Source: an uncultured Alphaproteobacteria bacterium (GTDB lineage: Bacteria > Pseudomonadota > Alphaproteobacteria > SP197). Taken from it: DNA of 64,000 nt. The stretch lies in NCBI GenBank assembly GCA_958295695.1, contig OY282363.1:1738225-1802224 (forward strand), given 5' to 3'. The position numbers and the translations under genes were made by a program. Each line of letters opens with the position of its first letter. Position 1 is the first letter of the stretch. The notes under the pieces are model-generated. The model saw only the letters and a program-made list of their open reading frames with translations. It was not told the DNA's origin and searched no databases. This document shows, piece after piece, positions 1 to 64,000 of this stretch.

Positions 1-1
1 C

Positions 2-712
2 AACACCGAGACCAGCACCATGGCGCGGGAATCCGATGTCGTGCTTGCGACGCACGCCGGCCCCGAGATCGGCGTCGCGGCGACCAAGACCTTCACCTGC
101 CAACTCGCCGTCCTCCTGAGCCTCGCCATCGCCGCGGCCCGGGCGCGCGGCGCCCGGTCGGACGAAGAGCTCCGGCGCGCCGCCGCGGCGTTGGCCTCCC
201 TGCCGACCCAGGTGTCGCGCGCGCTGCGCACGGAAGACCGGGCGCGGGCCATCGCCCATGACATCGCCGAGGCGCGCGATGTGCTCTACCTGGGCCGCGG
301 CGCCTCCTATGTCATCGCCATGGAAGGAGCATTGAAACTCAAGGAAATCAGCTACATACACGCGGAAGGTTATGCATCGGGCGAGATGAAGCACGGTCCC
401 ATCGCGCTGATCGACGAGCATGTCCCGATCATCGTCGTCGCGCCCACGGACGCGCTCTTCGACAAGACCATGTCGAACGTCCAGGAAGCCGCCGCGCGCG
501 AGGGGCGCATCATGCTGATCACCGACGAGGAGGGGGCCCGCCGGGCCGGCGACGTGGCCGAGAGAACGCTGATCGCGCCCCGGGCCGATCCGCTGATCGC
601 GCCGGTCGTCTACGCCGTTCCGGTCCAGATGATCGCCTACCATGCCGCGGTCAGGAAAGGCACCGACGTCGACCAGCCCCGCAATCTCGCCAAGAGCGTG
701 ACGGTCGAGTAG
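2..712 (+). CDS. glmS: Glutamine--fructose-6-phosphate aminotransferase, C-terminal SIS domains (5' end outside window)
   Basis: ORF 20..712 reads in-frame from the window edge. Protein ends ...NLAKSVTVE, with SIS-domain motifs (GRGASYVIAMEGALKLKEISYIHAEGYASGEMKHGP) typical of the GlmS C-terminus. Confidence 0.9.
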   Translation, partial: NTETSTMARESDVVLATHAGPEIGVAATKTFTCQLAVLLSLAIAAARARGARSDEELRRAAAALASLPTQVSRALRTEDRARAIAHDIAEARDVLYLGRGASYVIAMEGALKLKEISYIHAEGYASGEMKHGPIALIDEHVPIIVVAPTDALFDKTMSNVQEAAAREGRIMLITDEEGARRAGDVAERTLIAPRADPLIAPVVYAVPVQMIAYHAAVRKGTDVDQPRNLAKSVTVE

Positions 713-715
713 AGC

Positions 716-900
716 GTTGTCGGCGCCGGCATGTCGGACCTGGTTGCGGGCCACCGGCTCAAGCAGGTGGGTCTTTCCTTCACCGTTGTCGAGCGCCGCG
801 CCGAGATCGGCGGAACCCGACTCGACAACGCCTCGCGATACAAGCGTCCGGCGTTTGGCGACCGCGTTCTCCGATCGTCCGCTCACTATCGCCCGCGGGT
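716..900 (+). pseudogene. Remnant N-terminus of an FAD-dependent (Baeyer-Villiger/flavin) monooxygenase, decayed
   Basis: Immediately after the glmS stop the frame reads SVVGAGMSDLVAGHRLKQVGLSFTVVERRAEIGGTRLDNASRYKRP. This is a GxGxxG FAD-binding fold followed by a GGTW-like motif. There is no start codon upstream of the motif, and the reading frame degenerates into low-complexity sequence after ~55 aa. Confidence 0.3.
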
Positions 901-1361
901 CCTTCATCAGCAGGAACAGGCGACAGGGATCCGTGGGGCGCGGCTCGAACTCCAGAGCCTCGTACCAAGCCCGCGCCTCGTCGTCCTTGGTGTGGACAGG
1001 AAGCGCCCGGATATCGGCGGCCGCGGCGGTCGAGGATATCCTGGAAGGCCCGCCACCGCCGGTCGTCGATCCGGAACATCCGCCGGGCGACCAAGGTGTC
1101 CTCGGCGGCGGCGACCCCGGCCTCGAGCAGAAACTCCGTGACGTTCTTGTGCGACAAGGCCGCGGCCCGCTGGAGCAACGCCTTCACGCTCGGGGTCGTC
1201 CGAAACTCGATGCGCTACGACTTGTTTTCGGCGATGGCCGTGAGCGTTCCTCCGAGAGGATCCGCCGGCGTCCTGTCATACGGATATTGTACGGACAAGG
1301 ACGCATCGACGCCGGATGTCAATGGCGCTCCAACATGCCTCGCACGAGCCCCAGGCGACGA

Positions 1362-1900
1362 CTACTCGGTCGCCGCGGCCTCATCCTCTTCCTTCATCTG
1401 CTTGAGCAGTTCGGCGTTGTCCATCATGGCCTGCTTGCGGGCGCTACAGGAGCAACCGCCGTACTGGGCCCAGGTCACGGGATCGACGAAGGGGCCCGAC
1501 CACATGCCGACGCCGTCCCGTTCGGCGGCCGCGGCGCGCTCGAGATACTCCGCGCCGCGGTCTTCGTCGGGCACGGCAAGCCCGGCGTCGATCATGGCGC
1601 CGGCGAGGTCGCGGCCCGCGGCGCTGCAACGGCCCACGAGGCCCGCGCCCGTTTCCGCGATGTCCGAGCAGACGACCTCGTCGGCGCCGATCGCTTCTTC
1701 GAGATAGAGCGCCGCGTCCCAGCCGCAGGACCAGACGTTGTCCCTGGAACCGCAATTCTGGGTGATGGTCGGCGCGTGTACGCCATGGAGGGTCACCTCC
1801 CGTTCGCCGAACCGCACGGTGTCGCCGTCCATCACCATGGGTTGGCCGGCGAACTCGGCGAACGCCAGAGCGGGCGCCAGAGCGAGGATTGCCGTCAGCA
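1362..1900 (-). CDS. Secreted thermonuclease (staphylococcal-nuclease-like) family protein
   Basis: C-terminal 182 aa of ORF 1362..2696, from a GTG at 1900. It has a signal-peptide-like N-terminus (VKRLLTAILALAPALAFA) followed by the SNase-like core (MVMDGDTVRF...EVTLHGVHAPT...). Confidence 0.7.
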
Positions 1901-1984
1901 GACGTTTCACGGTGTCCCTCCATCGTGTTTGCCGAGCGACCGGAGTATGGCCCAGGCGCGGGAACCGCGCCAAGAGGCCGGATT

Positions 1985-2788
1985 TCACGTTTCCGCGCGC
2001 CGCAGAACGGCGATGAGCTCGTCTTCGAACGGAACGAGCGCGAGGTCGCGGCCGATGCGGGCGGCCAGCGCTTCGACGTGGCTCCGGTAGGTCTCCCGCA
2101 TGCCCTTCTCCCGGCCGCCGAGCGACCGTGCGGGGTAGGTGACGACCACTTGGGGGACGTCGGCGAGGCGCCGGAGCAGCGCGAGGGACGCGCCGTCGTC
2201 CTGCCGGTCGAGGCAGGGCAGGGTTTTGAGCGCCAACGCCAAGTCCGCGCCGCCGCTCTCGATTCCGCCCAGAACGTCGGCCCACAGGCTTTCGCCCGGC
2301 CGGCCGAGGCGCTTGAGAAGCCGCCCCGTCGCCTCCGCGACGCGGCGGTTCGCCTCCACGGCGCGGTAGCGGGTCGAGGGCGGTAGACCCATGAACGGCA
2401 GCGCGAAACCGTTGAAACCCGCCGCGACATCCAGGATGTGCGCGGGGAACCCGGTCTGGGCCCAGATGGCGGCGTAGAAGGCGTCCAGACGGTCGAGCCG
2501 CTCCGCGCTGGAGCGGTGCAGGCGGAGGACCGCCCGGCATGTCTCGACGATGTCGGCGCCGGTGTCCAGCGCATCGAGCCGGCGTTCGAGCGCGCGCAGG
2601 CTCCCGGGATCGAGGTAGGCGCCGAAAGCCTGATGCAACTTGCGCTTGGCGGCCTTCAACGCCTCGGCGGGCCTCGAATGCCGCTCGATCGCCCATCGCG
2701 CCGTTCGCTCCAGGGCCTCGGGCGCCAGGTCGCGGTACTTCGACGATGACGAGAGGACCCCGACGACCGAAGCGAGGGGATCAGCCAT
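1985..2788 (-). CDS. FmrO/Rmt/ArmA-family 16S rRNA (guanine1405-N7)-methyltransferase homologue
   Basis: 267 aa. Block-wise similarity to RmtB/ArmA: SSKYRDLAPE vs SKKYRALCPD, KRKLHQAFGAY vs KKKLHQIWGSY, LDVAAGFNGFAL vs LDFGCGFNPLAL, ALKTLPCLDRQ vs LLKMLPVLKQQ, YPARSLGGREKGMRETY vs FPTRSLGGRGKGMEANY. It overlaps the upstream tgt-like stop by 8 bp. Confidence 0.8.
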   Translation of the reverse strand: MADPLASVVGVLSSSSKYRDLAPEALERTARWAIERHSRPAEALKAAKRKLHQAFGAYLDPGSLRALERRLDALDTGADIVETCRAVLRLHRSSAERLDRLDAFYAAIWAQTGFPAHILDVAAGFNGFALPFMGLPPSTRYRAVEANRRVAEATGRLLKRLGRPGESLWADVLGGIESGGADLALALKTLPCLDRQDDGASLALLRRLADVPQVVVTYPARSLGGREKGMRETYRSHVEALAARIGRDLALVPFEDELIAVLRRAET

Positions 2789-3866
2789 CGGCCTCGCTCC
2801 GGCGCATCCTGTCGATCAACCGGGCGTAGAATCCGAGGTTGTGGCGCGTGGCCAGCCGCTCCGCCGCCGCATCGCCGATCTTGAAGAGATGATGAAGGTA
2901 GGCGCGCGAGGGGCCTTCGGGATCGAGGGACGGGTCTAGGGCCGACCGGTCTCGCGAGTGCCGTTCATGCTCCATGTAGAGAACATCATAAGATTTATTA
3001 TTTTTCAATATATTATCACTATTATCTAATGTAATATATAAACGCTTGCGACGAGCGTTGCGAGTGGGCAGGGCGCAGTCGAACAGACGGTAGCCGGCCC
3101 GCCAGGCCGCGAGCATGTTTTCCGGCTTTCCGATGCCGAGCGCATGCTTGGGGGCGTCCGCGGGCAGCAGGTCCGCGGTCATGGCGACCATGTCCGTCAG
3201 CAGGCCGTCGTCGCCGATGGGCCAGCCGCCGAAGCCGAAACCGTCGAAACCCATGCCGGCGAGCTCGCCGGCGCAACGTCTGCGCAGGTCGGGATCGGCG
3301 CCGCCCTGGACGACCGCGAAGAGCAGGGGGCGCCCGGCGGCGGCGGCGCCCGGTTCGCAGCCGGCCCGGGCGACGAATTCGTCGCGGCAGCGCCGCGCCC
3401 AGTCGAGCGTCCGTTCGATCCCGGCCCGCTGCGCCTCGGCGGGATCGTTGGGGTGGGTGCACTGGTCGAGGCAGAACAGGATGTCGGCGTCGAGATCGAG
3501 CTGGCGCCGGATACACTTCTCGGGCGTGAGGAGGCGCTTCCTGGCGCCCTTTTCGTGCCGGTAGACGAAGCCCCTGTCGGTCACGCTGCCGAGGCCCGCG
3601 CCGGACGCGGCCATCGACCACGCCTGGAAGCCTCCGGAATCGGACGCGGCGATGCCGTTCCAGCCCATGAAGCGGTGGACGCCGCCCACGGCCTTCACGG
3701 TCGAGGCGCCCGGCCGCGTGGCGAGATGCAGGCTGTTCACCATCAGCGCCTCGACGCCGCATTCGGCGAGGTCGCGGGAATCGAGACCCTTCACGACCGC
3801 GCGCGTGCCGTCGGGCAGGAACGCCGGCAGGCGGAGCGGGCCGCGGCGGGTGCCGAGGACCTTCAC
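2781..3866 (-). CDS. tRNA-guanine transglycosylase (Tgt) paralogue lacking the zinc-site cysteines
   Basis: 361 aa. Tgt catalytic motifs are present (SDSGGFQ; LDQCT; GIGKPENM; FDCALPTRNARRKR; SRAYLHHL...RHNLGFY). The CxCxxC zinc site is replaced by LDPSLDPEGPS. The gene contains a 71-bp AT-rich in-frame segment (2974..3044). Its 4-bp start overlaps the rsmI stop. Confidence 0.8.
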   Translation of the reverse strand: MKVLGTRRGPLRLPAFLPDGTRAVVKGLDSRDLAECGVEALMVNSLHLATRPGASTVKAVGGVHRFMGWNGIAASDSGGFQAWSMAASGAGLGSVTDRGFVYRHEKGARKRLLTPEKCIRRQLDLDADILFCLDQCTHPNDPAEAQRAGIERTLDWARRCRDEFVARAGCEPGAAAAGRPLLFAVVQGGADPDLRRRCAGELAGMGFDGFGFGGWPIGDDGLLTDMVAMTADLLPADAPKHALGIGKPENMLAAWRAGYRLFDCALPTRNARRKRLYITLDNSDNILKNNKSYDVLYMEHERHSRDRSALDPSLDPEGPSRAYLHHLFKIGDAAAERLATRHNLGFYARLIDRMRRSEADG

Positions 3867-4573
3867 GCCCGGCCCTTCGTCCGCGGGAACTTCGGGTTGT
3901 CGCCGGCGATCACGACCGTGACCTCGCCCCTGGGCGTCTCCTCCGAGAACCGCGCCGCGAGGGTCGAGATCCAGCCCCGGGCGGTTTCCTCGAACATCTT
4001 GGTGAGCTCGATGCAGACCGCCGCCCTGCGGTCGCCATAGACCTCCAGCGCGTCGGCCAGCAAGGCGCCCAGCCGGTGGGGCGATTCGAACAGCACCTGG
4101 GTGTGGCCGCTGCCGGTTTCGGCGGCCAGGAAGGTCCGCCGCTTGCCGGCCTTGCGCGGCGGGAAGCCGCGGAACGTGTAGCTCGCCGTCGGCAGGCCCG
4201 AGAGCGCGAGCGCGGTGGCGACCGCCGTCGGTCCCGGAACCGCCTCGACCGCGAAACCCTCTTCGGTGGCCATACGGACCGCGCGAAAACCGGGATCGCT
4301 GAGCCCCGGCATGCCGGCGTCGGTGGCGAGCCCCACCTTGAGACCCCGGCGCAGCAGGCCCGCCATGCGTTCCGTGGCCCGGTCCTCGTTATGGTCGTGG
4401 CAGGAGAAGACCACGGGCGGGCTGCGCAGGCCGAAGCGCTCGTAGAGCTTGCGTGTGCGGCGCGTGTCCTCGCAGGCGAGAGCGTCGAGCGAACCCAGGG
4501 TATCGAGGACCCGCTTCGAAATGTCGTCCAGGTTGCCGATAGGCGTGCCGATCAGGATGAGCGTGCCCGTCAT
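3863..4573 (-). CDS. rsmI: 16S rRNA (cytidine1402-2'-O)-methyltransferase
   Basis: Start set at the internal ATG (MTGTLILIGTPIGNLDDIS...) of ORF 3863..4714. Tetrapyrrole-methylase fold motifs are typical of RsmI. Confidence 0.85.
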   Translation of the reverse strand: MTGTLILIGTPIGNLDDISKRVLDTLGSLDALACEDTRRTRKLYERFGLRSPPVVFSCHDHNEDRATERMAGLLRRGLKVGLATDAGMPGLSDPGFRAVRMATEEGFAVEAVPGPTAVATALALSGLPTASYTFRGFPPRKAGKRRTFLAAETGSGHTQVLFESPHRLGALLADALEVYGDRRAAVCIELTKMFEETARGWISTLAARFSEETPRGEVTVVIAGDNPKFPRTKGRA

Positions 4574-4632
4574 GCGCCTTCCGTTCTTGACCCCGCGTCC
4601 GCGCCCCGTTTCCATGCCCGCGTTCGGGCGGG

Positions 4633-6729
4633 TTGTCGAGCATGGCGGGTTCGAAGGAGACCCTCGCGGCCCTGGTGGCGCCGCGGCGCATCGCGGTGGT
4701 CGGCGCCACCCCACGCGAGGGCGCGGTGGGCAACCGGGTGATCCGGCATGTCGCCGGGCCGCGCTTCGCCGGCGGCGTCGTCGCGGTCAACCCGGGCTAC
4801 GGCGAGGTGCTCGGCCGCACTTGCCACCCTTCGCTGGAAGCGCTTCCCGACGCCGCCGATTGCGCGGTCATGTGCGTCGGCGACAACCGCGTCGAGGCGG
4901 CCGTCGAGGACGCCGCGCGCGCCGGCGTCAAGGCGGTCGTCCTGCTCGGCCGCCTCTACGATCCGGGCCACGGCGGCCCCACGCTCCCGGAGCGTGTCGC
5001 GGGCCTCTGCCGGGAGGCCGGCATGGCCGCCTGCGGGGCGAACTGCATGGGTGTGTTCAACACCATCGACGATGTGTGCCTGGCCATGAGCCACCTGCCC
5101 GGGCTGGACCGGCCCGGGCGCATCGGCCTGCTGTCCCACAGCGGCTCGACCTGGTCGGGGCTGGGCGGAAATCACCGGCCGTTGCGTTTCGGGATCGGCG
5201 TCTCGATGGGCAACGAGCTCGTGACGGGCCTGGCGGACTATCTCGAGTTCCTCGTCGAACGTCCCGAAACCTCCGCCATCGGTCTCGTGCTGGAGACGGT
5301 GCGCGACGGCGACCGTTTCGTCGCCGCCGCGGAGGCGGCGGACAGGGCCGGCGTCCCCCTCGTCGCCCTGAAACTCGGCAAGACCGAGAAGGCGCGCGGG
5401 TTCGCGCTCTCCCACAGCGGCGCCCTGGCGGGCGACGAGCGGGTCTACGACGCCGTGTTCCGCCGCCGCAACGTCATCGGCGTCGACACGCTCGACGAGA
5501 TGGCGGATACGCTGGAGGCGATGGCCTGCGGCCGCGCGCCCACGGCCGACACGGTTGGAATCCAGACAGATTCCGGCGGCGAGCGGCAGCTCATCGCCGA
5601 TCTCGCCGAGCGCAACAAGGTGCCGCTCGCTGTCTTCGGCGAGGCCACCCGGGCGGCGCTGGCCGGGGTGCTCGATCCGGGCCTGGAGCCCGACAACCCC
5701 GTGGATTACTGGGGCGAGGGAGGTCTTCCCGTCGCGCCCAGGGTCATGGACGCGATCGCGCGGGCGCCGGAGGTCGGGGTCGTGGTCTTCTCCACCAACA
5801 TGGTGTCGGGCCGTGCGCTGCTCAACGCCTCGACCGCCGCGCTCGAGGACGCCCACCGGGCGACGGACAAGCCCTGCATGATGCTGGCGAACATCTCCGA
5901 CGCCGTCGACGCCGGGGAGGCCGCGCGCCTCCGCGACGCGGGAATCCCCGTCCTTTCGGGCACCGAGACCGGTCTCAGGGCGATCGGCCATCTGATCGGA
6001 TGGCACGCGCGCCGGAGAGAGAGCGGAGAGCGCGGCGGCGCGGTCGAACCACCGGATTCCGGGATCGTGGCGTACTGGCGTCGGCGGCTCGAGGACCGCG
6101 CGCCGGCGCCGGAGGAGGCGATCGCCATGGTCGCCGATTTCGGCGTGCCGGCGCCCGAGACCGCGGTGTGCGCGGACGAGCGGGACGCGGTCGCCGCGGC
6201 GGAACGCATCGGATTCCCGGTCGTGCTGAAGACGGCGGACCCTTCGATCCCGCACAAGACCGACGTGGGCGGCGTTGTTCTGGATATCGGGACCGATGAC
6301 GAGCTTCGCGCGGCCTACCGGGCCATGGCCGGCGCGCTCGGATCCCGCGTCCTGATCCAGCCGATGGTCTCCCCAGGTGTCGAGATGCTCGTCGGGATGA
6401 CGTCGGATCCGACCTTCGGGCCGGTCATGACCCTGGCGACGGGCGGTGTCCTGACGGAGGTGCTGGACGACGCGGTGGCGGCGGCGCCGCCGGTGTCGCC
6501 CGGCGAGGCCGCCGATCTGGTCGCCGGCCTCAAGGGTTCGGTCCTGCTCGATGGCGTGCGCGGCGCGCGGCCGGCGGACCGCGACGCGCTGGCCCGGGCC
6601 GTGTCGCGCCTCTCGGCGATGGCGGTGGCGCTCGGCGACCTGATCGGCGCGTTCGACGTCAATCCCCTGATCGTCCACGAGCGGGGCGTGACCGCCGTCG
6701 ACGCGCTGGTGACGCCGCGGGGACCGTGA
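4633..6729 (+). CDS. Acyl-CoA synthetase (NDP-forming), CoA-binding + ATP-grasp domains (acetate--CoA ligase [ADP-forming]-like)
   Basis: 698 aa. N-terminal CoA-binding Rossmann fold (RRIAVVGATPREGAVG), a succinyl-CoA-synthetase-like middle, and a C-terminal ATP-grasp (FPVVLKTADPSIPHKTDVGGVVLDI). Confidence 0.85.
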   Translation: MSSMAGSKETLAALVAPRRIAVVGATPREGAVGNRVIRHVAGPRFAGGVVAVNPGYGEVLGRTCHPSLEALPDAADCAVMCVGDNRVEAAVEDAARAGVKAVVLLGRLYDPGHGGPTLPERVAGLCREAGMAACGANCMGVFNTIDDVCLAMSHLPGLDRPGRIGLLSHSGSTWSGLGGNHRPLRFGIGVSMGNELVTGLADYLEFLVERPETSAIGLVLETVRDGDRFVAAAEAADRAGVPLVALKLGKTEKARGFALSHSGALAGDERVYDAVFRRRNVIGVDTLDEMADTLEAMACGRAPTADTVGIQTDSGGERQLIADLAERNKVPLAVFGEATRAALAGVLDPGLEPDNPVDYWGEGGLPVAPRVMDAIARAPEVGVVVFSTNMVSGRALLNASTAALEDAHRATDKPCMMLANISDAVDAGEAARLRDAGIPVLSGTETGLRAIGHLIGWHARRRESGERGGAVEPPDSGIVAYWRRRLEDRAPAPEEAIAMVADFGVPAPETAVCADERDAVAAAERIGFPVVLKTADPSIPHKTDVGGVVLDIGTDDELRAAYRAMAGALGSRVLIQPMVSPGVEMLVGMTSDPTFGPVMTLATGGVLTEVLDDAVAAAPPVSPGEAADLVAGLKGSVLLDGVRGARPADRDALARAVSRLSAMAVALGDLIGAFDVNPLIVHERGVTAVDALVTPRGP

Positions 6730-6868
6730 GTGTCCGGTGGCGCGGCCCATGCAGATTTCGCATGGATGGGGCGACGAAATCCCGCTACCGCGCGGGCCGG
6801 CGGAAAACTATCTCGCCCCTCGACGGCCCCGGACGAAGGCGGGCCTTTTGCCGGCGAGGAACAAGGCC

Positions 6869-7039
6869 ATGTCCAACATTCTCCGCAAGCTGCGCGCCGA
6901 GTGGCGGGTGAAGAGCATGCGCCGGGAGCTCGCCGGCCTGACGGACGGGCAGCTCGACGATCTCGGCATCCATCGCGGTCAGATCGCCGATCTGGCGCGG
7001 TACTGCCACGGCCTCGGGCCGCGTCCAGACAGCATCTGA
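6869..7039 (+). CDS. DUF1127 domain small protein
   Basis: MSNILRKLRAEWRVKSMRRELAGLTDGQLDDLGIHRGQIADLARY. The LxDxxLxDIG-R-DI signature is typical of DUF1127. Start set at the internal ATG of ORF 6737..7039. Confidence 0.6.
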   Translation: MSNILRKLRAEWRVKSMRRELAGLTDGQLDDLGIHRGQIADLARYCHGLGPRPDSI

Positions 7040-7197
7040 CATCCGCCCGGCTTCCTCCGGCCCGGAGTATCGCGCGACAGGGTTCCCGAGGCTGGCGTAC
7101 TTCGGACGCCACGACAAACCCTGTCCGCGCCGTCCGAGGCCGATTGCCGCGCGACTCGCCAACCTGTATCGTCCGGCCGGTCAGCCGGAGGCGTCCG

Positions 7198-8358
7198 ATG
7201 AATCCGACCGAGATGTACGGCCCGCTCCCGGGCGGGTTGCACGACGATCCGCGCCGATCCTACACGATGGCCTCGCGCTACTACACCGACCCCGCGGTTC
7301 TCGACGCGGAGATGGACAGGATCTTCGCGCGTTCGTGGCTCTTCGTGGGTCACGAAAGCCGGATCGCCGAACCGGGAAGCTACAGGACGGTCACGGTCGC
7401 CGACGAGAGCCTGGCGCTGGTCCGCGGCCGCGACGGCGAGCTCCGCTGCTTCTACAACGTGTGCCAGCATCGCGCGCACCGCATCCTGACCGGCGAGGGC
7501 GCGCTCAAGCTCACCATGGTGTGCCCCTACCACGGCTGGGCCTACAACCTGGACGGCACACTGAGGACGGCGCGCGGGTGCGAGAACGTCGAGAACTTCG
7601 ACAAGAGCGAATTCGGCCTCGAGCAGGTGCGTGTGGAAACCATGCTGGGTCTGATCTTCGTCAACCTCGACCCCGGCGCGCGGCCGTTCCGCGAACAATA
7701 TGCCGGACTGGAGGAGGACATCCTGCGCTGGATGCCGCGCGCCGACGGGCTCGGCTTCGCCCGCGCGCGGGATTTCACGATCGAGGCCAACTGGAAGGTC
7801 GTGATCGACAACTTCCAGGAATGCTACCACTGCGAGCCGGCGCATCCGGCCTTCGTCGATATGGTGGCGATGCCGACCTACCGCAACAGGACGCACCGGT
7901 TCTGGTCGGCCCAGACCTCGGACAAGCCGAGTTCCAGGAACAGTTCCGCCTACGCCTTCGAGACCGGTGACGTGGATTTCGGCTATGCGGGCTACTTCGT
8001 CTGGCCGAACCTGACGATCTGGCTGATGCCGGGCGAGCCGAACCTCATGACCCTGCAGATGCTGCCGGACGGTCCGGAACGTTGCGTCGAACACCTGCAT
8101 TGGCATTCGCTGGGCGGCGAACTGACCGGGCAGGCCGTGTCCGCCATCGACTATGTCGTCGATGTTCTGCAACCCGAGGACATCTCGATTTGCGAAAGCG
8201 TCCACCTGGGCCTGAAGTCGCGCGGCTACGACCGGGGCCGCTTCATCGTCGACCGCGACCGGAGCCACATCAGCGAGCACGGCGTCCACCACTTCCACAT
8301 GCTGGTGATGCAGGCGCTGGAGGGCGGACCGTCCCCGGCGACACAGGCCGCGGAGTAG
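7198..8358 (+). CDS. Rieske (2Fe-2S) aromatic-ring-hydroxylating oxygenase, alpha subunit
   Basis: Rieske motif CQHRAH...CPYHGW. A non-haem Fe catalytic domain follows. Start at MNPTEMYG, downstream of the spurious N-terminal extension. Confidence 0.85.
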   Translation: MNPTEMYGPLPGGLHDDPRRSYTMASRYYTDPAVLDAEMDRIFARSWLFVGHESRIAEPGSYRTVTVADESLALVRGRDGELRCFYNVCQHRAHRILTGEGALKLTMVCPYHGWAYNLDGTLRTARGCENVENFDKSEFGLEQVRVETMLGLIFVNLDPGARPFREQYAGLEEDILRWMPRADGLGFARARDFTIEANWKVVIDNFQECYHCEPAHPAFVDMVAMPTYRNRTHRFWSAQTSDKPSSRNSSAYAFETGDVDFGYAGYFVWPNLTIWLMPGEPNLMTLQMLPDGPERCVEHLHWHSLGGELTGQAVSAIDYVVDVLQPEDISICESVHLGLKSRGYDRGRFIVDRDRSHISEHGVHHFHMLVMQALEGGPSPATQAAE

Positions 8359-8397
8359 GGGACGCGGGCGGTCCGTCCCGTCCCGGAGGATGGAGGC

Positions 8398-9006
8398 ATG
8401 ACCGCGACCGCCGACTTCTACTACTCCCCGGGAAGCCGCTACTCGTATCTGGCGGCGACCCGGATCGCCCGCATCGAGCGCGGCGCCGGCGCCGTCTTCA
8501 ACTGGTTGCCGCTCCAGAGCAGCCGGCTGATCGGACGCGGCGGCAAGGACCCGTTCGCCGGCGAACCCCTGTCGGGCCAGTACGACTGGGACTTCCGGCG
8601 CCGGGACGCGGAGGCTTGGGCGGCCTACTACGGGGTCCCGTTCCGCGAGAGCCACGGCCGGCTTTCCTTCGACGAGGAGCTGATCGCCCGCGCGGCGCTG
8701 GCGGCCAGGAAGCAGGACGCCGTGGTCGCCATGAGCCTCCGCCTCTTCGCGATGGTTTACGAGGACGACCGGACCGCGTTGGACGCCGACGACTACATCG
8801 CTGCGGCGGAGGCCCTCGGGCTGGATGGGGCGCGCTACGCCCGGGATCTCATGAGCCGGGAGCTCGGGGGCGAGAACACGGCGTCGATCGGGGAGGCCGC
8901 CCGCCGCGGCGCGTTCGGCGTGCCGACCTTCTTCGTGGGCGAACGCATGTTCTGGGGCAACGACCGGCTGCCGCTCGTCGAGGCGGCGTTGCGGGGAGAT
9001 ATTTGA
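8398..9006 (+). CDS. 2-hydroxychromene-2-carboxylate isomerase / DsbA-like thioredoxin-fold protein
   Basis: 202 aa. DsbA/HCCA-isomerase family pattern (DFYYSPGSRYSYLA...GVPTFFVGERMFWGNDRL). Confidence 0.75.
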   Translation: MTATADFYYSPGSRYSYLAATRIARIERGAGAVFNWLPLQSSRLIGRGGKDPFAGEPLSGQYDWDFRRRDAEAWAAYYGVPFRESHGRLSFDEELIARAALAARKQDAVVAMSLRLFAMVYEDDRTALDADDYIAAAEALGLDGARYARDLMSRELGGENTASIGEAARRGAFGVPTFFVGERMFWGNDRLPLVEAALRGDI

Positions 9007-9008
9007 AA

Positions 9009-9060
9009 GGGACCGCGCCCGCAGGGGGTGGGAGCCGCTCGGCGGGCGCGCGGTCCGCGG
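9009..9060. terminator. Imperfect GC-rich hairpin between convergent genes (putative bidirectional terminator)
   Basis: gggaccgcgcccgc ... gcgggcgcgcggtcc inverted repeat lying between the HCCA-isomerase stop (9006) and the dps stop (9065). Confidence 0.35.
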
Positions 9061-9064
9061 CCGG

Positions 9065-9535
9065 TCAGCCGATCGAGGCGTTCAGCATCCAGGCCGTCTT
9101 GTCGTGCTCGGTCATGCGGCCGATCATCATGTCGGCGGTGACCTCGTCACCGGCCTCTTGCGCGGCTTCCATCGCGGCCTTGGCCGAAAGGGCGAGCCGG
9201 GCGTGGTCGCGGGCGAGATTCCCGAGCATGACGTCGGCGTCCTCGGCGCCGTCGTCCTCGTCGAGGCTGGAGAGCTCCGCGAAGGCGGCATAGCTCCCGG
9301 GCGCCCGGCGACCGATGGCGCGGATGCGCTCCGCGACCTCGTCGGCGGCGAGGAACAGCGCGTTGTACTGCTCGCCGAACATGGCGTGGAGGCTGTGGAA
9401 GCGCGGCCCGGTGACGTTCCAGTGGTAACCCTGTGTCTTGAGCATCAGGAGGTAGGTTTCGGCGAGCACGGCGCCGAGCTTGGAGGCCACCGCGCCGCAG
9501 CTGTTGGCGGATGTCGTCCGGGTTCCCTGGGGCAA
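9065..9535 (-). CDS. dps: DNA starvation/stationary-phase protection protein (ferritin-like)
   Basis: 156 aa. Dps signature residues (HWNVTGPRFHSLHAMFGEQY...DEVAERI). Confidence 0.85.
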   Translation of the reverse strand: MPQGTRTTSANSCGAVASKLGAVLAETYLLMLKTQGYHWNVTGPRFHSLHAMFGEQYNALFLAADEVAERIRAIGRRAPGSYAAFAELSSLDEDDGAEDADVMLGNLARDHARLALSAKAAMEAAQEAGDEVTADMMIGRMTEHDKTAWMLNASIG

Positions 9536-9642
9536 GGCTCTTCTCCGTTTCCTAGATTAGAATAATTCCAAATATAAGAAACGGAGCCGGCGTTTTCAAG
9601 GATCGAGCGCCGGTTTCGCACATTGCCGCGGCGGCCGGGGAG

Positions 9643-10767
9643 CTACGAGGCGCTGTCGCGGGTCTCGCGGAGGCTCCTTCCCAGCCGCGCGCAGCCCTCC
9701 TCGATCTCGTCGAGGCCGGGAAAGCCGAAGGCCAGGCGGATGAAGGGTCCGGCGTCGCCCCGGACGTGAAAATCCGAGCCGTGGGCGACATCGACGCCGT
9801 TGCGGTTGCCTACGGCCCGGAACGCGCCGGGATCGACATCGTCCGGCAGCCGCACCCAGACGAAAAGGCCGCCGGGGGGATTCGTCACCGCGCACTCGTT
9901 TCCCAGGTGCCGGCGCAAGCCGTCGACCATGGCGTCCCGCTTGGCCCTGAGCGCGACATTCGCCATCTCGACGTGCTCCCAGAGGCGGTCGCGCAGGTAT
10001 TCGTGCGTGACGGCCGAGGCCAACGTGTTCGGGCCGGCGTCCATGCGCTTGGCGACGATCCGCTCCAGCATCGGCGGACGGGCGACCAGATAGCCCAGGC
10101 GGACGCCCGGAGCGAAAATCTTGGAGAGGGAGCACAGGTAGATCTGGCGCGGGTCGTCGTCGAGGGCATAGAGGGCCGGCGGCTTGTCGCCATCGTAATG
10201 CACGTCGCCGTAGCAGTTGTCCTCCACGATCGGGATGTCGTGCTCGCGCGCGAGCTCGATCATGCGCAGGCGGCGGTCGGTGGGCAGCACCGCGCCCGTC
10301 GGGTTCTGGTAGGTCGCCAGCGTGTAGATGAAGCGCGGTTTGCGTCCGTCGTCGGCGAGACGGTTCAGCGTGTCGGCCAGCGCGTCCATCCGCATGCCGC
10401 GTTCGTCGAGCGGCACGCCGACCATCTCGATCCCCGACTCCCGGTACGCCCGGATCGTGCCGACGTAGCAGTACTCCTCCATCACCACGATATCGTCGCG
10501 GCCGTCGCGGAGGGCGTCGGTGGCGAGCATGATGGCCTGCATCGATCCGTTGGTGACAAGCATGTGGCCGGGATCGACCGCGACGCCCTCCCGGTCGAAC
10601 TCGCGCCGGGCCATCAGCATGCGAAGGCCCTCGTGGCCCAGATCGCCCGGATAGGTGTTGAGCCCGACGGTCAGGTCCGAGACGGCGCGCCGGGCCGCTT
10701 CGGCGAAGGCTTCGGTGGGAAAGGTCCCGGGGTTCGTGTTGCCCGTGGCGAAACCGATCGCGTCCAT
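9643..10767 (-). CDS. PLP-dependent aminotransferase, class I/II fold
   Basis: Start at MDAIGFATGN within ORF 9643..11220. It has SLSKIFAPGVRLGY (the PLP-lysine region) and a typical AspC/MocR-type layout. Confidence 0.8.
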   Translation of the reverse strand: MDAIGFATGNTNPGTFPTEAFAEAARRAVSDLTVGLNTYPGDLGHEGLRMLMARREFDREGVAVDPGHMLVTNGSMQAIMLATDALRDGRDDIVVMEEYCYVGTIRAYRESGIEMVGVPLDERGMRMDALADTLNRLADDGRKPRFIYTLATYQNPTGAVLPTDRRLRMIELAREHDIPIVEDNCYGDVHYDGDKPPALYALDDDPRQIYLCSLSKIFAPGVRLGYLVARPPMLERIVAKRMDAGPNTLASAVTHEYLRDRLWEHVEMANVALRAKRDAMVDGLRRHLGNECAVTNPPGGLFVWVRLPDDVDPGAFRAVGNRNGVDVAHGSDFHVRGDAGPFIRLAFGFPGLDEIEEGCARLGRSLRETRDSAS

Positions 10768-10778
10768 GGGCCGAACCT

Positions 10779-11524
10779 CTATTCGGCGGCGCCACGGACC
10801 GCGTCCAGAGCCGGCGAGGGGCCGAGCCAGCGGTCGATGAAACGGGGCACCCAGACGTCGACCAGACGGTCGTATTTCTCGGCGTTCGCGAGCTGCTCGT
10901 CGGGCTGCTGGGCGCCGCGTTCCTCCAGCAGGTGGGACGCCTCGGTCGTCCAGAACCTGATGATGTCGAGCGTGCATTCGGGGTGGAACTGCACTCCGTA
11001 GACGCTGCCGTCGGTCCGGTACATCTGGTGCGGGAAGAGGCCTGAGACGCCGCGGGCCAGAAGCTCGCAGCCCGCGGGAAGGTCGAAGCCCTCGCTGTGC
11101 CACTGGTAGAAATGGCGCGTGTCGCCCAGGAGATCGTCGCCGGCGCCGGTCGGCGCGATCTCGGTGAACCCGATCTCGTGCCAGCCGTCGTCGTGGGGCT
11201 TCACGGCGGCGCCGAGGCAACGCGCCAGCATCTGCGCGCCGAGGCAGACGCCGAGGAACGGCGTGCCGGCCTCGAGCACCCGGTCGATCCAGGCCAGTTC
11301 CCCGGCGATGAAATCGAGCGTCGAATCGTCGTTGGCGCTCATCGGCCCGCCGAACACGACGGCGCCGGCGACCTCGTCGAAGCTCTCGGGCAGGACGTCG
11401 CCTTCCTTCGCGCAGCAGCGGATCTCCTCGAATCCGCTGTCGCGGATGCCGCGACCGATGCGGCCGGTGTTCGATTCCGCGCCGTGAACGACGCAGATGA
11501 CCTTGTTTTTCATGGCCGCGGAGT
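10779..11524 (-). CDS. Class I glutamine amidotransferase (GuaA-N-terminal-like)
   Basis: Start at MKNKVICVVHGAE. Catalytic GVCLGAQ...HPE motifs of a GATase1. Confidence 0.75.
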
Positions 11525-11566
11525 GTCGCGATCCGCGGCCCGCCGTCAACCGGCTGTCCCGTGGAT

Positions 11567-12796
11567 TCAGGCGGTCGCCGCGGGGCTCTCGGCTTCGAGC
11601 TGGCGGACCTCGAAGCCCGCGGCCGAAAGCTTGCCCATGATGTCGGCGATGTGGTCCCGGCCGAGCGTCTCCAGCACGACGTCGAGGTCGGCCTGCTTGA
11701 CGGGCAGGCTCGAGAAGGCGCGTTGGTGAAAGACGTCGATGATGTTCGCGTCGCAGCCTCCGATGATGCCGGCGATCCTGGCCAGCGTGCCCGGCGCGTC
11801 GGGAATCTCGATGCGGAGCCGAACCATGCGTCCGTCGCGCACCAGCCCGTGCTCGATCACCGCCGAGAGGATGCGGCTGTCGATGTTGCCGCCCGAAAGC
11901 ACCAGGCCGACCTTCTTGCCGGCGAACCGGTCGGAGTGGGCCAGCAGGGCCGCCAGGGAGGCCGCGCCGCCGCCTTCCGAGACGGTCTTCTCGATTTCCA
12001 GATAGGTCTGCACCGCACGTTCGAGCTGGTTCTCGGTCACGAGGACGATGTCGGAGACGAGTTCCCTGACGATCGGAATGGCGGCCTTGCCGGGCGTCTT
12101 CACGGCGATGCCGTCGGCGATGGTGCGCCCGCCCGCCTTCACGTCGAGCCCCTGGAGCGCCTGGCGCATCGACGGGAACATGGCGGCCTCCACGCCGACC
12201 ATTTCGATGTCGGGGCGCATCGCCTTGGCCGCGGTGGCGATGCCGCCGATCAGTCCGCCGCCCCCGATCGGCGCGACGATGACATCGAGGTCGGGCGCGC
12301 ATTCGAGCATCTCCAACCCGACCGTGCCCTGCCCGGCCATGACTTTCTCGTCGTCGTAGGGATGCACGAACGTCAGGTTCTCGTCGGCCGCGACCTTCCG
12401 GGCGGCGACGGCGGCCTCGTCGATCGTCTCGCCCGAAAGCACGACGCGGGCGCCGAAGCGCCGGGTGTTCTTGACCTTCACCGCCGGCGCGCCCTCGGGC
12501 ATCACGATGGTCGAGGGAATGCCGAGCCGCTGGGCGTGGTAGGCCACGGCCTGGGCGTGGTTGCCGGCCGACATGGCGATCACGCCGCGCGCCCGTTCCT
12601 CCTCGGAGAGCGACGACATCTTGACCAGGGAGCCCCGGTCCTTGAACGAGGCCGTGAACTGCTGGTTCTCGAACTTCACGTGGACCTGGGCGCCGCTGAT
12701 CTCCGAGAGCGTGCGCGACAGCGTGCAGGGCGTCCTGACGATCTGGCCCTCGAGAAGCCGGGCGGCGTCCCGGATGTCGGCGAGCGTCACGGCCAT
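11567..12796 (-). CDS. ilvA: Threonine ammonia-lyase (threonine dehydratase) with C-terminal ACT-like domain
   Basis: 409 aa. PLP fold-type II motifs (FENQQFTASFKDRG; SAGNHAQ; GGGGL). Confidence 0.85.
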   Translation of the reverse strand: MAVTLADIRDAARLLEGQIVRTPCTLSRTLSEISGAQVHVKFENQQFTASFKDRGSLVKMSSLSEEERARGVIAMSAGNHAQAVAYHAQRLGIPSTIVMPEGAPAVKVKNTRRFGARVVLSGETIDEAAVAARKVAADENLTFVHPYDDEKVMAGQGTVGLEMLECAPDLDVIVAPIGGGGLIGGIATAAKAMRPDIEMVGVEAAMFPSMRQALQGLDVKAGGRTIADGIAVKTPGKAAIPIVRELVSDIVLVTENQLERAVQTYLEIEKTVSEGGGAASLAALLAHSDRFAGKKVGLVLSGGNIDSRILSAVIEHGLVRDGRMVRLRIEIPDAPGTLARIAGIIGGCDANIIDVFHQRAFSSLPVKQADLDVVLETLGRDHIADIMGKLSAAGFEVRQLEAESPAATA

Positions 12797-12886
12797 GACC
12801 GGGCTCCTTGCGAATCGGGCGCGGAGCGTGCCGAAAGCGGGACGCCCATGCGTGCCCGGATGCGACCCGCCGGGGTCGCGGAGAAA

Positions 12887-14506
12887 TCAGGACCTCGCGC
12901 CGGCCAGGGCCTCGGGCGTGTCGATATCGACGAGAACGGAATCGTCCGCCATCTCGACTTCGGCGACGAGGTCCTCGTTCTCGCCGATGAGGTGGCGGGC
13001 GCCGGTGTCGCCCGTGACGGCGGCCATGGCCTCGAAGAACCGTCGGTCCCAGAGAACGGGATTGCCGCGCTTCCCGTCGTGGGTCGGGACCACGATGGCG
13101 CGGCCCTCGACGGGATCGTAGGCGGCGACGAGCCGGGCGATGGCGTCCGCCGCGACCCCGGGCATGTCGCCCAGCGCCACGATGACCGCGTCGATATCGG
13201 CCGGCAGGGCGGCCAGCCCCGTTCGCAAGGACGTGCCGAGGCCGGCGGCGAAGTCCTCGTTGCGGACGACCGTCAGGTCGCGGCCCTCCAGGGCCGCCTC
13301 GACGGCTTCGGCCTCGTGACCGGTCACCGCGGTCACCGTCGCGATCCCGGCCTCGATCAGGGCGTCGACGGTGTGGCGCACCATGGGTCTGCCGCCGATC
13401 TCGACGAGGAGCTTGTTGCGCGATCCCATGCGGCGGCTCTGTCCGGCCGCCAGGACGATCGCGGCGATGCGGGGAGGGCGGCGAGCCCGGTCCCCGGCGT
13501 CCTCGGGCGCGGCGCGCGGCCTCGGCCGCAGCGGGATTTCCTTGAGCAGGCCGCCGACCCCCATGGCCGCGATGTCGCGGCCGGTGACGCGCAGGCCCGC
13601 GGCGATACGCCGCAGGACCCAATCGAAACCGTTGAGCTTGGGCGAGCGGGCGCAGCCGGGAAGGCCGACGATCGTGGTCGTCCCCAGATGTCCCAGCAGC
13701 AGCAGGTTGCCGGGATCGACCGGCATCCCGAGGCGATCGACCGAACCGCCGGCCCGTTCGATGGCCGCCGGGATCACGTCGCGCCTGTCCGCGATGGCCG
13801 ATGCGCCGCAGATCAGGACCAGATCGTGGCGGGCGGTCTCCTCGGCGATCCGGTCGGCGAGGATGTCGGTCCTGTGGTCGATGCGGACCTGGCCGTCCAG
13901 CGCCAGCCCGAGGGCCGCCAGACGGTCGGCCACGACCCCGGCGGTCTTGTCCAGGACACGGTCCTTGACGGCGGCCGTCCGGGTCATGATGAGCGCCGCG
14001 CGGCGGAGCTTGAAGGGCGCGACGCCGATGACGCGGCCGGAGACGCGCGCCGCGACGAGGCAGCGGTCGAGGACGTCGCCCTGGACCGCGAAGGGGATGA
14101 TCTTGACGGTGGCGACCATCCGGCCGGCCGACACCGCCTCGAACGGGGGCAGCGTCGCCACGGTCACGGCTTCGTCCGTCCCGTTGACGGCGTCGATCGC
14201 GGCGGCGTCGATCGCCGCGATACCGGATTCGGTCGCAAGGAGGTTGGCGCGGCCCGTGAAGGGCCGCTGGACCCGGATGGACGGCCCCGCCAGCGCGTCG
14301 GCCAGCATCCGCGCGGCCTCGTCCTCGTGGATATCGCCCTCTTCCAGGCGCGCGACGGTGACCGACTCCACCCCGGCCCGCCGGAGGCCCTCGACATGCG
14401 CGGCGTCCAGACGCAGGCCCTTCTTCAGAGTTTCTCCGCCGTAGCGCGCGCCGTGGACCAGGATCGCCCCAGCGGCCTCGCCCACGGGAATGCCGCCGAA
14501 CTTCAC
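12887..14506 (-). CDS. Molybdopterin-binding (MoeA/CinA-like) domain fused to MobA/MocA-like nucleotidyltransferase (molybdenum cofactor cytidylyl/guanylyl-transferase family)
   Basis: GTG start at 14506, overlapping the xdhC stop. A MoCF-biosynthesis domain (GMPVDPGNLLLLGHLGTTTIVGLPGCARSP) is followed by an NTP-transferase domain (AAIVLAAGQSRRMGSRNKLL...ALGDMP). Confidence 0.6.
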   Translation of the reverse strand: MKFGGIPVGEAAGAILVHGARYGGETLKKGLRLDAAHVEGLRRAGVESVTVARLEEGDIHEDEAARMLADALAGPSIRVQRPFTGRANLLATESGIAAIDAAAIDAVNGTDEAVTVATLPPFEAVSAGRMVATVKIIPFAVQGDVLDRCLVAARVSGRVIGVAPFKLRRAALIMTRTAAVKDRVLDKTAGVVADRLAALGLALDGQVRIDHRTDILADRIAEETARHDLVLICGASAIADRRDVIPAAIERAGGSVDRLGMPVDPGNLLLLGHLGTTTIVGLPGCARSPKLNGFDWVLRRIAAGLRVTGRDIAAMGVGGLLKEIPLRPRPRAAPEDAGDRARRPPRIAAIVLAAGQSRRMGSRNKLLVEIGGRPMVRHTVDALIEAGIATVTAVTGHEAEAVEAALEGRDLTVVRNEDFAAGLGTSLRTGLAALPADIDAVIVALGDMPGVAADAIARLVAAYDPVEGRAIVVPTHDGKRGNPVLWDRRFFEAMAAVTGDTGARHLIGENEDLVAEVEMADDSVLVDIDTPEALAGARS

Positions 14507-15186
14507 GCGAGCTTTCCCCGCTGCGCGGCGACGACTTCGGCCATGATGGAAAGGGCGATCTCGGCCGCCGTCTTCGCGCCGATGTCGAGGCCGACCGGAC
14601 CCTTGACGCGCGCGACCGCGCCGTCCGGGAATCCGGCCTCCTTCAACCGTTCGATACGCCGAGCATGGGTCCGCTTGCTGCCCAGCGCTCCGATGTGGAA
14701 GACGGGCGCCGAGAGCGCGAAGCGAAGCGCGGGATCGTCGATCTTGGGGTCGTGGGTCAGCGTCACCACGGCGGTCCGGCGATCGGGCCGGAGCTCGGCG
14801 AGCGCGTCGTCGGGCCAGGCGTCGAGCAGGACCGCGCCGGGAAAGCGCTCCGTATCCGCGTAGGCGCGGCGGGGGTCGATCACGGTCACCGCGTATCCGA
14901 CGGCGCGGGCGAGGGCGGCGAGCGGTTCGGCGATATGAACCGCGCCGACGACGATCAGGCGCGGGGGCGGGTTGAAGACGTGGAGGAAGAGAGGCCGGCC
15001 TCCGATCTCGACGCTTGCCGAACGGTCGGACGCGAAGGCTTCGGCCACGGCTTCGGCGATCGCCGCGCCGGGCGCTTCTCCGGGCGCGATCAGCGTTTCG
15101 TCGCCGGTATCGAGCCAAGTGGCCAGCACGACCGGACGTTTGTCGCGCCGCGCGTCGTTGAGCGCCATGAGGGTCCGGGGGTTCAT
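14503..15186 (-). CDS. XdhC/CoxI-family accessory protein, Rossmann-like C-terminal domain
   Basis: Start at MNPRTLMALND. Motifs LIVVGAVHIAEPLAALARAVGYAVTVIDPR and HDPKID are typical of XdhC. Confidence 0.7.
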   Translation of the reverse strand: MNPRTLMALNDARRDKRPVVLATWLDTGDETLIAPGEAPGAAIAEAVAEAFASDRSASVEIGGRPLFLHVFNPPPRLIVVGAVHIAEPLAALARAVGYAVTVIDPRRAYADTERFPGAVLLDAWPDDALAELRPDRRTAVVTLTHDPKIDDPALRFALSAPVFHIGALGSKRTHARRIERLKEAGFPDGAVARVKGPVGLDIGAKTAAEIALSIMAEVVAAQRGKLA

Positions 15187-15512
15187 CCGACGCGGGACAC
15201 GAAAACCCTGACGGTTCCGCCGCAGGTCAACCCGACCTCCCAGGCCCGCTCGTTGCTGACCGAAAACTCGAGGGTCCGCGCCCTGCCGTCGCCGATGGCG
15301 GCCCGCGCTTCGCCGATGACCGCGCCCTCGATGCATCCGCCGGAGACGGAGCCCCGGAACGCGCCGTCCTCGCGCACGACGAGCTGGCTGCCCACCGGAC
15401 GCGGGCTGGACCCCCAAGTGTGCGTCACCGTCGCCAGGGCGACACGGCGGCCCTCGCCGATCCAGGCCTCCGCGGTTTCGAGCGCGTCGTCGTTCAGGCC
15501 GCTTTCAGCCAC
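15183..15512 (-). CDS. XdhC/CoxI-family N-terminal domain protein (split from the C-terminal domain gene)
   Basis: C-terminal 110 aa of ORF 15183..16541 from a GTG start: ALATVTHTWGSSPRPVGSQLVV...GSVSGGCIE. Its stop overlaps the start of the XdhC C-terminal-domain gene by 4 bp. Confidence 0.5.
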   Translation of the reverse strand: MAESGLNDDALETAEAWIGEGRRVALATVTHTWGSSPRPVGSQLVVREDGAFRGSVSGGCIEGAVIGEARAAIGDGRARTLEFSVSNERAWEVGLTCGGTVRVFVSRVG

Positions 15513-16699
15513 GCTTCCATCTCCCTGTCCGCGACGCGGTCCGGCCCGGCCAGGGCGTCGGCCAGCTCTTCCAGACTCTTGAGATTGTGGCACGTCCGGA
15601 AGGCGTCCACATGGGGCAACATCGTGCGGATACCCCAGGAACGGGGCTCGAAACCGCGCCAGCGCAGCAGCGGGTTGAGCCAGACGAGCTTGCGGCAGGA
15701 GCGATGCAACAGCGCCATCTCCCGGCCCAGACCGCCGTCGGCGTCGCGGTCGAGACCGTCGGTTACGAGGACCGCGACAGCGCCCTGGCCCAGGACCCTC
15801 CGGCTCCAGAACCGGTTGAACCGATGGAGGCACGCCCCGATGCGCGTGCCGCCGGACCAGTCGTCGACACGCCGGGCGACGAGCGCCAGCGCCTTGTCGA
15901 TATCGCGGTGCCTGAGGTCGCGCGTGATGTTGGTGAGGCGCGTCCCGAAGGCGAAAGTGTGGACGCGATGGCGGTCGTTCGTGAGCGCATGGGCGAAGTG
16001 CACCAGCATTCTGCTGTATCCCGTCATCGAGCCCGAGACGTCGCAGAGGAGAACCAGCACGGGCGGCCGGCTGTCCTGGCGCGCGCGACGGAGCGGGATG
16101 AGGCCGGCGGGGTGGCGTGTCGCGTCGCGCAGGGTCCGGCGCAGGTCGATGCGGTCGCCGGCCGGCGCGGACGCGAGGCGGCGCATCGGGACGCGGTCGA
16201 GATCGAGGCGCATGCGCGCGACGATCCGTTTCGCCCGCTCGATCTCGTCCGCCGACATGTCGTCGAAGTCCATGGCGCGCAGGGCGTCCCGTTCGGAGAA
16301 GGTCATGGTCATGTCGGACTCGACGTCGTCGCGTTCGGGCGGCCTGTCGTTGTCGCCCAGCCCCATCGCGTCCGCGGCGCGGCGGGCGACCGGGGCGCGT
16401 TCGTCCTCGCGCTCCGCGGCCGGCGGCGCCAGACCGAGCAGGCGTTCCAGAAGCTTCGGGTCGCGCCAGAACAGGTGAAAGATCTGGTCGAACAGCGCGC
16501 GCTGCTCGCGCCGGTGAACGAAGAGCGCATGGAGCGTCCAATAGAAATCGTCGCGCCGGTCGAGCCCCGTGAGGCGAACCGCGTCGAGGGCGTCGATCAC
16601 GCCGCCGGGCCCGACGGGCAGGCCCGCCGCCCTCAATGTCCGGGCGAAATGCAGGATGTTGTCGGCCAGACGGCCGCCCGCGTCCGGTTCCGCGCTCAT
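15494..16699 (-). CDS. coxE: VWA-domain protein, CoxE-like
   Basis: 401 aa. vWA MIDAS motif (VLVLLCDVSGSM) and CoxE-family architecture. Confidence 0.8.
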   Translation of the reverse strand: MSAEPDAGGRLADNILHFARTLRAAGLPVGPGGVIDALDAVRLTGLDRRDDFYWTLHALFVHRREQRALFDQIFHLFWRDPKLLERLLGLAPPAAEREDERAPVARRAADAMGLGDNDRPPERDDVESDMTMTFSERDALRAMDFDDMSADEIERAKRIVARMRLDLDRVPMRRLASAPAGDRIDLRRTLRDATRHPAGLIPLRRARQDSRPPVLVLLCDVSGSMTGYSRMLVHFAHALTNDRHRVHTFAFGTRLTNITRDLRHRDIDKALALVARRVDDWSGGTRIGACLHRFNRFWSRRVLGQGAVAVLVTDGLDRDADGGLGREMALLHRSCRKLVWLNPLLRWRGFEPRSWGIRTMLPHVDAFRTCHNLKSLEELADALAGPDRVADREMEAWLKAA

Positions 16700-17616
16700 T
16701 GCGCGGCGGCCCCGACCGTCATGTCGCGGCGAAGCCGGTCGAGCAGCAGGGCCGCCTCGGTCCCCTTCACGCGCTCGATGTCGTCCTGGTACTTCAGCAG
16801 CACGCCCAGCGTATCGTCGACGATCGCGGGATCGAGCGTCATCGCGTCGAGGTGGACCAGGGCCCGCGCCCAGTCGAGGGTTTCCGCGACGCCCGGCAGC
16901 TTGAAGAGGTCCTTCGCGCGCAGGGCCTGGACGAAGGCCACGACTTCCGATGAAAGCCGCTCGGCGCAGTCCGGCGCCTTGCGCCGCAAGATCTCGAGTT
17001 CCCGTTCGGCGGTGGGATAGTCGACCCAGTGGTAGAGGCAGCGGCGCTTGAGCGCGTCGTGGATTTCACGTGTCCGGTTCGACGTGATGACGACGACCGG
17101 CGGCTCGGCCGCCTCGATGGTGCCGAGTTCGGGAATCGTCACCTGAAAGTCGGACAGCACCTCGAGAAGGTAGGCCTCGAACGGCTCGTCGGTCCGGTCC
17201 AGTTCGTCGATGAGCAGGACCGGGGGGCCGGACTCGTGGGGCTGGAGCGCCTCGAGGATCGGCCGCTTGAGGAGAAAGTCGTTGCTGTAGATGTCGTCCG
17301 CGACGCCCTGGCGGTCGACCGCTCCGCCGGCCTCGGCGAGCCTTATCTCGATCATCTGGCGGGGGTAGTTCCACTCGTAGACGGCGTGCGCGATGTCGAG
17401 GCCTTCGTAGCATTGGAGCCGGATCAGATCGCGCCCGAGCGCCGTGGCCAGGACCTTGGCGGTCTCGGTCTTGCCGACGCCGGCCTCGCCTTCCAGGAAC
17501 AGGGGCCGGGTCATGGTCAGCGCCAGATAGATCGTGCTCGCCAGGCTGCGGTCCGCGATGTAGTCGGCGGATTCGAGCAGGGCCGCGGTGCGGTCGATGG
17601 AACGGGGGAGGGGCAT
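16696..17616 (-). CDS. coxD: MoxR-family AAA+ ATPase, CoxD-like
   Basis: 306 aa. Walker A (LEGEAGVGKT) and Walker B (VLLIDELDR). Its start overlaps the coxE start region by 4 bp. Confidence 0.85.
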   Translation of the reverse strand: MPLPRSIDRTAALLESADYIADRSLASTIYLALTMTRPLFLEGEAGVGKTETAKVLATALGRDLIRLQCYEGLDIAHAVYEWNYPRQMIEIRLAEAGGAVDRQGVADDIYSNDFLLKRPILEALQPHESGPPVLLIDELDRTDEPFEAYLLEVLSDFQVTIPELGTIEAAEPPVVVITSNRTREIHDALKRRCLYHWVDYPTAERELEILRRKAPDCAERLSSEVVAFVQALRAKDLFKLPGVAETLDWARALVHLDAMTLDPAIVDDTLGVLLKYQDDIERVKGTEAALLLDRLRRDMTVGAAAQ

Positions 17617-17649
17617 GAGCCGCCAAGGCCGGAAGCGCCGGGAAGACGG

Positions 17650-18000
17650 CTATTTTTGCACCCAGTCGCCGCTTGCGTCCATGTAGTAGCCGCCGGCGGG
17701 CAGGCTCTGGATGATTTTCTCGCCGGCCACGATCTCGACCGCCCGAAGCGACGCGCCGTTCTTGTCGGCCGGCTCTTCGTATCTGGCGCGGCGCCGCCCG
17801 TTGACGTCGGCCATCGGATCGAGCGCCCAGCCGGGCGCCGAGGGGTCGCGCGGGGCGAGGTAGCCGTCGGGGCGTTCGCCGAGATAACCCGAGGCGCGCG
17901 CCTCGCCGAGGCTCTGCGCCCGGGCCGCGCCGGCGGACGCCAGCATCGCGCCGGCCGCGATGGCGAGGAAGGAACGGCGCGGGAGATCAGAACGACTCAT
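17650..18000 (-). CDS. ydbL: YdbL-like periplasmic protein (DUF1318)
   Basis: Signal peptide, then a GYLGE...GYLA motif and a C-terminal GDWVQK, matching the E. coli YdbL pattern. Positioned after the ynbE-like gene. Confidence 0.6.
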   Translation of the reverse strand: MSRSDLPRRSFLAIAAGAMLASAGAARAQSLGEARASGYLGERPDGYLAPRDPSAPGWALDPMADVNGRRRARYEEPADKNGASLRAVEIVAGEKIIQSLPAGGYYMDASGDWVQK

Positions 18001-18190
18001 CGTCGTCCTCCAGGAGATCTTCGATGTCCTTCTCCAGCTTCACGCGAACCTCCCGCTCGATCTTGACGTTGAGATCGATCACGATCGGGTCCTTGGGCGC
18101 CTCGACGCGAACGGTCGGCTGGAAGGCCGCCATGAACAGCGCGACCAACGCCGCTTGATACGTGGGAAGGGTTCTTCGAGAGGACCGCAT
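17987..18190 (-). CDS. ynbE: YnbE-like small lipoprotein
   Basis: 67 aa. VRVEAPKDPIVIDLNVKIEREVRVKLEKDIEDLL closely resembles E. coli YnbE (EVAAPKEPITINMNVKIEHEIHIKVDKDVEALL). Confidence 0.7.
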   Translation of the reverse strand: MRSSRRTLPTYQAALVALFMAAFQPTVRVEAPKDPIVIDLNVKIEREVRVKLEKDIEDLLEDDDESF

Positions 18191-18230
18191 GACATCGTCC
18201 GTTCGCGGATGGCGACCCTGGAACGCGATC

Positions 18231-18251
18231 GGAATTTCCTAGTTTAGGGTC
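18231..18251. repeat. IS left terminal inverted repeat
   Basis: ggaatttcctagtttagggtc is the exact reverse complement of 19909..19929. Confidence 0.8.
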
Positions 18252-18448
18252 TTTATATCTGGGCGGTTGACTCTGCGCCGCCAAGGATTCCAAGCTCCCT
18301 CCATCGCCAAACCAACCATGGGACGCCCCTGCGTCGGGCTGCCCGTGAATACAAGACCGTGCGAGCGGGAATCAGCGGGGACCCTGAAACCCATGGTTGT
18401 TTGGCGACCGGCCCGGCACTCCCGCCGGCCGGAACGCTGGAGCGAGTC

Positions 18449-19075
18449 ATGAAGCGGATGATGATTGCGGCCCTCGCGGCACTGCTGAGCGGCGCGGCCT
18501 CGGCTGAGGACTACGAGGAGATGCGTCCCAAGGACAGCAAGCTGCGCCTCGGCGTCCTCGGGGAAGAAGCGGAGGGCTCGTGGTTTCTGGAGGAAAAGAA
18601 ATCGTTTGGGACGTTCCGCTGCGACTACGGTTATTGGGGCTTCGACGACGATCAGCGGAGCAGGGTCAAGGCCCAATACTGCTGGTCGGACAACGTCTCC
18701 TCTTGGGACGACAGTGGCGGCTACACTGGCGAGGAGGCCGACACGGACGAGTTCCTGGAATGGAACGATGAGACACGCCTTGCCGACAGCAGGGACAACG
18801 CCGAGGAAGGCCCTACCATCGAAACCGTCGTCGGAGATGTTGTCGTACACGCCTTCGACGTGGAGAAGGACACGTCTTGGAAGACCTACAGGGAGTGCAT
18901 GGGGTTTCACATGGTCTGGGGCAAGGGGTACGGCGTATCGCGCAAACTCTACGCCAAGTCGCTGACCTTCTACGCCTGCGACAACGCCACCAGCACCATG
19001 TCGGAGGCCAAGCTCCTCCGCATTCTGTCCAGCTTCAGCATCGAAGGTGAGTTCGACGCGCTGGTAGAGAACTAG
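18449..19075 (+). CDS. Secreted hypothetical protein (signal peptide; acidic, Trp/Cys-containing) carried as IS passenger
   Basis: Start at MKRMMIAALAALLSGAASA (signal peptide) inside ORF 18359..19075. Local GC (~60%) is lower than the window average. It lies inside the IS boundaries. Confidence 0.5.
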   Translation: MKRMMIAALAALLSGAASAEDYEEMRPKDSKLRLGVLGEEAEGSWFLEEKKSFGTFRCDYGYWGFDDDQRSRVKAQYCWSDNVSSWDDSGGYTGEEADTDEFLEWNDETRLADSRDNAEEGPTIETVVGDVVVHAFDVEKDTSWKTYRECMGFHMVWGKGYGVSRKLYAKSLTFYACDNATSTMSEAKLLRILSSFSIEGEFDALVEN

Positions 19076-19078
19076 CCG

Positions 19079-19833
19079 TCAGTCTTCCAGCGCGAGCGGA
19101 ATGGTCTTGTTCAGCTTGGGGAAGGCGCGGTTGAGGTCGCCCTTGAAGCGGTTCCAGTTGGGGGCCGCCCGCATGAGCGCCATGACAGCCGCCGAGTGCT
19201 GGTTGAGCTTGACGTGGCCGGGGTCCGGCGTGAACCATTGATGGTGCGTCGTGCGCCGCCGTCCTGTCGGCAGTGTCGGATTGATCCGCTTCAACTCATC
19301 CAGGACGCCGGGCGCCAAGCGTTCGTAGACGAGATCGTTGGTGTAGTGGCCGATGACGGCGGGGCGCTTGTGGCCGTCCGGGCCGGGCCGTCGCCCTTCG
19401 TGCCCTTGCGAGGCTTGCCACCGATAAAGGTCTCGTCCATCTCGACGATGCCGGCCAGAAGCAACCGGTGCTCGGCTTGGGTCATGGCCCGCTTGATCTG
19501 CATGGCGATCCGCCAGGCCGTGTTCTTGTTCACGTCGAGATCGCGGGAAAGCTGGAGCGCCGACAGGCCCTTCTTGGCGTTCAGCATAAGCATGATCGCC
19601 AGAAACCACTTCTGGAGCGGCAGGTGCGTGCGGTGGAAGATCGTCCCGACCGTCACGCTGAACGAGGTCTTGCAGTCGTAGCAGCGATGGCGGCGGCGTG
19701 CGTCGTTGCTGGGAGCGGTGTTGGCCGACCCGCAATAGGGGCACTTCGGCTCGCCCTTCCACCGTGCCGCCTCAAGATGAGCGACGCAGGATTCTTGGTC
19801 GGGAAACCACTCGAAAATCTGTATGATGTTCAT
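19079..19833 (-). pseudogene. IS1595-family transposase, interrupted by a frameshift near 19385
   Basis: The N-terminal part (ORF 19291..19908 from MNIIQIFEWFPDQESCVAHL...CPYCGS...CYDCKTSFSVTVGTIFHRTHLPLQKWFLAI) and the C-terminal DDE part (ORF 19079..19762) are in different frames. The switch is at a ggcccggcccgg repeat. Confidence 0.7.
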
Positions 19834-19908
19834 CGGCAATCCGTCCTTTCGTGGCGCGTTCGATCCGGTGACAGGATGAACATGACCCCCGATTGGGCGG
19901 ATTATCAA

Positions 19909-19929
19909 GACCCTAAACTAGGAAATTCC
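19909..19929. repeat. IS right terminal inverted repeat
   Basis: gaccctaaactaggaaattcc is the exact reverse complement of 18231..18251. It is flanked by the aacgcgat target duplication. Confidence 0.8.
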
Positions 19930-19942
19930 AAACGCGATTGTG

Positions 19943-22900
19943 TCAGAAAACGGACAGGCGTTCTCGGATTTCTTCCGGGAGGCGCCACGCGCCGAGGCCG
20001 TGGAGCAGGATCTCGTCGAGGTCGCCGGCGAGGTTGACGTTGAGTTCGATCGGATAGCCGTCATGAAAGCCCGGATTGGCCCCGGCGATATGGACGCCGA
20101 GTTCCGCCGCGCCGCCCGCCGCGCGGTCGATGTCGATCGCCAGGGCGCTGAACCGGAAGTCCGACAGGACATCGAGCACTTGTTCCATGTTCTCGTCCAT
20201 CGGGCCGAAGGGCGCTGGCCGTCCGTCCGGAATGTAGCGCAGCAGCCCGGCGGAATCGGCGTCGAGCCGGCCGTGCGCGATGACGATGTCGCCGCCCGTC
20301 ATTCGGACGGGAATGGAGCCCGTCAGTCTCGCGTCGGTCTCGATCCATGGAACGTCGAGGTCGTCCAGCAGCGTCGCGAGGTCGACGCCCTGGATGTCGA
20401 GCAGCGCCTCGTTGCCGTCCGGCGCGAGGCGGAGGACCGAGGGGCGGGCCGCGATGCGCCCGCCGGCGAGCCCGGCGGACGCGGCGTCGACGCGCAGGCT
20501 GCCGTCGCCGGGGAGCGCGAGGGTGACCGCGAGGTCGGTCAGGGGAAGGCCGGCATCGAGCCTTTCGGCCGCGAGCGTCTGTTTCGGCGGGGTCGAGAGC
20601 GGATCGACGTTGGAGAACGTCACCTCGCCTTCGAGGCCCTCGATGGCGACGCCGCCGTTCCGGCCTGACAGGCCGAGAAGGGAGAGCGTGAGGTCCGATG
20701 ACGCGACGCCGTCGTCGATCGCGATCTTCCCATGGAGCTCGACGGCGCCGGAGACCTCCTCCAGAAGGCCGCCATAGAGCGGAGACACCTCGTTCGGCTG
20801 GCTCCCGCCGGGCTCGAACCGGATCGGCGGGACGCGGATCAGCGCGCGAAACAGGTCGTCCGACGGCCGGTAGCTCGACTCCACGTTGGCGAGGAAGCGC
20901 CGGTCGCCCATGTGGAGAGTGCCGTTGAAGCGGACATCGTCGCCCAACGGCCAGACCGGCATGACCGCAACGTCGGCGGCCAGCGGCGCGAAACGGGCGG
21001 GTTCGCGGAGGTCTTCGATGACCCGGATGTCGGCGGTGGCCTGCGGCCAATCCGACAGGCCGTTGTTGTACGTGAAGAGGAGCCGGATATCGGCCAGACG
21101 GAGGTCGGGTCCCTCGACGAGGATGTCGCCGCCCTCGGTTTCGACCGTCCCCTGGAGGTGATGGCGGCCCAGGCTGCCGAACCGGACGCCCATCGACGGC
21201 AGAGTTCCGTCGACAGCCGCGATCGTCCCGCCGTCCTCGATCACGTCGAAACGCACTCCGGCCGGGCCGGTCAGCAGGCGCGCGTCCCAACTCCAGTCCT
21301 CGCCGAAGCGTTCCAGGACCAGCAACGGCAGCAGCTCGGCCTCGAGCTTCACGGAGGTCGCGCGATGCGAGCGGAGACGCGGATGCCGGAGGGTCCGGAT
21401 GTCGATCCAGGCGGTGTCGGCTAGGCGGACGTTGAGGCCGTTGTCCACCAGTTCGAAGTCGAGCGGCAGCTCGGCCAGGACCCCCGTGGCGGCCGTATCG
21501 AGGACGGTCACCGTGTCGGCTTGAAAGAGCGCGACGGGGTCGGCCTCCGCGCGCGTCGCCCCGTCCGCATGGCCGATTCTCAGCGGGAGGTCGAGGACGA
21601 TGGCGGTAGCGTCAGCGCCGGCGGCCGAGAGCGTGTCGAGCCTGGCCCGCAGGCTCGCCGCGCCGTCGAACGCGGCGGGCGCGCCCGCGATACCGCCGGC
21701 GACGCGGATGGCGCCCGTCGCGCTCCGGGGCGCGAGCGCGCCCGAGGCGGCGAACTCGAGCGCGGAAACATCGAAGGCGGCCAGCGCGCCATCGGGAGTC
21801 AGCTCCGCGTCGCCGCGGATGGAAAGCCGGCCGTCGAGGTCCCCGCCGCTCCTCAAGGAAGCGTCCAGGGCCGCCGCGATGGCGATCGACTCGCCCGAGA
21901 CGGTCGCGTCGGCGACGATCCCCTCCGGTGGAAGCGTCAGGTCGAACGGACGGTCGAGAGCCGCCGCGACGATCCCGCCCGCCGCCTCGGGCGGAGGCAG
22001 GCGCGCGCCCAGGATCGCCCCGCCCGGCCGCGCGGTCAGGCGCAGACGCCGCCCGTCCGCGGCGATGTCGAATGACAGCGCCGAGGCCTCGACGGAAAAC
22101 CGGTCGGACAGGGACATGGCCCCGGTCTCCAGGTCGATCCGGCCCGTCAGGGCGATGGCGTGGAGGTCGAGCGGCCGGTCGGGTGGAACGAAGGCCTCGA
22201 ACGAGACGTCCAGGCTCGCGGGGCCATGCAGATCGAGCGAATCGACCATGGGCGGGGTCATGGAGTCGCGAACGGCGAACGCGCCCGTCGCGGCGACGCG
22301 GAGCCGATCCCCGGCCATGCCGGAGACGATCGAGACGGCGGCCGAGAGCGGCGCCTCCTCGACGCCGAAACCGATGTCGGCGACGAACGAGCGGCCGTCC
22401 CACGACCCTTCGGCGGTCAGGCCGCCGAGGTCCGGGCCGCCCGCGGCGACCTCGGCCTCGGCGAGCGAAACGACGACCCTGTCGCGGCCCGAGACGGGGT
22501 CGGGTTCGAGGGACAGGACGCCGGACACGTGGCCGAACGCGCCGTCCACGCGCCATCGGCCGGAGCCCGAGACCGATGCGCCGGTCGATTCCAGGGCGGC
22601 GTCGAGCCGTGCGCGGATCGTGTCGAGCGGATGGACAAGGGCGATCTCGGCGTCCTCGATGACGAGGGCCGCGAAGGGGAGCGGTTCGCGGAGCCCGTTT
22701 CCGTCATCGCGCCGGTTCAGCAATCCGGCCAGAGGAGACGCCGGGACGCCGTCCCCGTCGAAACGGATCGCGAGATCGACGCCGGCGAGGCGCACCGATT
22801 CGACCCGCCCGTCGAGAAGCCGCCACGGACGAAAGGACAGTTCGACGCGGCCGACCGCGCCGGCCCCGGGAACGGAGACGCCGGTCAGCACCATGCGGCC

Positions 22901-23086
22901 GGTTTCGACCTCGGTCACGGTGTAGGCGGCGCCGGCCAGGGGCGTCCCGGAGATCCCGAGGCGCACCAGCCGGTCCGCGATCTCGTGGCGCGCGGCGAAC
23001 CAGACCGCCGCGACCGCGACCGCCGCGGCGACCGCCAGGATCGAAAGACGGCGGATCGGCCCCGGGAGAGGGCGGAGGAAGAACAC
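19943..23086 (-). CDS. ydbH: YdbH-like AsmA-family protein (DUF940, intermembrane transport-like)
   Basis: 1047 aa with a single N-terminal TM helix, a long repetitive Ala/Gly/Asp-rich body and a YdbH-type C-terminus. It lies upstream of the ynbE-ydbL pair, matching the ydbH-ynbE-ydbL operon organisation of E. coli. Confidence 0.6.
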   Translation of the reverse strand: MFFLRPLPGPIRRLSILAVAAAVAVAAVWFAARHEIADRLVRLGISGTPLAGAAYTVTEVETGRMVLTGVSVPGAGAVGRVELSFRPWRLLDGRVESVRLAGVDLAIRFDGDGVPASPLAGLLNRRDDGNGLREPLPFAALVIEDAEIALVHPLDTIRARLDAALESTGASVSGSGRWRVDGAFGHVSGVLSLEPDPVSGRDRVVVSLAEAEVAAGGPDLGGLTAEGSWDGRSFVADIGFGVEEAPLSAAVSIVSGMAGDRLRVAATGAFAVRDSMTPPMVDSLDLHGPASLDVSFEAFVPPDRPLDLHAIALTGRIDLETGAMSLSDRFSVEASALSFDIAADGRRLRLTARPGGAILGARLPPPEAAGGIVAAALDRPFDLTLPPEGIVADATVSGESIAIAAALDASLRSGGDLDGRLSIRGDAELTPDGALAAFDVSALEFAASGALAPRSATGAIRVAGGIAGAPAAFDGAASLRARLDTLSAAGADATAIVLDLPLRIGHADGATRAEADPVALFQADTVTVLDTAATGVLAELPLDFELVDNGLNVRLADTAWIDIRTLRHPRLRSHRATSVKLEAELLPLLVLERFGEDWSWDARLLTGPAGVRFDVIEDGGTIAAVDGTLPSMGVRFGSLGRHHLQGTVETEGGDILVEGPDLRLADIRLLFTYNNGLSDWPQATADIRVIEDLREPARFAPLAADVAVMPVWPLGDDVRFNGTLHMGDRRFLANVESSYRPSDDLFRALIRVPPIRFEPGGSQPNEVSPLYGGLLEEVSGAVELHGKIAIDDGVASSDLTLSLLGLSGRNGGVAIEGLEGEVTFSNVDPLSTPPKQTLAAERLDAGLPLTDLAVTLALPGDGSLRVDAASAGLAGGRIAARPSVLRLAPDGNEALLDIQGVDLATLLDDLDVPWIETDARLTGSIPVRMTGGDIVIAHGRLDADSAGLLRYIPDGRPAPFGPMDENMEQVLDVLSDFRFSALAIDIDRAAGGAAELGVHIAGANPGFHDGYPIELNVNLAGDLDEILLHGLGAWRLPEEIRERLSVF

Positions 23087-23190
23087 CCCGTTATTCTAGC
23101 CCGGATCGCGTCCGGTTCCGTCAACCGGAATTCGCGCCGCGAGGTGGACCGTGACGCATTGGCGGGTGGGAACGATCGCGGTCCGCCCTC

Positions 23191-23988
23191 TCAGCCCAGC
23201 GCCTTGGCGACGGCGCGCTTGGCCATCACGGTGACGAGATGGGCGCGGTAGTCGGCGGCGGCGTGGATGTCGCTGTTGAGGCCGTCTTCGGGGATCGCGA
23301 TGCCGGCCACGGCGTCGGGGGAGAAGTCGCGCGTCAGGGCCTCTTCCATTTCGCGCACGCGGAACACGCAAGGGCCGGCGCCCGTGACCGCGACCCTCAT
23401 GCCCGCTCCGGTGTCGGCCACGAACACGCCGACGATCGCGTAACGCGAGGCCGGGTTCGGGAACTTCATGTAGGCGGCGCGGCGGGGCTTCGGGAAGGCC
23501 ACGGCCGTCACGAGCTCGCCCTCCTCCAGCGCGGTCTCGAAGAGATCGGGGAAGAAGCCGTCGGCCGGGACCGCGCGCCTGTCGGTGGTGACTGTGGCCC
23601 CGAGTCCGACCAGGGCGGCCGGATAGTCGGCCGCCGGATCGGCGTTCGCGATCGACCCGCCGATCGTTCCGCGGTTGCGCACCTGGAAATCGCCGATCAT
23701 GCCCGCGAGCTCGGCGAGCGCCGGGATGGCCGCCCCGCACCCGGGCGAGCGCGCGACATCGGCGTGACGCGCGCCGGCGCCGACGACGACCGCGCCGTCC
23801 TCCACACGGACGCCCTTCAGCGCCTCGATGTGGGCGATGTCGATGAGGTCGGTGGGCGCGGCGAGGCGCAGCTTCATCGTGGGCAGGAGCGTGTGGCCGC
23901 CCGAGAGGTAGCGCGGATCCTCGCACTCGCCGAACAGGCGGGCGGCGGCGTCGAGCGTGTCGGGACGGTGGTACCGGAACGCGTACAT
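23191..23988 (-). CDS. coxM: Xanthine-dehydrogenase-family FAD-binding subunit (CoxM-like medium subunit)
   Basis: 265 aa. FAD-binding PCMH domain motifs (LSGGHTLLP; [19 protein letters not shown]). Confidence 0.85.
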
Positions 23989-23991
23989 CGT

Positions 23992-24471
<480 letters not shown>

Positions 24472-24540
24472 GGCAAGCTCCCCGATGGCCCCGAGGCCCG
24501 CAGTCTCGAAGCGCGCCGGCCCGCGGTCAAGCCCGCGCGG

Positions 24541-25155
24541 TCACTGCGCGACCGCGCCGGCGACCAGCAGGACGAGGAGCGCCAGGCCGATGAAGCCGAA
24601 CCACAGGTTCTCGAAACTGGCCTCGGCCGGCGCGCCGTAGACGGGCCGCGGAGGCGGACGCCCGTTCGCCGCCGGGGCCTCGGCCGTCGCGGCGGGCTCC
24701 TCCCCGGTCCGCGACGGTTGCGCCACCAGGTCGTCGAGGGCGCCGAAGAAGCGGTCCGCGATCTTGCGCGCGCTGCCTTCGACCAGACGGGCGCCGACCT
24801 GAGCCAGCTTGCCGCCGACCTGGCCTTCGGCTTCGTAGCGCAGGACGGTCGCCGCGCCGTCGGCCTCCAGCGTGACGCGCGCGCCGCCCTTGGCGAAACC
24901 CGCGACGCCGCCCTGGCCTTCGCCCGAGATGGTGTAGGCGTTGGGCGGATCGAGGTCCGACAGGGCGACCCGGCCCCTGAAGGTCGCCGAGACGGGACCG
25001 ATGCGCGCTGTCACCCTGGCGGCGAAGGCGGTGGCGGACTCCTTCTCGATCTCCCGGCAGCCGGGAATCGCCCGCTTGAGCACCTCGGGATCGTTGAGGG
25101 CGCGCCACACCGCCTCGCGAGGAGCCTCGATTCTGTGTTCGCCGGTCAGATTCAT
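24541..25155 (-). CDS. coxG: CoxG-like SRPBCC (carbon monoxide dehydrogenase subunit G) protein with C-terminal TM anchor
   Basis: Start at [20 protein letters not shown]. CoxG family, ending in a hydrophobic helix ([18 protein letters not shown]). Confidence 0.8.
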
Positions 25156-25178
25156 CGGCGTCTCCCTGGGCGGACGGC

Positions 25179-26876
25179 CTAGCCGCCGCGGATGAGGTGG
25201 ACGATCAGCACGATCGCGAGCACCAGCACGATGGCGAGCGACGCGGCGCTCATCGCGGGGTCGCGCGCAAACAGACCCCGTGGGCCGTTCCAGCGCAAGG
25301 CCAGACCGATCGCGCCTTGGACCAGGTCGTGCGCGGCGGCCCCGAGCGGCGCGCCGGCGTCCGCCAGGAGGCGCCGGCCCCGTCGCGCCAGGCGCGGCAG
25401 CAGCCAGCGGTAGGTCCACTCCGCGTCGATATTCACGCCGGGCAGCTCGGGAGGATAGAGCCGGTGGAGCTTCAGCAGCGTGAAGGCGAGCGCGGAGAAG
25501 AAGAGGAGCTGGCACTGGGTCACCACATGCGGCCACGTGTAGGGCGCGTAGTCCACCGCATGGGGCAGCAGACCGTAGAGGAGATCCGGATAGACGCCGT
25601 TGAAGACGCAGACGAAGGCGGCGACCGCCATGGCGATCAGCATGGCCGGGGGCGCTTCCTTCGGCCGCAGGCCGGAATCGTGGGCGAAGAAGGCGAAGAA
25701 CGGGATCTTGATCCCGGCGTGGTGGAAAACGCCCGCCGAGGCGAACAGCAGCGCCAGCCAGATCCAGTCGTGACCCTCCTCGAGGGCGGCCGCCATGATC
25801 ATGGACTTCGAGACGAAGCCGGAGAACAGCGGGAAGGCCGAGATCGAGGCCGCGCCGACGATACAGAAGCCGGTCGTCATCGGCATGGTCTTGTAGAGGC
25901 CGCCGAGTTCCGAGCCGCCCATCCTGCCGGTGCGGAACAGCACCGCGCCCATGGTCATGAACAGGAGGCCCTTGAAGATCACGTCGTTGAAGGCGTGGCC
26001 GACGGCGCCGTTGATCGCCATCTCCGTGCCGATGCCGATGCCGACCACCATGAAGCCCAGCTGGTTGATCATGCTGTAGGCCAGAACCCGGCGGAGGTCG
26101 TTCTCGATCACGGCGTAGAAGATCGGGAACAGGGCCATCGCCGCGCCGATCGCGATCAGCTCCTCGGTTCCGGGGAACAGGCGGGCGAGCGCGTAGATCG
26201 CGACCTTGGTCGTGAACGCGCTCATCAGCACGGCGCCGGTCGCCGTCGTCTCGGGATAGGCCTCCGTGATCCAGCCGTGAAGCAGCGGGAAGCCGCACTT
26301 GACGCCCAGCGCGAGGAACAGGAGCCAGGCGGCCATGCCGTCGAGCTCGAGCGGAGCGAGGGCGAGGTCGCCGCCCTGCGCCGAAAGCACGACGACGCCG
26401 GCCAGCATCAGCAGGCCCGACGCGACCTGGATGACGAGATAGCGGATCGCCGTGCGTTCCGCCGAACGGGTCCGGCGCGCCAGGATGAGGAAGGCCGAGG
26501 TGAGCGCGAGGCCCTCCCAGAACAGGAAAAGCGCGACGAGATCCCCGGCGAACACCGCGCCGAGGGCGCATCCGGCGTAGGCGAGCGCCGCGGTGTGCTG
26601 CATGCGGTCGCGGGTGTGCAGGCTGTAGAGGCCCGCGATCAGCGCCGCCAGATGGAACAGCCAGCCGAACAGGGACGAAAGACGGTCGACGCTGACGAGG
26701 GTCACGTCGTGCGCGAGGAGCCCGGCCGTCAGGACAACGCCGGGATCGAGGAACCAGAGGTTGACCACGCCCACGACCGGCGTCGCGACCATGACCGCGC
26801 CGCGGACGGAACCGCGGGTGACGGCGGCGAGCGCGGCGCCGGCGAAGAAGACGAGGAAGGGCGCGACGCTAGTCAT
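25179..26876 (-). CDS. MrpD/NuoN-like proton-conducting membrane transporter subunit (copy 1)
   Basis: 565 aa polytopic membrane protein of the complex-I antiporter-like (NuoL/M/N, MrpA/D) family. Confidence 0.8.
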   Translation of the reverse strand: MTSVAPFLVFFAGAALAAVTRGSVRGAVMVATPVVGVVNLWFLDPGVVLTAGLLAHDVTLVSVDRLSSLFGWLFHLAALIAGLYSLHTRDRMQHTAALAYAGCALGAVFAGDLVALFLFWEGLALTSAFLILARRTRSAERTAIRYLVIQVASGLLMLAGVVVLSAQGGDLALAPLELDGMAAWLLFLALGVKCGFPLLHGWITEAYPETTATGAVLMSAFTTKVAIYALARLFPGTEELIAIGAAMALFPIFYAVIENDLRRVLAYSMINQLGFMVVGIGIGTEMAINGAVGHAFNDVIFKGLLFMTMGAVLFRTGRMGGSELGGLYKTMPMTTGFCIVGAASISAFPLFSGFVSKSMIMAAALEEGHDWIWLALLFASAGVFHHAGIKIPFFAFFAHDSGLRPKEAPPAMLIAMAVAAFVCVFNGVYPDLLYGLLPHAVDYAPYTWPHVVTQCQLLFFSALAFTLLKLHRLYPPELPGVNIDAEWTYRWLLPRLARRGRRLLADAGAPLGAAAHDLVQGAIGLALRWNGPRGLFARDPAMSAASLAIVLVLAIVLIVHLIRGG

Positions 26877-27117
26877 CGTAATGGTCTTCCCCGCGCATGA
26901 CCGCCTTGCGCAGTTCCTTGGCGGCGAGGACGAGGATGACGCAGGCGACGAGGCCGTAGACCGCGTAGAACCCCGGCAGCGTTTCCCAGGGATGGTCGAT
27001 GTGCCGGTGGACGACGAAATCGGCCGCGAAAACGATGGCGCAGACGGCGTAGAGCGCCCGGATCGCTCGTTTCACGTTCTTCGGGTTGTCGAACAGGTGG
27101 GTTTTCTTGTCGTTCAT
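26869..27117 (-). CDS. Small hypothetical membrane protein within the Mrp-like operon
   Basis: 82 aa (MNDKKTHLFDNPKNVKRAIRALYAVCAIVFAADFVV...) with one or two TM segments. Its start and stop overlap the flanking antiporter genes. Confidence 0.35.
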   Translation of the reverse strand: MNDKKTHLFDNPKNVKRAIRALYAVCAIVFAADFVVHRHIDHPWETLPGFYAVYGLVACVILVLAAKELRKAVMRGEDHYDD

Positions 27118-28592
27118 GGGCTTGCTCCGGACGGGCCTTCCAGGAGGCCGATCAGCGGGTCGGAGAAGAGGAACAGGGCGAAGCAGCCGAGGGTCGTGAA
27201 CGCGATGGCGGCCAGGCAGGGAAGCGGCGCCTCCCTGACGCCCGGGGCCGCGCCCTCCGGCGGGGCGCGCAGGAAGGCGCGCACGGGGATCGGCAGCAGG
27301 TAGACGATATTGAGCAGGGTGCTCAGGCCGAGCACCGCGACCAGGACGGCCCGGTCGGCCTCGATCGCGCCCTCGACGATGAGCCACTTGCTCAAGATCC
27401 CGCCCAGGGGGGGCAGCCCGACGATGCTGAGCGCGCCGATCGCGAAGGCCGTCATCGTGACGGGCATCGCGCGGCCCAGCCCGTCGAGCTGCGAGACCTC
27501 GGTCTTGTGGGCCGCCACCAGGATGGCGCCGGCGCAGAAGAACAGCGTGATCTTTCCGAAGGCGTGGGTCGCGATATGGAGACCGCCGCCCAGGAACCCC
27601 GCCTGCCCGGCGAGCAGCGCGGCGAGCACGATGTAGGAAAGCTGGCTCACGGTGGAATACGCCAGCCGGGCCTTGAGGTTGTCCTTGGTCATCGCCACGA
27701 GCGAGGCCGCGACGATGGTGAAGGCCGCGCACCACAGCAGCGCGTCGGTCATCGCGAGGTCGCGCAGGAGGTCGAAGCCGAAGATGAACGCGGCCACCTT
27801 GAGAATGGCGAAGGCGCCGGCCTTCACCACCGCCACGGCGTGGAGCAGCGCGCTCACGGGCGTCGGCGCCACCATCGCGGCGGGCAGCCAGCGGTGGAAG
27901 GGCATGATGGCGGCCTTGCCGACCCCGAAGACATAGAGCGCGAGCAGCGCGCCCGCCGCGACGCCGCCGACCTCGCCGTCGATCACGCCGCCCGGCGTGA
28001 AATCGAGCGTGCCCGCGACGGCGTAGGTGCCCGCGATGGCGAGAAGCTGCAGGCCGATGGAAGTTCCCAGCAGGACGCCGAGGTAGGTCCTGGCGCCGCG
28101 CCGCGCCTCCGGCGTGCCGGCGTGGGCCACGAGCGGGAAGGTGGCGAGCGTCAGGGCCTCGTAGAAGACGAACAGCGTCAGCATGTTCCCGGCGAAGGCC
28201 ACGCCCATGGTCGAGGCGATGCTGATGGCGAAGAAGGCGTAGAAGCGCGTCTGGTCGCTCTCGCGGTGAGCGCGCATGTAACCGATGGAATAGACCGTGG
28301 TGACGACCCAGAGCCCGCTGGCGACCAGCGCGAACAGCATGCCGAGCGGCTCGACATCGAGGCTCAGCGGGAGCCCCGTCAGGGGTTCGGCCAGCGTCAG
28401 GCGGATCCGCTCGCCCGCCTCCAGGGCGGCGGCGGCCAGGGCGACGACGCAGAACAGGACGATCCCGCTGGCCAGGCTGACGCCTTCGCGCACGTTGGGC
28501 CGGCGCCGGGCCAGGAGAATCCCGACCGCGCCCGCCAGCGGCGTCGCGATGGCGGCGGCGGCGAGCCAGCCGGGATCGGGGAGGCCGTTCAC
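27114..28592 (-). CDS. MrpD/NuoN-like subunit (copy 2)
   Basis: GTG start at 28592 overlaps the upstream stop by 4 bp. NuoL/M/N-family membrane protein. Confidence 0.75.
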   Translation of the reverse strand: MNGLPDPGWLAAAAIATPLAGAVGILLARRRPNVREGVSLASGIVLFCVVALAAAALEAGERIRLTLAEPLTGLPLSLDVEPLGMLFALVASGLWVVTTVYSIGYMRAHRESDQTRFYAFFAISIASTMGVAFAGNMLTLFVFYEALTLATFPLVAHAGTPEARRGARTYLGVLLGTSIGLQLLAIAGTYAVAGTLDFTPGGVIDGEVGGVAAGALLALYVFGVGKAAIMPFHRWLPAAMVAPTPVSALLHAVAVVKAGAFAILKVAAFIFGFDLLRDLAMTDALLWCAAFTIVAASLVAMTKDNLKARLAYSTVSQLSYIVLAALLAGQAGFLGGGLHIATHAFGKITLFFCAGAILVAAHKTEVSQLDGLGRAMPVTMTAFAIGALSIVGLPPLGGILSKWLIVEGAIEADRAVLVAVLGLSTLLNIVYLLPIPVRAFLRAPPEGAAPGVREAPLPCLAAIAFTTLGCFALFLFSDPLIGLLEGPSGASP

Positions 28593-30064
28593 GGCAGGAC
28601 TCCCAGCATGTCGGCGGCGGAGCCCGCGACCCCGACGGTGAACTCGGTCGCGACGCCGAAGGCCACGCAGAGGACCGTCAACAGCAGGGTGGGCGCCAGC
28701 AGCATGGCGGGCGCTTCCCTGGTCCGCGGGCCGTCGGCCTCCCGGAAGTAGGCGGTCTCGACCACGCGCCAGATGTAGACGATGGCCAGGAGCGAGCTCA
28801 GGACGACGAGCGCGGCCACGGGCCAGAGTCCGGCGTCGAGGGCGCCGACGACGAGGTACCACTTGCTGATGAAGCCGACCGTGAACGGCACGCCGATCAT
28901 CGAAAGGCCGGCGACGACGAAACAGCCCATCGTGACCGGCATGCGCCGTCCCAGCCCGCGGAAGCTCCGCATGTCGGCCTTGCCCAGACGCAGGATGACG
29001 CAGGCCATGACCAGGAAGAGCGCCCCCTTCATCAGGCCGTGGTTGAAGACATGGACGATCGCGGCGATCAGGCCGTCGCGGTTCGCGTAGCCGATGGCCG
29101 CGGCGATGTAGCCGACCTGGGCGACGCTCGAATAGGCCAGCATGCGCTTGAGATCGTCCTGCCAGATCGCGACGAGCGAGCCGACGAAGGCGCCGGCCAG
29201 TCCGAGAGGGATGAGCGCCCAGCCGATCCGCATCTCGCCGAACGCGAAGTCGACGCCGAAGACGTTGAAAATGAACCGGATCAGGATGTAGGCGCCGACC
29301 TTGGTCGCCGTCGCGCCGAAGAACGCCGAGACGAGCGAGGGAGCGTAGGTGTAGGCGTTGGGCATCCAGACGTGCGCCGGGAACACGGCGAACTTGATCC
29401 CCGCGCCAACGACGATGAAGGCCAGCGCGGCCTGCACGGGCGCGGTGTCGCGCGCCTCCCGCAGCCTGACGGCCATGTCGGCCATGTTGAGCGTGCCCGT
29501 CATCATGTAAATCAGCCCGATGCCGATCAGGATGAACATGGCGCCGATGGTGCCCTGGACGAGGTAGTTGAAGGCGGCCGTCGTCGCGCGCCGGTCGGCG
29601 CCCGTGGCGACCAGGGCGTAGCTCGCCAGCGACGAGACCTCGAGAAAGACATAGAGATTGAAGGCGTCGCCGGTGATCGCGATGCCCAGCATTCCCGTCA
29701 ACGCGAGCAGGGCCAGGGTGAAGAACAGCCGCTGCGCGCGCGGCGCGACCTCCACGCCGACGCCGGGCCTTGCCGCTGGCATGACGATCGCGGCCATGCC
29801 CGAGACCAGCACGAGAAGGAGCGCGTTGAGGGGATCGACGGCGTGGCCGATTCCCAGAGGCGGCGCCCAGCCGCCCATCTCGTACAGGATCAGCCCGCGG
29901 TCGAGCACGCGGTGGAAGATCGCGAGCGAGACGGCGAAGGTGGCCCAAGCGGCCAGGGTCGCGAAGAGCCAGGCGATCCGGGGCCTGACCATCATCGCGC
30001 AGAGCGGCGCGGCGAGCAGGGGGACCGCCACCTGAAGCGCGGGCAGATGCTGGACGAGCGACAC
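28589..30064 (-). CDS. MrpD/NuoN-like subunit (copy 3)
   Basis: 491 aa NuoL/M/N-family protein (MSLVQHLPALQVAVPLL...). Confidence 0.8.
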   Translation of the reverse strand: MSLVQHLPALQVAVPLLAAPLCAMMVRPRIAWLFATLAAWATFAVSLAIFHRVLDRGLILYEMGGWAPPLGIGHAVDPLNALLLVLVSGMAAIVMPAARPGVGVEVAPRAQRLFFTLALLALTGMLGIAITGDAFNLYVFLEVSSLASYALVATGADRRATTAAFNYLVQGTIGAMFILIGIGLIYMMTGTLNMADMAVRLREARDTAPVQAALAFIVVGAGIKFAVFPAHVWMPNAYTYAPSLVSAFFGATATKVGAYILIRFIFNVFGVDFAFGEMRIGWALIPLGLAGAFVGSLVAIWQDDLKRMLAYSSVAQVGYIAAAIGYANRDGLIAAIVHVFNHGLMKGALFLVMACVILRLGKADMRSFRGLGRRMPVTMGCFVVAGLSMIGVPFTVGFISKWYLVVGALDAGLWPVAALVVLSSLLAIVYIWRVVETAYFREADGPRTREAPAMLLAPTLLLTVLCVAFGVATEFTVGVAGSAADMLGVLP

Positions 30065-30068
30065 GGCC

Positions 30069-30434
30069 TCAGTCGCTCTCGCGCTCGCGGATCTCGTCTT
30101 CCTCGATCGAGCCGTAGGCCTCCCGGATGCGGACGATCAGCGCGAGAGCCAGCGAGGTCGTCGCGACCGACACGACGATGGCGGTGAGGATCAGGACATG
30201 CGGCAGCGGGTTGGAGTAGCGCGCCGCCCCTTCCAACACGATCGGCGCCGTGCCGTCCTCGACGTAACCGATCGAGATGTAGAGAAGGAACACGGCGGTC
30301 TGGACGATGTTGAGGCCGACGACCTTCTTGATCAGGTTGCCGCGCGTCATGACGATGTAGAGGCCGGTCATCAGCAGGACGACCGCGCCCCACTGGACCG
30401 CGTGGCCGGACAGGAACGAGAGCGGGTCCGTCAT
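30069..30434 (-). CDS. mrpC: MrpC/NuoK-like subunit
   Basis: 121 aa. Three TM segments with a NuoK/MnhC-like pattern (VVGLNIVQTAVFLLYISIG). Confidence 0.8.
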   Translation of the reverse strand: MTDPLSFLSGHAVQWGAVVLLMTGLYIVMTRGNLIKKVVGLNIVQTAVFLLYISIGYVEDGTAPIVLEGAARYSNPLPHVLILTAIVVSVATTSLALALIVRIREAYGSIEEDEIRERESD

Positions 30435-30853
30435 CGCCGGCGGCGCTCGGCGAAGGTGTAGAAGACGGCGGTCAGCACCCCGGCGACCGTGACGCCGACG
30501 CCCAGTTCGATCAGGACGATGCCGACATGCTGGCCGTGCACGGGGTCGCGGCTGTCGAGCGCGCCGTAGTCGAGGAAGGCGCCGCCCAGGCCGAGCGCGA
30601 CGAACCCGACCGTCGCGTAGAGCGCGAGGCCCAGCGAGGCCATGGCGGTGACGGCCGCGAACGGCAGCGCCTGGATGGTGCGTCGGACTCCGAACACGAT
30701 GGCGTAGACGATGAAGCCGGTCGCGAAGATCACCCCCGCCTGGAAGCCGCCGCCCGGTCCGTAGTCGCCGTGCAACTGCACATAGAGGGCGAACAGAAGG
30801 ATGAAGGGCGCGAGCATCTTGACGACGACCCGGACGATGACGTTGTCGCTCAT
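30431..30853 (-). CDS. mrpB: MrpB-like subunit
   Basis: Start at MSDNVIVRVVVKMLAPFILLFALYV. MnhB family. Confidence 0.75.
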   Translation of the reverse strand: MSDNVIVRVVVKMLAPFILLFALYVQLHGDYGPGGGFQAGVIFATGFIVYAIVFGVRRTIQALPFAAVTAMASLGLALYATVGFVALGLGGAFLDYGALDSRDPVHGQHVGIVLIELGVGVTVAGVLTAVFYTFAERRRR

Positions 30854-31395
30854 GGCTCGTCCCTCCGCCAGCGCCAGAGCAGCGCGATCACGCCGATGCC
30901 GGCGGTGAAGATCACGGTGACCTCGCCCAGCGTGTCGTAGCCGCGATAGCTCGCCAGCACGGCCGTCACGATGTTGGGGACGCCGGTGTCGCGCGGTCCC
31001 TCGGCGATGTAGCGGTCGGCGACGTGGTTGTGGATCGGCGCGGCCGCGTCGCCCAGCGCCGGCATGTCGAACGAGGCGTAGACCAGGGCCGCGCCGGCCG
31101 CGAAGGCGACCGCCAGGCCGAGGACGCGCCGCGCCGCGCGCCCGCCAGGCCGGGTCTCGCGCCGGGTCGTCAGGGAGAGGGCGGCCAGCATCAGCGTCAG
31201 CGTGATCCCGGCGCCGACCGCGGCCTCCGTGAAGGCCACGTCGACCGCGTCGAGCAGGGTGTAGACCGCGGCGAGCAGCAGGCTGTAGACGCCCGAGAGG
31301 ATCGCGATCGCCAGCAGATTGCGCATCCTCACCAGCGCGAGCGCCAGCGCGATCATCAACGCGATCAGAAGGACGATGTGAAGTCGTTCCATCAA
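30850..31395 (-). CDS. DUF4040 / MrpA-C-terminal-domain (MbhD-like) membrane protein
   Basis: 181 aa hydrophobic protein, positioned as MbhD/MrpB' in the cluster. Confidence 0.65.
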   Translation of the reverse strand: MMERLHIVLLIALMIALALALVRMRNLLAIAILSGVYSLLLAAVYTLLDAVDVAFTEAAVGAGITLTLMLAALSLTTRRETRPGGRAARRVLGLAVAFAAGAALVYASFDMPALGDAAAPIHNHVADRYIAEGPRDTGVPNIVTAVLASYRGYDTLGEVTVIFTAGIGVIALLWRWRRDEP

Positions 31396-31736
31396 TCCGG
31401 CGCCTCGTCCCGCCCGTCGCCCGCCCGGTTGGCCGACGGGTCGTCGGGCGAAAGCCCGCCGAGAAGGGCCGAATGGGCGACCGCATGGCTGGCGGTCGGC
31501 GCCGTCAGCGCCAGGACGAGGCCGATGAGGACCAGCTTGACCGTCACGAGATCGAAACCGGTCTGAAGCGCCATGCCGAGCAGAAGAAGTCCGGCGCCTC
31601 CGGTGTCGACGACGCCGGCGGCATGGAGGCGCGTGAAGAAATCGGGCAGCCGGATGAGGCCGAGGGCGCCGATCGTCATCAGCAGGGCGCCGCCGACGAG
31701 CAGGACCCAGCTCGCGATATCCAGCGCGGCGCTCAC
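31392..31736 (-). CDS. mrpG: MrpG-like subunit
   Basis: 114 aa. MnhG family (ASWVLLVGGALLMTIGALGLIRLPDFFTRLHAAG). Confidence 0.75.
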   Translation of the reverse strand: MSAALDIASWVLLVGGALLMTIGALGLIRLPDFFTRLHAAGVVDTGGAGLLLLGMALQTGFDLVTVKLVLIGLVLALTAPTASHAVAHSALLGGLSPDDPSANRAGDGRDEAPD

Positions 31737-31996
31737 GGTTCCTCGCCCAGATGGCCGTGCCTGAAGAACCGGAGCGCGGCCAGCGTGCCGACGAAGTTCA
31801 GCAAGGCGTAGACCAGCGACAGATCGAGGAAGTCGGGGCGGTCCGTCAGGAATCCGCCGAGCGCGATGAGCAGCACCGTCATCGTGCCATGGACGTTGAC
31901 GGCGAGAATGCGGTCGTAAGGGGTGGGCCCGCGTACGGCCCGGACGAGGGTCGTGGCCATGGCGGCGACGACGAGCAGGGAGGCGACCGTGAACAC
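31733..31996 (-). CDS. mrpF: MrpF-like subunit
   Basis: ~87 aa, starting from a GTG that shares one base with the mrpE stop. MnhF family (LAVNVHGTMTVLLIALGGF). Confidence 0.6.
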   Translation of the reverse strand: MFTVASLLVVAAMATTLVRAVRGPTPYDRILAVNVHGTMTVLLIALGGFLTDRPDFLDLSLVYALLNFVGTLAALRFFRHGHLGEEP

Positions 31997-32478
31997 TAGC
32001 GTCGCCCCTCCATGGCGCAGACCCGCCCGTTCATTTCGCCCTCCTTCAACTCTTCCAGCTCGCCGCGCGCCAGGGCGTGAACGTGGATCCTGCCCGGAAG
32101 CGCGGTGAGCGAGACGGTTCCGGGCGTTAGCGTGATGGAGTTGGCGAACGCCACGAGGCCCGCCGTCGTTTTCTGGTTCGCGTCGACCCAGCCCGCGGCC
32201 GGGTCGAGCGCGGCGACGGGCGAGAGGATCGCCCGGACGACCGCGAGGTTGGCGAGGGCGATCCGCCAGACGAGCCACGGAAGATAGGCCGGGAAGCGCC
32301 ACGCGAGCTGGATCGGGTGGCCCTCGCCGTCGATCGCGCCCATGCGGCGCGCGAGCGCCGCGACGAGGGCGGCGGACACGGCGCCGCATCCGAGGAGGAA
32401 CGGATCCCAATGCCCGGACAGCAGCAGCCACGCACCGAACAGGACGACGAACAGACTGAAGGTCCGTGCTGGCGGCAT
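31996..32478 (-). CDS. mrpE: MrpE-like subunit
   Basis: Start at MPPARTFSLFVVLFGAWLLLSGHWD. MnhE family. First gene of the cluster. Confidence 0.7.
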   Translation of the reverse strand: MPPARTFSLFVVLFGAWLLLSGHWDPFLLGCGAVSAALVAALARRMGAIDGEGHPIQLAWRFPAYLPWLVWRIALANLAVVRAILSPVAALDPAAGWVDANQKTTAGLVAFANSITLTPGTVSLTALPGRIHVHALARGELEELKEGEMNGRVCAMEGRR

Positions 32479-32706
32479 GACATCTCCCTGACCGGGATTC
32501 GGACCGGAGCCCGCCCTCGCGCGGTTGCGCGCGGAGCTCCGGAACGCGGGCGCCGAGTATGCCCGCCGTTCCGGTTCGGGCAAGCCCGCAGGCGGGTCGT
32601 GCCCTGATTTGAAGCTCTCTCCACGCCGGCCGCGCGGGAGGTGGAGCGTATCGTCGAGCGACATTGGAGGGCGACGGCGCTCGTGCTCCTGTTGTAACCC
32701 GTCGTC

Positions 32707-33231
32707 ATGGACCGAGAGAAAGCTCTTCCCGTTTCCTCGGGGGTGTCCGCGTCGTTCCGCCGTCGCGCGGAGCGCGTCGCGGTCGTCGCGCTGGTCCTGC
32801 TCGCCAGCTTGGGGGCCGCCGGCTCGGGCGCCGACGACACGGTCGTTTTCGCCAGGGATCGTCTGACGATCGAAACGTCCGACGGCCGGAGCCATCGCTT
32901 CGAGGTCGAGTTGGCGGTGACGCCGCGGCAGCGGGCCCGGGGACTGATGTTCCGCCGGGAGATGGCTCCGCACGAAGGCATGCTGTTCGTTTTCGAGGTG
33001 GAAGACCACCGAAGCTTCTGGATGAAGAACACCCTGCTCGCCCTCGATCTGATCTTCATCGACCGCTGGGGCGCCATCGTCGGCGTCGCCCGCGATGCGG
33101 TTCCGCTCGATCCGACGCCCATTCCTTCCGGCGTTCCGGCGGCCGGCGTCCTGGAGGTTCTGGCCGGAACAGTCGACCGCCTGTCCCTCGCCGTCGGGGA
33201 CCGCGTCGTCCACGCCGCGTTCCGCGAATGA
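32707..33231 (+). CDS. DUF192 domain protein (secreted)
   Basis: 174 aa. DUF192 signature (GLMFRREMAPHEGMLFVF...FWMKNTLLALDLIFID). Confidence 0.7.
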   Translation: MDREKALPVSSGVSASFRRRAERVAVVALVLLASLGAAGSGADDTVVFARDRLTIETSDGRSHRFEVELAVTPRQRARGLMFRREMAPHEGMLFVFEVEDHRSFWMKNTLLALDLIFIDRWGAIVGVARDAVPLDPTPIPSGVPAAGVLEVLAGTVDRLSLAVGDRVVHAAFRE

Positions 33232-33337
33232 AACGGGAGACGGCGCGGTTCCGGGCCGTCGCGGGGGAGGGCGAGGCCCCAGACGCGATCGCCTGTTGAC
33301 GCGGTCGCGGCCGGACGCCACAAGGACCGTCGCCGGT

Positions 33338-33414
33338 CGGGGCGTGGCGCAGTCCGGTAGCGCACCTGCTTTGGGAGCAGGGGGGCGCTGGTTCGAATCC
33401 AGCCGCCCCGACCA
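33338..33414 (+). tRNA. tRNA-Pro (anticodon TGG)
   Basis: Cloverleaf. Acceptor stem cggggcg/cgccccg. Anticodon loop tttggga has TGG at positions 34-36. T-arm ggttcgaatcc. Encoded CCA 3' end. Confidence 0.85.
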
Positions 33415-33533
33415 TCCGTCCGGGGCGGATGCGGTCGAGGCCGACGGTTCGGAACGGAAGGGGTGCGCGCTTGCGTCCGTCGTCGCGCATGGCGTAATAG
33501 AACGCGCGAGGGCTCGTGCGCCGGAGAGCCGCC

Positions 33534-33830
33534 ATGACCGCACGCATCTACTGCCCGGCCAAGACCGCGATGCAGTCGGGTCGCGCCGGGACCCGTTTTT
33601 GGGTCCTGGACTATGCGTCGTCGTCGGCCAAGACCGCCGATCCCCTGATGGGTTGGACCGGCTCGTCGGACATGAAGGCCGACCAGCTCCATCTCACCTT
33701 CGGAAGCCGCGAGGAGGCGGTGGCCTATGCCGAGCGCAACGGCATCGACTACCGGGTGACGGAGCGCCAAGCCCGCAAGATCGCGCCGAAGTCCTACGCC
33801 GACAACTTCGGGTGGCGGAGACCGGACTGA
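33534..33830 (+). CDS. ETC complex I subunit conserved-region protein (NDUFS4-like, PF04800)
   Basis: MTARIYCPAKTAMQSGRAGTRFWVLDY...ADQLHLTFGSREEAVAYAERNGIDY matches the alphaproteobacterial NDUFS4-like family. Confidence 0.7.
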   Translation: MTARIYCPAKTAMQSGRAGTRFWVLDYASSSAKTADPLMGWTGSSDMKADQLHLTFGSREEAVAYAERNGIDYRVTERQARKIAPKSYADNFGWRRPD

Positions 33831-33842
33831 TCGTTTCCCCGG

Positions 33843-33919
33843 GCGCCCTTAGCTCAGCCGGATAGAGCAACGGCCTTCTAAGCCGTAGGTCCCAGGTTCG
33901 AATCCTGGAGGGCGCGCCA
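33843..33919 (+). tRNA. tRNA-Arg (anticodon TCT)
   Basis: Acceptor stem gcgccct/agggcgc. D-arm tagctcagccggatagagc. Anticodon loop cttctaa has TCT. T-arm ggttcgaatcc. Encoded CCA. Confidence 0.85.
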
Positions 33920-33973
33920 TGGCTTCCCCGCCGCTTACGGCCTGTCGCCGAGTCCCTCGGGGACGGGCACGCT

Positions 33974-34912
33974 CTAACCGAGACCGTCGCGTCCACCGCC
34001 GCAGACGATGGCGAGCGGGCGCTCGCCGCCGACCGCATGGGTCATGACCGCGGCGACGCTGGCGGCGCCGGCGAGTTCCGCGCCGAGGCCGTATTCGGAC
34101 CAGAGCCAGCGGGCCGCCTCGCGCATCCGGTCGTCGTCGACCAGCACGATATCGTCGACCAGCTCGTCGACGATCCGGAAGTTGAGAGGCTCGCTGCGGC
34201 GGGGGGCGAGGGTGCCCGCGGCGGTCTCGACGACCTCCAGCGTGACCGGTTCGCCCGCCCGCCGGCTGGCGTGGTGGGTCGGGGCGCCCACCGGCTCGAC
34301 GCCGACGACGCGGATGGCGGGATCGATCGCTTTCGCGGCCAGCGCCACGCCGGAGACGAGCCCTCCGCCGCCGATGGCGACGACCAGCGTGTCGGTCCCG
34401 GGCGCCTGTTCGAGGATCTCGAGGCCCAGGGTGCCCTGGCCCGCGATGACCGCGGGATCGGCGAAGGCGTGGACATAGGCGAGGTTCTCCGCGTCGGCGG
34501 CCTCGAGCGCGGCGGCGTTCGAGTCGTCCCAGACCGCACCCTCGATGCGCACGTCCGCGCCCCAGGCGCGAATCTTTCCGGCCTTGTCGGCCGGGGCGCT
34601 CTCCGGCAGGTAGACCACGCTCCCGAGACCCAGGCGGCGGGCGGCGTAGGCGACGCCCAGCCCGTGGTTGCCGCCCGAGGCGGTGATGAGGCCGCGGACG
34701 CCGGCGGGCGCCAGGGTCGTGGCTTTCGAGAGCGCGCCGCGCGGCTTGAAGGAGCCCGTGACCTGAAGCGACTCCAGCTTCAGCATGAGCCGTCCGCCGG
34801 AGACGGCCGTGCGGGCGGGTCGCGCCGCGATCACGGGCGTCGTCCTCAGGAAACCGGCGATGCGCTCGCGGGCCGAGCGGATGTCGTCGAGGCCGGGGCG
34901 AGGATCGGGCAT
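33974..34912 (-). CDS. Serine/threonine dehydratase family PLP enzyme (fold type II)
   Basis: 312 aa. PLP-lysine motif (SLQVTGSFKPRGA), a glycine-rich loop (GGGGL) and GNHG. Confidence 0.8.
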   Translation of the reverse strand: MPDPRPGLDDIRSARERIAGFLRTTPVIAARPARTAVSGGRLMLKLESLQVTGSFKPRGALSKATTLAPAGVRGLITASGGNHGLGVAYAARRLGLGSVVYLPESAPADKAGKIRAWGADVRIEGAVWDDSNAAALEAADAENLAYVHAFADPAVIAGQGTLGLEILEQAPGTDTLVVAIGGGGLVSGVALAAKAIDPAIRVVGVEPVGAPTHHASRRAGEPVTLEVVETAAGTLAPRRSEPLNFRIVDELVDDIVLVDDDRMREAARWLWSEYGLGAELAGAASVAAVMTHAVGGERPLAIVCGGGRDGLG

Positions 34913-34937
34913 GGGACCGGGCGTCGCTCGCGCCTTG

Positions 34938-36104
34938 TCACGCCGCGGCGTTCAGCCGGTCGAAGGCGGCCTCGAGTTCGCCGATCAGGTCGTCCGGGTC
35001 CTCCAGGCCCGCGTGGACGCGCAGGAGCTGGCCCTCTTCGGTCCACGGCGCCGCCGTGCGGGCCGGACCGGGGTCGACGGGCACCAGAAGGCTTTCGTAT
35101 CCGCCCCAGGACCAGCCCATGCCGAAGTGGCGGAGCCCGTCCAGCATGGCGGCGAGCCTGCTCTCGTCCACCGGCCGGAGCAGCACGCCGAAGAGGCCGC
35201 TGGAGCCCGTGAAGTCCCGCTTCCACAGGGCGTGGTCGGGGCTGCTCTCGAGGCCGGGATGCAGGACGCGCGCGACCTCCGGTCGTGTCTCCAGCCAGCG
35301 CGCCAGCCGCAGGCCCGTCTCGTGATGGCGGCGGAGCCGGACCGGGAGTGTCCGGACGCCGCGCTGGCCGAGATAGGCGTCGTCGGGCCCGAGGCAGGCG
35401 CCCATGGCGACGAACGCCTTCCACAGGGCCTCGCAGTGGGGTTCGCGCGCGGCGATGAGGCCGCACATGGCGTCCGAATGGCCCACGACGTATTTCGTGC
35501 CCGCCTGCAGCACGACATCGGCGCCGAGCCGGAACGGCTTGCAGAAGTAGCCTCCGGCCCAGGTGTTGTCGGCGACGACGAGCGCGCCCCGGGCGTGAGC
35601 CGCCTCGGCGATCGCCGGGATGTCCTGGACCTCGAAGGTGATGGAGCCGGGACTCTCGGTGTAGACGATCCGGGTGCCGGGCCGGATCAGGTCGGCGATC
35701 CCGCGGCCGATCCGGGGGTCGTAGAAGGTGGCCTCCACGCCGAAGCGCTTCAGCACGTCGCGGGCGAAGGCGCGGGTCGGCTGGTAGGACGAATCGGTGA
35801 TGAGGATATGGTCGCCGGCCTCCAGATAGGCCATGAGCGCGATCGCGATCGCGGCCTTTCCCGAGGCGCAGGCGACGGCCAGGTCGCCGCCTTCGAGCTC
35901 GCGAAAGGCGTCCTGCAGCGCATGGGTCGTGGGCGTCCCGTGGCGCCCGTAGACCACCTTTCTGGGATCGCGCCCGTCGACGGACTTGAGCGCGTCGTAG
36001 CTGGGAAACAGGACCGTCGAGGCATGGTAGACGGGCGGATTGACGATGCCGTGGTTGGCGTGCGGGTCGCGGCCCGCCGCCACGATCCTGGTGTCGTCCT
36101 TCAT
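34938..36104 (-). CDS. metC: Cystathionine beta-lyase / Cys-Met-metabolism PLP enzyme
   Basis: 388 aa. Motifs (YGRHGTPT; QAGTKYVVGHSD) of the cystathionine beta-lyase family. Confidence 0.8.
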   Translation of the reverse strand: MKDDTRIVAAGRDPHANHGIVNPPVYHASTVLFPSYDALKSVDGRDPRKVVYGRHGTPTTHALQDAFRELEGGDLAVACASGKAAIAIALMAYLEAGDHILITDSSYQPTRAFARDVLKRFGVEATFYDPRIGRGIADLIRPGTRIVYTESPGSITFEVQDIPAIAEAAHARGALVVADNTWAGGYFCKPFRLGADVVLQAGTKYVVGHSDAMCGLIAAREPHCEALWKAFVAMGACLGPDDAYLGQRGVRTLPVRLRRHHETGLRLARWLETRPEVARVLHPGLESSPDHALWKRDFTGSSGLFGVLLRPVDESRLAAMLDGLRHFGMGWSWGGYESLLVPVDPGPARTAAPWTEEGQLLRVHAGLEDPDDLIGELEAAFDRLNAAA

Positions 36105-36382
36105 GTTCGGAGGCCCCTTCGCCGGCCGGCGCGGAGCCTAGAGCGGTTCCGGCCTTGCTGGAACCGCTCGCTCCGGGACGCTCGCCGCGAGTGGCGGCCC
36201 TTCGATACGCCCGCCTCCGGCGGGCTACTCGGGATGAGGGGAATGTTGGGTAGGGGCGCGAACGAACATCCCCTCGTCCCGAGGCGGTCCGCAGGACCGT
36301 ATCGAGGGATGGCGCCGTGGCTTGCCTGTCGCTCGCGGCGAGCGACTCCGTGGGCCACGGGTGCGCCGGCAAGCCGGCGGGA

Positions 36383-36940
36383 TCAGACGCCGGCGAAGCG
36401 CTCGGCCGGGACCAGATAGGATTCCTCGCGCCGGACGACCCGGAAGCCGGCCTTCCGGTACATCGCCAGCGCGCGCGGATGATCGCGCGTGTTGGTGTCG
36501 ACCGCGATCTTCCCGATCCCCGGCCGCCACAACGCCTCGATCGCCCAGTCGAGGAAGTAGCCGCCGAGGCCCTGGCCGGTGAAGTCGGGGAGAAGGCCGA
36601 AGAGACCGAGTTCCGCGATGTCGCCGCGCCGGAAGTCGAGCTCCGCGAAGCCCGCCGGCGCGCCGCCGGCGTGGAGCACGTGGATCTCGACATCCGCGTC
36701 GTGAATGGTCTCGATGAGCCTCTCCTCGGTCCAGGACAGCCGGTCGGTCCAGTGGAAGCCGCCGCCGACGGCGCGGTAGAGCCGGAGATAGAAGCCGGGC
36801 GGCGGCCGTTCGGCGCGCTGAATGGCGAGACCGCGCCGGGGCGCGGCCCGCCGCGGCCGCGGCGGGCGCCGGGCCATCTCCAGGAAGGTGATGACGGTGC
36901 GGAGGGTCCGCGCGCCGTCTTTCCCGAAGACTTCGGCCAT
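36383..36940 (-). CDS. GNAT family N-acetyltransferase
   Basis: 185 aa. Acetyl-CoA-binding region (GLLPDFTGQGLGGYFLDWAIE). Confidence 0.7.
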   Translation of the reverse strand: MAEVFGKDGARTLRTVITFLEMARRPPRPRRAAPRRGLAIQRAERPPPGFYLRLYRAVGGGFHWTDRLSWTEERLIETIHDADVEIHVLHAGGAPAGFAELDFRRGDIAELGLFGLLPDFTGQGLGGYFLDWAIEALWRPGIGKIAVDTNTRDHPRALAMYRKAGFRVVRREESYLVPAERFAGV

Positions 36941-36947
36941 CGACGGA

Positions 36948-37799
36948 TCAGGCGGGGCCGGTTTCCACCGGGGTGTCGTCGCGGCCGCCCCACTCGGTCC
37001 AGGACCCGTCGTAGACCGCGACCTTGCGGACGCCGATCAGGTCCAGCGCCAGGGCCAGGAAGCAGGCGCTGACGCCCGAGCCGCAGGTGGCGGCGACCGG
37101 CTTCGACGGATCGACGCCGAGATCGGCGAAGGTCGCGCGGATGGCGTCGTCGGGCTTGACGGTGGCGTCGTCGTTCAGGAGAGACGAATAGGGAAGGTTG
37201 CGGCTTCCGGGAATGTGGCCGCCGCGCAGGCCGGGCCTGATCTCGGGTTCCTCCCCGGTGAAGCGCCCGGCGCCGCGGGCGTCGACGACCTGCTCGCGTC
37301 CGCCCGCGATGTTGGCGAGCATCTGCCGCCGGTCGCGCACCAGGAGCGAGTTCGTGCGCGCGGTCAGATGACGTTCGCGCGGGATGACCGGCTCGTCGTC
37401 GACGGGACGCTCCTCCGAGAGCCATTTCGCCAGCCCGCCGTCGAGCACGGCGATATCCTCGTGGCCGAACACCCGGAACATCCACCAGACCCGCGCGGCC
37501 GCCATCATGTTTCCGCCGTCATAGACGACGACGCGGACGCCGTCGCCCAGCCCCAGCTTGCGCGCGCGGCCGGAAAACGTCTCCGGCGACGGCAGCATGT
37601 GGGGCAGGTCGGTCCTGTCGTCGGAGATGCCGTCGATGTCGAAGAAGACGGCGCCGTGGATGTGGCGCTCGGCATACTCGGCCTCGGGATCGCGTCCCTC
37701 GGTCGGGAGGTACCAAGACCCGTCAACGATCCGGATGTCGGGCGCGGCCATGTTGTCGGCCAGCCACCGGGTGGAGACGAGGCTCTTGCCGCGGGTCAT
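36948..37799 (-). CDS. sseA: 3-mercaptopyruvate sulfurtransferase (tandem rhodanese)
   Basis: 283 aa. Active-site CGSGVSA in the second rhodanese domain. Confidence 0.85.
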   Translation of the reverse strand: MTRGKSLVSTRWLADNMAAPDIRIVDGSWYLPTEGRDPEAEYAERHIHGAVFFDIDGISDDRTDLPHMLPSPETFSGRARKLGLGDGVRVVVYDGGNMMAAARVWWMFRVFGHEDIAVLDGGLAKWLSEERPVDDEPVIPRERHLTARTNSLLVRDRRQMLANIAGGREQVVDARGAGRFTGEEPEIRPGLRGGHIPGSRNLPYSSLLNDDATVKPDDAIRATFADLGVDPSKPVAATCGSGVSACFLALALDLIGVRKVAVYDGSWTEWGGRDDTPVETGPA

Positions 37800-37810
37800 G
37801 GCGTACTCCG

Positions 37811-38518
37811 TCAGTCGAGCAGGACGACGTTGACGCGCCGGTTCCGCCTGCCCTTGTTCTCGATCTTGGAGACCGCGACCTTGCCGAGGTGGCCGGTGCG
37901 GGCCACGTGCGTTCCGCCGCAGGGCTGCAGGTCGACGCCTTCGATCTCCAGCAGCCGCACCCTGCCGAGACCGCGCGGCGGCGCGACGGACATGGTCCGG
38001 ACCAGTTCGGGCCGTGCGTCGAGCTCCTCGTCGGTGATCCAGACGGGTCTTACGGGGCGGTCGGCGGCGACGATCTCGGCGAGTTTCCCGGTCAGGTCGT
38101 CCCTGGTCATGTCGGGCTCGGGCCAGTCGAGGTCGATCCGGCTCTTCTCCGCGCCGACCGAGGCGCCCGTGATCTCCGCGTCGACGAGAGCGCAGATCGC
38201 GTGGAGCGCGGTGTGCATCCGCATGTGGCGGAATCGCCGGTCCCAGTCGATCTCGGCCGTCACCGCCGCGCCGGGGGCGGGCAGGCCGGCGCCGTCGGCG
38301 GCGACATGGACGACGTCCTCGGGACGGTCGCCCTTGACCGTGTCCACGATCGCGACCGTGTCGCCGTCGCCGAGCACGAGACGGCCCGTATCGCCCGGCT
38401 GTCCGCCGCCGGTGGGATAGAACACCGTGCGGTCGAGGCGGATACGCCCGTCTCCGGCCCGGATCACCGTGGCCTCGCAGGATCTGGCGTAGGCGTCGTC
38501 GCGGAACACGAGCTCCAT
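37811..38518 (-). CDS. alaX: Alanyl-tRNA editing protein AlaX-M-like
   Basis: 235 aa. Zn-binding editing-domain motifs (HTALH...CGGTH). Confidence 0.8.
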   Translation of the reverse strand: MELVFRDDAYARSCEATVIRAGDGRIRLDRTVFYPTGGGQPGDTGRLVLGDGDTVAIVDTVKGDRPEDVVHVAADGAGLPAPGAAVTAEIDWDRRFRHMRMHTALHAICALVDAEITGASVGAEKSRIDLDWPEPDMTRDDLTGKLAEIVAADRPVRPVWITDEELDARPELVRTMSVAPPRGLGRVRLLEIEGVDLQPCGGTHVARTGHLGKVAVSKIENKGRRNRRVNVVLLD

Positions 38519-38519
38519 G

Positions 38520-39521
38520 TCAGCTCATCCAGGGCGGCGTCGGTAGGTTGCGCTCCCGGAGGAACCCGGGATTGAAGATCTTGCTCTGGTAACGGGTGCC
38601 GACATCGCACAGGATCGTCACGATCGTGTGTCCCGGACCCATCTCCTCGGCCACCTTGACGGCGCCGGCGACGTTGATCCCGGTCGATCCGCCGACGCAA
38701 AGTCCCTCGCGCTCGAGCAGCTCGTAGATCGCCTCGAGCATCTCCACGTCGCTGATCCGCAGCGACATGTCTATGGGGCCGCCCTCGATGTTCTTCGTCA
38801 CCCGGCCCTGGCCGATGCCCTCCGAGATGGAGCTTCCGTCCGACTTGAGTTCGCCGGTCTGGAACCAAGTGTGCATGCACGAACCGAAGGGGTCGGCGAG
38901 CACGATCCTGACGTTCTCGTCGCGCTCCTTGAGCGCCATGCCGACGCCCGCGAGCGTCCCGCCCGTGCCGATGGCCGACACGAAGGCGTCGACCTTTCCA
39001 CCGGTCTGCTCCCAGATTTCGGGACCGGTGCTCTCGATGTGGGCCCGGCGGTTGGCGATATTGTCGAACTGGTTCGCCCAGATCGCGCCCTTGGGCTCCC
39101 TGGCGGCGATTTCGGCCGCCATGCGTTCGGATGTCCGGATGTAGTTCCGCGGATCCTTGTAGGGCTTGGCGGGCGTAAGGTGGAGATCGGCGCCGAGCGC
39201 GCGCAGGGTGTCCTTCTTCTCCTGGCTCTGGGTCTCGGGCATCGCGATGACGCAGCGGTAGCCCAGCGCGTTGCCGACGGTGCAAAGCCCGATCCCGGTG
39301 TTCCCGGCCGTGCCCTCGACGATGACGCCGCCGGGCTGGAGCTCGCCCCGCGCCTCGGCGTCCCGGATGATCCAGAGCGCCGCCCGGTCCTTGACCGACT
39401 GCCCCGGATTGAGGAATTCGCACTTGCCGAGGATCTCGCAGCCGGTCTTCTCCGACGGCCCGCGCAGCTTGAGCAGCGGCGTGTTCCCGACAAGCGAAAT
39501 CAGGCTGTCGTGAGTCGTCAT
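38520..39521 (-). CDS. cysK: Cysteine synthase (O-acetylserine sulfhydrylase) / CBS-like PLP enzyme
   Basis: Start at MTTHDSLISLVGNTPLL. PLP-lysine motif (NPGQSVKDRA) and GTAGNTG. Confidence 0.85.
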   Translation of the reverse strand: MTTHDSLISLVGNTPLLKLRGPSEKTGCEILGKCEFLNPGQSVKDRAALWIIRDAEARGELQPGGVIVEGTAGNTGIGLCTVGNALGYRCVIAMPETQSQEKKDTLRALGADLHLTPAKPYKDPRNYIRTSERMAAEIAAREPKGAIWANQFDNIANRRAHIESTGPEIWEQTGGKVDAFVSAIGTGGTLAGVGMALKERDENVRIVLADPFGSCMHTWFQTGELKSDGSSISEGIGQGRVTKNIEGGPIDMSLRISDVEMLEAIYELLEREGLCVGGSTGINVAGAVKVAEEMGPGHTIVTILCDVGTRYQSKIFNPGFLRERNLPTPPWMS

Positions 39522-40425
39522 GGCGGATGGGTCCCGATCGTACGGTCGCGGGCTGGGGCGCACCCTAGGCTTGCCGGATAGGGGGATCAAGGGAACGTCC
39601 CGGTTCGGGATACCGGCGACGGCGGGGGCTTCCGGGCAAGGCGACGGACCGAGGTTTGTCCGCCAGGGGCCCGGGCGCGGTCCGACGATATCGAACCCGT
39701 CGACAATGGAATTGCGACATCGGATCGTCGGGCGGCCTTGTTGCCGCCGCCGGCGCGTTTGCCGGGTGGCTCGGTCGGTGCGCGATCCGACGGCTTCTCA
39801 TGGGCATGAAGGGCGTCATCGACCCCCGGCCGGATACTTCCGGCGCATCCTGGAGATCTGCGAACGCCGCGGCGTTCCGGTCGTCGCCGGATTCCGTCGT
39901 CTGGGCGAGTTCCTCGCCTCCGATTCCCCGTTCGATATGGCCCCGGACCCGATCGCCCGCGCCAGGGGACCGACGTCGGGCTATCCGCCGATGGGCGCCA
40001 TGCCGATGTCGCGCGAGATTTTCGAGGTCGTCGGCAAGCCCATCCAAACCGGCGCCATGTTCGCCCACGCCCTCGCCCGTTCGGGCCATCCCGTATGCCG
40101 GTCGCCGGCGATGTCCGCGGCCGGAAGTTTGCGATCGGCATCGAGAGGGGAGATCGGGGAGCTACCGCCGTTGGACATCGCGCATCGAACCGTGCCAGAG
40201 AGCTCGGCCTTATCCCGAGGCTCCTGGGACATCTTGACGCCTTGCCCGCTCCTGGAGCGTGAACGGATCGACCGGACGGTCGACATTCCGCGCTGGAGCC
40301 CGCGGCGCACGCGGGACGATCTCGTGCGCGAGGACCCTTGGAAGGGTTGACGCCGGCGGCCGGTTCGCGCCGCCGTCGGGCAAGCGGGAGGTCAATAGGT
40401 CTCCGAACCTGGATGGGAGGATGAC

Positions 40426-41523
40426 ATGGAACGACTGGCGGAACGGCCCACCGAGAGCGTGGGGTTCCGACGGCGTGCGGTCGCGGCGTGGTTTGGCGCG
40501 CTTGCCGCTGCTCTGACGACCCTCGCCGTCTCTCCGGCGACAGCGATGGCCGAGGAAGCCATGCTCTACACACGGTCGGGCTACGACATGGACGGCATGC
40601 ACGGCGCTTATGTCGGAAAGCACGGCGTGAAGCCGGAGTTCACGTTCTTCCCCGACGAGGATGCGGCGTTCGCCAAGGTGCGAGCGGGTTTCACCCCCGA
40701 TGTTTCCACGATCTGCTCCTATGAGATCTCGCGGTGGCGCGACGCGGATCTGCTGCAACCCATCGACGAAAGTCGGCTCGGCAATTTCCCGGAGCTCATC
40801 GGTTCCCTGAAGAAGGTTCCCGATTCGGTCGTCGACGGCGAGCGTTGGTGGGTGCCGCTGGATTGGGGCAAAACGTCGGTCACCTATCGGACGGATATGG
40901 TCGACATGGAGGAGGAGAGTTGGGGTCTGCTCTGGGATCCGCGCTACGAGGGCCGCCTCGGCATGTGGGACGACGTGGTCGACGGCATGGCCATCGCGCC
41001 GATCTACATGGGGATCGATCCCTACCGCATGACGCCCGATCAGGTTGCCGAGGTGCGCGACCTTCTCATCGAGCAGCGACCGCTTCTGCGCTTCTACTCC
41101 AGCGACAGGCCCGGCATCGAGCGGGCCCTGGCGGCCGGCGAGCTGGTCGCCGCCGTCACGGCGACCGATTCCTACGTGAAGCTGAAGTCGGAAGGCGTGC
41201 CGGTCGCCTTCCTCAATCCGAAGGAAGGCGTCATGACGTGGTCCTGCGGGTTGGTCCTGATGAAGGACGCGCCGAATGTCGACAAGGCCTACGACCTGAT
41301 CGACGGCATGATCGGCGAGGAGGCCGGAGCGACCGAAATGCGCACCTTCGGGTTCGGCCACGCCAACGCCATGGCCTTCCAGATTCTCGAGGACGGGGAG
41401 CTGGAGGCGATCGGCCTGCCCCGCGATCCCGAAACCCTGCTGAACGGCGGCGTACTGCAGCGGGCTTTCGAGAACCGCGAGGAGCTGGTCGAGATGTACG
41501 AGGAAGTGAAGTCCGGCTTCTAG
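40426..41523 (+). CDS. ABC transporter substrate-binding protein, PotD/PotF (polyamine) family
   Basis: 365 aa with a signal peptide. Spermidine/putrescine-binding-protein-like. No adjacent permease or ATPase genes. Confidence 0.7.
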   Translation: MERLAERPTESVGFRRRAVAAWFGALAAALTTLAVSPATAMAEEAMLYTRSGYDMDGMHGAYVGKHGVKPEFTFFPDEDAAFAKVRAGFTPDVSTICSYEISRWRDADLLQPIDESRLGNFPELIGSLKKVPDSVVDGERWWVPLDWGKTSVTYRTDMVDMEEESWGLLWDPRYEGRLGMWDDVVDGMAIAPIYMGIDPYRMTPDQVAEVRDLLIEQRPLLRFYSSDRPGIERALAAGELVAAVTATDSYVKLKSEGVPVAFLNPKEGVMTWSCGLVLMKDAPNVDKAYDLIDGMIGEEAGATEMRTFGFGHANAMAFQILEDGELEAIGLPRDPETLLNGGVLQRAFENREELVEMYEEVKSGF

Positions 41524-41669
41524 CGGTCTCCGCGCGGGAATCCTTGTCGCCGGAGGCTTCCTCGGTCGCGAGGGGGCCTCCACGCGGTCCGGCCGCTTGG
41601 CGCGTCCGGCCATGTCCCGGCGGTCCCGGTCGCCACGGCCCGCTCGGCCTTTCCGCGCCGGCGCGGTCT

Positions 41670-41978
41670 TCAGTCCGTCCGAAGCGGGCGGTCCTTGAAC
41701 TCGACCTCGACGAAGCGGAACTCGCGGTCGTTGGCGTTGATGACGTTGTGCTCGACTCCGGCTTCGCGGGAGTAGGAGATCCCGCGGCGAAGCTCCGCGA
41801 CGGTCTCCCCGCCGTCCTTCGTCTCGATCCGCAGCGCGCCGTCGAGCATCGGGACGACCACATAGTTGTAGCGGTGGATGTGCCAGCCGGTTTCCGCGCT
41901 TGGCGCGAAGCGCCATTCGGTGACGCGCGTGAAGTCGTTGTCGTCCTGGACGGTGGGAACGGCTTGGGGTCGGCTCAC
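41670..41978 (-). CDS. Cupin domain protein
   Basis: GTG start preceded by a ggagagagatc Shine-Dalgarno-like sequence. Cupin motif GWHIHRYNYVVVPMLDG...GVEHNVIN. Confidence 0.5.
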   Translation of the reverse strand: MSRPQAVPTVQDDNDFTRVTEWRFAPSAETGWHIHRYNYVVVPMLDGALRIETKDGGETVAELRRGISYSREAGVEHNVINANDREFRFVEVEFKDRPLRTD

Positions 41979-42770
41979 GATCTCTCTCCCGTTCGGACGC
42001 CGCGGCCGAATCCGCCCTCGGCCGGAATGTTCCGGCCGGCAATGTAGACGGCTTCGTGGAACAACGGGAAGGCCCCCATGCGCGCCGGTTCGTCCGAATC
42101 GGCCGGCCGGGCGCATGGGGGAGGGCGTCGAGTTGCTCCCGGCTCCAAGTGAAGTTGCCGACCGGCCCGGGAGACACCGTGTTCATGTGGATGCCGTCGC
42201 GGGCGTGGCGGTCGGCGTACAGCTTCACGTAGCCGTCGAGCGCGCGCCGGATCGTGGAGCTGCTCGGGTAGGCGGCGTGCGGTTCCTTCGAGGCCATGGC
42301 CGAGATGTTGACGATGGCTCCCTTGCCTTGGGCCCACATGACCGGCGTCAGCTGTCTCGCCAGACGGACGACGTACGTGAACTACAGGTCGAACATGTCG
42401 CGCCGGTAGATGTCGTCGTGGTCGACGATGCTTCCCGTTCCCCGATGTCGAAGAATTTGCCGTCGCAATCGCCCCGGTCGCGCGACAACCCGGTGTTCGC
42501 GACCACGGCGTCGACCCGGTCGTGGGACGTCATGGCGCGATCGACGAGGCGAACCGGATCTTCGACCTTGGTTGACGTCCCTTGGACCGCGTCGGCCCCG
42601 ACCCCGGCGGCGACATCCTGAATGGAGTCCGAGCGGGCCATGATCGTCAGCCTGTAGCCGCGCCGCGCGAGTTTGCGCGCGCGGGCCGCTCCGATGCCCT
42701 TACCGGCGGCGGTCACCGCGGCCGCCGGCCCATCGCCTCCATCGCTGGATGCCCCTTGCTCGCTCAAGGC
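41975..42770 (-). pseudogene. Short-chain dehydrogenase/reductase (SDR) pseudogene (frameshifts + in-frame TAG)
   Basis: The SDR N-terminus (TAAGKGIGAARARKLARRGY...VVANTGLS) is in one frame, the central DMFDL*FTYVVRLARQLTPVMWAQGKGAIVNISAMA is in another with an in-frame TAG, and the C-terminus (PLFHEAVYIAGRNIPAEGGF) is in a third. Confidence 0.55.
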
Positions 42771-42973
42771 GGGCCGAATATCCTGACGACGTTCGCACCT
42801 CCCGTGGTCCCCCCGCAAGGGACGCGCGACGGGCCGGGGTGGGAGACCGGGCCCGGGGACCGCCGCGGCGCCGGTCTCCGGAAAAGTGTCGGTCGGCCGC
42901 CGGTCGGCCGGCGCCGGCGCGGGGGCCATGGCGCCTCGCGCGCCGTCAACCGCAAACGACACACAGGTGCAAC

Positions 42974-44368
42974 ATGCGACACAACTTCCGTTACGACGTG
43001 GATGACCTGCTGGCCAAGGACAAGGCCCACGCCATGCATCCCTGGCACGAGTTCGGCCGCTCCGACCACACACTGCTCGCCGATTCGGAAGGCATCTACG
43101 TCTACGACGGCGCCGGCAACAAGTACATCGACGGCATCGGCGGCATGTGGGCCGTCCAGCTCGGCTACGGCAACGAGGAGATGGCGCGGGCCATCTCCGA
43201 CCAGGTCCGGAGCATGGTGTACTACTCGCCCTGGTCGATGGCGACGCCGCCGCACGCGGAGGTCTCGGCCAAGCTGGCCACGCTGACGCCTGGCGACCTC
43301 AACCGCTTCTTCTATTCCACCGGCGGCTCGACCGCGAACGACGCCGCGGTCCGGTTCGTCCACTATTACTGGAACGTGATGGAGCGCTCCACGAAGAAGC
43401 ACATCATCACCCGCGCCGACGCCTATCACGGCAGCACGTACCTGGCGGATTCGTTGTGCGGCAAGCCGGGCAACGACACGCGCATGGAGCGCGTGACCGA
43501 GTGGATTTCGCACGTCTCGTCGCCCAATCCGTACCGCAAGCCCGACGGCATGACCGACGGGCAGTTCCTCGACCATCTGATCGACGAGCTCGAGGGCAGG
43601 ATCGAAGAGCTCGGCGCGGAGAACGTCGCGGCCTTCATCGCCGAACCCGTGCTCGCCTCGGGTGGCGTGATCGTGCCGCCGGACGGCTACCAGAAGCGCT
43701 GCCTCGAGGTCTGCCGCAAGCACGATGTGCTCTACATCTCCGACGAAGTGGTGACGGGCTTCGGCCGCATGGGCCACTTCTTCGCCTCCGAACCGGTGTT
43801 CGGCATCGTTCCGGACATCATCACCGCGGCGAAGGGCTTCACGTCCGGCTACATCCCGGCGGGGCTGACGGCGATCTCCGAGAAGCTCCACCGGGACATC
43901 GTCGACAAATCCGGCGATTCCGCGACATTCTCGATGGGCTTCACCTATTCCGGCCATCCGGTGGCGATGGCGGCGGCGCTCAAGAACATCGAGCTCATGG
44001 AGCGCGACCGCATCATGGAGCACGCCCGCGCCACCGGCGACTACTTCCAGGATCGCCTGCGTTCGCTGGCGGACCTGCCGATGGTCGGGGACGTGCGCGG
44101 CGTGGGCCTGATGGGCTGCGTCGAATGCGTGAAGAGCAAGACCGGCAAGGAGCCGTTCGAGGAGAGCCTTTCGGTCGGCAAGAGGATCGACAGGAAGTGT
44201 CAGGAGTATGGGCTCATCCTGCGCCCGATGTGGCACCTCTGCGTGTTCTCGCCGCCGATCATCATCTCGGAGGGGCAGGTCGACGACATGGTCGGGATCA
44301 TGGAGAAGGCGATCCGGGAGGTCGCTGACGACATGATCCGCGAAGGCTCGTGGGACGGCAAGGAGTGA
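42974..44368 (+). CDS. Aspartate aminotransferase family (class III, omega-aminotransferase-like) PLP enzyme
   Basis: Start at MRHNFRYDVDDLLAKDKAHAMHPW. Class III aminotransferase motifs (DEVVTGFGRMG; AAKGFTSGY). Confidence 0.85.
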   Translation: MRHNFRYDVDDLLAKDKAHAMHPWHEFGRSDHTLLADSEGIYVYDGAGNKYIDGIGGMWAVQLGYGNEEMARAISDQVRSMVYYSPWSMATPPHAEVSAKLATLTPGDLNRFFYSTGGSTANDAAVRFVHYYWNVMERSTKKHIITRADAYHGSTYLADSLCGKPGNDTRMERVTEWISHVSSPNPYRKPDGMTDGQFLDHLIDELEGRIEELGAENVAAFIAEPVLASGGVIVPPDGYQKRCLEVCRKHDVLYISDEVVTGFGRMGHFFASEPVFGIVPDIITAAKGFTSGYIPAGLTAISEKLHRDIVDKSGDSATFSMGFTYSGHPVAMAAALKNIELMERDRIMEHARATGDYFQDRLRSLADLPMVGDVRGVGLMGCVECVKSKTGKEPFEESLSVGKRIDRKCQEYGLILRPMWHLCVFSPPIIISEGQVDDMVGIMEKAIREVADDMIREGSWDGKE

Positions 44369-44373
44369 GCGGC

Positions 44374-45444
44374 ATGGGCGAGGAACGCTCTCCGGGGCCG
44401 GCTGCTGCTGCGGCGCGGCTCCGCCGCGCCGCTCTCGCGGCGCTGGTCTGCTGGGCGTGCGCGGGCCTGTCCGCTCCGGCCTCGGCCGGACAGGCCTGCG
44501 CGGAGGACGGCCGGACGCTCCGGGTCGGTTTCTACGCCTTCTTCGCGCCGGTCAGCTACAGCGCCGATCCGGATCCGGAGGCCGCCGGGTTCCATGCCCA
44601 TCGTGGCTATGAGGCGGATCTTCTGACCGCGCTGGAGGCGATGGACGGCGCCGGCCTGTCGTTCTCGCGCGCGGCGATCGCCGCCTGGGACGACATCTGG
44701 TTGCTCTCGGCGGGCCCGGACTACGATATCGTCGGCGGCGGCATCACCATTCTGGACTCCAGGACCGGCGACGCCGCGGGCGAGCGCCGGGTCGCGTTCA
44801 CCGCCGGCCATATCGCGTTCCGCCAGTCGCTGCTGGTCCGCGCCGCCGATGCGCAAAGGCTCGCGAGCTACGATGCGTTGACCGGCGACGTGCGCGTCGG
44901 CGTGCTCGCCGGCACGACGGGCGAGGCCCGCCTTCTGCAACTGACCGGGCTCGCCGACGGCGACGGCGTGCTCGCCGCCGGCGCGCGGATCGTCACGCCG
45001 GAAGGCGAGGCGGTGGCCGACGGCGGCGCGGATTTCGTCATCGCGGCCGCCGGCGCGTCGCCCGGCCTGGAGAAGCGGCTCGCCATGCGCCCGCCGGCTG
45101 ACACCATGCCGCAAGTGATCTATCTGGGCGGCGAGATGGGCGAGGCCGAACTGCTCGATGCGCTGCGCGACGGCGATATCGACGCGGTCGCCCGGGGCGA
45201 GCTCGGCAACCGCGAGGCGGCTCACCGGGCCGGCGGCGCCTTCGCGGTCGCCGCGCTCGACGCGCGGGTCGAGCACGGCGGTTTCACCGTCGCGGAAGGG
45301 CGGGACGACCTCGTCGCCTGCCTGGATGAAAAGATCGACTGGCTGACCGACGGGCGGCGGATCGGCTACGCCGCGTGGCTGGACAATCCCTCTGTGTTCC
45401 TCGACCGCGCCAGGCTCTGGAACGAGGAGGACAACCGCTCCTGA
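44374..45444 (+). CDS. Periplasmic substrate-binding protein, family 3 (amino-acid-binding type)
   Basis: Signal peptide, then SBP_bac_3-like bilobed domain patterns. Start follows the aminotransferase stop. Confidence 0.6.
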   Translation: MGEERSPGPAAAAARLRRAALAALVCWACAGLSAPASAGQACAEDGRTLRVGFYAFFAPVSYSADPDPEAAGFHAHRGYEADLLTALEAMDGAGLSFSRAAIAAWDDIWLLSAGPDYDIVGGGITILDSRTGDAAGERRVAFTAGHIAFRQSLLVRAADAQRLASYDALTGDVRVGVLAGTTGEARLLQLTGLADGDGVLAAGARIVTPEGEAVADGGADFVIAAAGASPGLEKRLAMRPPADTMPQVIYLGGEMGEAELLDALRDGDIDAVARGELGNREAAHRAGGAFAVAALDARVEHGGFTVAEGRDDLVACLDEKIDWLTDGRRIGYAAWLDNPSVFLDRARLWNEEDNRS

Positions 45445-45517
45445 CCAGCGCGACCGGGACCGGCGCCGTTTCCCGTTGTCCGAAGAGCCGGGCCGGATTC
45501 ATCCGTCCGGGCCGGAT

Positions 45518-47056
45518 CTAACCGGTGGCCTTCCGGTCCGCGGTCGTCAGGCCGCCTGTCGTCGCGATCTCGACCGGCGCGTTCAGAGCGCGCGCGAGGG
45601 AGGCGGCGTAGCGCTCCACCTTGTCGAGCGTGGCGACCGCCGCGTCCGGGCCGATGGCGAGCCGCAGGCCGTCGCCGGACCGCTCGACCGGCGTCTTTTC
45701 GAGCGCGAGTTCCCGGCCCGCGCAGAGCTCGAACGCAAGGCGAAGCGCCTTGCCGAGCGTCTTGGCCTCGGCGGCGGCGTCCTCGTTCAGGAGGCGGCGG
45801 CAGACCGACGCCGCGTCCGAACTCGAGGAGCCGCCGTAGCGCGCGAACACGGCGAGAGCGAGAAAGGCGCGCTGGGCGTGGTCGAGGACGGACCACGGCA
45901 TACGAAGGACCCGGTCGAGCGACTGTTCCGCGCGGTATTCGGGGTGCTCGCCCCAGCCCGTGTCGGCCAGGATGCAGGCGGCCCGGACCATGCGCGCGTC
46001 CGCTTCGACGAAGCGCTCGGCGACGGGCCGGAGCCACGCCTCGAGCGTCCCCGACATATCCGGGAACCGGCGGCGCCGGCCGGCGAGTTCGCTGCACGCC
46101 GAGAGCAGGGGATCGTCGGACCGGGCCGGCCGGTCGAGCATGCGGAAATGATGGCCTTCGCGAAGCCCGTGGGCCGAGAAGATCAGCTCGCCGGGCCCGA
46201 GCGCCGCCATGATCCGGTCCAGGGCGACGGCGCCCCAGGGCAGGGTTTCCGCGCGCTTGGGCGACACGGCGCGGATCCGCGCGATCGTCTCCCGGCCCAG
46301 ATGCTCCAGCATGCCGGTGAAGTCGCGCGCCTCGCGGCGGGCCATGCGATAACCGTGGACGACCCGCAGAGGGTAATCGTGCTGCGCCATGTGCAACCGC
46401 GCGATCGCGCGCCAGACGCCGCCGACGGCGTAGAACGACAGGCCGCGCCAGTCGCGGAGCCACGTCACGTCCCCGAGCGCCCTGTCGATGACTCGTGCGG
46501 CGTCCTTCAGGACCCCACCGGTGCGGCCGATCAGGCGCAACGGCCCGATGTCGAGCGAGGTCCGTTCGGCGATCGCGCCATCGCGCAGGGCGACGAGTTC
46601 CAGGCTGCCGCCGCCGAGGTCGCCCACCACGCCCGTGAGATCCGGCACGGCCGAGACGACCCCCATCGCCGACAGGCGCGCTTCCTCGTCTCCGCTCAGG
46701 ACCGTAACGCCGCGGCCGGTCTTGGCCTCGACCGTACGGCAGAAATCGACGCCGTTCTCCGCGCCGCGCACGCCCGCCGTCGCCAGAAGCGCCAGATCGT
46801 CGACCGGGACGTCGCGGGCGATGCGCACGAGGGCTTCCACGGCGTCGACCGCCCGCCAGAACGATGAATCGCCGAAGCGGCCGAGCCGCTCGACATCGGT
46901 TCCCAGGCCGACCACCGCCTTGCGGTTGACGATGGGGAGCGGCGCGCGGCTCAGCCGGTCGTAGACGACGAGGCGGATGGAGTTCGAGCCGATGTCGACC
47001 ACGCCGAGGCGATGGCTCGCGCCACCGACCAGCTCGGGCGTGAACCGCGAACTCAC
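45518..47056 (-). CDS. ppx: Exopolyphosphatase / guanosine pentaphosphate phosphohydrolase (Ppx/GppA)
   Basis: GTG start overlaps the ppk1 stop (GTGA). Ppx/GppA N-terminal ASKHA fold motif ([17 protein letters not shown]). Confidence 0.8.
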
Positions 47057-49248
47057 GCCCGGCCGCCGGCCGTCACGTTGCCCTTGCGGATCTGTTTCTC
47101 CAGCGCGCTTCCGCGGCCCGAAAGGCTGGGATTGGTCATGAAGAACCGGTGTGCGCTGAAGGCGTTTTCGGAACTGGCCGGCCGCCGGTAGACGCCGTCC
47201 TCGTCGAGCGTCCAGGACTGCTCGACATCGCGCAGGTTGGCGACCATGATCTGGTCGAGCACCTGACGATGCACCGTGGCGTTGCCGATCGGCGCCATGG
47301 TCTCGACGCGCCGGTCGATGTTGCGCGGCATCCAGTCGGCCGAGGAGACATAGACCTTGGCGCGCGGCGAGGGCAGGGCCTGTCCGTCGGCGAAACAGAA
47401 GATGCGCGAGTGCTCGAGAAAGCGGCCCACGATGCTCTTGACGCGGATGTTCTCCGACATCCCCGAGACGCCGGGCCGCAGGCAGCAGATGCCGCGCACG
47501 ACGAGATCGATCCGCACGCCGGTCCGGGACGCCTCGTAGAGCAGGTCGATGAGCTCGGGATCGACGATGGAGTTCATCTTGGCCCAGATGGCCGCGGGCT
47601 TGCCGCCGCGCGCGTTCTCGGTCTCCTTGCGGATGAGGCGCGCGAGCGTGTCGCGCATCGTGAGCGGCGCCATGGCGACCGCCTCGAGGTTGCGGGGCCG
47701 GATGTAGCCCGTGAGGTAGTTGAAGAGCCGGTTGGCGTCCCGGCACAGCGCGGGATCGGCGGTGAAGAGCGAGAGGTCGGTATAGATCTTCGCGGTGATC
47801 GGATGATAGTTGCCGGTGCCGTAGTGCACGTAGCTGGCGAGACGCCCGCCTTCGCGGCGCACCACGAGCGACGCCTTCGCGTGGGTCTTCAAATCGACGA
47901 AGCCGTAGACCACCTGGGCTCCGGCGCGTTCCAGGTCCCTGGCCCACCGGATGTTGGCTTCCTCGTCGAAGCGGGCCTTGAGCTCGACCACGGCGGTGAC
48001 CGACTTGCCGGCTTCGGCCGCCTCGATCAGAGCCTTCACGATGGGCGAGCCCTCGCTCGTCCGGTAGAGCGTCTGCTTGATGGCGACGACGGCCGGGTCC
48101 AGCGCCGCCTGCTCGAGGAACTGCACCACCACGTCGAAGCTCTCGTAGGGGTGGTGGACGATGATGTCCTTGGCGCGGATGGCGTCGAAGCAGTTGCCGC
48201 CGAAATCCCGGATGCGCTCCGGAAAGCGGACCGCGTAGGGAGGGAACAGCAGGTCCGGCCGGCCGCCCACGATGAGCTGGTCGAGATCGGCCAGGCCCAG
48301 CTCGCCGTTCACCTCGGTCACGTCGCCGGGGTCGATCCGCAGCCGGTCCATGAGAAGGCCCCGGAGCTCGGCGGGCATGCCGGCGTCGACGACGAGATCG
48401 ATCACGCTGCCGCGGCGACGCCGCTTCAGGGCCGATTCGAAGTGGCGGACAAGGTCCTCGGATTCCTCGTCGATCTCGATCTCGCTGTCCCGCACGACCC
48501 GGAAACAGCCCAGTCCGAGCAGGCGGAAGCCCGGGAACAGCCGCTTGAGATGCACCCGCACGGCTTGCTCGAGCGGAAGGAAGCGATGCGCGTCTCCGGG
48601 CAGGCGGATGAAGCGGTCGGTCTGCTGCGGCAGGCGGATGATCGCGTGGACCGGCTCGTCCTGTCCGGCGCGGCGCAGCTTCAGGACGAGGCCGAACCCG
48701 AAGTTCGGAATGAAGGGGAAGGGGTGGGCCGGGTCGATCGCCACCGGCGTCAGGAGCGGAAGGATCTCCATGTCGAACCAGCCGGCGAGCCAGACCTGCT
48801 CCTCGTCGGTCAGCTCCCGCTCTCCGACGAGGACGACGCCCTCGTTGTCGAGCTGTTCGCGCAGATCGCGCCAGGTTTCGTACTGTCGGGCGATCAGCCG
48901 GTTGGAGCGATCCTTGATCTCCCGGAGCTGTTGAACGGGCGTCAGTCCGTCGATGCTGGGCGTGGTCACGTTCGCGTCGACCTGCGCCTTGAGGCCCGCG
49001 ACGCGCACCATCTGGAACTCGTCGTGGTTGTTGGCCGAAATCGACAGGAAGCGCAGGCGCTCCAGAAGTGGGTGGCGCCGGTTCCGCGCCTCCTCGAGGA
49101 CCCGCATGTTGAAGGCCAGCCAGCTCAGTTCCCGGTTGATGTAGCGGCCGCGCGCCGGCGCTTCGGCCGCCGCCGGAGGCGCGGAACCGCCCGCCGCCTC
49201 GCTCGCGGGCCAGGCGTCGGACTCGGCGCGCAGGTCTTCCTCGACCAT
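47053..49248 (-). CDS. ppk1: Polyphosphate kinase 1
   Basis: Start at MVEEDLRA within ORF 47053..49395. PPK1 N-terminal, head and tandem PLD-like C1/C2 domains ([20 protein letters not shown]...). Confidence 0.9.
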
Positions 49249-49384
49249 GGGAACTCCCGGTTGTCGCGCGGTTGTGCTAGAGCTACGGCGCTGAACGGCG
49301 GAACCATTATAGCAGCGATCGGTCCGGATTTGGACGGTCGCGGCTCCGGCCGGCGAACTCACCCGATCCGAAGGAAGCGCAGAG

Positions 49385-49897
49385 GTGCCGAACACGCTTT
49401 ACCTGCTTCGCCACGCCAAGTCGAGTTGGGCCGACGCCACGCTCGACGACCACGACCGTCCGCTCCAGGCCAGGGGGCGCCGGCGCGCAGGCGAGCTCAG
49501 GGTCTGGATGGAGGACCGCGACATCGGCTGCGACCTCGTGTTGTGCTCGACCGCGCTGCGGGCGCGCCAGACGCTCGATGTCGTACTCCCGGCGCTCGGC
49601 GGTCCCGATGTGCGCCACGTCCCGCGGATCTATGGGGCCGGGGCGGACGGCATCATCGAGATGCTGAAAGACGCCGACGAGGGGATCGAGCGGATCATGG
49701 TCGTGGGGCACGATCCCGTGCTGCGGCAGACCGCCATCGCGCTCGCCATGACGGCCAATGGCGACGCCATGGACCGCCTCAAGCGGAAGTATCCGACGGC
49801 GGCTCTTGCGGCGCTGACGTTCGGTTCGGCCGGCTGGCGAGCGCTGGCGCCGGGCGTGGCCCATCTGGAACTATTTTTTGCGCCGTCCGACCCCTGA
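49385..49897 (+). CDS. Histidine phosphatase family protein (SixA-like)
   Basis: GTG start. RHAKS catalytic motif ([11 protein letters not shown]) and the SixA-like size (170 aa). Confidence 0.7.
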
Positions 49898-49949
49898 GCG
49901 GGGTTAGCATGGCCGGGGATGCGACGGCCGGAACGCGGGAGGTCGTGCG

Positions 49950-50474
49950 ATGCGCTGGTTCGCGGGCTGGCTTTGCTTCCTCGGGGGAGTCGCGGCGGTC
50001 CTCGGCGTCGTTCTCTACGCGACCAACACGCCCGATGTTCCGGACGAAGACGAGCTCGTCTGGTTCGAGGGGTTCCTGATCGCGATCCGGCTCGAGTACG
50101 ACCTCGACGCGACCCACATCGTCTACCTGAAGTTCCGCGATCACGACAGGCTCTACCGCTATCTTTCCCGGCTCCCGAAGTATGTCGAGGTGCGCGACCG
50201 CCTCGGAATCTATCGACAGGTCGACGTCCTGATCGACCCGGACGCGGAGCCCGGTCTGGACGGCGCCTACGACATATGGGGCTTGGTGGAGCATCATCCG
50301 TATCGCGCGGGCGCGGTGGTGACCTACGGGGAAGTCTACGACGAGGTCACCGAAGCAGGCCGGTCGTGGCAGAACGTCGGCCTCTACACCCTCGCGGGCG
50401 GCGCGCTCGCCCTCGCGACCGGCTTCGGCATCCGCCGGACCGTGCCCTACGCGCCGAGGGAGCCCACCGCCTGA
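49950..50474 (+). CDS. Hypothetical membrane protein
   Basis: 174 aa. N-terminal TM helix (WFAGWLCFLGGVAAVLGVVLYA) and a C-terminal TM helix. No recognisable family. Confidence 0.4.
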   Translation: MRWFAGWLCFLGGVAAVLGVVLYATNTPDVPDEDELVWFEGFLIAIRLEYDLDATHIVYLKFRDHDRLYRYLSRLPKYVEVRDRLGIYRQVDVLIDPDAEPGLDGAYDIWGLVEHHPYRAGAVVTYGEVYDEVTEAGRSWQNVGLYTLAGGALALATGFGIRRTVPYAPREPTA

Positions 50475-50478
50475 CCTC

Positions 50479-51123
50479 TCAGGTCAGCAGGGCGTCGCCG
50501 GTGGAGACGATCACGCCGGCGTCCCGCATCGCCGTCATGGCCCGGTCGAGCGACCCGGCGAGGTCGATCGCGCGGCAGCCGTCCTCGACCACGACCGCGC
50601 CGAAACCCTCGCGCCGCGCATCCATCGCCGTGAAGTGGACGCAGAAATCTGTCGCCAGGCCGACCAGCACCACGCGGCCGAAGCCGCGGGTCCCGAGATA
50701 GCCCGCAAGCCCGGTCGGGGTCGTCCGGTCGTTTTCGTAGAAGGCGGAATAGGAATCGACCGCAGGGTCGGACCCCTTGCGGATGATGAGGTCCGCGGAC
50801 CCGGTTTCGAGTCCGGCGTGAAACGCGGCGCCGGAACTGTCCCGCACGCAATGGTCCGGCCTGAGAGTCTGCGGACCGTAGCTCATCTCCATCGTCGAGA
50901 ACGGCTCGGTGCCCTCGTGGCTTGACGCGAAGGAGCTGTGGCCCTCGGGATGCGAGTCCTGCGTGAGAACGACGTTGGCGAAGCGTCCGATCAGGTCGTT
51001 GGCGACCGGAACGACGGCGTCGCCATCGGCGACGGCGAGAGCGCCGCCGGGGCAGAAGTCGTTCTGGATGTCGATGACCAGCAGGACGTCCGTCCCCCGG
51101 TCGATCCGAACTACTTCGGTCAT
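50479..51123 (-). CDS. Isochorismatase-family hydrolase (nicotinamidase/pyrazinamidase-like)
   Basis: 214 aa. Catalytic D-K-C triad context (LLVIDIQNDFCPGGALAV...GLATDFCVHFTAMDA). Confidence 0.8.
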   Translation of the reverse strand: MTEVVRIDRGTDVLLVIDIQNDFCPGGALAVADGDAVVPVANDLIGRFANVVLTQDSHPEGHSSFASSHEGTEPFSTMEMSYGPQTLRPDHCVRDSSGAAFHAGLETGSADLIIRKGSDPAVDSYSAFYENDRTTPTGLAGYLGTRGFGRVVLVGLATDFCVHFTAMDARREGFGAVVVEDGCRAIDLAGSLDRAMTAMRDAGVIVSTGDALLT

Positions 51124-51136
51124 GGCGTCCGCCCCG

Positions 51137-52279
51137 TCAGCGAAGCGTATAGATGCGGTTGCTGTTCCCCGTCGCGATCATGGCGACAATCCGGTCGGCC
51201 TCGGCGAGGTTGCAGTCGCCGTCGGCGATCCAGCGGTCGAGATGCCGCTTGAGCGTCCGGCGGAACTGCAGTTGGCCGAGATAATGGAGCTCCGAGAGGC
51301 CGAAGGCGTCCGAGCTGTAGAGCTGCTTGAAGAACGGCCCCATCTCGAGCGCCTCGCCCATGATGCTGGCGGCCTGCGGCCCGGCGAAGTTCAGGATGAC
51401 GCCGACATCGTAGTAGACGTTCTGGAAAACCTCGGCGAGCCAGGCCGCCTCGCGCTGGAAGGGGTAGTTGTGGAGCAGCGTGCAGGGTACCCGCCACTCC
51501 TCCATCGCGCGAAGGTAGTCGGTGAAATGGGTCGGATCGCAGGCGTGCATGTAGATGTCGGGATCGCCGAAGCCGACATGGATCTGCAGTGGCAGCCCGA
51601 GATCGCGGCAAAGCTCGGCGCCGGCCCAGAGGCCGTGGCGCACGACGTCGACATCGTCCAGCCGGACCCTGCCGGCCGCCATGTTCGCGCCGTACCAGCG
51701 GTCCGCGCCTCTCGCGACCTCGCGCCGGTCCGGGGGCGTCTGATCGATCGCGAAGGTCGCGCGGTAGGCCACGATGGTCTTGAGCGCCACGGCGGTCCGG
51801 GCGCGTCTGGCGAGCTCGTCGGCGAAGGCTTGGGGAAACTCCGCGGCGCTCGCGCCGCCGCGCGCGACCTGCTCGGCCACGGCTTCGATGCGGACGACCT
51901 CGTGCGCGGGCCGTCCGCCGAGCGCGGCCATCTCGGGCACGTTCGCGATCGAGTCGCCGCGGTGGCCCGTGTCGATCAAGAGGCTGTCGAGGCCGCAGGC
52001 GCCCAGAAAGCGCCGGTTGACCTCCTCGGCGCCCAGGTCGCCGCGCCGCTCGACATAGGCCGCGCCGGACGGGAACGGCGCGAGGTCGAGCAGCGGCGCG
52101 CAATGGCGGCGCACCAGGAGGCCGAGGGGCTTGTCGAACTGCGACGCGCCTTCGGGCGCAGGCCGGTAGCTTTCGCTCATCAGGGCCTCGAAGGCGCGCC
52201 GGTCGAGATTCCGGGGAACGACGCCGTGACAGTGGTGGTCGATGAGCGGAACGCCGACGGAGGGTCCGTCAGTAGGCAC
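51137..52279 (-). CDS. Amidohydrolase-2 family (TIM-barrel metal-dependent hydrolase, PF04909)
   Basis: 380 aa. HxH metal motif at the N-terminus (IDHHCHGV). The conserved Asp/His pattern is typical of amidohydrolase 2. Confidence 0.7.
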   Translation of the reverse strand: MPTDGPSVGVPLIDHHCHGVVPRNLDRRAFEALMSESYRPAPEGASQFDKPLGLLVRRHCAPLLDLAPFPSGAAYVERRGDLGAEEVNRRFLGACGLDSLLIDTGHRGDSIANVPEMAALGGRPAHEVVRIEAVAEQVARGGASAAEFPQAFADELARRARTAVALKTIVAYRATFAIDQTPPDRREVARGADRWYGANMAAGRVRLDDVDVVRHGLWAGAELCRDLGLPLQIHVGFGDPDIYMHACDPTHFTDYLRAMEEWRVPCTLLHNYPFQREAAWLAEVFQNVYYDVGVILNFAGPQAASIMGEALEMGPFFKQLYSSDAFGLSELHYLGQLQFRRTLKRHLDRWIADGDCNLAEADRIVAMIATGNSNRIYTLR

Positions 52280-53582
52280 GGGCGTACCTTTCGCACATGC
52301 GCCCGGGCGTCGACGCGGCGTAGGTCTCGGCTTCGAGACGCTTGAGCGAGGTGTAAGCCTCGAGCATCGTCGGCGTGAACCAGCCGCGGGCGGTCTCGTC
52401 GGCCGTCAGCGCGTCGAGAGCCGCGGCGAGCGACGAAGGCAATTCCTTGACGCCGAGTTCGGCGCGTTTGCCGGCGCCCATTTCGTCGGGATCCTCGTCG
52501 ATCATCGTCGGCGCCGGGAGGCTCGCGCGAATGCCTTCGAGCCCCGCCCTTGCGACGGCGCCGACCGCGAGGTAGGGGCTGGCCGTCGCGTCGGTCGCGC
52601 GGATTTCGATGTTGAAGGCGTCGGCCCGCGTGGCGGGCGCGGGGTCGGGCGAGGGACAGATGCGGATCGCGGCCTCGCGGTTCTGCACGCCGACCGCGTC
52701 GTAGCCGCAAGCCCAGTGGTGCGGACCGAGGCGCAGGTAAGACACCGGACTCGGCGCGGTCAGCGCGGCGAGCGCCGGAAGGTGGCGCTGAACGCCGGCC
52801 ACGAATTGCGCCGCCACCGGACTGAGCTGGCCGGGGCCGTCGGGATCGAAGGCGGCCGCTTGGCCTTTCCCGTCCCACAGGCTGAGGTGGAGGTGGCAGC
52901 CGTTGCCCACGGCGTCGGGCGCCGGCTTCGGCGTGAAGCTCGCGCGCAGCCCGCACTGTCGCGCCGCCTCGCGCACGGTCTCGCGCGTGATCACGACCCG
53001 GTCCGCGCCGGACACGCCGGTCGCCGGCCCGCAACTCACTTCGTACTGCCCGACGCCGTATTCCGGCTCGAACGTCTCGAGGCCCACGTCGGCGTCGAGC
53101 AGCGCGGCGGTGCAGAGATCGGCGAAGGGCGCCACCCGTCGAATCGAGTCGACGGAAAACGGCGCGGCCCATTCCATTCCCTCGCCGGTGAGGAGGAACT
53201 CGTTTTCGTAGGCGATGTGGAGCCGAAGACCGGTCTCGGCCTCGAGATCGGCCAGCGCCCGCCGCATGAAGCCGCGGGTGCAGCATTCCCAGGGCGCGCC
53301 GTCGGCGTTGAGACTGTCGCACAGGACAAGGTGAAGCGGCGGCAGGTTCTCGGTGAACCCGATCCTGCGGCGGGTGCTGTCGTCGGGCGTCTGGCGCACC
53401 TCGTCCATGGGACCCCAGGGATTGGGCGCGATGTCCTCGAAGGGCGTCAGCGACTGGCCCGCGAGCGCCCAGCCCAGGCCGTGGGAGCGGCGGCGGTCGT
53501 ATTCCGAGACAGGCACGCCGCGGGTGCGGGAGAGCCCGACCAGGTCGTTCCAGACGAGCAGGATCAGTTCGCCGCCGGTCAT
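52269..53582 (-). CDS. Glutamine-synthetase-family enzyme (gamma-glutamyl-amine ligase-like)
   Basis: Start at MTGGELILLVWNDL. GS catalytic-domain motifs (HIAYENEFLL; FTPKPAPDAVGNGCHLHLSLWD). Confidence 0.8.
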   Translation of the reverse strand: MTGGELILLVWNDLVGLSRTRGVPVSEYDRRRSHGLGWALAGQSLTPFEDIAPNPWGPMDEVRQTPDDSTRRRIGFTENLPPLHLVLCDSLNADGAPWECCTRGFMRRALADLEAETGLRLHIAYENEFLLTGEGMEWAAPFSVDSIRRVAPFADLCTAALLDADVGLETFEPEYGVGQYEVSCGPATGVSGADRVVITRETVREAARQCGLRASFTPKPAPDAVGNGCHLHLSLWDGKGQAAAFDPDGPGQLSPVAAQFVAGVQRHLPALAALTAPSPVSYLRLGPHHWACGYDAVGVQNREAAIRICPSPDPAPATRADAFNIEIRATDATASPYLAVGAVARAGLEGIRASLPAPTMIDEDPDEMGAGKRAELGVKELPSSLAAALDALTADETARGWFTPTMLEAYTSLKRLEAETYAASTPGRMCERYARAY

Positions 53583-53970
53583 GGTTCGATCGCTCCCTCT
53601 GCGAACGGAAAGGCCCGGCCGTCCCAGGCGCGCCCCTCGCGCGGACATTCGAGGCTGTGTCGCGCCGCCAGCGTGTCGCGCATCGGCCGTCTCCGTCAAC
53701 GCCGGCCTCGCGCGCCCGTCGCCGGCCCAGCGGACCTTCCCGGCATCGTTCGCGTCGCCATGCCGGTGCTTTTCGCACCTGCCCGGACCCGGGGGCGGAA
53801 GCGCGTCGCCGAATCGATCGTCTCCGGATCGTCCGGGCCGCCCGCGTTTCTGGAGAAGAACCCTCCCGGATTGAATCGCCCGCGATCCGCTCTAAGCTCC
53901 CGCACCGATGCGTTCCCGGGATACGGGATCGTCCTGAAGGCGGGAAAGACATGCCGGAGACGCGCCCGAC

Positions 53971-55821
53971 ATGGCGGGGCCGGTCGTGATCGGCCGGATC
54001 CTGACGCCGGACACCCTGGCCGGAAGCGCGCTGCTGTTCGTCCCGATCGCGGCCGTTTCGCTGGTCGCCTGGCAGACGGTCGGGCCGGCGCCCCAGGGCA
54101 CCGTCACCCACTACCTGATCCTCACCGTCGCCGTGCTGGCGTTCAGCACCTTCACCGGCAATTCCGGCATCCTGAGCTTCGGCCATGTGGCGTTCATGGG
54201 ACTCGCGGCGCACATCAGCGGCCTTCTCACTATTCCGCCGGCCCAGAAGGGGGTCTTCCTGCCCGATGTTCCGTCCTGGCTCGCCGGGACCGACATGCAC
54301 GTCCTCGTCGCGGGCCTGATCGCCGTGGCTCTGGTGACGTCGATCGGCTTCCTGGTCGGGATTCCGATTTCGCGTCTCGGCGGCGCGTCGGCCGCCATCG
54401 CGACCCTGGGGCTGCTCATCATCGTCTATGGCGTCATCGTCGGCGCGCGGGATTTCACGCGCGGCAGCCAGGCGCTCATCGGGGTGCCGAAGACCGTCGA
54501 CATCCCCACCGCGCTCGTCTTCGTCGCGGTCGCGATCCTGCTCGCGCGCCTGTTCCGGGACTCGCTCTCCGGACTCGAGCTGCGCGCCGCGCGGGAGGAC
54601 GAACCGGCCGCCAGCGCCATCGGCGTCAACGCGCCGGGGCGCCGGTTGTTCGCTTGGACGGTCAGCGCGGCCATCGCGGCCGTCGCCGGCGTCCTGCTGG
54701 CCCACTACCTCGGGGTCTACTCGCCCCGGGAATTCTATTTCCAGATCACGTTCGCCATTCTCGCCATGCTGATCGTGGGCGGCATGACGAGCGTGTCGGG
54801 GGCCGTCGTCGGCGCGGTCCTCGTCACGGTGCTGATCGAGGTTCTGCGCGGCGCGGAGGAACGCGTCAACGCCGCTTTCTTCGACGAACCCACGGTTTTC
54901 GGCCTGACCGACATCGGTCTGAGCCTCGCGATCCTCGGCGTGCTGTTCTGGCGCCGCAACGGCCTGTTCGGCTACTGGGAGATCGAGGAGCTCGCCGGAG
55001 GATGGCGCCGGTGGACCGGGTTCGAACGGGGGCCGCCCGCGGCCGATGCGGTCGTGGAACGCGTCTCGGGAGAGGGAGCGCTCGAAATCGACGGCGTCGT
55101 CAAGTCCTTCGGCGGCCTGCGCGCCGTCGACGGCGCGAGCCTCGCGCTCCGGCCGGGCGAGATCCTCGGTCTGATCGGTCCGAACGGGTCGGGCAAGACC
55201 ACGCTCTTGGGCTGCGTTTCGGGCGCTCTCGACGTCACGGCGGGACGGGTCGGCCTCGACGGCGCCGATATCACGGCCATGCCGGCCCACATGATCGCTC
55301 GCAGCCGGGTCGGACGGACCTTCCAGAACATCCGTCTGTTCGCCAACCTGACCTGTCTCGACAACGTCAAGGCCGCCTTGGCCGCAAGCGGCGCGCGGCG
55401 GCCGGCGAACGGCATGGAGGCCCGCGCCTTGATGGCCGAGCTGGGCGTCGAGGACTACGCGGAGCGGCGCGCCGGCGCCTTGGCCTACGGCCTGCAGCGC
55501 CGGCTCGAGATCGCCCGCGCGCTGGCGCTGGAGCCGCGCTACCTCCTGCTCGACGAGCCGGCCGCGGGCATGAACGAAACCGAATCCGACGAACTGCTGG
55601 GCATTCTGGCCGGGCTCCGCGAGAGCCGCGGCCTGGGCCTGCTGATCGTGGATCACGACCTGCGCCTGATCATGCGTCTGTGCGACCGCGTGGTCGTGCT
55701 GAACAAGGGGCGGGTCATCGCCGAGGGAACGCCGGGGGAGGTGCAGTCCGATCCCGACGTGATCGAGGCTTATCTGGGCCAACGTCGCGCGGCCAGGAAG
55801 GCCGCCGCCCATCAACCCTAG
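53971..55821 (+). CDS. Branched-chain amino-acid-type ABC transporter, fused permease (LivM-like) + ATP-binding (LivG-like) protein
   Basis: Single 616-aa frame. N-terminal polytopic permease, C-terminal ABC ATPase (GLIGPNGSGKTTL; LLLDEPAAGMN). Confidence 0.75.
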   Translation: MAGPVVIGRILTPDTLAGSALLFVPIAAVSLVAWQTVGPAPQGTVTHYLILTVAVLAFSTFTGNSGILSFGHVAFMGLAAHISGLLTIPPAQKGVFLPDVPSWLAGTDMHVLVAGLIAVALVTSIGFLVGIPISRLGGASAAIATLGLLIIVYGVIVGARDFTRGSQALIGVPKTVDIPTALVFVAVAILLARLFRDSLSGLELRAAREDEPAASAIGVNAPGRRLFAWTVSAAIAAVAGVLLAHYLGVYSPREFYFQITFAILAMLIVGGMTSVSGAVVGAVLVTVLIEVLRGAEERVNAAFFDEPTVFGLTDIGLSLAILGVLFWRRNGLFGYWEIEELAGGWRRWTGFERGPPAADAVVERVSGEGALEIDGVVKSFGGLRAVDGASLALRPGEILGLIGPNGSGKTTLLGCVSGALDVTAGRVGLDGADITAMPAHMIARSRVGRTFQNIRLFANLTCLDNVKAALAASGARRPANGMEARALMAELGVEDYAERRAGALAYGLQRRLEIARALALEPRYLLLDEPAAGMNETESDELLGILAGLRESRGLGLLIVDHDLRLIMRLCDRVVVLNKGRVIAEGTPGEVQSDPDVIEAYLGQRRAARKAAAHQP

Positions 55822-55834
55822 GGAGGGACGAACC

Positions 55835-57007
55835 GTGAGGTATCCGAAACTGTTGACCGTTTCCGCCACGGCCGCGCTGATGGCGGGCGCGGTGGCCGTC
55901 TCCGGCCCCGGCGAGGCGGAGCATCACGAACTGAAGATCGGCTATGCCGGCGGCTTCACCGGCTATCTGGCGCCCTATGACCAGCCGTCGCTGAAGGGCG
56001 TGCAGCTCGCCATCGACCAGCTCAACGCGGCCGGTGGCGTGATGGGCATGGAGGTGCGGCTCGTCGTGAAGGACACGCGCTCGGACACGGCCCAGGCCGC
56101 CACCGTGGCGCAGGAGCTGGTGGACGAGGGCGTGGCCGCCATGATCGTCTCGTGCGACGTGGACCCGGCCGTGGCCTCGGGCGTGATCGCCCAGGCGGCC
56201 GAGATCCCGGCGGCGAGTTCCTGCGCCTCGACGCCGACTCTTCCGGCGGCCGTGGGCCCCTACATGTTCTCGAACTACACGGCCGACAACCTTCAGGGCG
56301 CCGTGCTCGCGCAGTACGCCCGGGAGCAGGGCCACGAGAACGCCTACATCCTGCTGTCGCGCGACACGCCCTACACCGAGAAGCTGCCGGAGTACTTCGG
56401 CGAAGCCTTCGAGGGAATGGGCGGCAATGTCGTCGCGGTCGGCGAATACACCATGGGCCAGCAGGATTTCTCGGCCGAGGTGACCAACATCAAGGGTCTC
56501 GATCCGCGGCCCGACATCATCCAGACCTCGGCCTACGAGCCCGACTTTCCGGCCTTCATCAAGCAGCTTCGCGCCGCCGGCATCGACACGCCGGTGCTGG
56601 GCAGCGACGGCATCGACAGCCCGACCACCTTCGGTCTGGGCGACGTGGCCGAGGGCGTGGTGTTCTCGAACGCCGGCTTCGCCTCGCCGGGGAGCGCGCT
56701 CGCGGCCTATGAAATGGCCTACGAGGAGAAGTACGGCGAGCCGAACGACACCATCTTCACCGCCACGGGCTACGACCTGATGATGGTGATCGCCGCGGCG
56801 GTCGAGGCGGCCGGCTCGACGGACGGCTCCGCCATTCGCGACGCCTGGGACGGTCTCGAGAGCGTCCAGGTCGCCACGGGCGTCATCACCTACAAGGGCC
56901 AGGGCCGCGTTCCGGTCCGTGTCGTGGCGCTCAACATGGTGTCGGGCGGCGAGCGGGTCCATGTCGGCGATTTCTCGCCCGATCCCTCGGCGATCCCGGC
57001 TCCGTGA
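55835..57007 (+). CDS. ABC transporter substrate-binding protein, LivJ/LivK (branched-chain amino acid/amide) family
   Basis: 390 aa with a signal peptide and Peripla_BP_6-like architecture. Confidence 0.8.
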   Translation: MRYPKLLTVSATAALMAGAVAVSGPGEAEHHELKIGYAGGFTGYLAPYDQPSLKGVQLAIDQLNAAGGVMGMEVRLVVKDTRSDTAQAATVAQELVDEGVAAMIVSCDVDPAVASGVIAQAAEIPAASSCASTPTLPAAVGPYMFSNYTADNLQGAVLAQYAREQGHENAYILLSRDTPYTEKLPEYFGEAFEGMGGNVVAVGEYTMGQQDFSAEVTNIKGLDPRPDIIQTSAYEPDFPAFIKQLRAAGIDTPVLGSDGIDSPTTFGLGDVAEGVVFSNAGFASPGSALAAYEMAYEEKYGEPNDTIFTATGYDLMMVIAAAVEAAGSTDGSAIRDAWDGLESVQVATGVITYKGQGRVPVRVVALNMVSGGERVHVGDFSPDPSAIPAP

Positions 57008-57729
57008 CGGACGGAACGGCCCTTCTGGCGATCGAGGGGCTCGCGGTCCGCTATGGTGCCATCGACGCCGTGCGGGGCGCGAGCCTCGAGGTCCGCAAGG
57101 GCGAGATCGTGACTCTTCTCGGTGCCAACGGCGCCGGGAAGAGCTCGATCCTCAACGCGGCCATGGGGCTCGTTCCGGTGGCCGCGGGGCGCGTCGTCCT
57201 GGAAGGCGAGGATGTCGCGGGCCGCGCGCCGGAACGCATTGTCCGGCGCGGCATGACGCTTTGTCCCGAAGGTCGGCGCGTCTTCGCCAACCTCACCGTG
57301 GCGGAGAACCTGACGCTCGGCGCCGCCGCGCGTCGCGCCGCCGGCGGCGCGGAGGCCGCGCGGGCGGACATGTTCCGGCTGTTTCCGATCCTTGCCGAGC
57401 GCGGCGGGCAGATGGCGGGCACGCTGTCGGGCGGCGAGCAGCAGATGCTCGCGATCGCGCGCGCCATGATGTCGTCCCCCAGGATCGTGCTGCTGGACGA
57501 GCCGTCGCTCGGTCTGGCGCCGCGGATCGTCGACACGATCTTCGAACTCGTCGTGCGCCTGCGCGACCGCGGCGCGACCGTTCTTCTCGTCGAGCAGAAT
57601 GTCGATCTCGCATTGGAGATCGCCGATCGCGGCTATGTCCTGGCGACGGGCGCCATCGCGCTCTCCGGCCCGGCCGCGGACCTGCGCGCCTCGGGCAATG
57701 TCGAGCGCGCCTACCTGGGCGCGCACTGA
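57004..57729 (+). CDS. livF: ABC transporter ATP-binding protein (LivF-like)
   Basis: 241 aa. Walker A (GANGAGKSS), signature (LSGGEQQML) and Walker B (VLLDEPS). Confidence 0.85.
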   Translation: MTDGTALLAIEGLAVRYGAIDAVRGASLEVRKGEIVTLLGANGAGKSSILNAAMGLVPVAAGRVVLEGEDVAGRAPERIVRRGMTLCPEGRRVFANLTVAENLTLGAAARRAAGGAEAARADMFRLFPILAERGGQMAGTLSGGEQQMLAIARAMMSSPRIVLLDEPSLGLAPRIVDTIFELVVRLRDRGATVLLVEQNVDLALEIADRGYVLATGAIALSGPAADLRASGNVERAYLGAH

Positions 57730-57738
57730 GACCGCGGC

Positions 57739-58623
57739 GTGGAGGTTCTCTTTCAGCAGTTCGTCAACGCGCTGGCGCTGGGCGGCACCTATGCCCTCCT
57801 GGCCCTCGGTCTCGCCATGGTGTTCAGCGTTCTGGGTCTCATCAACTTCGCCCATGGCGAGCTGATGACGATCACGGGCTACGCCATGTTCTTCGCCATG
57901 GCCGGGGGCATTCCGTTCCCCGTCGCCGTCGTCCTCGGCGTCGCCGCGGCGACGCTCGCCGCGCTCCTGATGGAGCGTGTCGCGTTCCGGCCCGTGCGCG
58001 ACGCCAACACGGCGACCATGCTGCTCACCAGCTTCGCCGTCAGTACGATCCTTCACATGCTTTTCCAGAACCTGATCTCGGCGCGGCCCAAGGCGATTCC
58101 CGTACCCGGCTGGATGGCCGGCGCGCTCGACCTGGGTGGATTGAGCATCGGCGTGATCCAGGCGCTTTCGATCGCCGCGACGGCGCTCCTGCTCTTCGGT
58201 CTCACGGTCTTTCTCAAGCGTTCGATCCTGGGAATCGCCATGCGCGCCGCGGCGTTGGACTTTCCCGTCACGCGCCTGATGGGCGTCAACGCCAACGCCG
58301 TGATCGCGACGGCGTTCGGCCTCTCGGGCCTGCTCGCCGGCGTGGCGGGCGTCCTGTGGCTCGCCCAACGCGGCTCGGTCGATCCCCTGATGGGCTTTCT
58401 GCCGGTGCTGAAGGCCTTCATCGCCGTCGTCCTGGGCGGATTGGGCAGCCTTTCGGGCGCGGTGGCCGGCGGTTTCGCGCTGGCCTTCATCGAGGTCGGA
58501 CTGCGCGCCTTCCTGCCGGAGACCTTTCTTCCCTTCCGTGAATCGATCACGCTGACGCTCGTGATCGTCCTGTTGTTGGTTCGCCCCGAAGGTCTCCTGG
58601 GGCGCGGGGAAGCGGCTCGATAG
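57739..58623 (+). CDS. livH: ABC transporter permease (LivH-like)
   Basis: GTG start. 294 aa polytopic permease of the LivH family. Confidence 0.8.
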   Translation: MEVLFQQFVNALALGGTYALLALGLAMVFSVLGLINFAHGELMTITGYAMFFAMAGGIPFPVAVVLGVAAATLAALLMERVAFRPVRDANTATMLLTSFAVSTILHMLFQNLISARPKAIPVPGWMAGALDLGGLSIGVIQALSIAATALLLFGLTVFLKRSILGIAMRAAALDFPVTRLMGVNANAVIATAFGLSGLLAGVAGVLWLAQRGSVDPLMGFLPVLKAFIAVVLGGLGSLSGAVAGGFALAFIEVGLRAFLPETFLPFRESITLTLVIVLLLVRPEGLLGRGEAAR

Positions 58624-58631
58624 GAGGAGGC

Positions 58632-59951
58632 ATGGCGAACTCGTTGCTGGAACGCGATGCGCGGGTCCTGGCCGGGATCGGCAAGTTACGCACCTATCCG
58701 CTCACCATCCGGAACGCCCGGGGCAACCGCCTGATCGAGGAGGACGGCCGCGAGGTGCTCGACATGTCCGGCGCGGCCGGCGCCGCCTTGCTCGGCTACG
58801 GCCATCCCGCCGTCATCGAGGCGGCCCGCCGCGGACTGACCGAGTGCGCCGGCGCGTCGGACATGTTCGGCGCTTCGGAATCGGCCGTGGCGCTCGCCGA
58901 ACGGCTGCTCTCGATCGTGCCGGAGGCGACGGACCACAAGGTCTGGCTCGGCCACAGCGGATCCGACGCCAACGACACGGCCATGCGCGCGATCGCCGCG
59001 GCGACGGGCCGGCGCCGCTTCCTCAGCTTCTACGGCGCCTACCACGGCGGCGTGTCCGGCTCGATGTCGGTCTCGAGCCACCCCTCGCAGCGGCACACGC
59101 TGCCGCGCGCCGGACTGGCGCAGATCCCCTACGCCAACCCCTACAGGCCGGTGTCGGGAGGCGACGCCGCCCAGGCCGTGTTCGACTATCTCGAGTTTCT
59201 CTTCGCCTGCGGCTGTCCGCCCGACGACATCGGCGCGGTCTTCATCGAGCCCCTGCAGTCCGACGGCGGCATGTTGGTGCCGCCGCAGGGATTCCTGAAG
59301 GAACTGGCGGAACGTTGCCGCAAACACGGCATCCTCGTCGTCAGCGACGAGGTGAAGGTGGGCCTCGGCCGGCCGGGACAGTGGCACTGCTACCAGGCGG
59401 AAGGTTTCACGCCGGATGTCGTGACCTTCGGCAAGGGCCTGGGCGGCGGCGTGCCGGTCTCCGCCATCGTGGCGCCGCGCGGCGTCATGGATTTCCAGGA
59501 GGCCTTCGCGCTCATCACGACGACCGGCAACGCGGTCTGCGCCTCGGTCGCGCTGGCGGTTCTGGACACCGTGGAGCGCGACGGCCTGATCGCCAACGCG
59601 GCGGCGCGGGGCCGGCAGATCGTGGAAGGGCTCCGCGCCCTTCAGGACAGGCACGGTCTGATCGGCGACGTCAGGGGCAGGGGGCTCGCGGTCGGTTTCG
59701 AGCTGGTGCGCGACCGCGAGACCAAGGAGCCGGCGACGGTCGAGGCGGCCAAGGTGGTCCTGCGCGGCTATCAGCTCGGCGTCGCGTTCACCTATGTCGG
59801 CATGTTCTCCAACGTGCCGGAGCTGACTCCGCCGCTGACCCTTTCGGAGTCCGAGGCGGACGAGGCCCTGGCGGCGATAGGGCAGGCGCTCTCCGACGTG
59901 GAGAACGGACTCGTGAGCGACGACGATGTCGCCCGCTTCGCGGGATGGTAG
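58632..59951 (+). CDS. Class III (omega) aminotransferase
   Basis: 439 aa. Motifs (HSGSDANDTA; SDEVKVGLGRPG; TFGKGLGGGV). Confidence 0.85.
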   Translation: MANSLLERDARVLAGIGKLRTYPLTIRNARGNRLIEEDGREVLDMSGAAGAALLGYGHPAVIEAARRGLTECAGASDMFGASESAVALAERLLSIVPEATDHKVWLGHSGSDANDTAMRAIAAATGRRRFLSFYGAYHGGVSGSMSVSSHPSQRHTLPRAGLAQIPYANPYRPVSGGDAAQAVFDYLEFLFACGCPPDDIGAVFIEPLQSDGGMLVPPQGFLKELAERCRKHGILVVSDEVKVGLGRPGQWHCYQAEGFTPDVVTFGKGLGGGVPVSAIVAPRGVMDFQEAFALITTTGNAVCASVALAVLDTVERDGLIANAAARGRQIVEGLRALQDRHGLIGDVRGRGLAVGFELVRDRETKEPATVEAAKVVLRGYQLGVAFTYVGMFSNVPELTPPLTLSESEADEALAAIGQALSDVENGLVSDDDVARFAGW

Positions 59952-60741
59952 GCGCGTGCTGGGGCCCAGGGATCCGCCGCCGTTCGAGTTGGCGAACCCC
60001 GAAGGCCGGGGACCCTGCCTGATCGTCTGCGACCACGCCTCGCACATCATCCCGGAATCGCTCAGCGACCTCGGCGTCGCGCCCGGTCACCGCCGCGAGC
60101 ACATCGCCTGGGACATCGGCGCTTCCGTCATGGCGCGCCGGCTCGCCGAACGTTTCGACGCGCCGGCGGTTCTGGCGGGCTATTCGCGCCTTGTGGTGGA
60201 CTGCAACCGCTATCTCGACGACCCCGCGGCCTTCGCGCATGTCAGCGACGCCGTCGCCGTTCCCGGAAACGCGACGATGACCGACACGGAACGGGCGCGG
60301 CGGGTCTCGAGCATCTATCGGCCGTATCACAACGCCATCCACGACCGGCTGGAGGACTTCGAGGACAGAGGGATCGCGCCTGTCGTGATCGCCTGCCACA
60401 CCATGACCCGTCGCCCGCGCGGAAAGGACCCCCGGCCCCAGGAGTTCGTCGTGTGCTGGGACCGGGACGACCGTCTCGCCGGGCCGGTCCTGGACCGGCT
60501 CGGCGCCCGGGACGACATCGTCGTCGGCGACAACGACCCCTATGCCCTCAACCTCGGCGAGGACTACACCATTCCGGAGCACGCCATGCGCCGGGGCCTG
60601 CCGCACCTTCAGTTCGAGGTCCGCCAGGATCTGGTCGCCGCCCCCGGCGACGCGGTGCGCTGGGCCGATTTCGTCCACGACCTCACGGCCGATCTTGTCG
60701 CCGATGCGGAACTGCGTACCGTGAAGCTCTACTGGCCCTGA
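59926..60741 (+). CDS. N-formylglutamate amidohydrolase family (HutG-like, PF05013)
   Basis: FGase-like motifs (CDHASHIIP; VDCNR). The start is ambiguous: ATG 59926 overlaps the upstream gene by 26 bp, and GTG 59956 is an alternative. Confidence 0.65.
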   Translation: MSPASRDGRRVLGPRDPPPFELANPEGRGPCLIVCDHASHIIPESLSDLGVAPGHRREHIAWDIGASVMARRLAERFDAPAVLAGYSRLVVDCNRYLDDPAAFAHVSDAVAVPGNATMTDTERARRVSSIYRPYHNAIHDRLEDFEDRGIAPVVIACHTMTRRPRGKDPRPQEFVVCWDRDDRLAGPVLDRLGARDDIVVGDNDPYALNLGEDYTIPEHAMRRGLPHLQFEVRQDLVAAPGDAVRWADFVHDLTADLVADAELRTVKLYWP

Positions 60742-60751
60742 GGAGTCCGCG

Positions 60752-61900
60752 ATGGCGCCGCCGCTCGACCGCCGCCCGAACCATGCGCTCATCGGCGCGC
60801 CCGGCTCGCGCGAACGGCTGGCCACGCCGGCGCTCGTGCTCGATCTCGACGCCTTCGAGGCCAACGTGGGCGCCATGGCCGGCTGGGCCGGGGAGCACGG
60901 CCTCGGCCTTCGCCCCCACGCCAAGACCCACAAGAGCTCGATCATCGCCCGGAAGCAGGTCGAGGCCGGCGCCTTGGGAAACTGCGCCGCCACGCTGGCC
61001 GAGGCCGAGGTGCTCGTCGATGCGGGCATCCCCGGCGTCCTGATCACGTCCACCGTGGTGACCGGTGCCAGCATCCGGCGTCTGGTCGAACTCAACGACA
61101 GGGCGGAAGGTCTGATGGCGGTCGTGGACGATCCGTCGAACGTCGACGCCCTCGACGCGGCGGCGGGCGACGGCGGGAACCTCCTGCGCATCCTGGTCGA
61201 TGTCGAAGTGGGCGGCGGGCGGACGGGAGCGGCGACGCCGGCGGCGGCGGTCGACCTGATTGACCGGATTACCGCAAGCCCCAACCTGCGCTTTGGCGGC
61301 GTCCAGGCCTACGACGGCGGCGTGCAGGCGATCGCGGACTTCGGCGCGCGCCGCCGGGCCGCCGCGACCGATATGGAACCGTTGCGCCAGACGATGGCGG
61401 AGACGCGGCGGCGCGGCGTCGTCGTGCCGCTGGTCACGGGCGGCGGCACCGGCACCCACGACATCGACCGGATCGACGGCCTCTTCACGGAGATCCAAGC
61501 GGGCTCCTACATCGTCATGGATGCGATCTACAACGCCTGCGACCTTCGCGGCGCCGGCGCGGTCGTGTTCCGGACGGCGCTGTTCGTCAGGACGACGGTG
61601 GTCAGCACGGCCAAGGAGGGGTATGTCACGACCGACGCCGGCCTCAAGGCCTTCAGCGTGGGCGCGGGCGATCCGGTCATCGCCGGCGGCGCGCCCCGGG
61701 GCGCGGTCTATACCTTCATGGGCGACGAGCACGGCCGGATCGCCTTCGCCGAAGAGGGACACGGCATGGCGCTGGGCGATCAGGTGGAGTGCGTGACGCC
61801 CCACTGCGACCCCACCATCGCGCTCTACGATTGCTACCATGCGGTGCGCGGCGATACGCTGGTCGACATCTGGCCGATCGACGCGCGCGGCCATTGGTGA
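60752..61900 (+). CDS. DSD1 / alanine-racemase-N-domain-like PLP enzyme (D-serine deaminase or D-threonine aldolase-like)
   Basis: 382 aa. PLP-lysine context (RPHAKTHKS) and fold-type III architecture with a C-terminal beta-domain. Confidence 0.7.
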   Translation: MAPPLDRRPNHALIGAPGSRERLATPALVLDLDAFEANVGAMAGWAGEHGLGLRPHAKTHKSSIIARKQVEAGALGNCAATLAEAEVLVDAGIPGVLITSTVVTGASIRRLVELNDRAEGLMAVVDDPSNVDALDAAAGDGGNLLRILVDVEVGGGRTGAATPAAAVDLIDRITASPNLRFGGVQAYDGGVQAIADFGARRRAAATDMEPLRQTMAETRRRGVVVPLVTGGGTGTHDIDRIDGLFTEIQAGSYIVMDAIYNACDLRGAGAVVFRTALFVRTTVVSTAKEGYVTTDAGLKAFSVGAGDPVIAGGAPRGAVYTFMGDEHGRIAFAEEGHGMALGDQVECVTPHCDPTIALYDCYHAVRGDTLVDIWPIDARGHW

Positions 61901-61921
61901 CCGGTACTGGGGGAGAACGGG

Positions 61922-62500
61922 ATGTCCGTCGCGGTGGAACGCAACAAGGCGATCGGGGAGGCGCTCGACAAGGTCCGCGCCATCGAGGCCGAGCAGGGCG
62001 TCACCCGGGCGGCGCTCGACGACATCCGCGAGGTCATGATCGGCTTGGCCAGCCGCACGGAGCTCTTTCCCGAAGAGGACTTCCCGGTTCCCGAAGACGC
62101 CGGCGGCGAGGGGTTCGACGTGTTGTCGGTCGACGACGACGGCCGCTTCGAGCTCTACATGGAGGTCGCGAACAAGCATGTGACCACGCCGCCCCACAAC
62201 CACACGACCTGGGCCGTGGTGGCCGGGATCCGCGGACTCGAGCTCAACCGGATCTACGAGGGCGTCGGCGGTCCGATGGGCGAGGCCCCGCCGAGGGTCG
62301 CGCGCGAGGTCGAGGTGAAGAAAGGCGCGGGCGTCTGCCTGATGCCCGACGACTACCACTCGATCCACATGGAGCCCGGCGAACTCAACATGCACCTCCA
62401 TCTCTACGGTCTGGGTTTCGCGCATCTCAAGGGCCGGAAGATGTACGACGAGGATAGCGGCGCGTACCGCGGCTTCGACTCCGCGCTGCCGGATGAATGA
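61922..62500 (+). CDS. Cupin-fold protein, cysteine-dioxygenase type I-like
   Basis: 192 aa. PHNHTTWAVVAGIRGLE resembles the CDO 3-His metal motif region. Weak assignment. Confidence 0.45.
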   Translation: MSVAVERNKAIGEALDKVRAIEAEQGVTRAALDDIREVMIGLASRTELFPEEDFPVPEDAGGEGFDVLSVDDDGRFELYMEVANKHVTTPPHNHTTWAVVAGIRGLELNRIYEGVGGPMGEAPPRVAREVEVKKGAGVCLMPDDYHSIHMEPGELNMHLHLYGLGFAHLKGRKMYDEDSGAYRGFDSALPDE

Positions 62501-64000
62501 GCGCCCCGCGTCTCGGGTCGGCGGCGCTGAGGGAGCGCCTTCTCGAAGGCGGCGAATTCGCTCTCCTCGATGTTCGTGAATCCCGGCCGTTCGCGGCCGG
62601 GCACATCCTGACGGCCAACAACGTCCCCCTGTCCCGGCTGGAACTGCGCATCGGCCCTCTCGTTCCGCGCAAGGCGACCGCGATCTGCCTCACCGACGGC
62701 GGCGATGGCCATGCCGACCGGGCGGCGCCGGCGCTGACGGGTCTGGGCTACACGGATCTGGCCGTCCACGACGGCGGCGCGCCGGCGTGGACGGCGGCGG
62801 GATTCGAGCTCTTCGAAGGCGTCAACGCGCCTTCCAAGGCGTTCGGCGAGGCGGTCGAGGCGGTCTGCCGCACGCCCGCGCTCGACGCCGCGGAGGTCAA
62901 GGCGCGGATCGACTCGGGCGAGGACCTCGTCGTTCTCGACGGCCGGCCATGGGACGAATACCGCGAGTTCAATATTCCCGGCGGAATCGACTGTCCCAAC
63001 TCGGAGCTGGCCTATCGCGTGCGCGACCTCGCGCCCGATCCGGAGACGACCATCGTGGTCAACTGCGCCGGCCGCACCCGTTCGATCGTCGGGGCCCAGA
63101 CCCTGCGCAACGCGGGCGTGGCCAATCCGGTCTTCGCGCTGCGCAACGGCACGATCGGTTGGGAGTGGGCGGGGTTCGATCTGGAGCGCGGTGCTACGCG
63201 GCGCTACGGCGCCGTATCGGACGCCGCGCGCGCGTGGTCATGGAAACGGTGCGACGCGCTGGCGCGGCGGGCCGGTGTCGAAACGATCGGGCTCGACACC
63301 CTGGCCCGGTGGCGCCGCGAGGCCCACGCCGCGACGCTCTACATCTTCGACGTCCGAGACCCCGAGGAACATGCGTCCGGAACCCTGCGCGGCGCGTCGT
63401 CGGCGCAGGGCACGCAACTCGTGCAGGCGACGGACGACTGGGTCGCGGTGCGCGACGCTCGCATCGTCCTGGTCGATGACACGGGCGTCAGGGCGCGCGT
63501 GACCGCCCACTGGCTCAAGCAGTTGCTCTATCCGAACGTGGCCGTGCTGGACGCCGATGTGCGCGACCGCGCCGAGGCCGTTCCGGAACGGCGGCGGCCG
63601 GATGCGCCCGCCATCGCGCCGTCCGAGGCCGCCGGTCGCCCGATCCTCGATCTGTCCTCGTCGCTCTCCTTTCTCGCGGCGCACCCGGCGGGCGCTTTCT
63701 GGGGCCTGCGTTCGCGGCTGGACGACGTCGCGGCGGGTCTTCCGCCCGGCCGCCCCGTCGCGCTGCTGGACGACGAGGGCGGCCATCTGTCCTCGCTCGC
63801 GCTGCCCGAGCTCGGGGCGCGCGGGATCGAGGCGGCGCTCCTCGACGGCGGGCTTGCCGCATGGAAGGCGGCTGGGCTGGCCCTGGCGCCGGGACGGGAC
63901 GGTATGCTGTGCGCCATGGACGATGTGGCCGACGTCCCGTTCGAGCTGGCGGACGATCCCGAGGCGGCCAAGCGCCGCTATATCGAGTGGGAGCTGCAAC
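62497..64000 (+). CDS. Multi-domain rhodanese-like sulfurtransferase (3' end outside window)
   Basis: ATG at 62497 (MSAPRLGSAALRERL...) opens a frame with no stop to the window end, so it is absent from the ORF track. Repeated rhodanese modules are present (NCAGRTRSIVGAQTLRNAG; LVDDTGVRARVTAHWL). Confidence 0.65.
   Translation, partial: MSAPRLGSAALRERLLEGGEFALLDVRESRPFAAGHILTANNVPLSRLELRIGPLVPRKATAICLTDGGDGHADRAAPALTGLGYTDLAVHDGGAPAWTAAGFELFEGVNAPSKAFGEAVEAVCRTPALDAAEVKARIDSGEDLVVLDGRPWDEYREFNIPGGIDCPNSELAYRVRDLAPDPETTIVVNCAGRTRSIVGAQTLRNAGVANPVFALRNGTIGWEWAGFDLERGATRRYGAVSDAARAWSWKRCDALARRAGVETIGLDTLARWRREAHAATLYIFDVRDPEEHASGTLRGASSAQGTQLVQATDDWVAVRDARIVLVDDTGVRARVTAHWLKQLLYPNVAVLDADVRDRAEAVPERRRPDAPAIAPSEAAGRPILDLSSSLSFLAAHPAGAFWGLRSRLDDVAAGLPPGRPVALLDDEGGHLSSLALPELGARGIEAALLDGGLAAWKAAGLALAPGRDGMLCAMDDVADVPFELADDPEAAKRRYIEWELQ

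Follow-up and report, generated by a model that had tools for sequence, protein, structure and literature searches.

A probable non-autonomous, internally deleted derivative of an IS1595-family transporter-type insertion sequence in the ydbH–ynbE spacer

Results

The 1,701-bp element at positions 18230–19930 of the window (by which we mean the whole 64-kb stretch of DNA that was analysed) is very probably a non-autonomous, internally deleted derivative of an IS1595-family transporter-type insertion sequence (IS), which derivative would have lost ~1.03 kb in a deletion mediated by the heptamer GGCCCGG and is inserted in the spacer between ydbH and ynbE. This reading, drawn from comparison with related sequences, differs from that of the original prediction, where the element had been taken as intact-ended and its transposase gene as broken by a single frameshift that might be a sequencing error.

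Positions 19383–19833 (minus strand) hold the 5' remnant of an IS1595-family transposase gene (tnp), which still encodes the zinc ribbon, the HTH, and, at VEMDET, the first of the catalytic Asp residues; its ORF then stays open in the wrong frame as far as the stop at 19291. Look-ups by exact sequence of the 180-aa product and of the cargo protein returned no record. The zinc ribbon (PF12760, Zn_Tnp_IS1595) was recognized at residues 11–56 (E 6e-11; 42.5 bits, the cut-off being 25.4), and NCBIfam NF033547 (transpos_IS1595) matched with 83.9 bits, above its cut-off of 75, as an N-terminal fragment only (positions 1–85 of 215); this zinc-ribbon/HTH N-terminus and the NCBIfam match, along with an 8-bp target duplication, bear out the family affiliation originally proposed. 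Among 3,791 transposase homologues the best full-length ones are 72–83% identical and carry both PF12760 and PF12762, while P0003, the full-length transposase that comes closest, has in its N-terminal 140 aa 88% identity to the remnant and carries PF12762 (DDE_Tnp_IS1595) with an E-value of 4e-33. That C-terminal DDE domain is absent in all frames between 18230 and 19930, and a tblastn search with the DDE half of P0003 gave no match anywhere in the window. The complete transposase of its own that characterizes an autonomous IS is missing from the window copy, which finding supports the suspected immobility of the element; as judged from its gene content, the copy is a remnant derived from the IS1595 family, and not a functional member.

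In another frame than that of the transposase remnant, positions 19079–19389 (minus strand) carry the 3' remnant of a P63C-domain gene, consisting of its last ~100 codons and the stop. The Pfam P63C domain (PF10546) is incomplete, with positions 35–93 of 93 present (E 1e-14); the remnant is 62% identical by tblastn to the P63C C-terminus of locus L009, and its DNA is colinear with L009 6504–6812 and L005 2509–2823. Colinearity with full-length elements holds on the other side of the gap as well (L005 954–1513 and L009 4931–5486; likewise L001 on both sides), with ~1.03 kb missing in the window copy, from tnp codon ~150 to P63C codon ~195. Alignment and codon-level comparison place the junction at 19383–19389 (minus strand), in the 7-nt microhomology GGCCCGG: the window matches tnp up to GGCGAC and thereafter the P63C gene tGGCCCGGCCCGGACGGCCACAAGCG, the resulting junction string being AAGGGCGACGGCCCGGCCCGGACGGCCAC. 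Because the heptamers are out of register—GGC CCG Gac in tnp (codon phase 0), tGG CCC GGc in the P63C gene (phase 1)—the deletion by itself explains the change of frame, without a separate frameshift mutation. A two-step route, in which the 11-nt GGCCCGGACGG was the site of an in-frame crossover and the 5 bp GGCCC were then duplicated, may be considered as well. No parent copy with exactly the same cargo and leader was found and, since the closest full-length tnp is only 83–88% identical, the deletion was deduced from relatives that are ~80% identical in DNA. As a separate matter, a remote homology between tnp and P63C at the two junction sites was considered and rejected (BLASTP E of at least 2; hhalign probability 0.2%), there being microhomologies only.

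Both remnant ORFs are free of internal stops, a state that fits a recent deletion, yet leaves room for a function having been kept. In one rival reading, which we consider improbable, the two remnants are joined, either by a -1 ribosomal frameshift or because a 1-nt assembly error hides a true in-frame sequence, so that the DNA-binding domain of the transposase and the C-terminus of P63C form a chimera of ~250 aa that would act as a regulator or an inhibitor at the ends. Proteins uniting Zn_ribbon_IS1595 and P63C in frame do exist—P0002 (282 aa), the 94%-identical P0134, P0152 (464 aa), and a set of 445–473 aa—and the absence of stops agrees with a join; the window junction, however, is unique among 100 loci and more than 7,000 homologues, contains no slippery heptamer of the X XXY YYZ type, and retains none of the N-terminal beta-rich domain, of which all the other fusions keep at least a part. 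Furthermore, in the window translation the invariant Leu255 of the consensus is replaced by Ser, and Pro249, conserved in at least 90%, by Val.

That a complete IS1595 transposase was broken by one frameshift or sequencing indel at ggcccggcccgg, with the zinc-ribbon/HTH and the DDE domains in two frames and hence correctable, is very hard to sustain. A change of frame is indeed present at ggcccggcccgg (window 19378–19389, minus strand), as had been claimed, and both frames are open for more than 100 codons; but the downstream frame is that of P63C, not of the DDE domain, the NF033547 match goes no further than model position 85, a tblastn search with the DDE half of P0003 found no counterpart, and the gene spans ~750 nt as against the ~900 nt needed for tnp alone in the relatives. 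Because no DDE sequence is left in any frame, correcting the "frameshift" cannot restore the transposase, so that the rescue once envisaged, in which a sequencing error at the repeat would account for the break, is impossible.

As to the ends, the 64-kb window contains exactly two copies of the 22-mer GGAATTTCCTAGTTTAGGGTCT, at 18231–18252 (plus strand) and 19908–19929 (minus strand), where shuffled sequences lead one to expect 0 copies, and by eye the perfect match extends to 23 bp (18231–18253 and 19907–19929); the perfect inverted repeats (IRs) of the original prediction are real, though of 23 instead of 21 bp. Because every relative starts with C-GGAATTTCC and finishes with GGAAATTCC-G, we set the true ends at 18230 and 19930. 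The cargo-proximal IR (18230–18253, plus strand) consists of the terminal C present in all related elements and the 23 bp that match the other end perfectly, whereas the transposase-proximal IR (19907–19930, minus strand) has, on the plus strand, an A at 19930 where the family has a G; the terminal IRs expected of the IS1595 family are present with this one terminal mismatch, and the description of the element as intact-ended holds inasmuch as both ends are there, but not for that base. The element ends read CGGAATT, which motif presumably fits the CGGnnTT ends of the ISNha5 group in the ISfinder family table. Upon re-examination, the 8-bp target duplication aacgcgat proved exact, with its left copy at 18222–18229 and its right copy at 19931–19938; perfect 8-bp duplications occur in the relatives L009, L014, and L073 too. 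The G+C content is 0.60–0.66 within the element and 0.68–0.74 in the flanks. That the IRs and the duplication were fortuitous and the region an ancestral part of the operon, a proposal with nothing in its favor beyond its a priori possibility, is scarcely credible in the face of a 22-mer present twice instead of the expected 0 times, the same ends flanking tnp-plus-P63C elements in unrelated genomes, the lower G+C inside the element, and the uninterrupted 31–41-nt spacer of relatives, colinear with the reconstructed empty site.

The spacer into which the element is inserted measures 43 nt; 4 nt separate the ydbH stop (19943–19945, minus strand) from the right copy of the duplication, and 31 nt the ynbE ATG (at 18190, minus strand) from the left one. 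Upstream in the interrupted operon, ydbH (19943–23086, minus strand; 1,047 aa; Pfam YdbH-like, E 5e-57), keeps its native stop, and its C-terminus aligns with the L090 and L091 orthologues; ynbE (17987–18190, minus strand; 67 aa; Pfam Lipoprotein_19, YnbE-like lipoprotein) is now 1.75 kb from ydbH; and ydbL (17650–18000, minus strand; 116 aa; Pfam DUF1318, E 5e-22) has its closest homologue, 84% identical, in P0122, which lies in a syntenic uninterrupted operon. These Pfam matches on both sides confirm that the insertion lies between ydbH and ynbE and splits the operon. Empty-site alleles, which it had been suggested to look for, are present in the closest relatives L090, L091, and L092, where ydbH, a spacer of 31–41 nt, and ynbE are colinear with the window minus 1,709 bp; they lend support to the view that the insertion into this spacer is relatively recent and, together with the 8-bp duplication, show that it took place by DDE transposition. 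In the window ynbE a Phe stands in place of the lipobox Cys (codon 18122–18124), giving AAFQPTV versus AACQPTV in L090 and TACQPTV in L091 and L092. A promoter and terminator scan of positions 17600–20300 revealed no consensus sites, for which reason no statement on polarity rests on that scan.

The full-length relatives have the order IR-tnp-P63C gene-(cargo)-IR. In all 31 of the 31 loci where tnp has at least 60% identity to P0003 and the sequence extends far enough downstream, the P63C gene is directly 3' of tnp, ORF maps of L005, L001, and L009 place it immediately after tnp, and the pairing reaches down to ~40% tnp identity (L060). The parental tnp encodes a zinc ribbon-HTH-DDE protein of ~295 aa, and the P63C gene, the start of which overlaps the tnp stop, one of ~295 aa that matches PF10546 (E 7e-29) and phrog_2384 (E 1e-93). 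The two-gene form without cargo measures ~1.9 kb (complete in L013, L015, L024, L025, and L027) and the forms with cargo 2.3–2.9 kb, elements of this clade having CGGAATTTCCTAGTTTAGGGTCTTGA-type ends and 8-bp target duplications. The P63C protein gave no PDB match by profile or by fold; in BFVD its best structural match was Mx8 p63, the others being weak and Bro-N/antirepressor-like. Within the same clade further deletion derivatives were observed, namely the independent fusions P0002/P0134 (with the junction between GII and ALVDEATGY) and P0152, and the IR pairs of ~0.5 kb in L028. Stand-alone zinc-ribbon/HTH-P63C fusions of 445–473 aa make up a divergent set (P0136, P0142, P0191, P0221, and P0177), for which stable fusions a search for flanking inverted repeats was negative. 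In the plasmid collection, a DNA search with the whole element produced no match and a protein search with the full-length tnp nothing above 42% identity, the best named relative, ISPepr2-like, being less than 42% identical; consequently, no named IS can be assigned. None of the plasmid P63C genes examined adjoins an IS1595 transposase.

Inside the IRs, and convergent with the transposase remnant, the ORF at 18449–19075 (plus strand) corresponds to the proposed passenger gene, whose presence is thereby upheld. Its product is predicted to be a secreted protein of 208 aa, with a signal-peptide-like N-terminus. No Pfam, NCBIfam, or PHROG entry matched this protein; its homologues form 40 representative clusters of ~200 aa, in which Cys residues are conserved and the C-terminus bears the motif ..SIEGEFxALVE. 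The AF2 model (pLDDT 83, pTM 0.81) is beta-rich, and its fold had no significant match in the PDB. A tie of the cargo family to the IS type or to the leader was considered and rejected, since the homologues in L099 and L100 have neither IRs nor leader.

Discussion

The deletion on which our interpretation is centered would have arisen by illegitimate recombination between two GGCCCGG copies out of register with each other, one at tnp codon ~150 and the other at codon ~195 of the P63C gene, and would have cost the element the whole DDE core past the first Asp as well as all but the C-terminal third of the P63C gene; as the heptamers are in different codon phases, an out-of-frame junction would result in one step. 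The remains would comprise a DNA-binding stub of 150 aa that runs out into a nonsense tail, a P63C tail that is silent, the convergent cargo gene behind its leader, and both ends. Ordinary DDE transposition carried the element into the ydbH–ynbE spacer, and the deletion might have occurred either before that insertion, in which circumstance an intact copy located elsewhere in the genome would have mobilized the derivative in trans, or else in situ. From the sequence one would predict that the element is unable to move by itself now; the stub, for its part, could bind the ends and be inhibitory.

Overall, the element is an ordinary defective transporter-IS. Passenger genes occur in the IS1595 family in its "transporter IS" (tIS) forms, according to Siguier, Gagnevin & Chandler (2009) as cited in PMC11891212, and the window element likewise bears between its ends a gene unrelated to transposition, that of the 208-aa secreted protein. 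It shares with the family the N-terminal Zn_ribbon_IS1595 plus HTH, the terminal IRs, the 8-bp duplication, and a passenger gene inside the ends, but is without the DDE core. With the defective or MITE-like derivatives of DDE transposons it has in common the possession of both ends and the duplication, the want of a working transposase, and a deletion between short direct repeats; unlike those derivatives, it retains an apparently intact cargo gene and the 150-aa DNA-binding stub, and no second copy of it came to light, the genome being covered over 64 kb. The ~0.5-kb IR pairs in L028 are also MITE-like in appearance, are without matching 8-bp duplications there, and are not taken as a proof of trans-mobilization. 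The appropriate annotation is accordingly that of a defective, non-autonomous IS1595-family remnant with cargo, and not that of a "repairable" frameshifted transposase pseudogene; a frame change at a repeat within a transposase gene can be the scar of a deletion.

The conserved pairing of tnp and P63C is the sole mildly novel aspect of these results. The features of the IS1595 family as summarized in PMC8101967 comprise a single transposase gene, whereas the parent clade has that second, translationally coupled P63C gene in 31 of 31 loci. This second gene encodes a full-length member of the group of the Myxococcus phage Mx8 p63/P63C proteins (PF10546; phrog_2384), of which only the last third is left in the window. 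We put forward tentatively, as a possibility that is rather less than likely, that the Bro-N/antirepressor-like P63C might be no passenger but an accessory factor that transposition, or the control of it, cannot do without, with the clade constituting a distinct two-gene branch of IS1595. The invariant pairing, the overlap of start and stop, and the repeated independent zinc-ribbon/HTH-P63C fusions, including the stable 445–473-aa family without IS ends, are all compatible with that proposal. An IS1595 clade that always has a P63C second gene may merit experimental study.

In E. coli, ydbH, ynbE, and ydbL form one operon, and the function of YdbH in an intermembrane lipid bridge needs YnbE (PMC11126948); in the window, ydbH is now 1.75 kb away from the other two genes of that single operon. 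Expression of ynbE and ydbL would presently depend on read-through of 1.7 kb that includes convergent transcription of the cargo. Because ynbE is also without its lipidation cysteine, the lineage may have abandoned the YdbH–YnbE bridge.

The cargo gene is preceded by a structured leader (18296–18425, plus strand) with an outer stem at 18305–18322/18390–18406 and a sub-threshold Rfam match at 18333–18425. The model concerned, sRNA-Xcc1 (RF02221), is aligned over its full length with 31.5 bits (E 0.0057), the gathering score of 53 not being reached; a copy of the leader in L005 scored 30.4 bits, likewise below 53. The sRNA known as sRNA-Xcc1 occurs on plasmids and phages as well as on integron cassettes and transposons (PMC2996969; Chen et al., 2011, cited in PMC12189769; for APSE phages, bioRxiv 10.1101/2020.03.17.996009). 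The leader resembles it in the full model length, the AAUACAA loop motif, the enclosing stem, and the location upstream of an ORF on a mobile element, but with that score it is no curated member, and two copies only were found here, those of the window and of L005. These are 80% identical (L005 3060–3183) despite their different downstream ORFs, the fold has a z-score of -5.0, and two compensatory pair changes distinguish the outer stems of the two copies.

Transposase Remnant and the Architecture of Its Parents

The minus-strand ORF starting at 19833 in the window matched the IS1595 zinc ribbon of Pfam (PF12760, E 6e-11), and scored 83.9 bits with the NCBIfam IS1595 transposase model—the cut-off being 75—with a coverage of only model positions 1–85 of 215. 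What is retained of the transposase gene (tnp) thus encodes the zinc ribbon and HTH together with only the first of the catalytic residues, the Asp of VEMDET. The original prediction had placed the DDE domain in a second frame, beyond a frameshift; the frame opening after the ggcccggcccgg repeat (19378–19389), however, corresponds instead to the Pfam domain P63C (PF10546; positions 35–93 of 93, E 1e-14), and a tblastn search of the 64-kb window, in which the query was the DDE half of its nearest full-length relative, gave no match.

Related elements were gathered by an exact-match scan for the terminal inverted repeats (IRs) in 185,579 species genomes, which yielded seven loci, as well as by a protein search and a metagenome scan, the last providing 80 loci. 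In L005 (from a Paracoccaceae MAG), L001 (from an Alphaproteobacteria MAG), and L009, the order is IR, tnp, P63C-domain gene, variable cargo, and IR: tnp encodes about 295–300 aa with PF12760 and PF12762, the P63C-domain gene encodes about 292–303 aa, and the start of the latter overlaps the stop of the former by 1–4 nt, an overlap that is frequent across the tnp+P63C clade. The P63C gene directly follows tnp in 31/31 of the loci having room downstream and a tnp at least 60% identical to the full-length transposase P0003; tnp together with a full-length P63C gene was found at L001, L005, L009, L010, L013–L015, L017, L018, L020–L025, L027, L030–L036, L039, L040, L042, L060, and L073. The two-gene form without cargo measures about 1.9 kb (L013, L015, L024, L025, L027), and the cargo-bearing forms 2.3–2.9 kb (L001, L009, L014, L035, L040). 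Among IS1595 transposases less than 55% identical the P63C gene is mostly missing, the exception being L060, which has it despite a tnp identity of just 40%.

The full-length P63C protein, as modeled for P0135 (pLDDT 79), has a beta-rich N-terminal domain and a helical C-terminal half. No counterpart was found in the PDB by either sequence or fold; in a viral structure library the model matched Mx8 p63 (E 8e-8), with weak further matches to proteins of the Bro-N/antirepressor type. The protein also matched phrog_2384, of unknown function, and weakly the anti-repressor Ant. The plasmid-borne P63C genes inspected displayed no linkage to IS1595 transposases.

Deletion Junction

The window element is colinear with L009 at 4931–5486 of that locus (81% DNA identity) and again at 6504–6812, and both L005 and L001 align to it in like manner; about 1.03 kb of the relatives' sequence is missing. 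The join reads AAG GGC GAC GGC CCG GCC CGG ACG GCC ACA AGC. At the matching site the tnp of L009 reads AAG GGC GAC GGC CCG GAC GGC, and the P63C-gene parent reads TGG CCC GGC CCG GAC GGC CAC AAG CGC (W P G P D G H K R), the latter sequence being the window's own second frame, in which cGG stands where the relatives have the Trp codon TGG. The peptide W P G P D/Y G is the same in the relatives, with the codon differences being synonymous, and the ggcccggcccgg repeat itself is native P63C sequence. The alignment places the crossover inside the heptamer GGCCCGG, which starts at codon position 1 in tnp and is present in the P63C gene as two overlapping copies 5 nt apart, the copy used starting at codon position 2. 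Since the heptamers occupy different codon positions, the join would fall out of frame in one step. A two-step route, consisting in an in-frame crossover and a subsequent 5-bp duplication, is less parsimonious than this single event; by either route the DDE core is gone, so that no indel correction can restore the transposase, contrary to the earlier supposition that the element might not be immobilised if the frameshift were a sequencing error. At the level of sequence, then, the loss of the catalytic domain through a microhomology deletion is clear. From the 64 kb in view, that deletion may have taken place either before the arrival of the element, with help in trans, or in place.

We infer that this copy is unable to move by itself. 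Truncated transposases of other IS families bind element ends, and the DNA-binding stub of 150 aa could by analogy do so here.

Other Deletion Derivatives and Fusions

In P0002 (282 aa; L008 70–918) and P0134 (94% identical), the N-terminus of tnp is joined to P63C at GII|ALVDEATGY; the database contains near-identical candidates, P0146 (tnp, 93%) and P0135 (P63C, 96%), which are likely the parents of that fusion. In P0152 (464 aa), tnp is joined just after GRGKR to the whole P63C protein. Each fusion thus goes back to a deletion of its own within the tnp+P63C clade, with a junction other than that in the window. The two junction sites fall on short local similarities between the tnp and P63C genes; homology between the two proteins was considered and rejected (BLASTP E at least 2, hhalign probability 0.2%). 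Five divergent single proteins of 445–473 aa (P0136, P0142, P0191, P0221, P0177) combine an IS1595-type zinc ribbon/HTH with a whole P63C protein and have no DDE domain. Their genes—those for P0221 and P0136 being at L094 5001–6395 and L095/L096 5001–6338—have chromosomal surroundings, adjoining selB or near an R-M system, with no flanking IRs detected around them, and the products could be domesticated fusions.

Element Ends and Family Placement

The 22-mer GGAATTTCCTAGTTTAGGGTCT occurs twice in the window, at 18231–18252 (+) and 19908–19929 (-), with 0 occurrences expected from 100 shuffles, and by eye the two ends agree perfectly over 23 bp; the perfect repeats previously described are thus present, though longer than the 21 bp proposed. 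The 8-bp target duplication aacgcgat, upon re-examination, was exact outside both IRs (18222–18229 and 19931–19938). All the related elements begin with C and end with G, as 5'-CGGAATTTCC ... GGAAATTCCG-3', and with those ends the 8-bp duplications are perfect in L009, L014, and L073 and 7/8 in L001; the window element therefore occupies 18230–19930 (1,701 bp). At the transposase-proximal terminus, base 19930, the window has A in place of the G seen in every one of the 12+ related elements (T in place of C when read on the strand of the element); this end is therefore one terminal nucleotide off the family consensus, and the change at that cleaved position alone may impair transposition. The G+C content is 0.60–0.66 within the element and 0.68–0.74 outside. 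The CGGnnTT ends would fit the ISNha5 group.

At L005 the IR of the cargo-side end (3190–3260) is degenerate, reading TTATTTTAGGGTCTTGAG and lacking the terminal CGGAATTTCC, and at about 3471 another IS1595-like gene begins that is unrelated to the first; the L005 element, too, is probably immobile. At L028, two segments of about 0.5 kb (5643–6160 and 7941–8451) lie between the IRs of the tnp+P63C clade, with C...G termini and no tnp coding capacity, a truncated tnp adjoining one of them; these segments are MITE-like in appearance, but they have no matching 8-bp duplications there.

Where PMC8101967 cites Siguier et al. (2009), the IS1595 family is characterized by 8-bp duplications and a single transposase gene, whose product has a Zn_Tnp_IS1595 N-terminus and a DDE_Tnp_IS1595 C-terminus; the passenger-carrying forms are termed tIS in PMC11891212. 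The family assignment holds for the ends, the duplication, and the zinc-ribbon N-terminus, but not for the missing DDE domain, so that the window element is a family-derived remnant; the original observation was real and its interpretation partly wrong. The tnp+P63C clade differs from the single-gene description in its constant second gene, and may already be in ISfinder. A defective tIS copy is in itself an ordinary object.

Cargo Gene and Probable Leader

The passenger gene predicted inside the element is an ORF of 208 aa at 18449–19075 (+), with a signal-peptide-like N-terminus, and is convergent with the P63C remnant. The protein had no match in Pfam, NCBIfam, or PHROG. Together with its homologues it forms a small family of proteins of about 200 aa (40 representative clusters), in which cysteines are conserved and the C-terminus carries the motif SIEGEFxALVE; because homologues are present outside the tnp+P63C IS type, it is a true passenger. 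The model is confident and beta-rich (pLDDT 83, pTM 0.81), with no significant neighbor among PDB folds.

The sequence separating the left IR from the cargo ATG includes a conserved, structured region of about 130 nt (18296–18425, +), 80% identical to L005 3054–3183 (-), the ORFs downstream being unrelated. The fold has a long enclosing stem (z = -5.0), in which two compensatory pair changes distinguish the window and L005 copies. The full-length matches to Rfam sRNA-Xcc1 (31.5 bits for the window, 30.4 for L005) are below the gathering score of 53, so that the region is not a curated member of that family, whose known carriers include phages and plasmids as well as transposons and integron cassettes (PMC2996969, PMC12189769, bioRxiv 10.1101/2020.03.17.996009). 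This region is probably an expression leader or an sRNA module of the cargo end.

Insertion Site

The flanking genes are all on the minus strand: ydbH (23086..19943; Pfam YdbH-like, E 5e-57), ynbE (18190..17987; Pfam YnbE-like lipoprotein family), and ydbL (18000..17650; Pfam DUF1318). The insertion between ydbH and ynbE was borne out, with the distances corrected to 4 nt from the ydbH stop (19943–19945) to the right duplication copy and 31 nt from the ynbE ATG to the left one. Upon removal of the element and one duplication copy (1,709 bp), the reconstructed spacer measures 43 nt. The closest relative found, L090, whose YdbL (P0122) is 84% identical, has the same synteny and an uninterrupted spacer of 41 nt, while that spacer is 31 nt in L091 and L092. 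Sequence comparison thus supplied the empty-site alleles, and since the reconstructed site is colinear with all three (3/3), the insertion and its position are confirmed: the element entered, by an 8-bp-duplicating mechanism, an intergenic spacer in which the relatives have no insertion. Expression of ynbE-ydbL would now depend either on a 1.7-kb read-through, opposed by transcription of the convergent cargo gene, or on a promoter that the element itself supplies; a consensus promoter/terminator scan of 17600–20300 found neither signal and was uninformative.

The YnbE of the window reads ...FMAAFQPTVRVE, where the orthologues of L090, L091, and L092 read ...AACQPTV or ...TACQPTV. The invariant lipobox (+1) Cys is replaced by Phe (codon TTC at 18122–18124, -) through a single G-to-T change, which might alternatively be a sequencing error, and the protein contains no Cys anywhere. 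In E. coli, YnbE is an OM lipoprotein needed for YdbH function (PMC11126948). The loss of the lipobox Cys, along with the IS upstream of ynbE, suggests that the YdbH-YnbE bridge is decaying in the window lineage.
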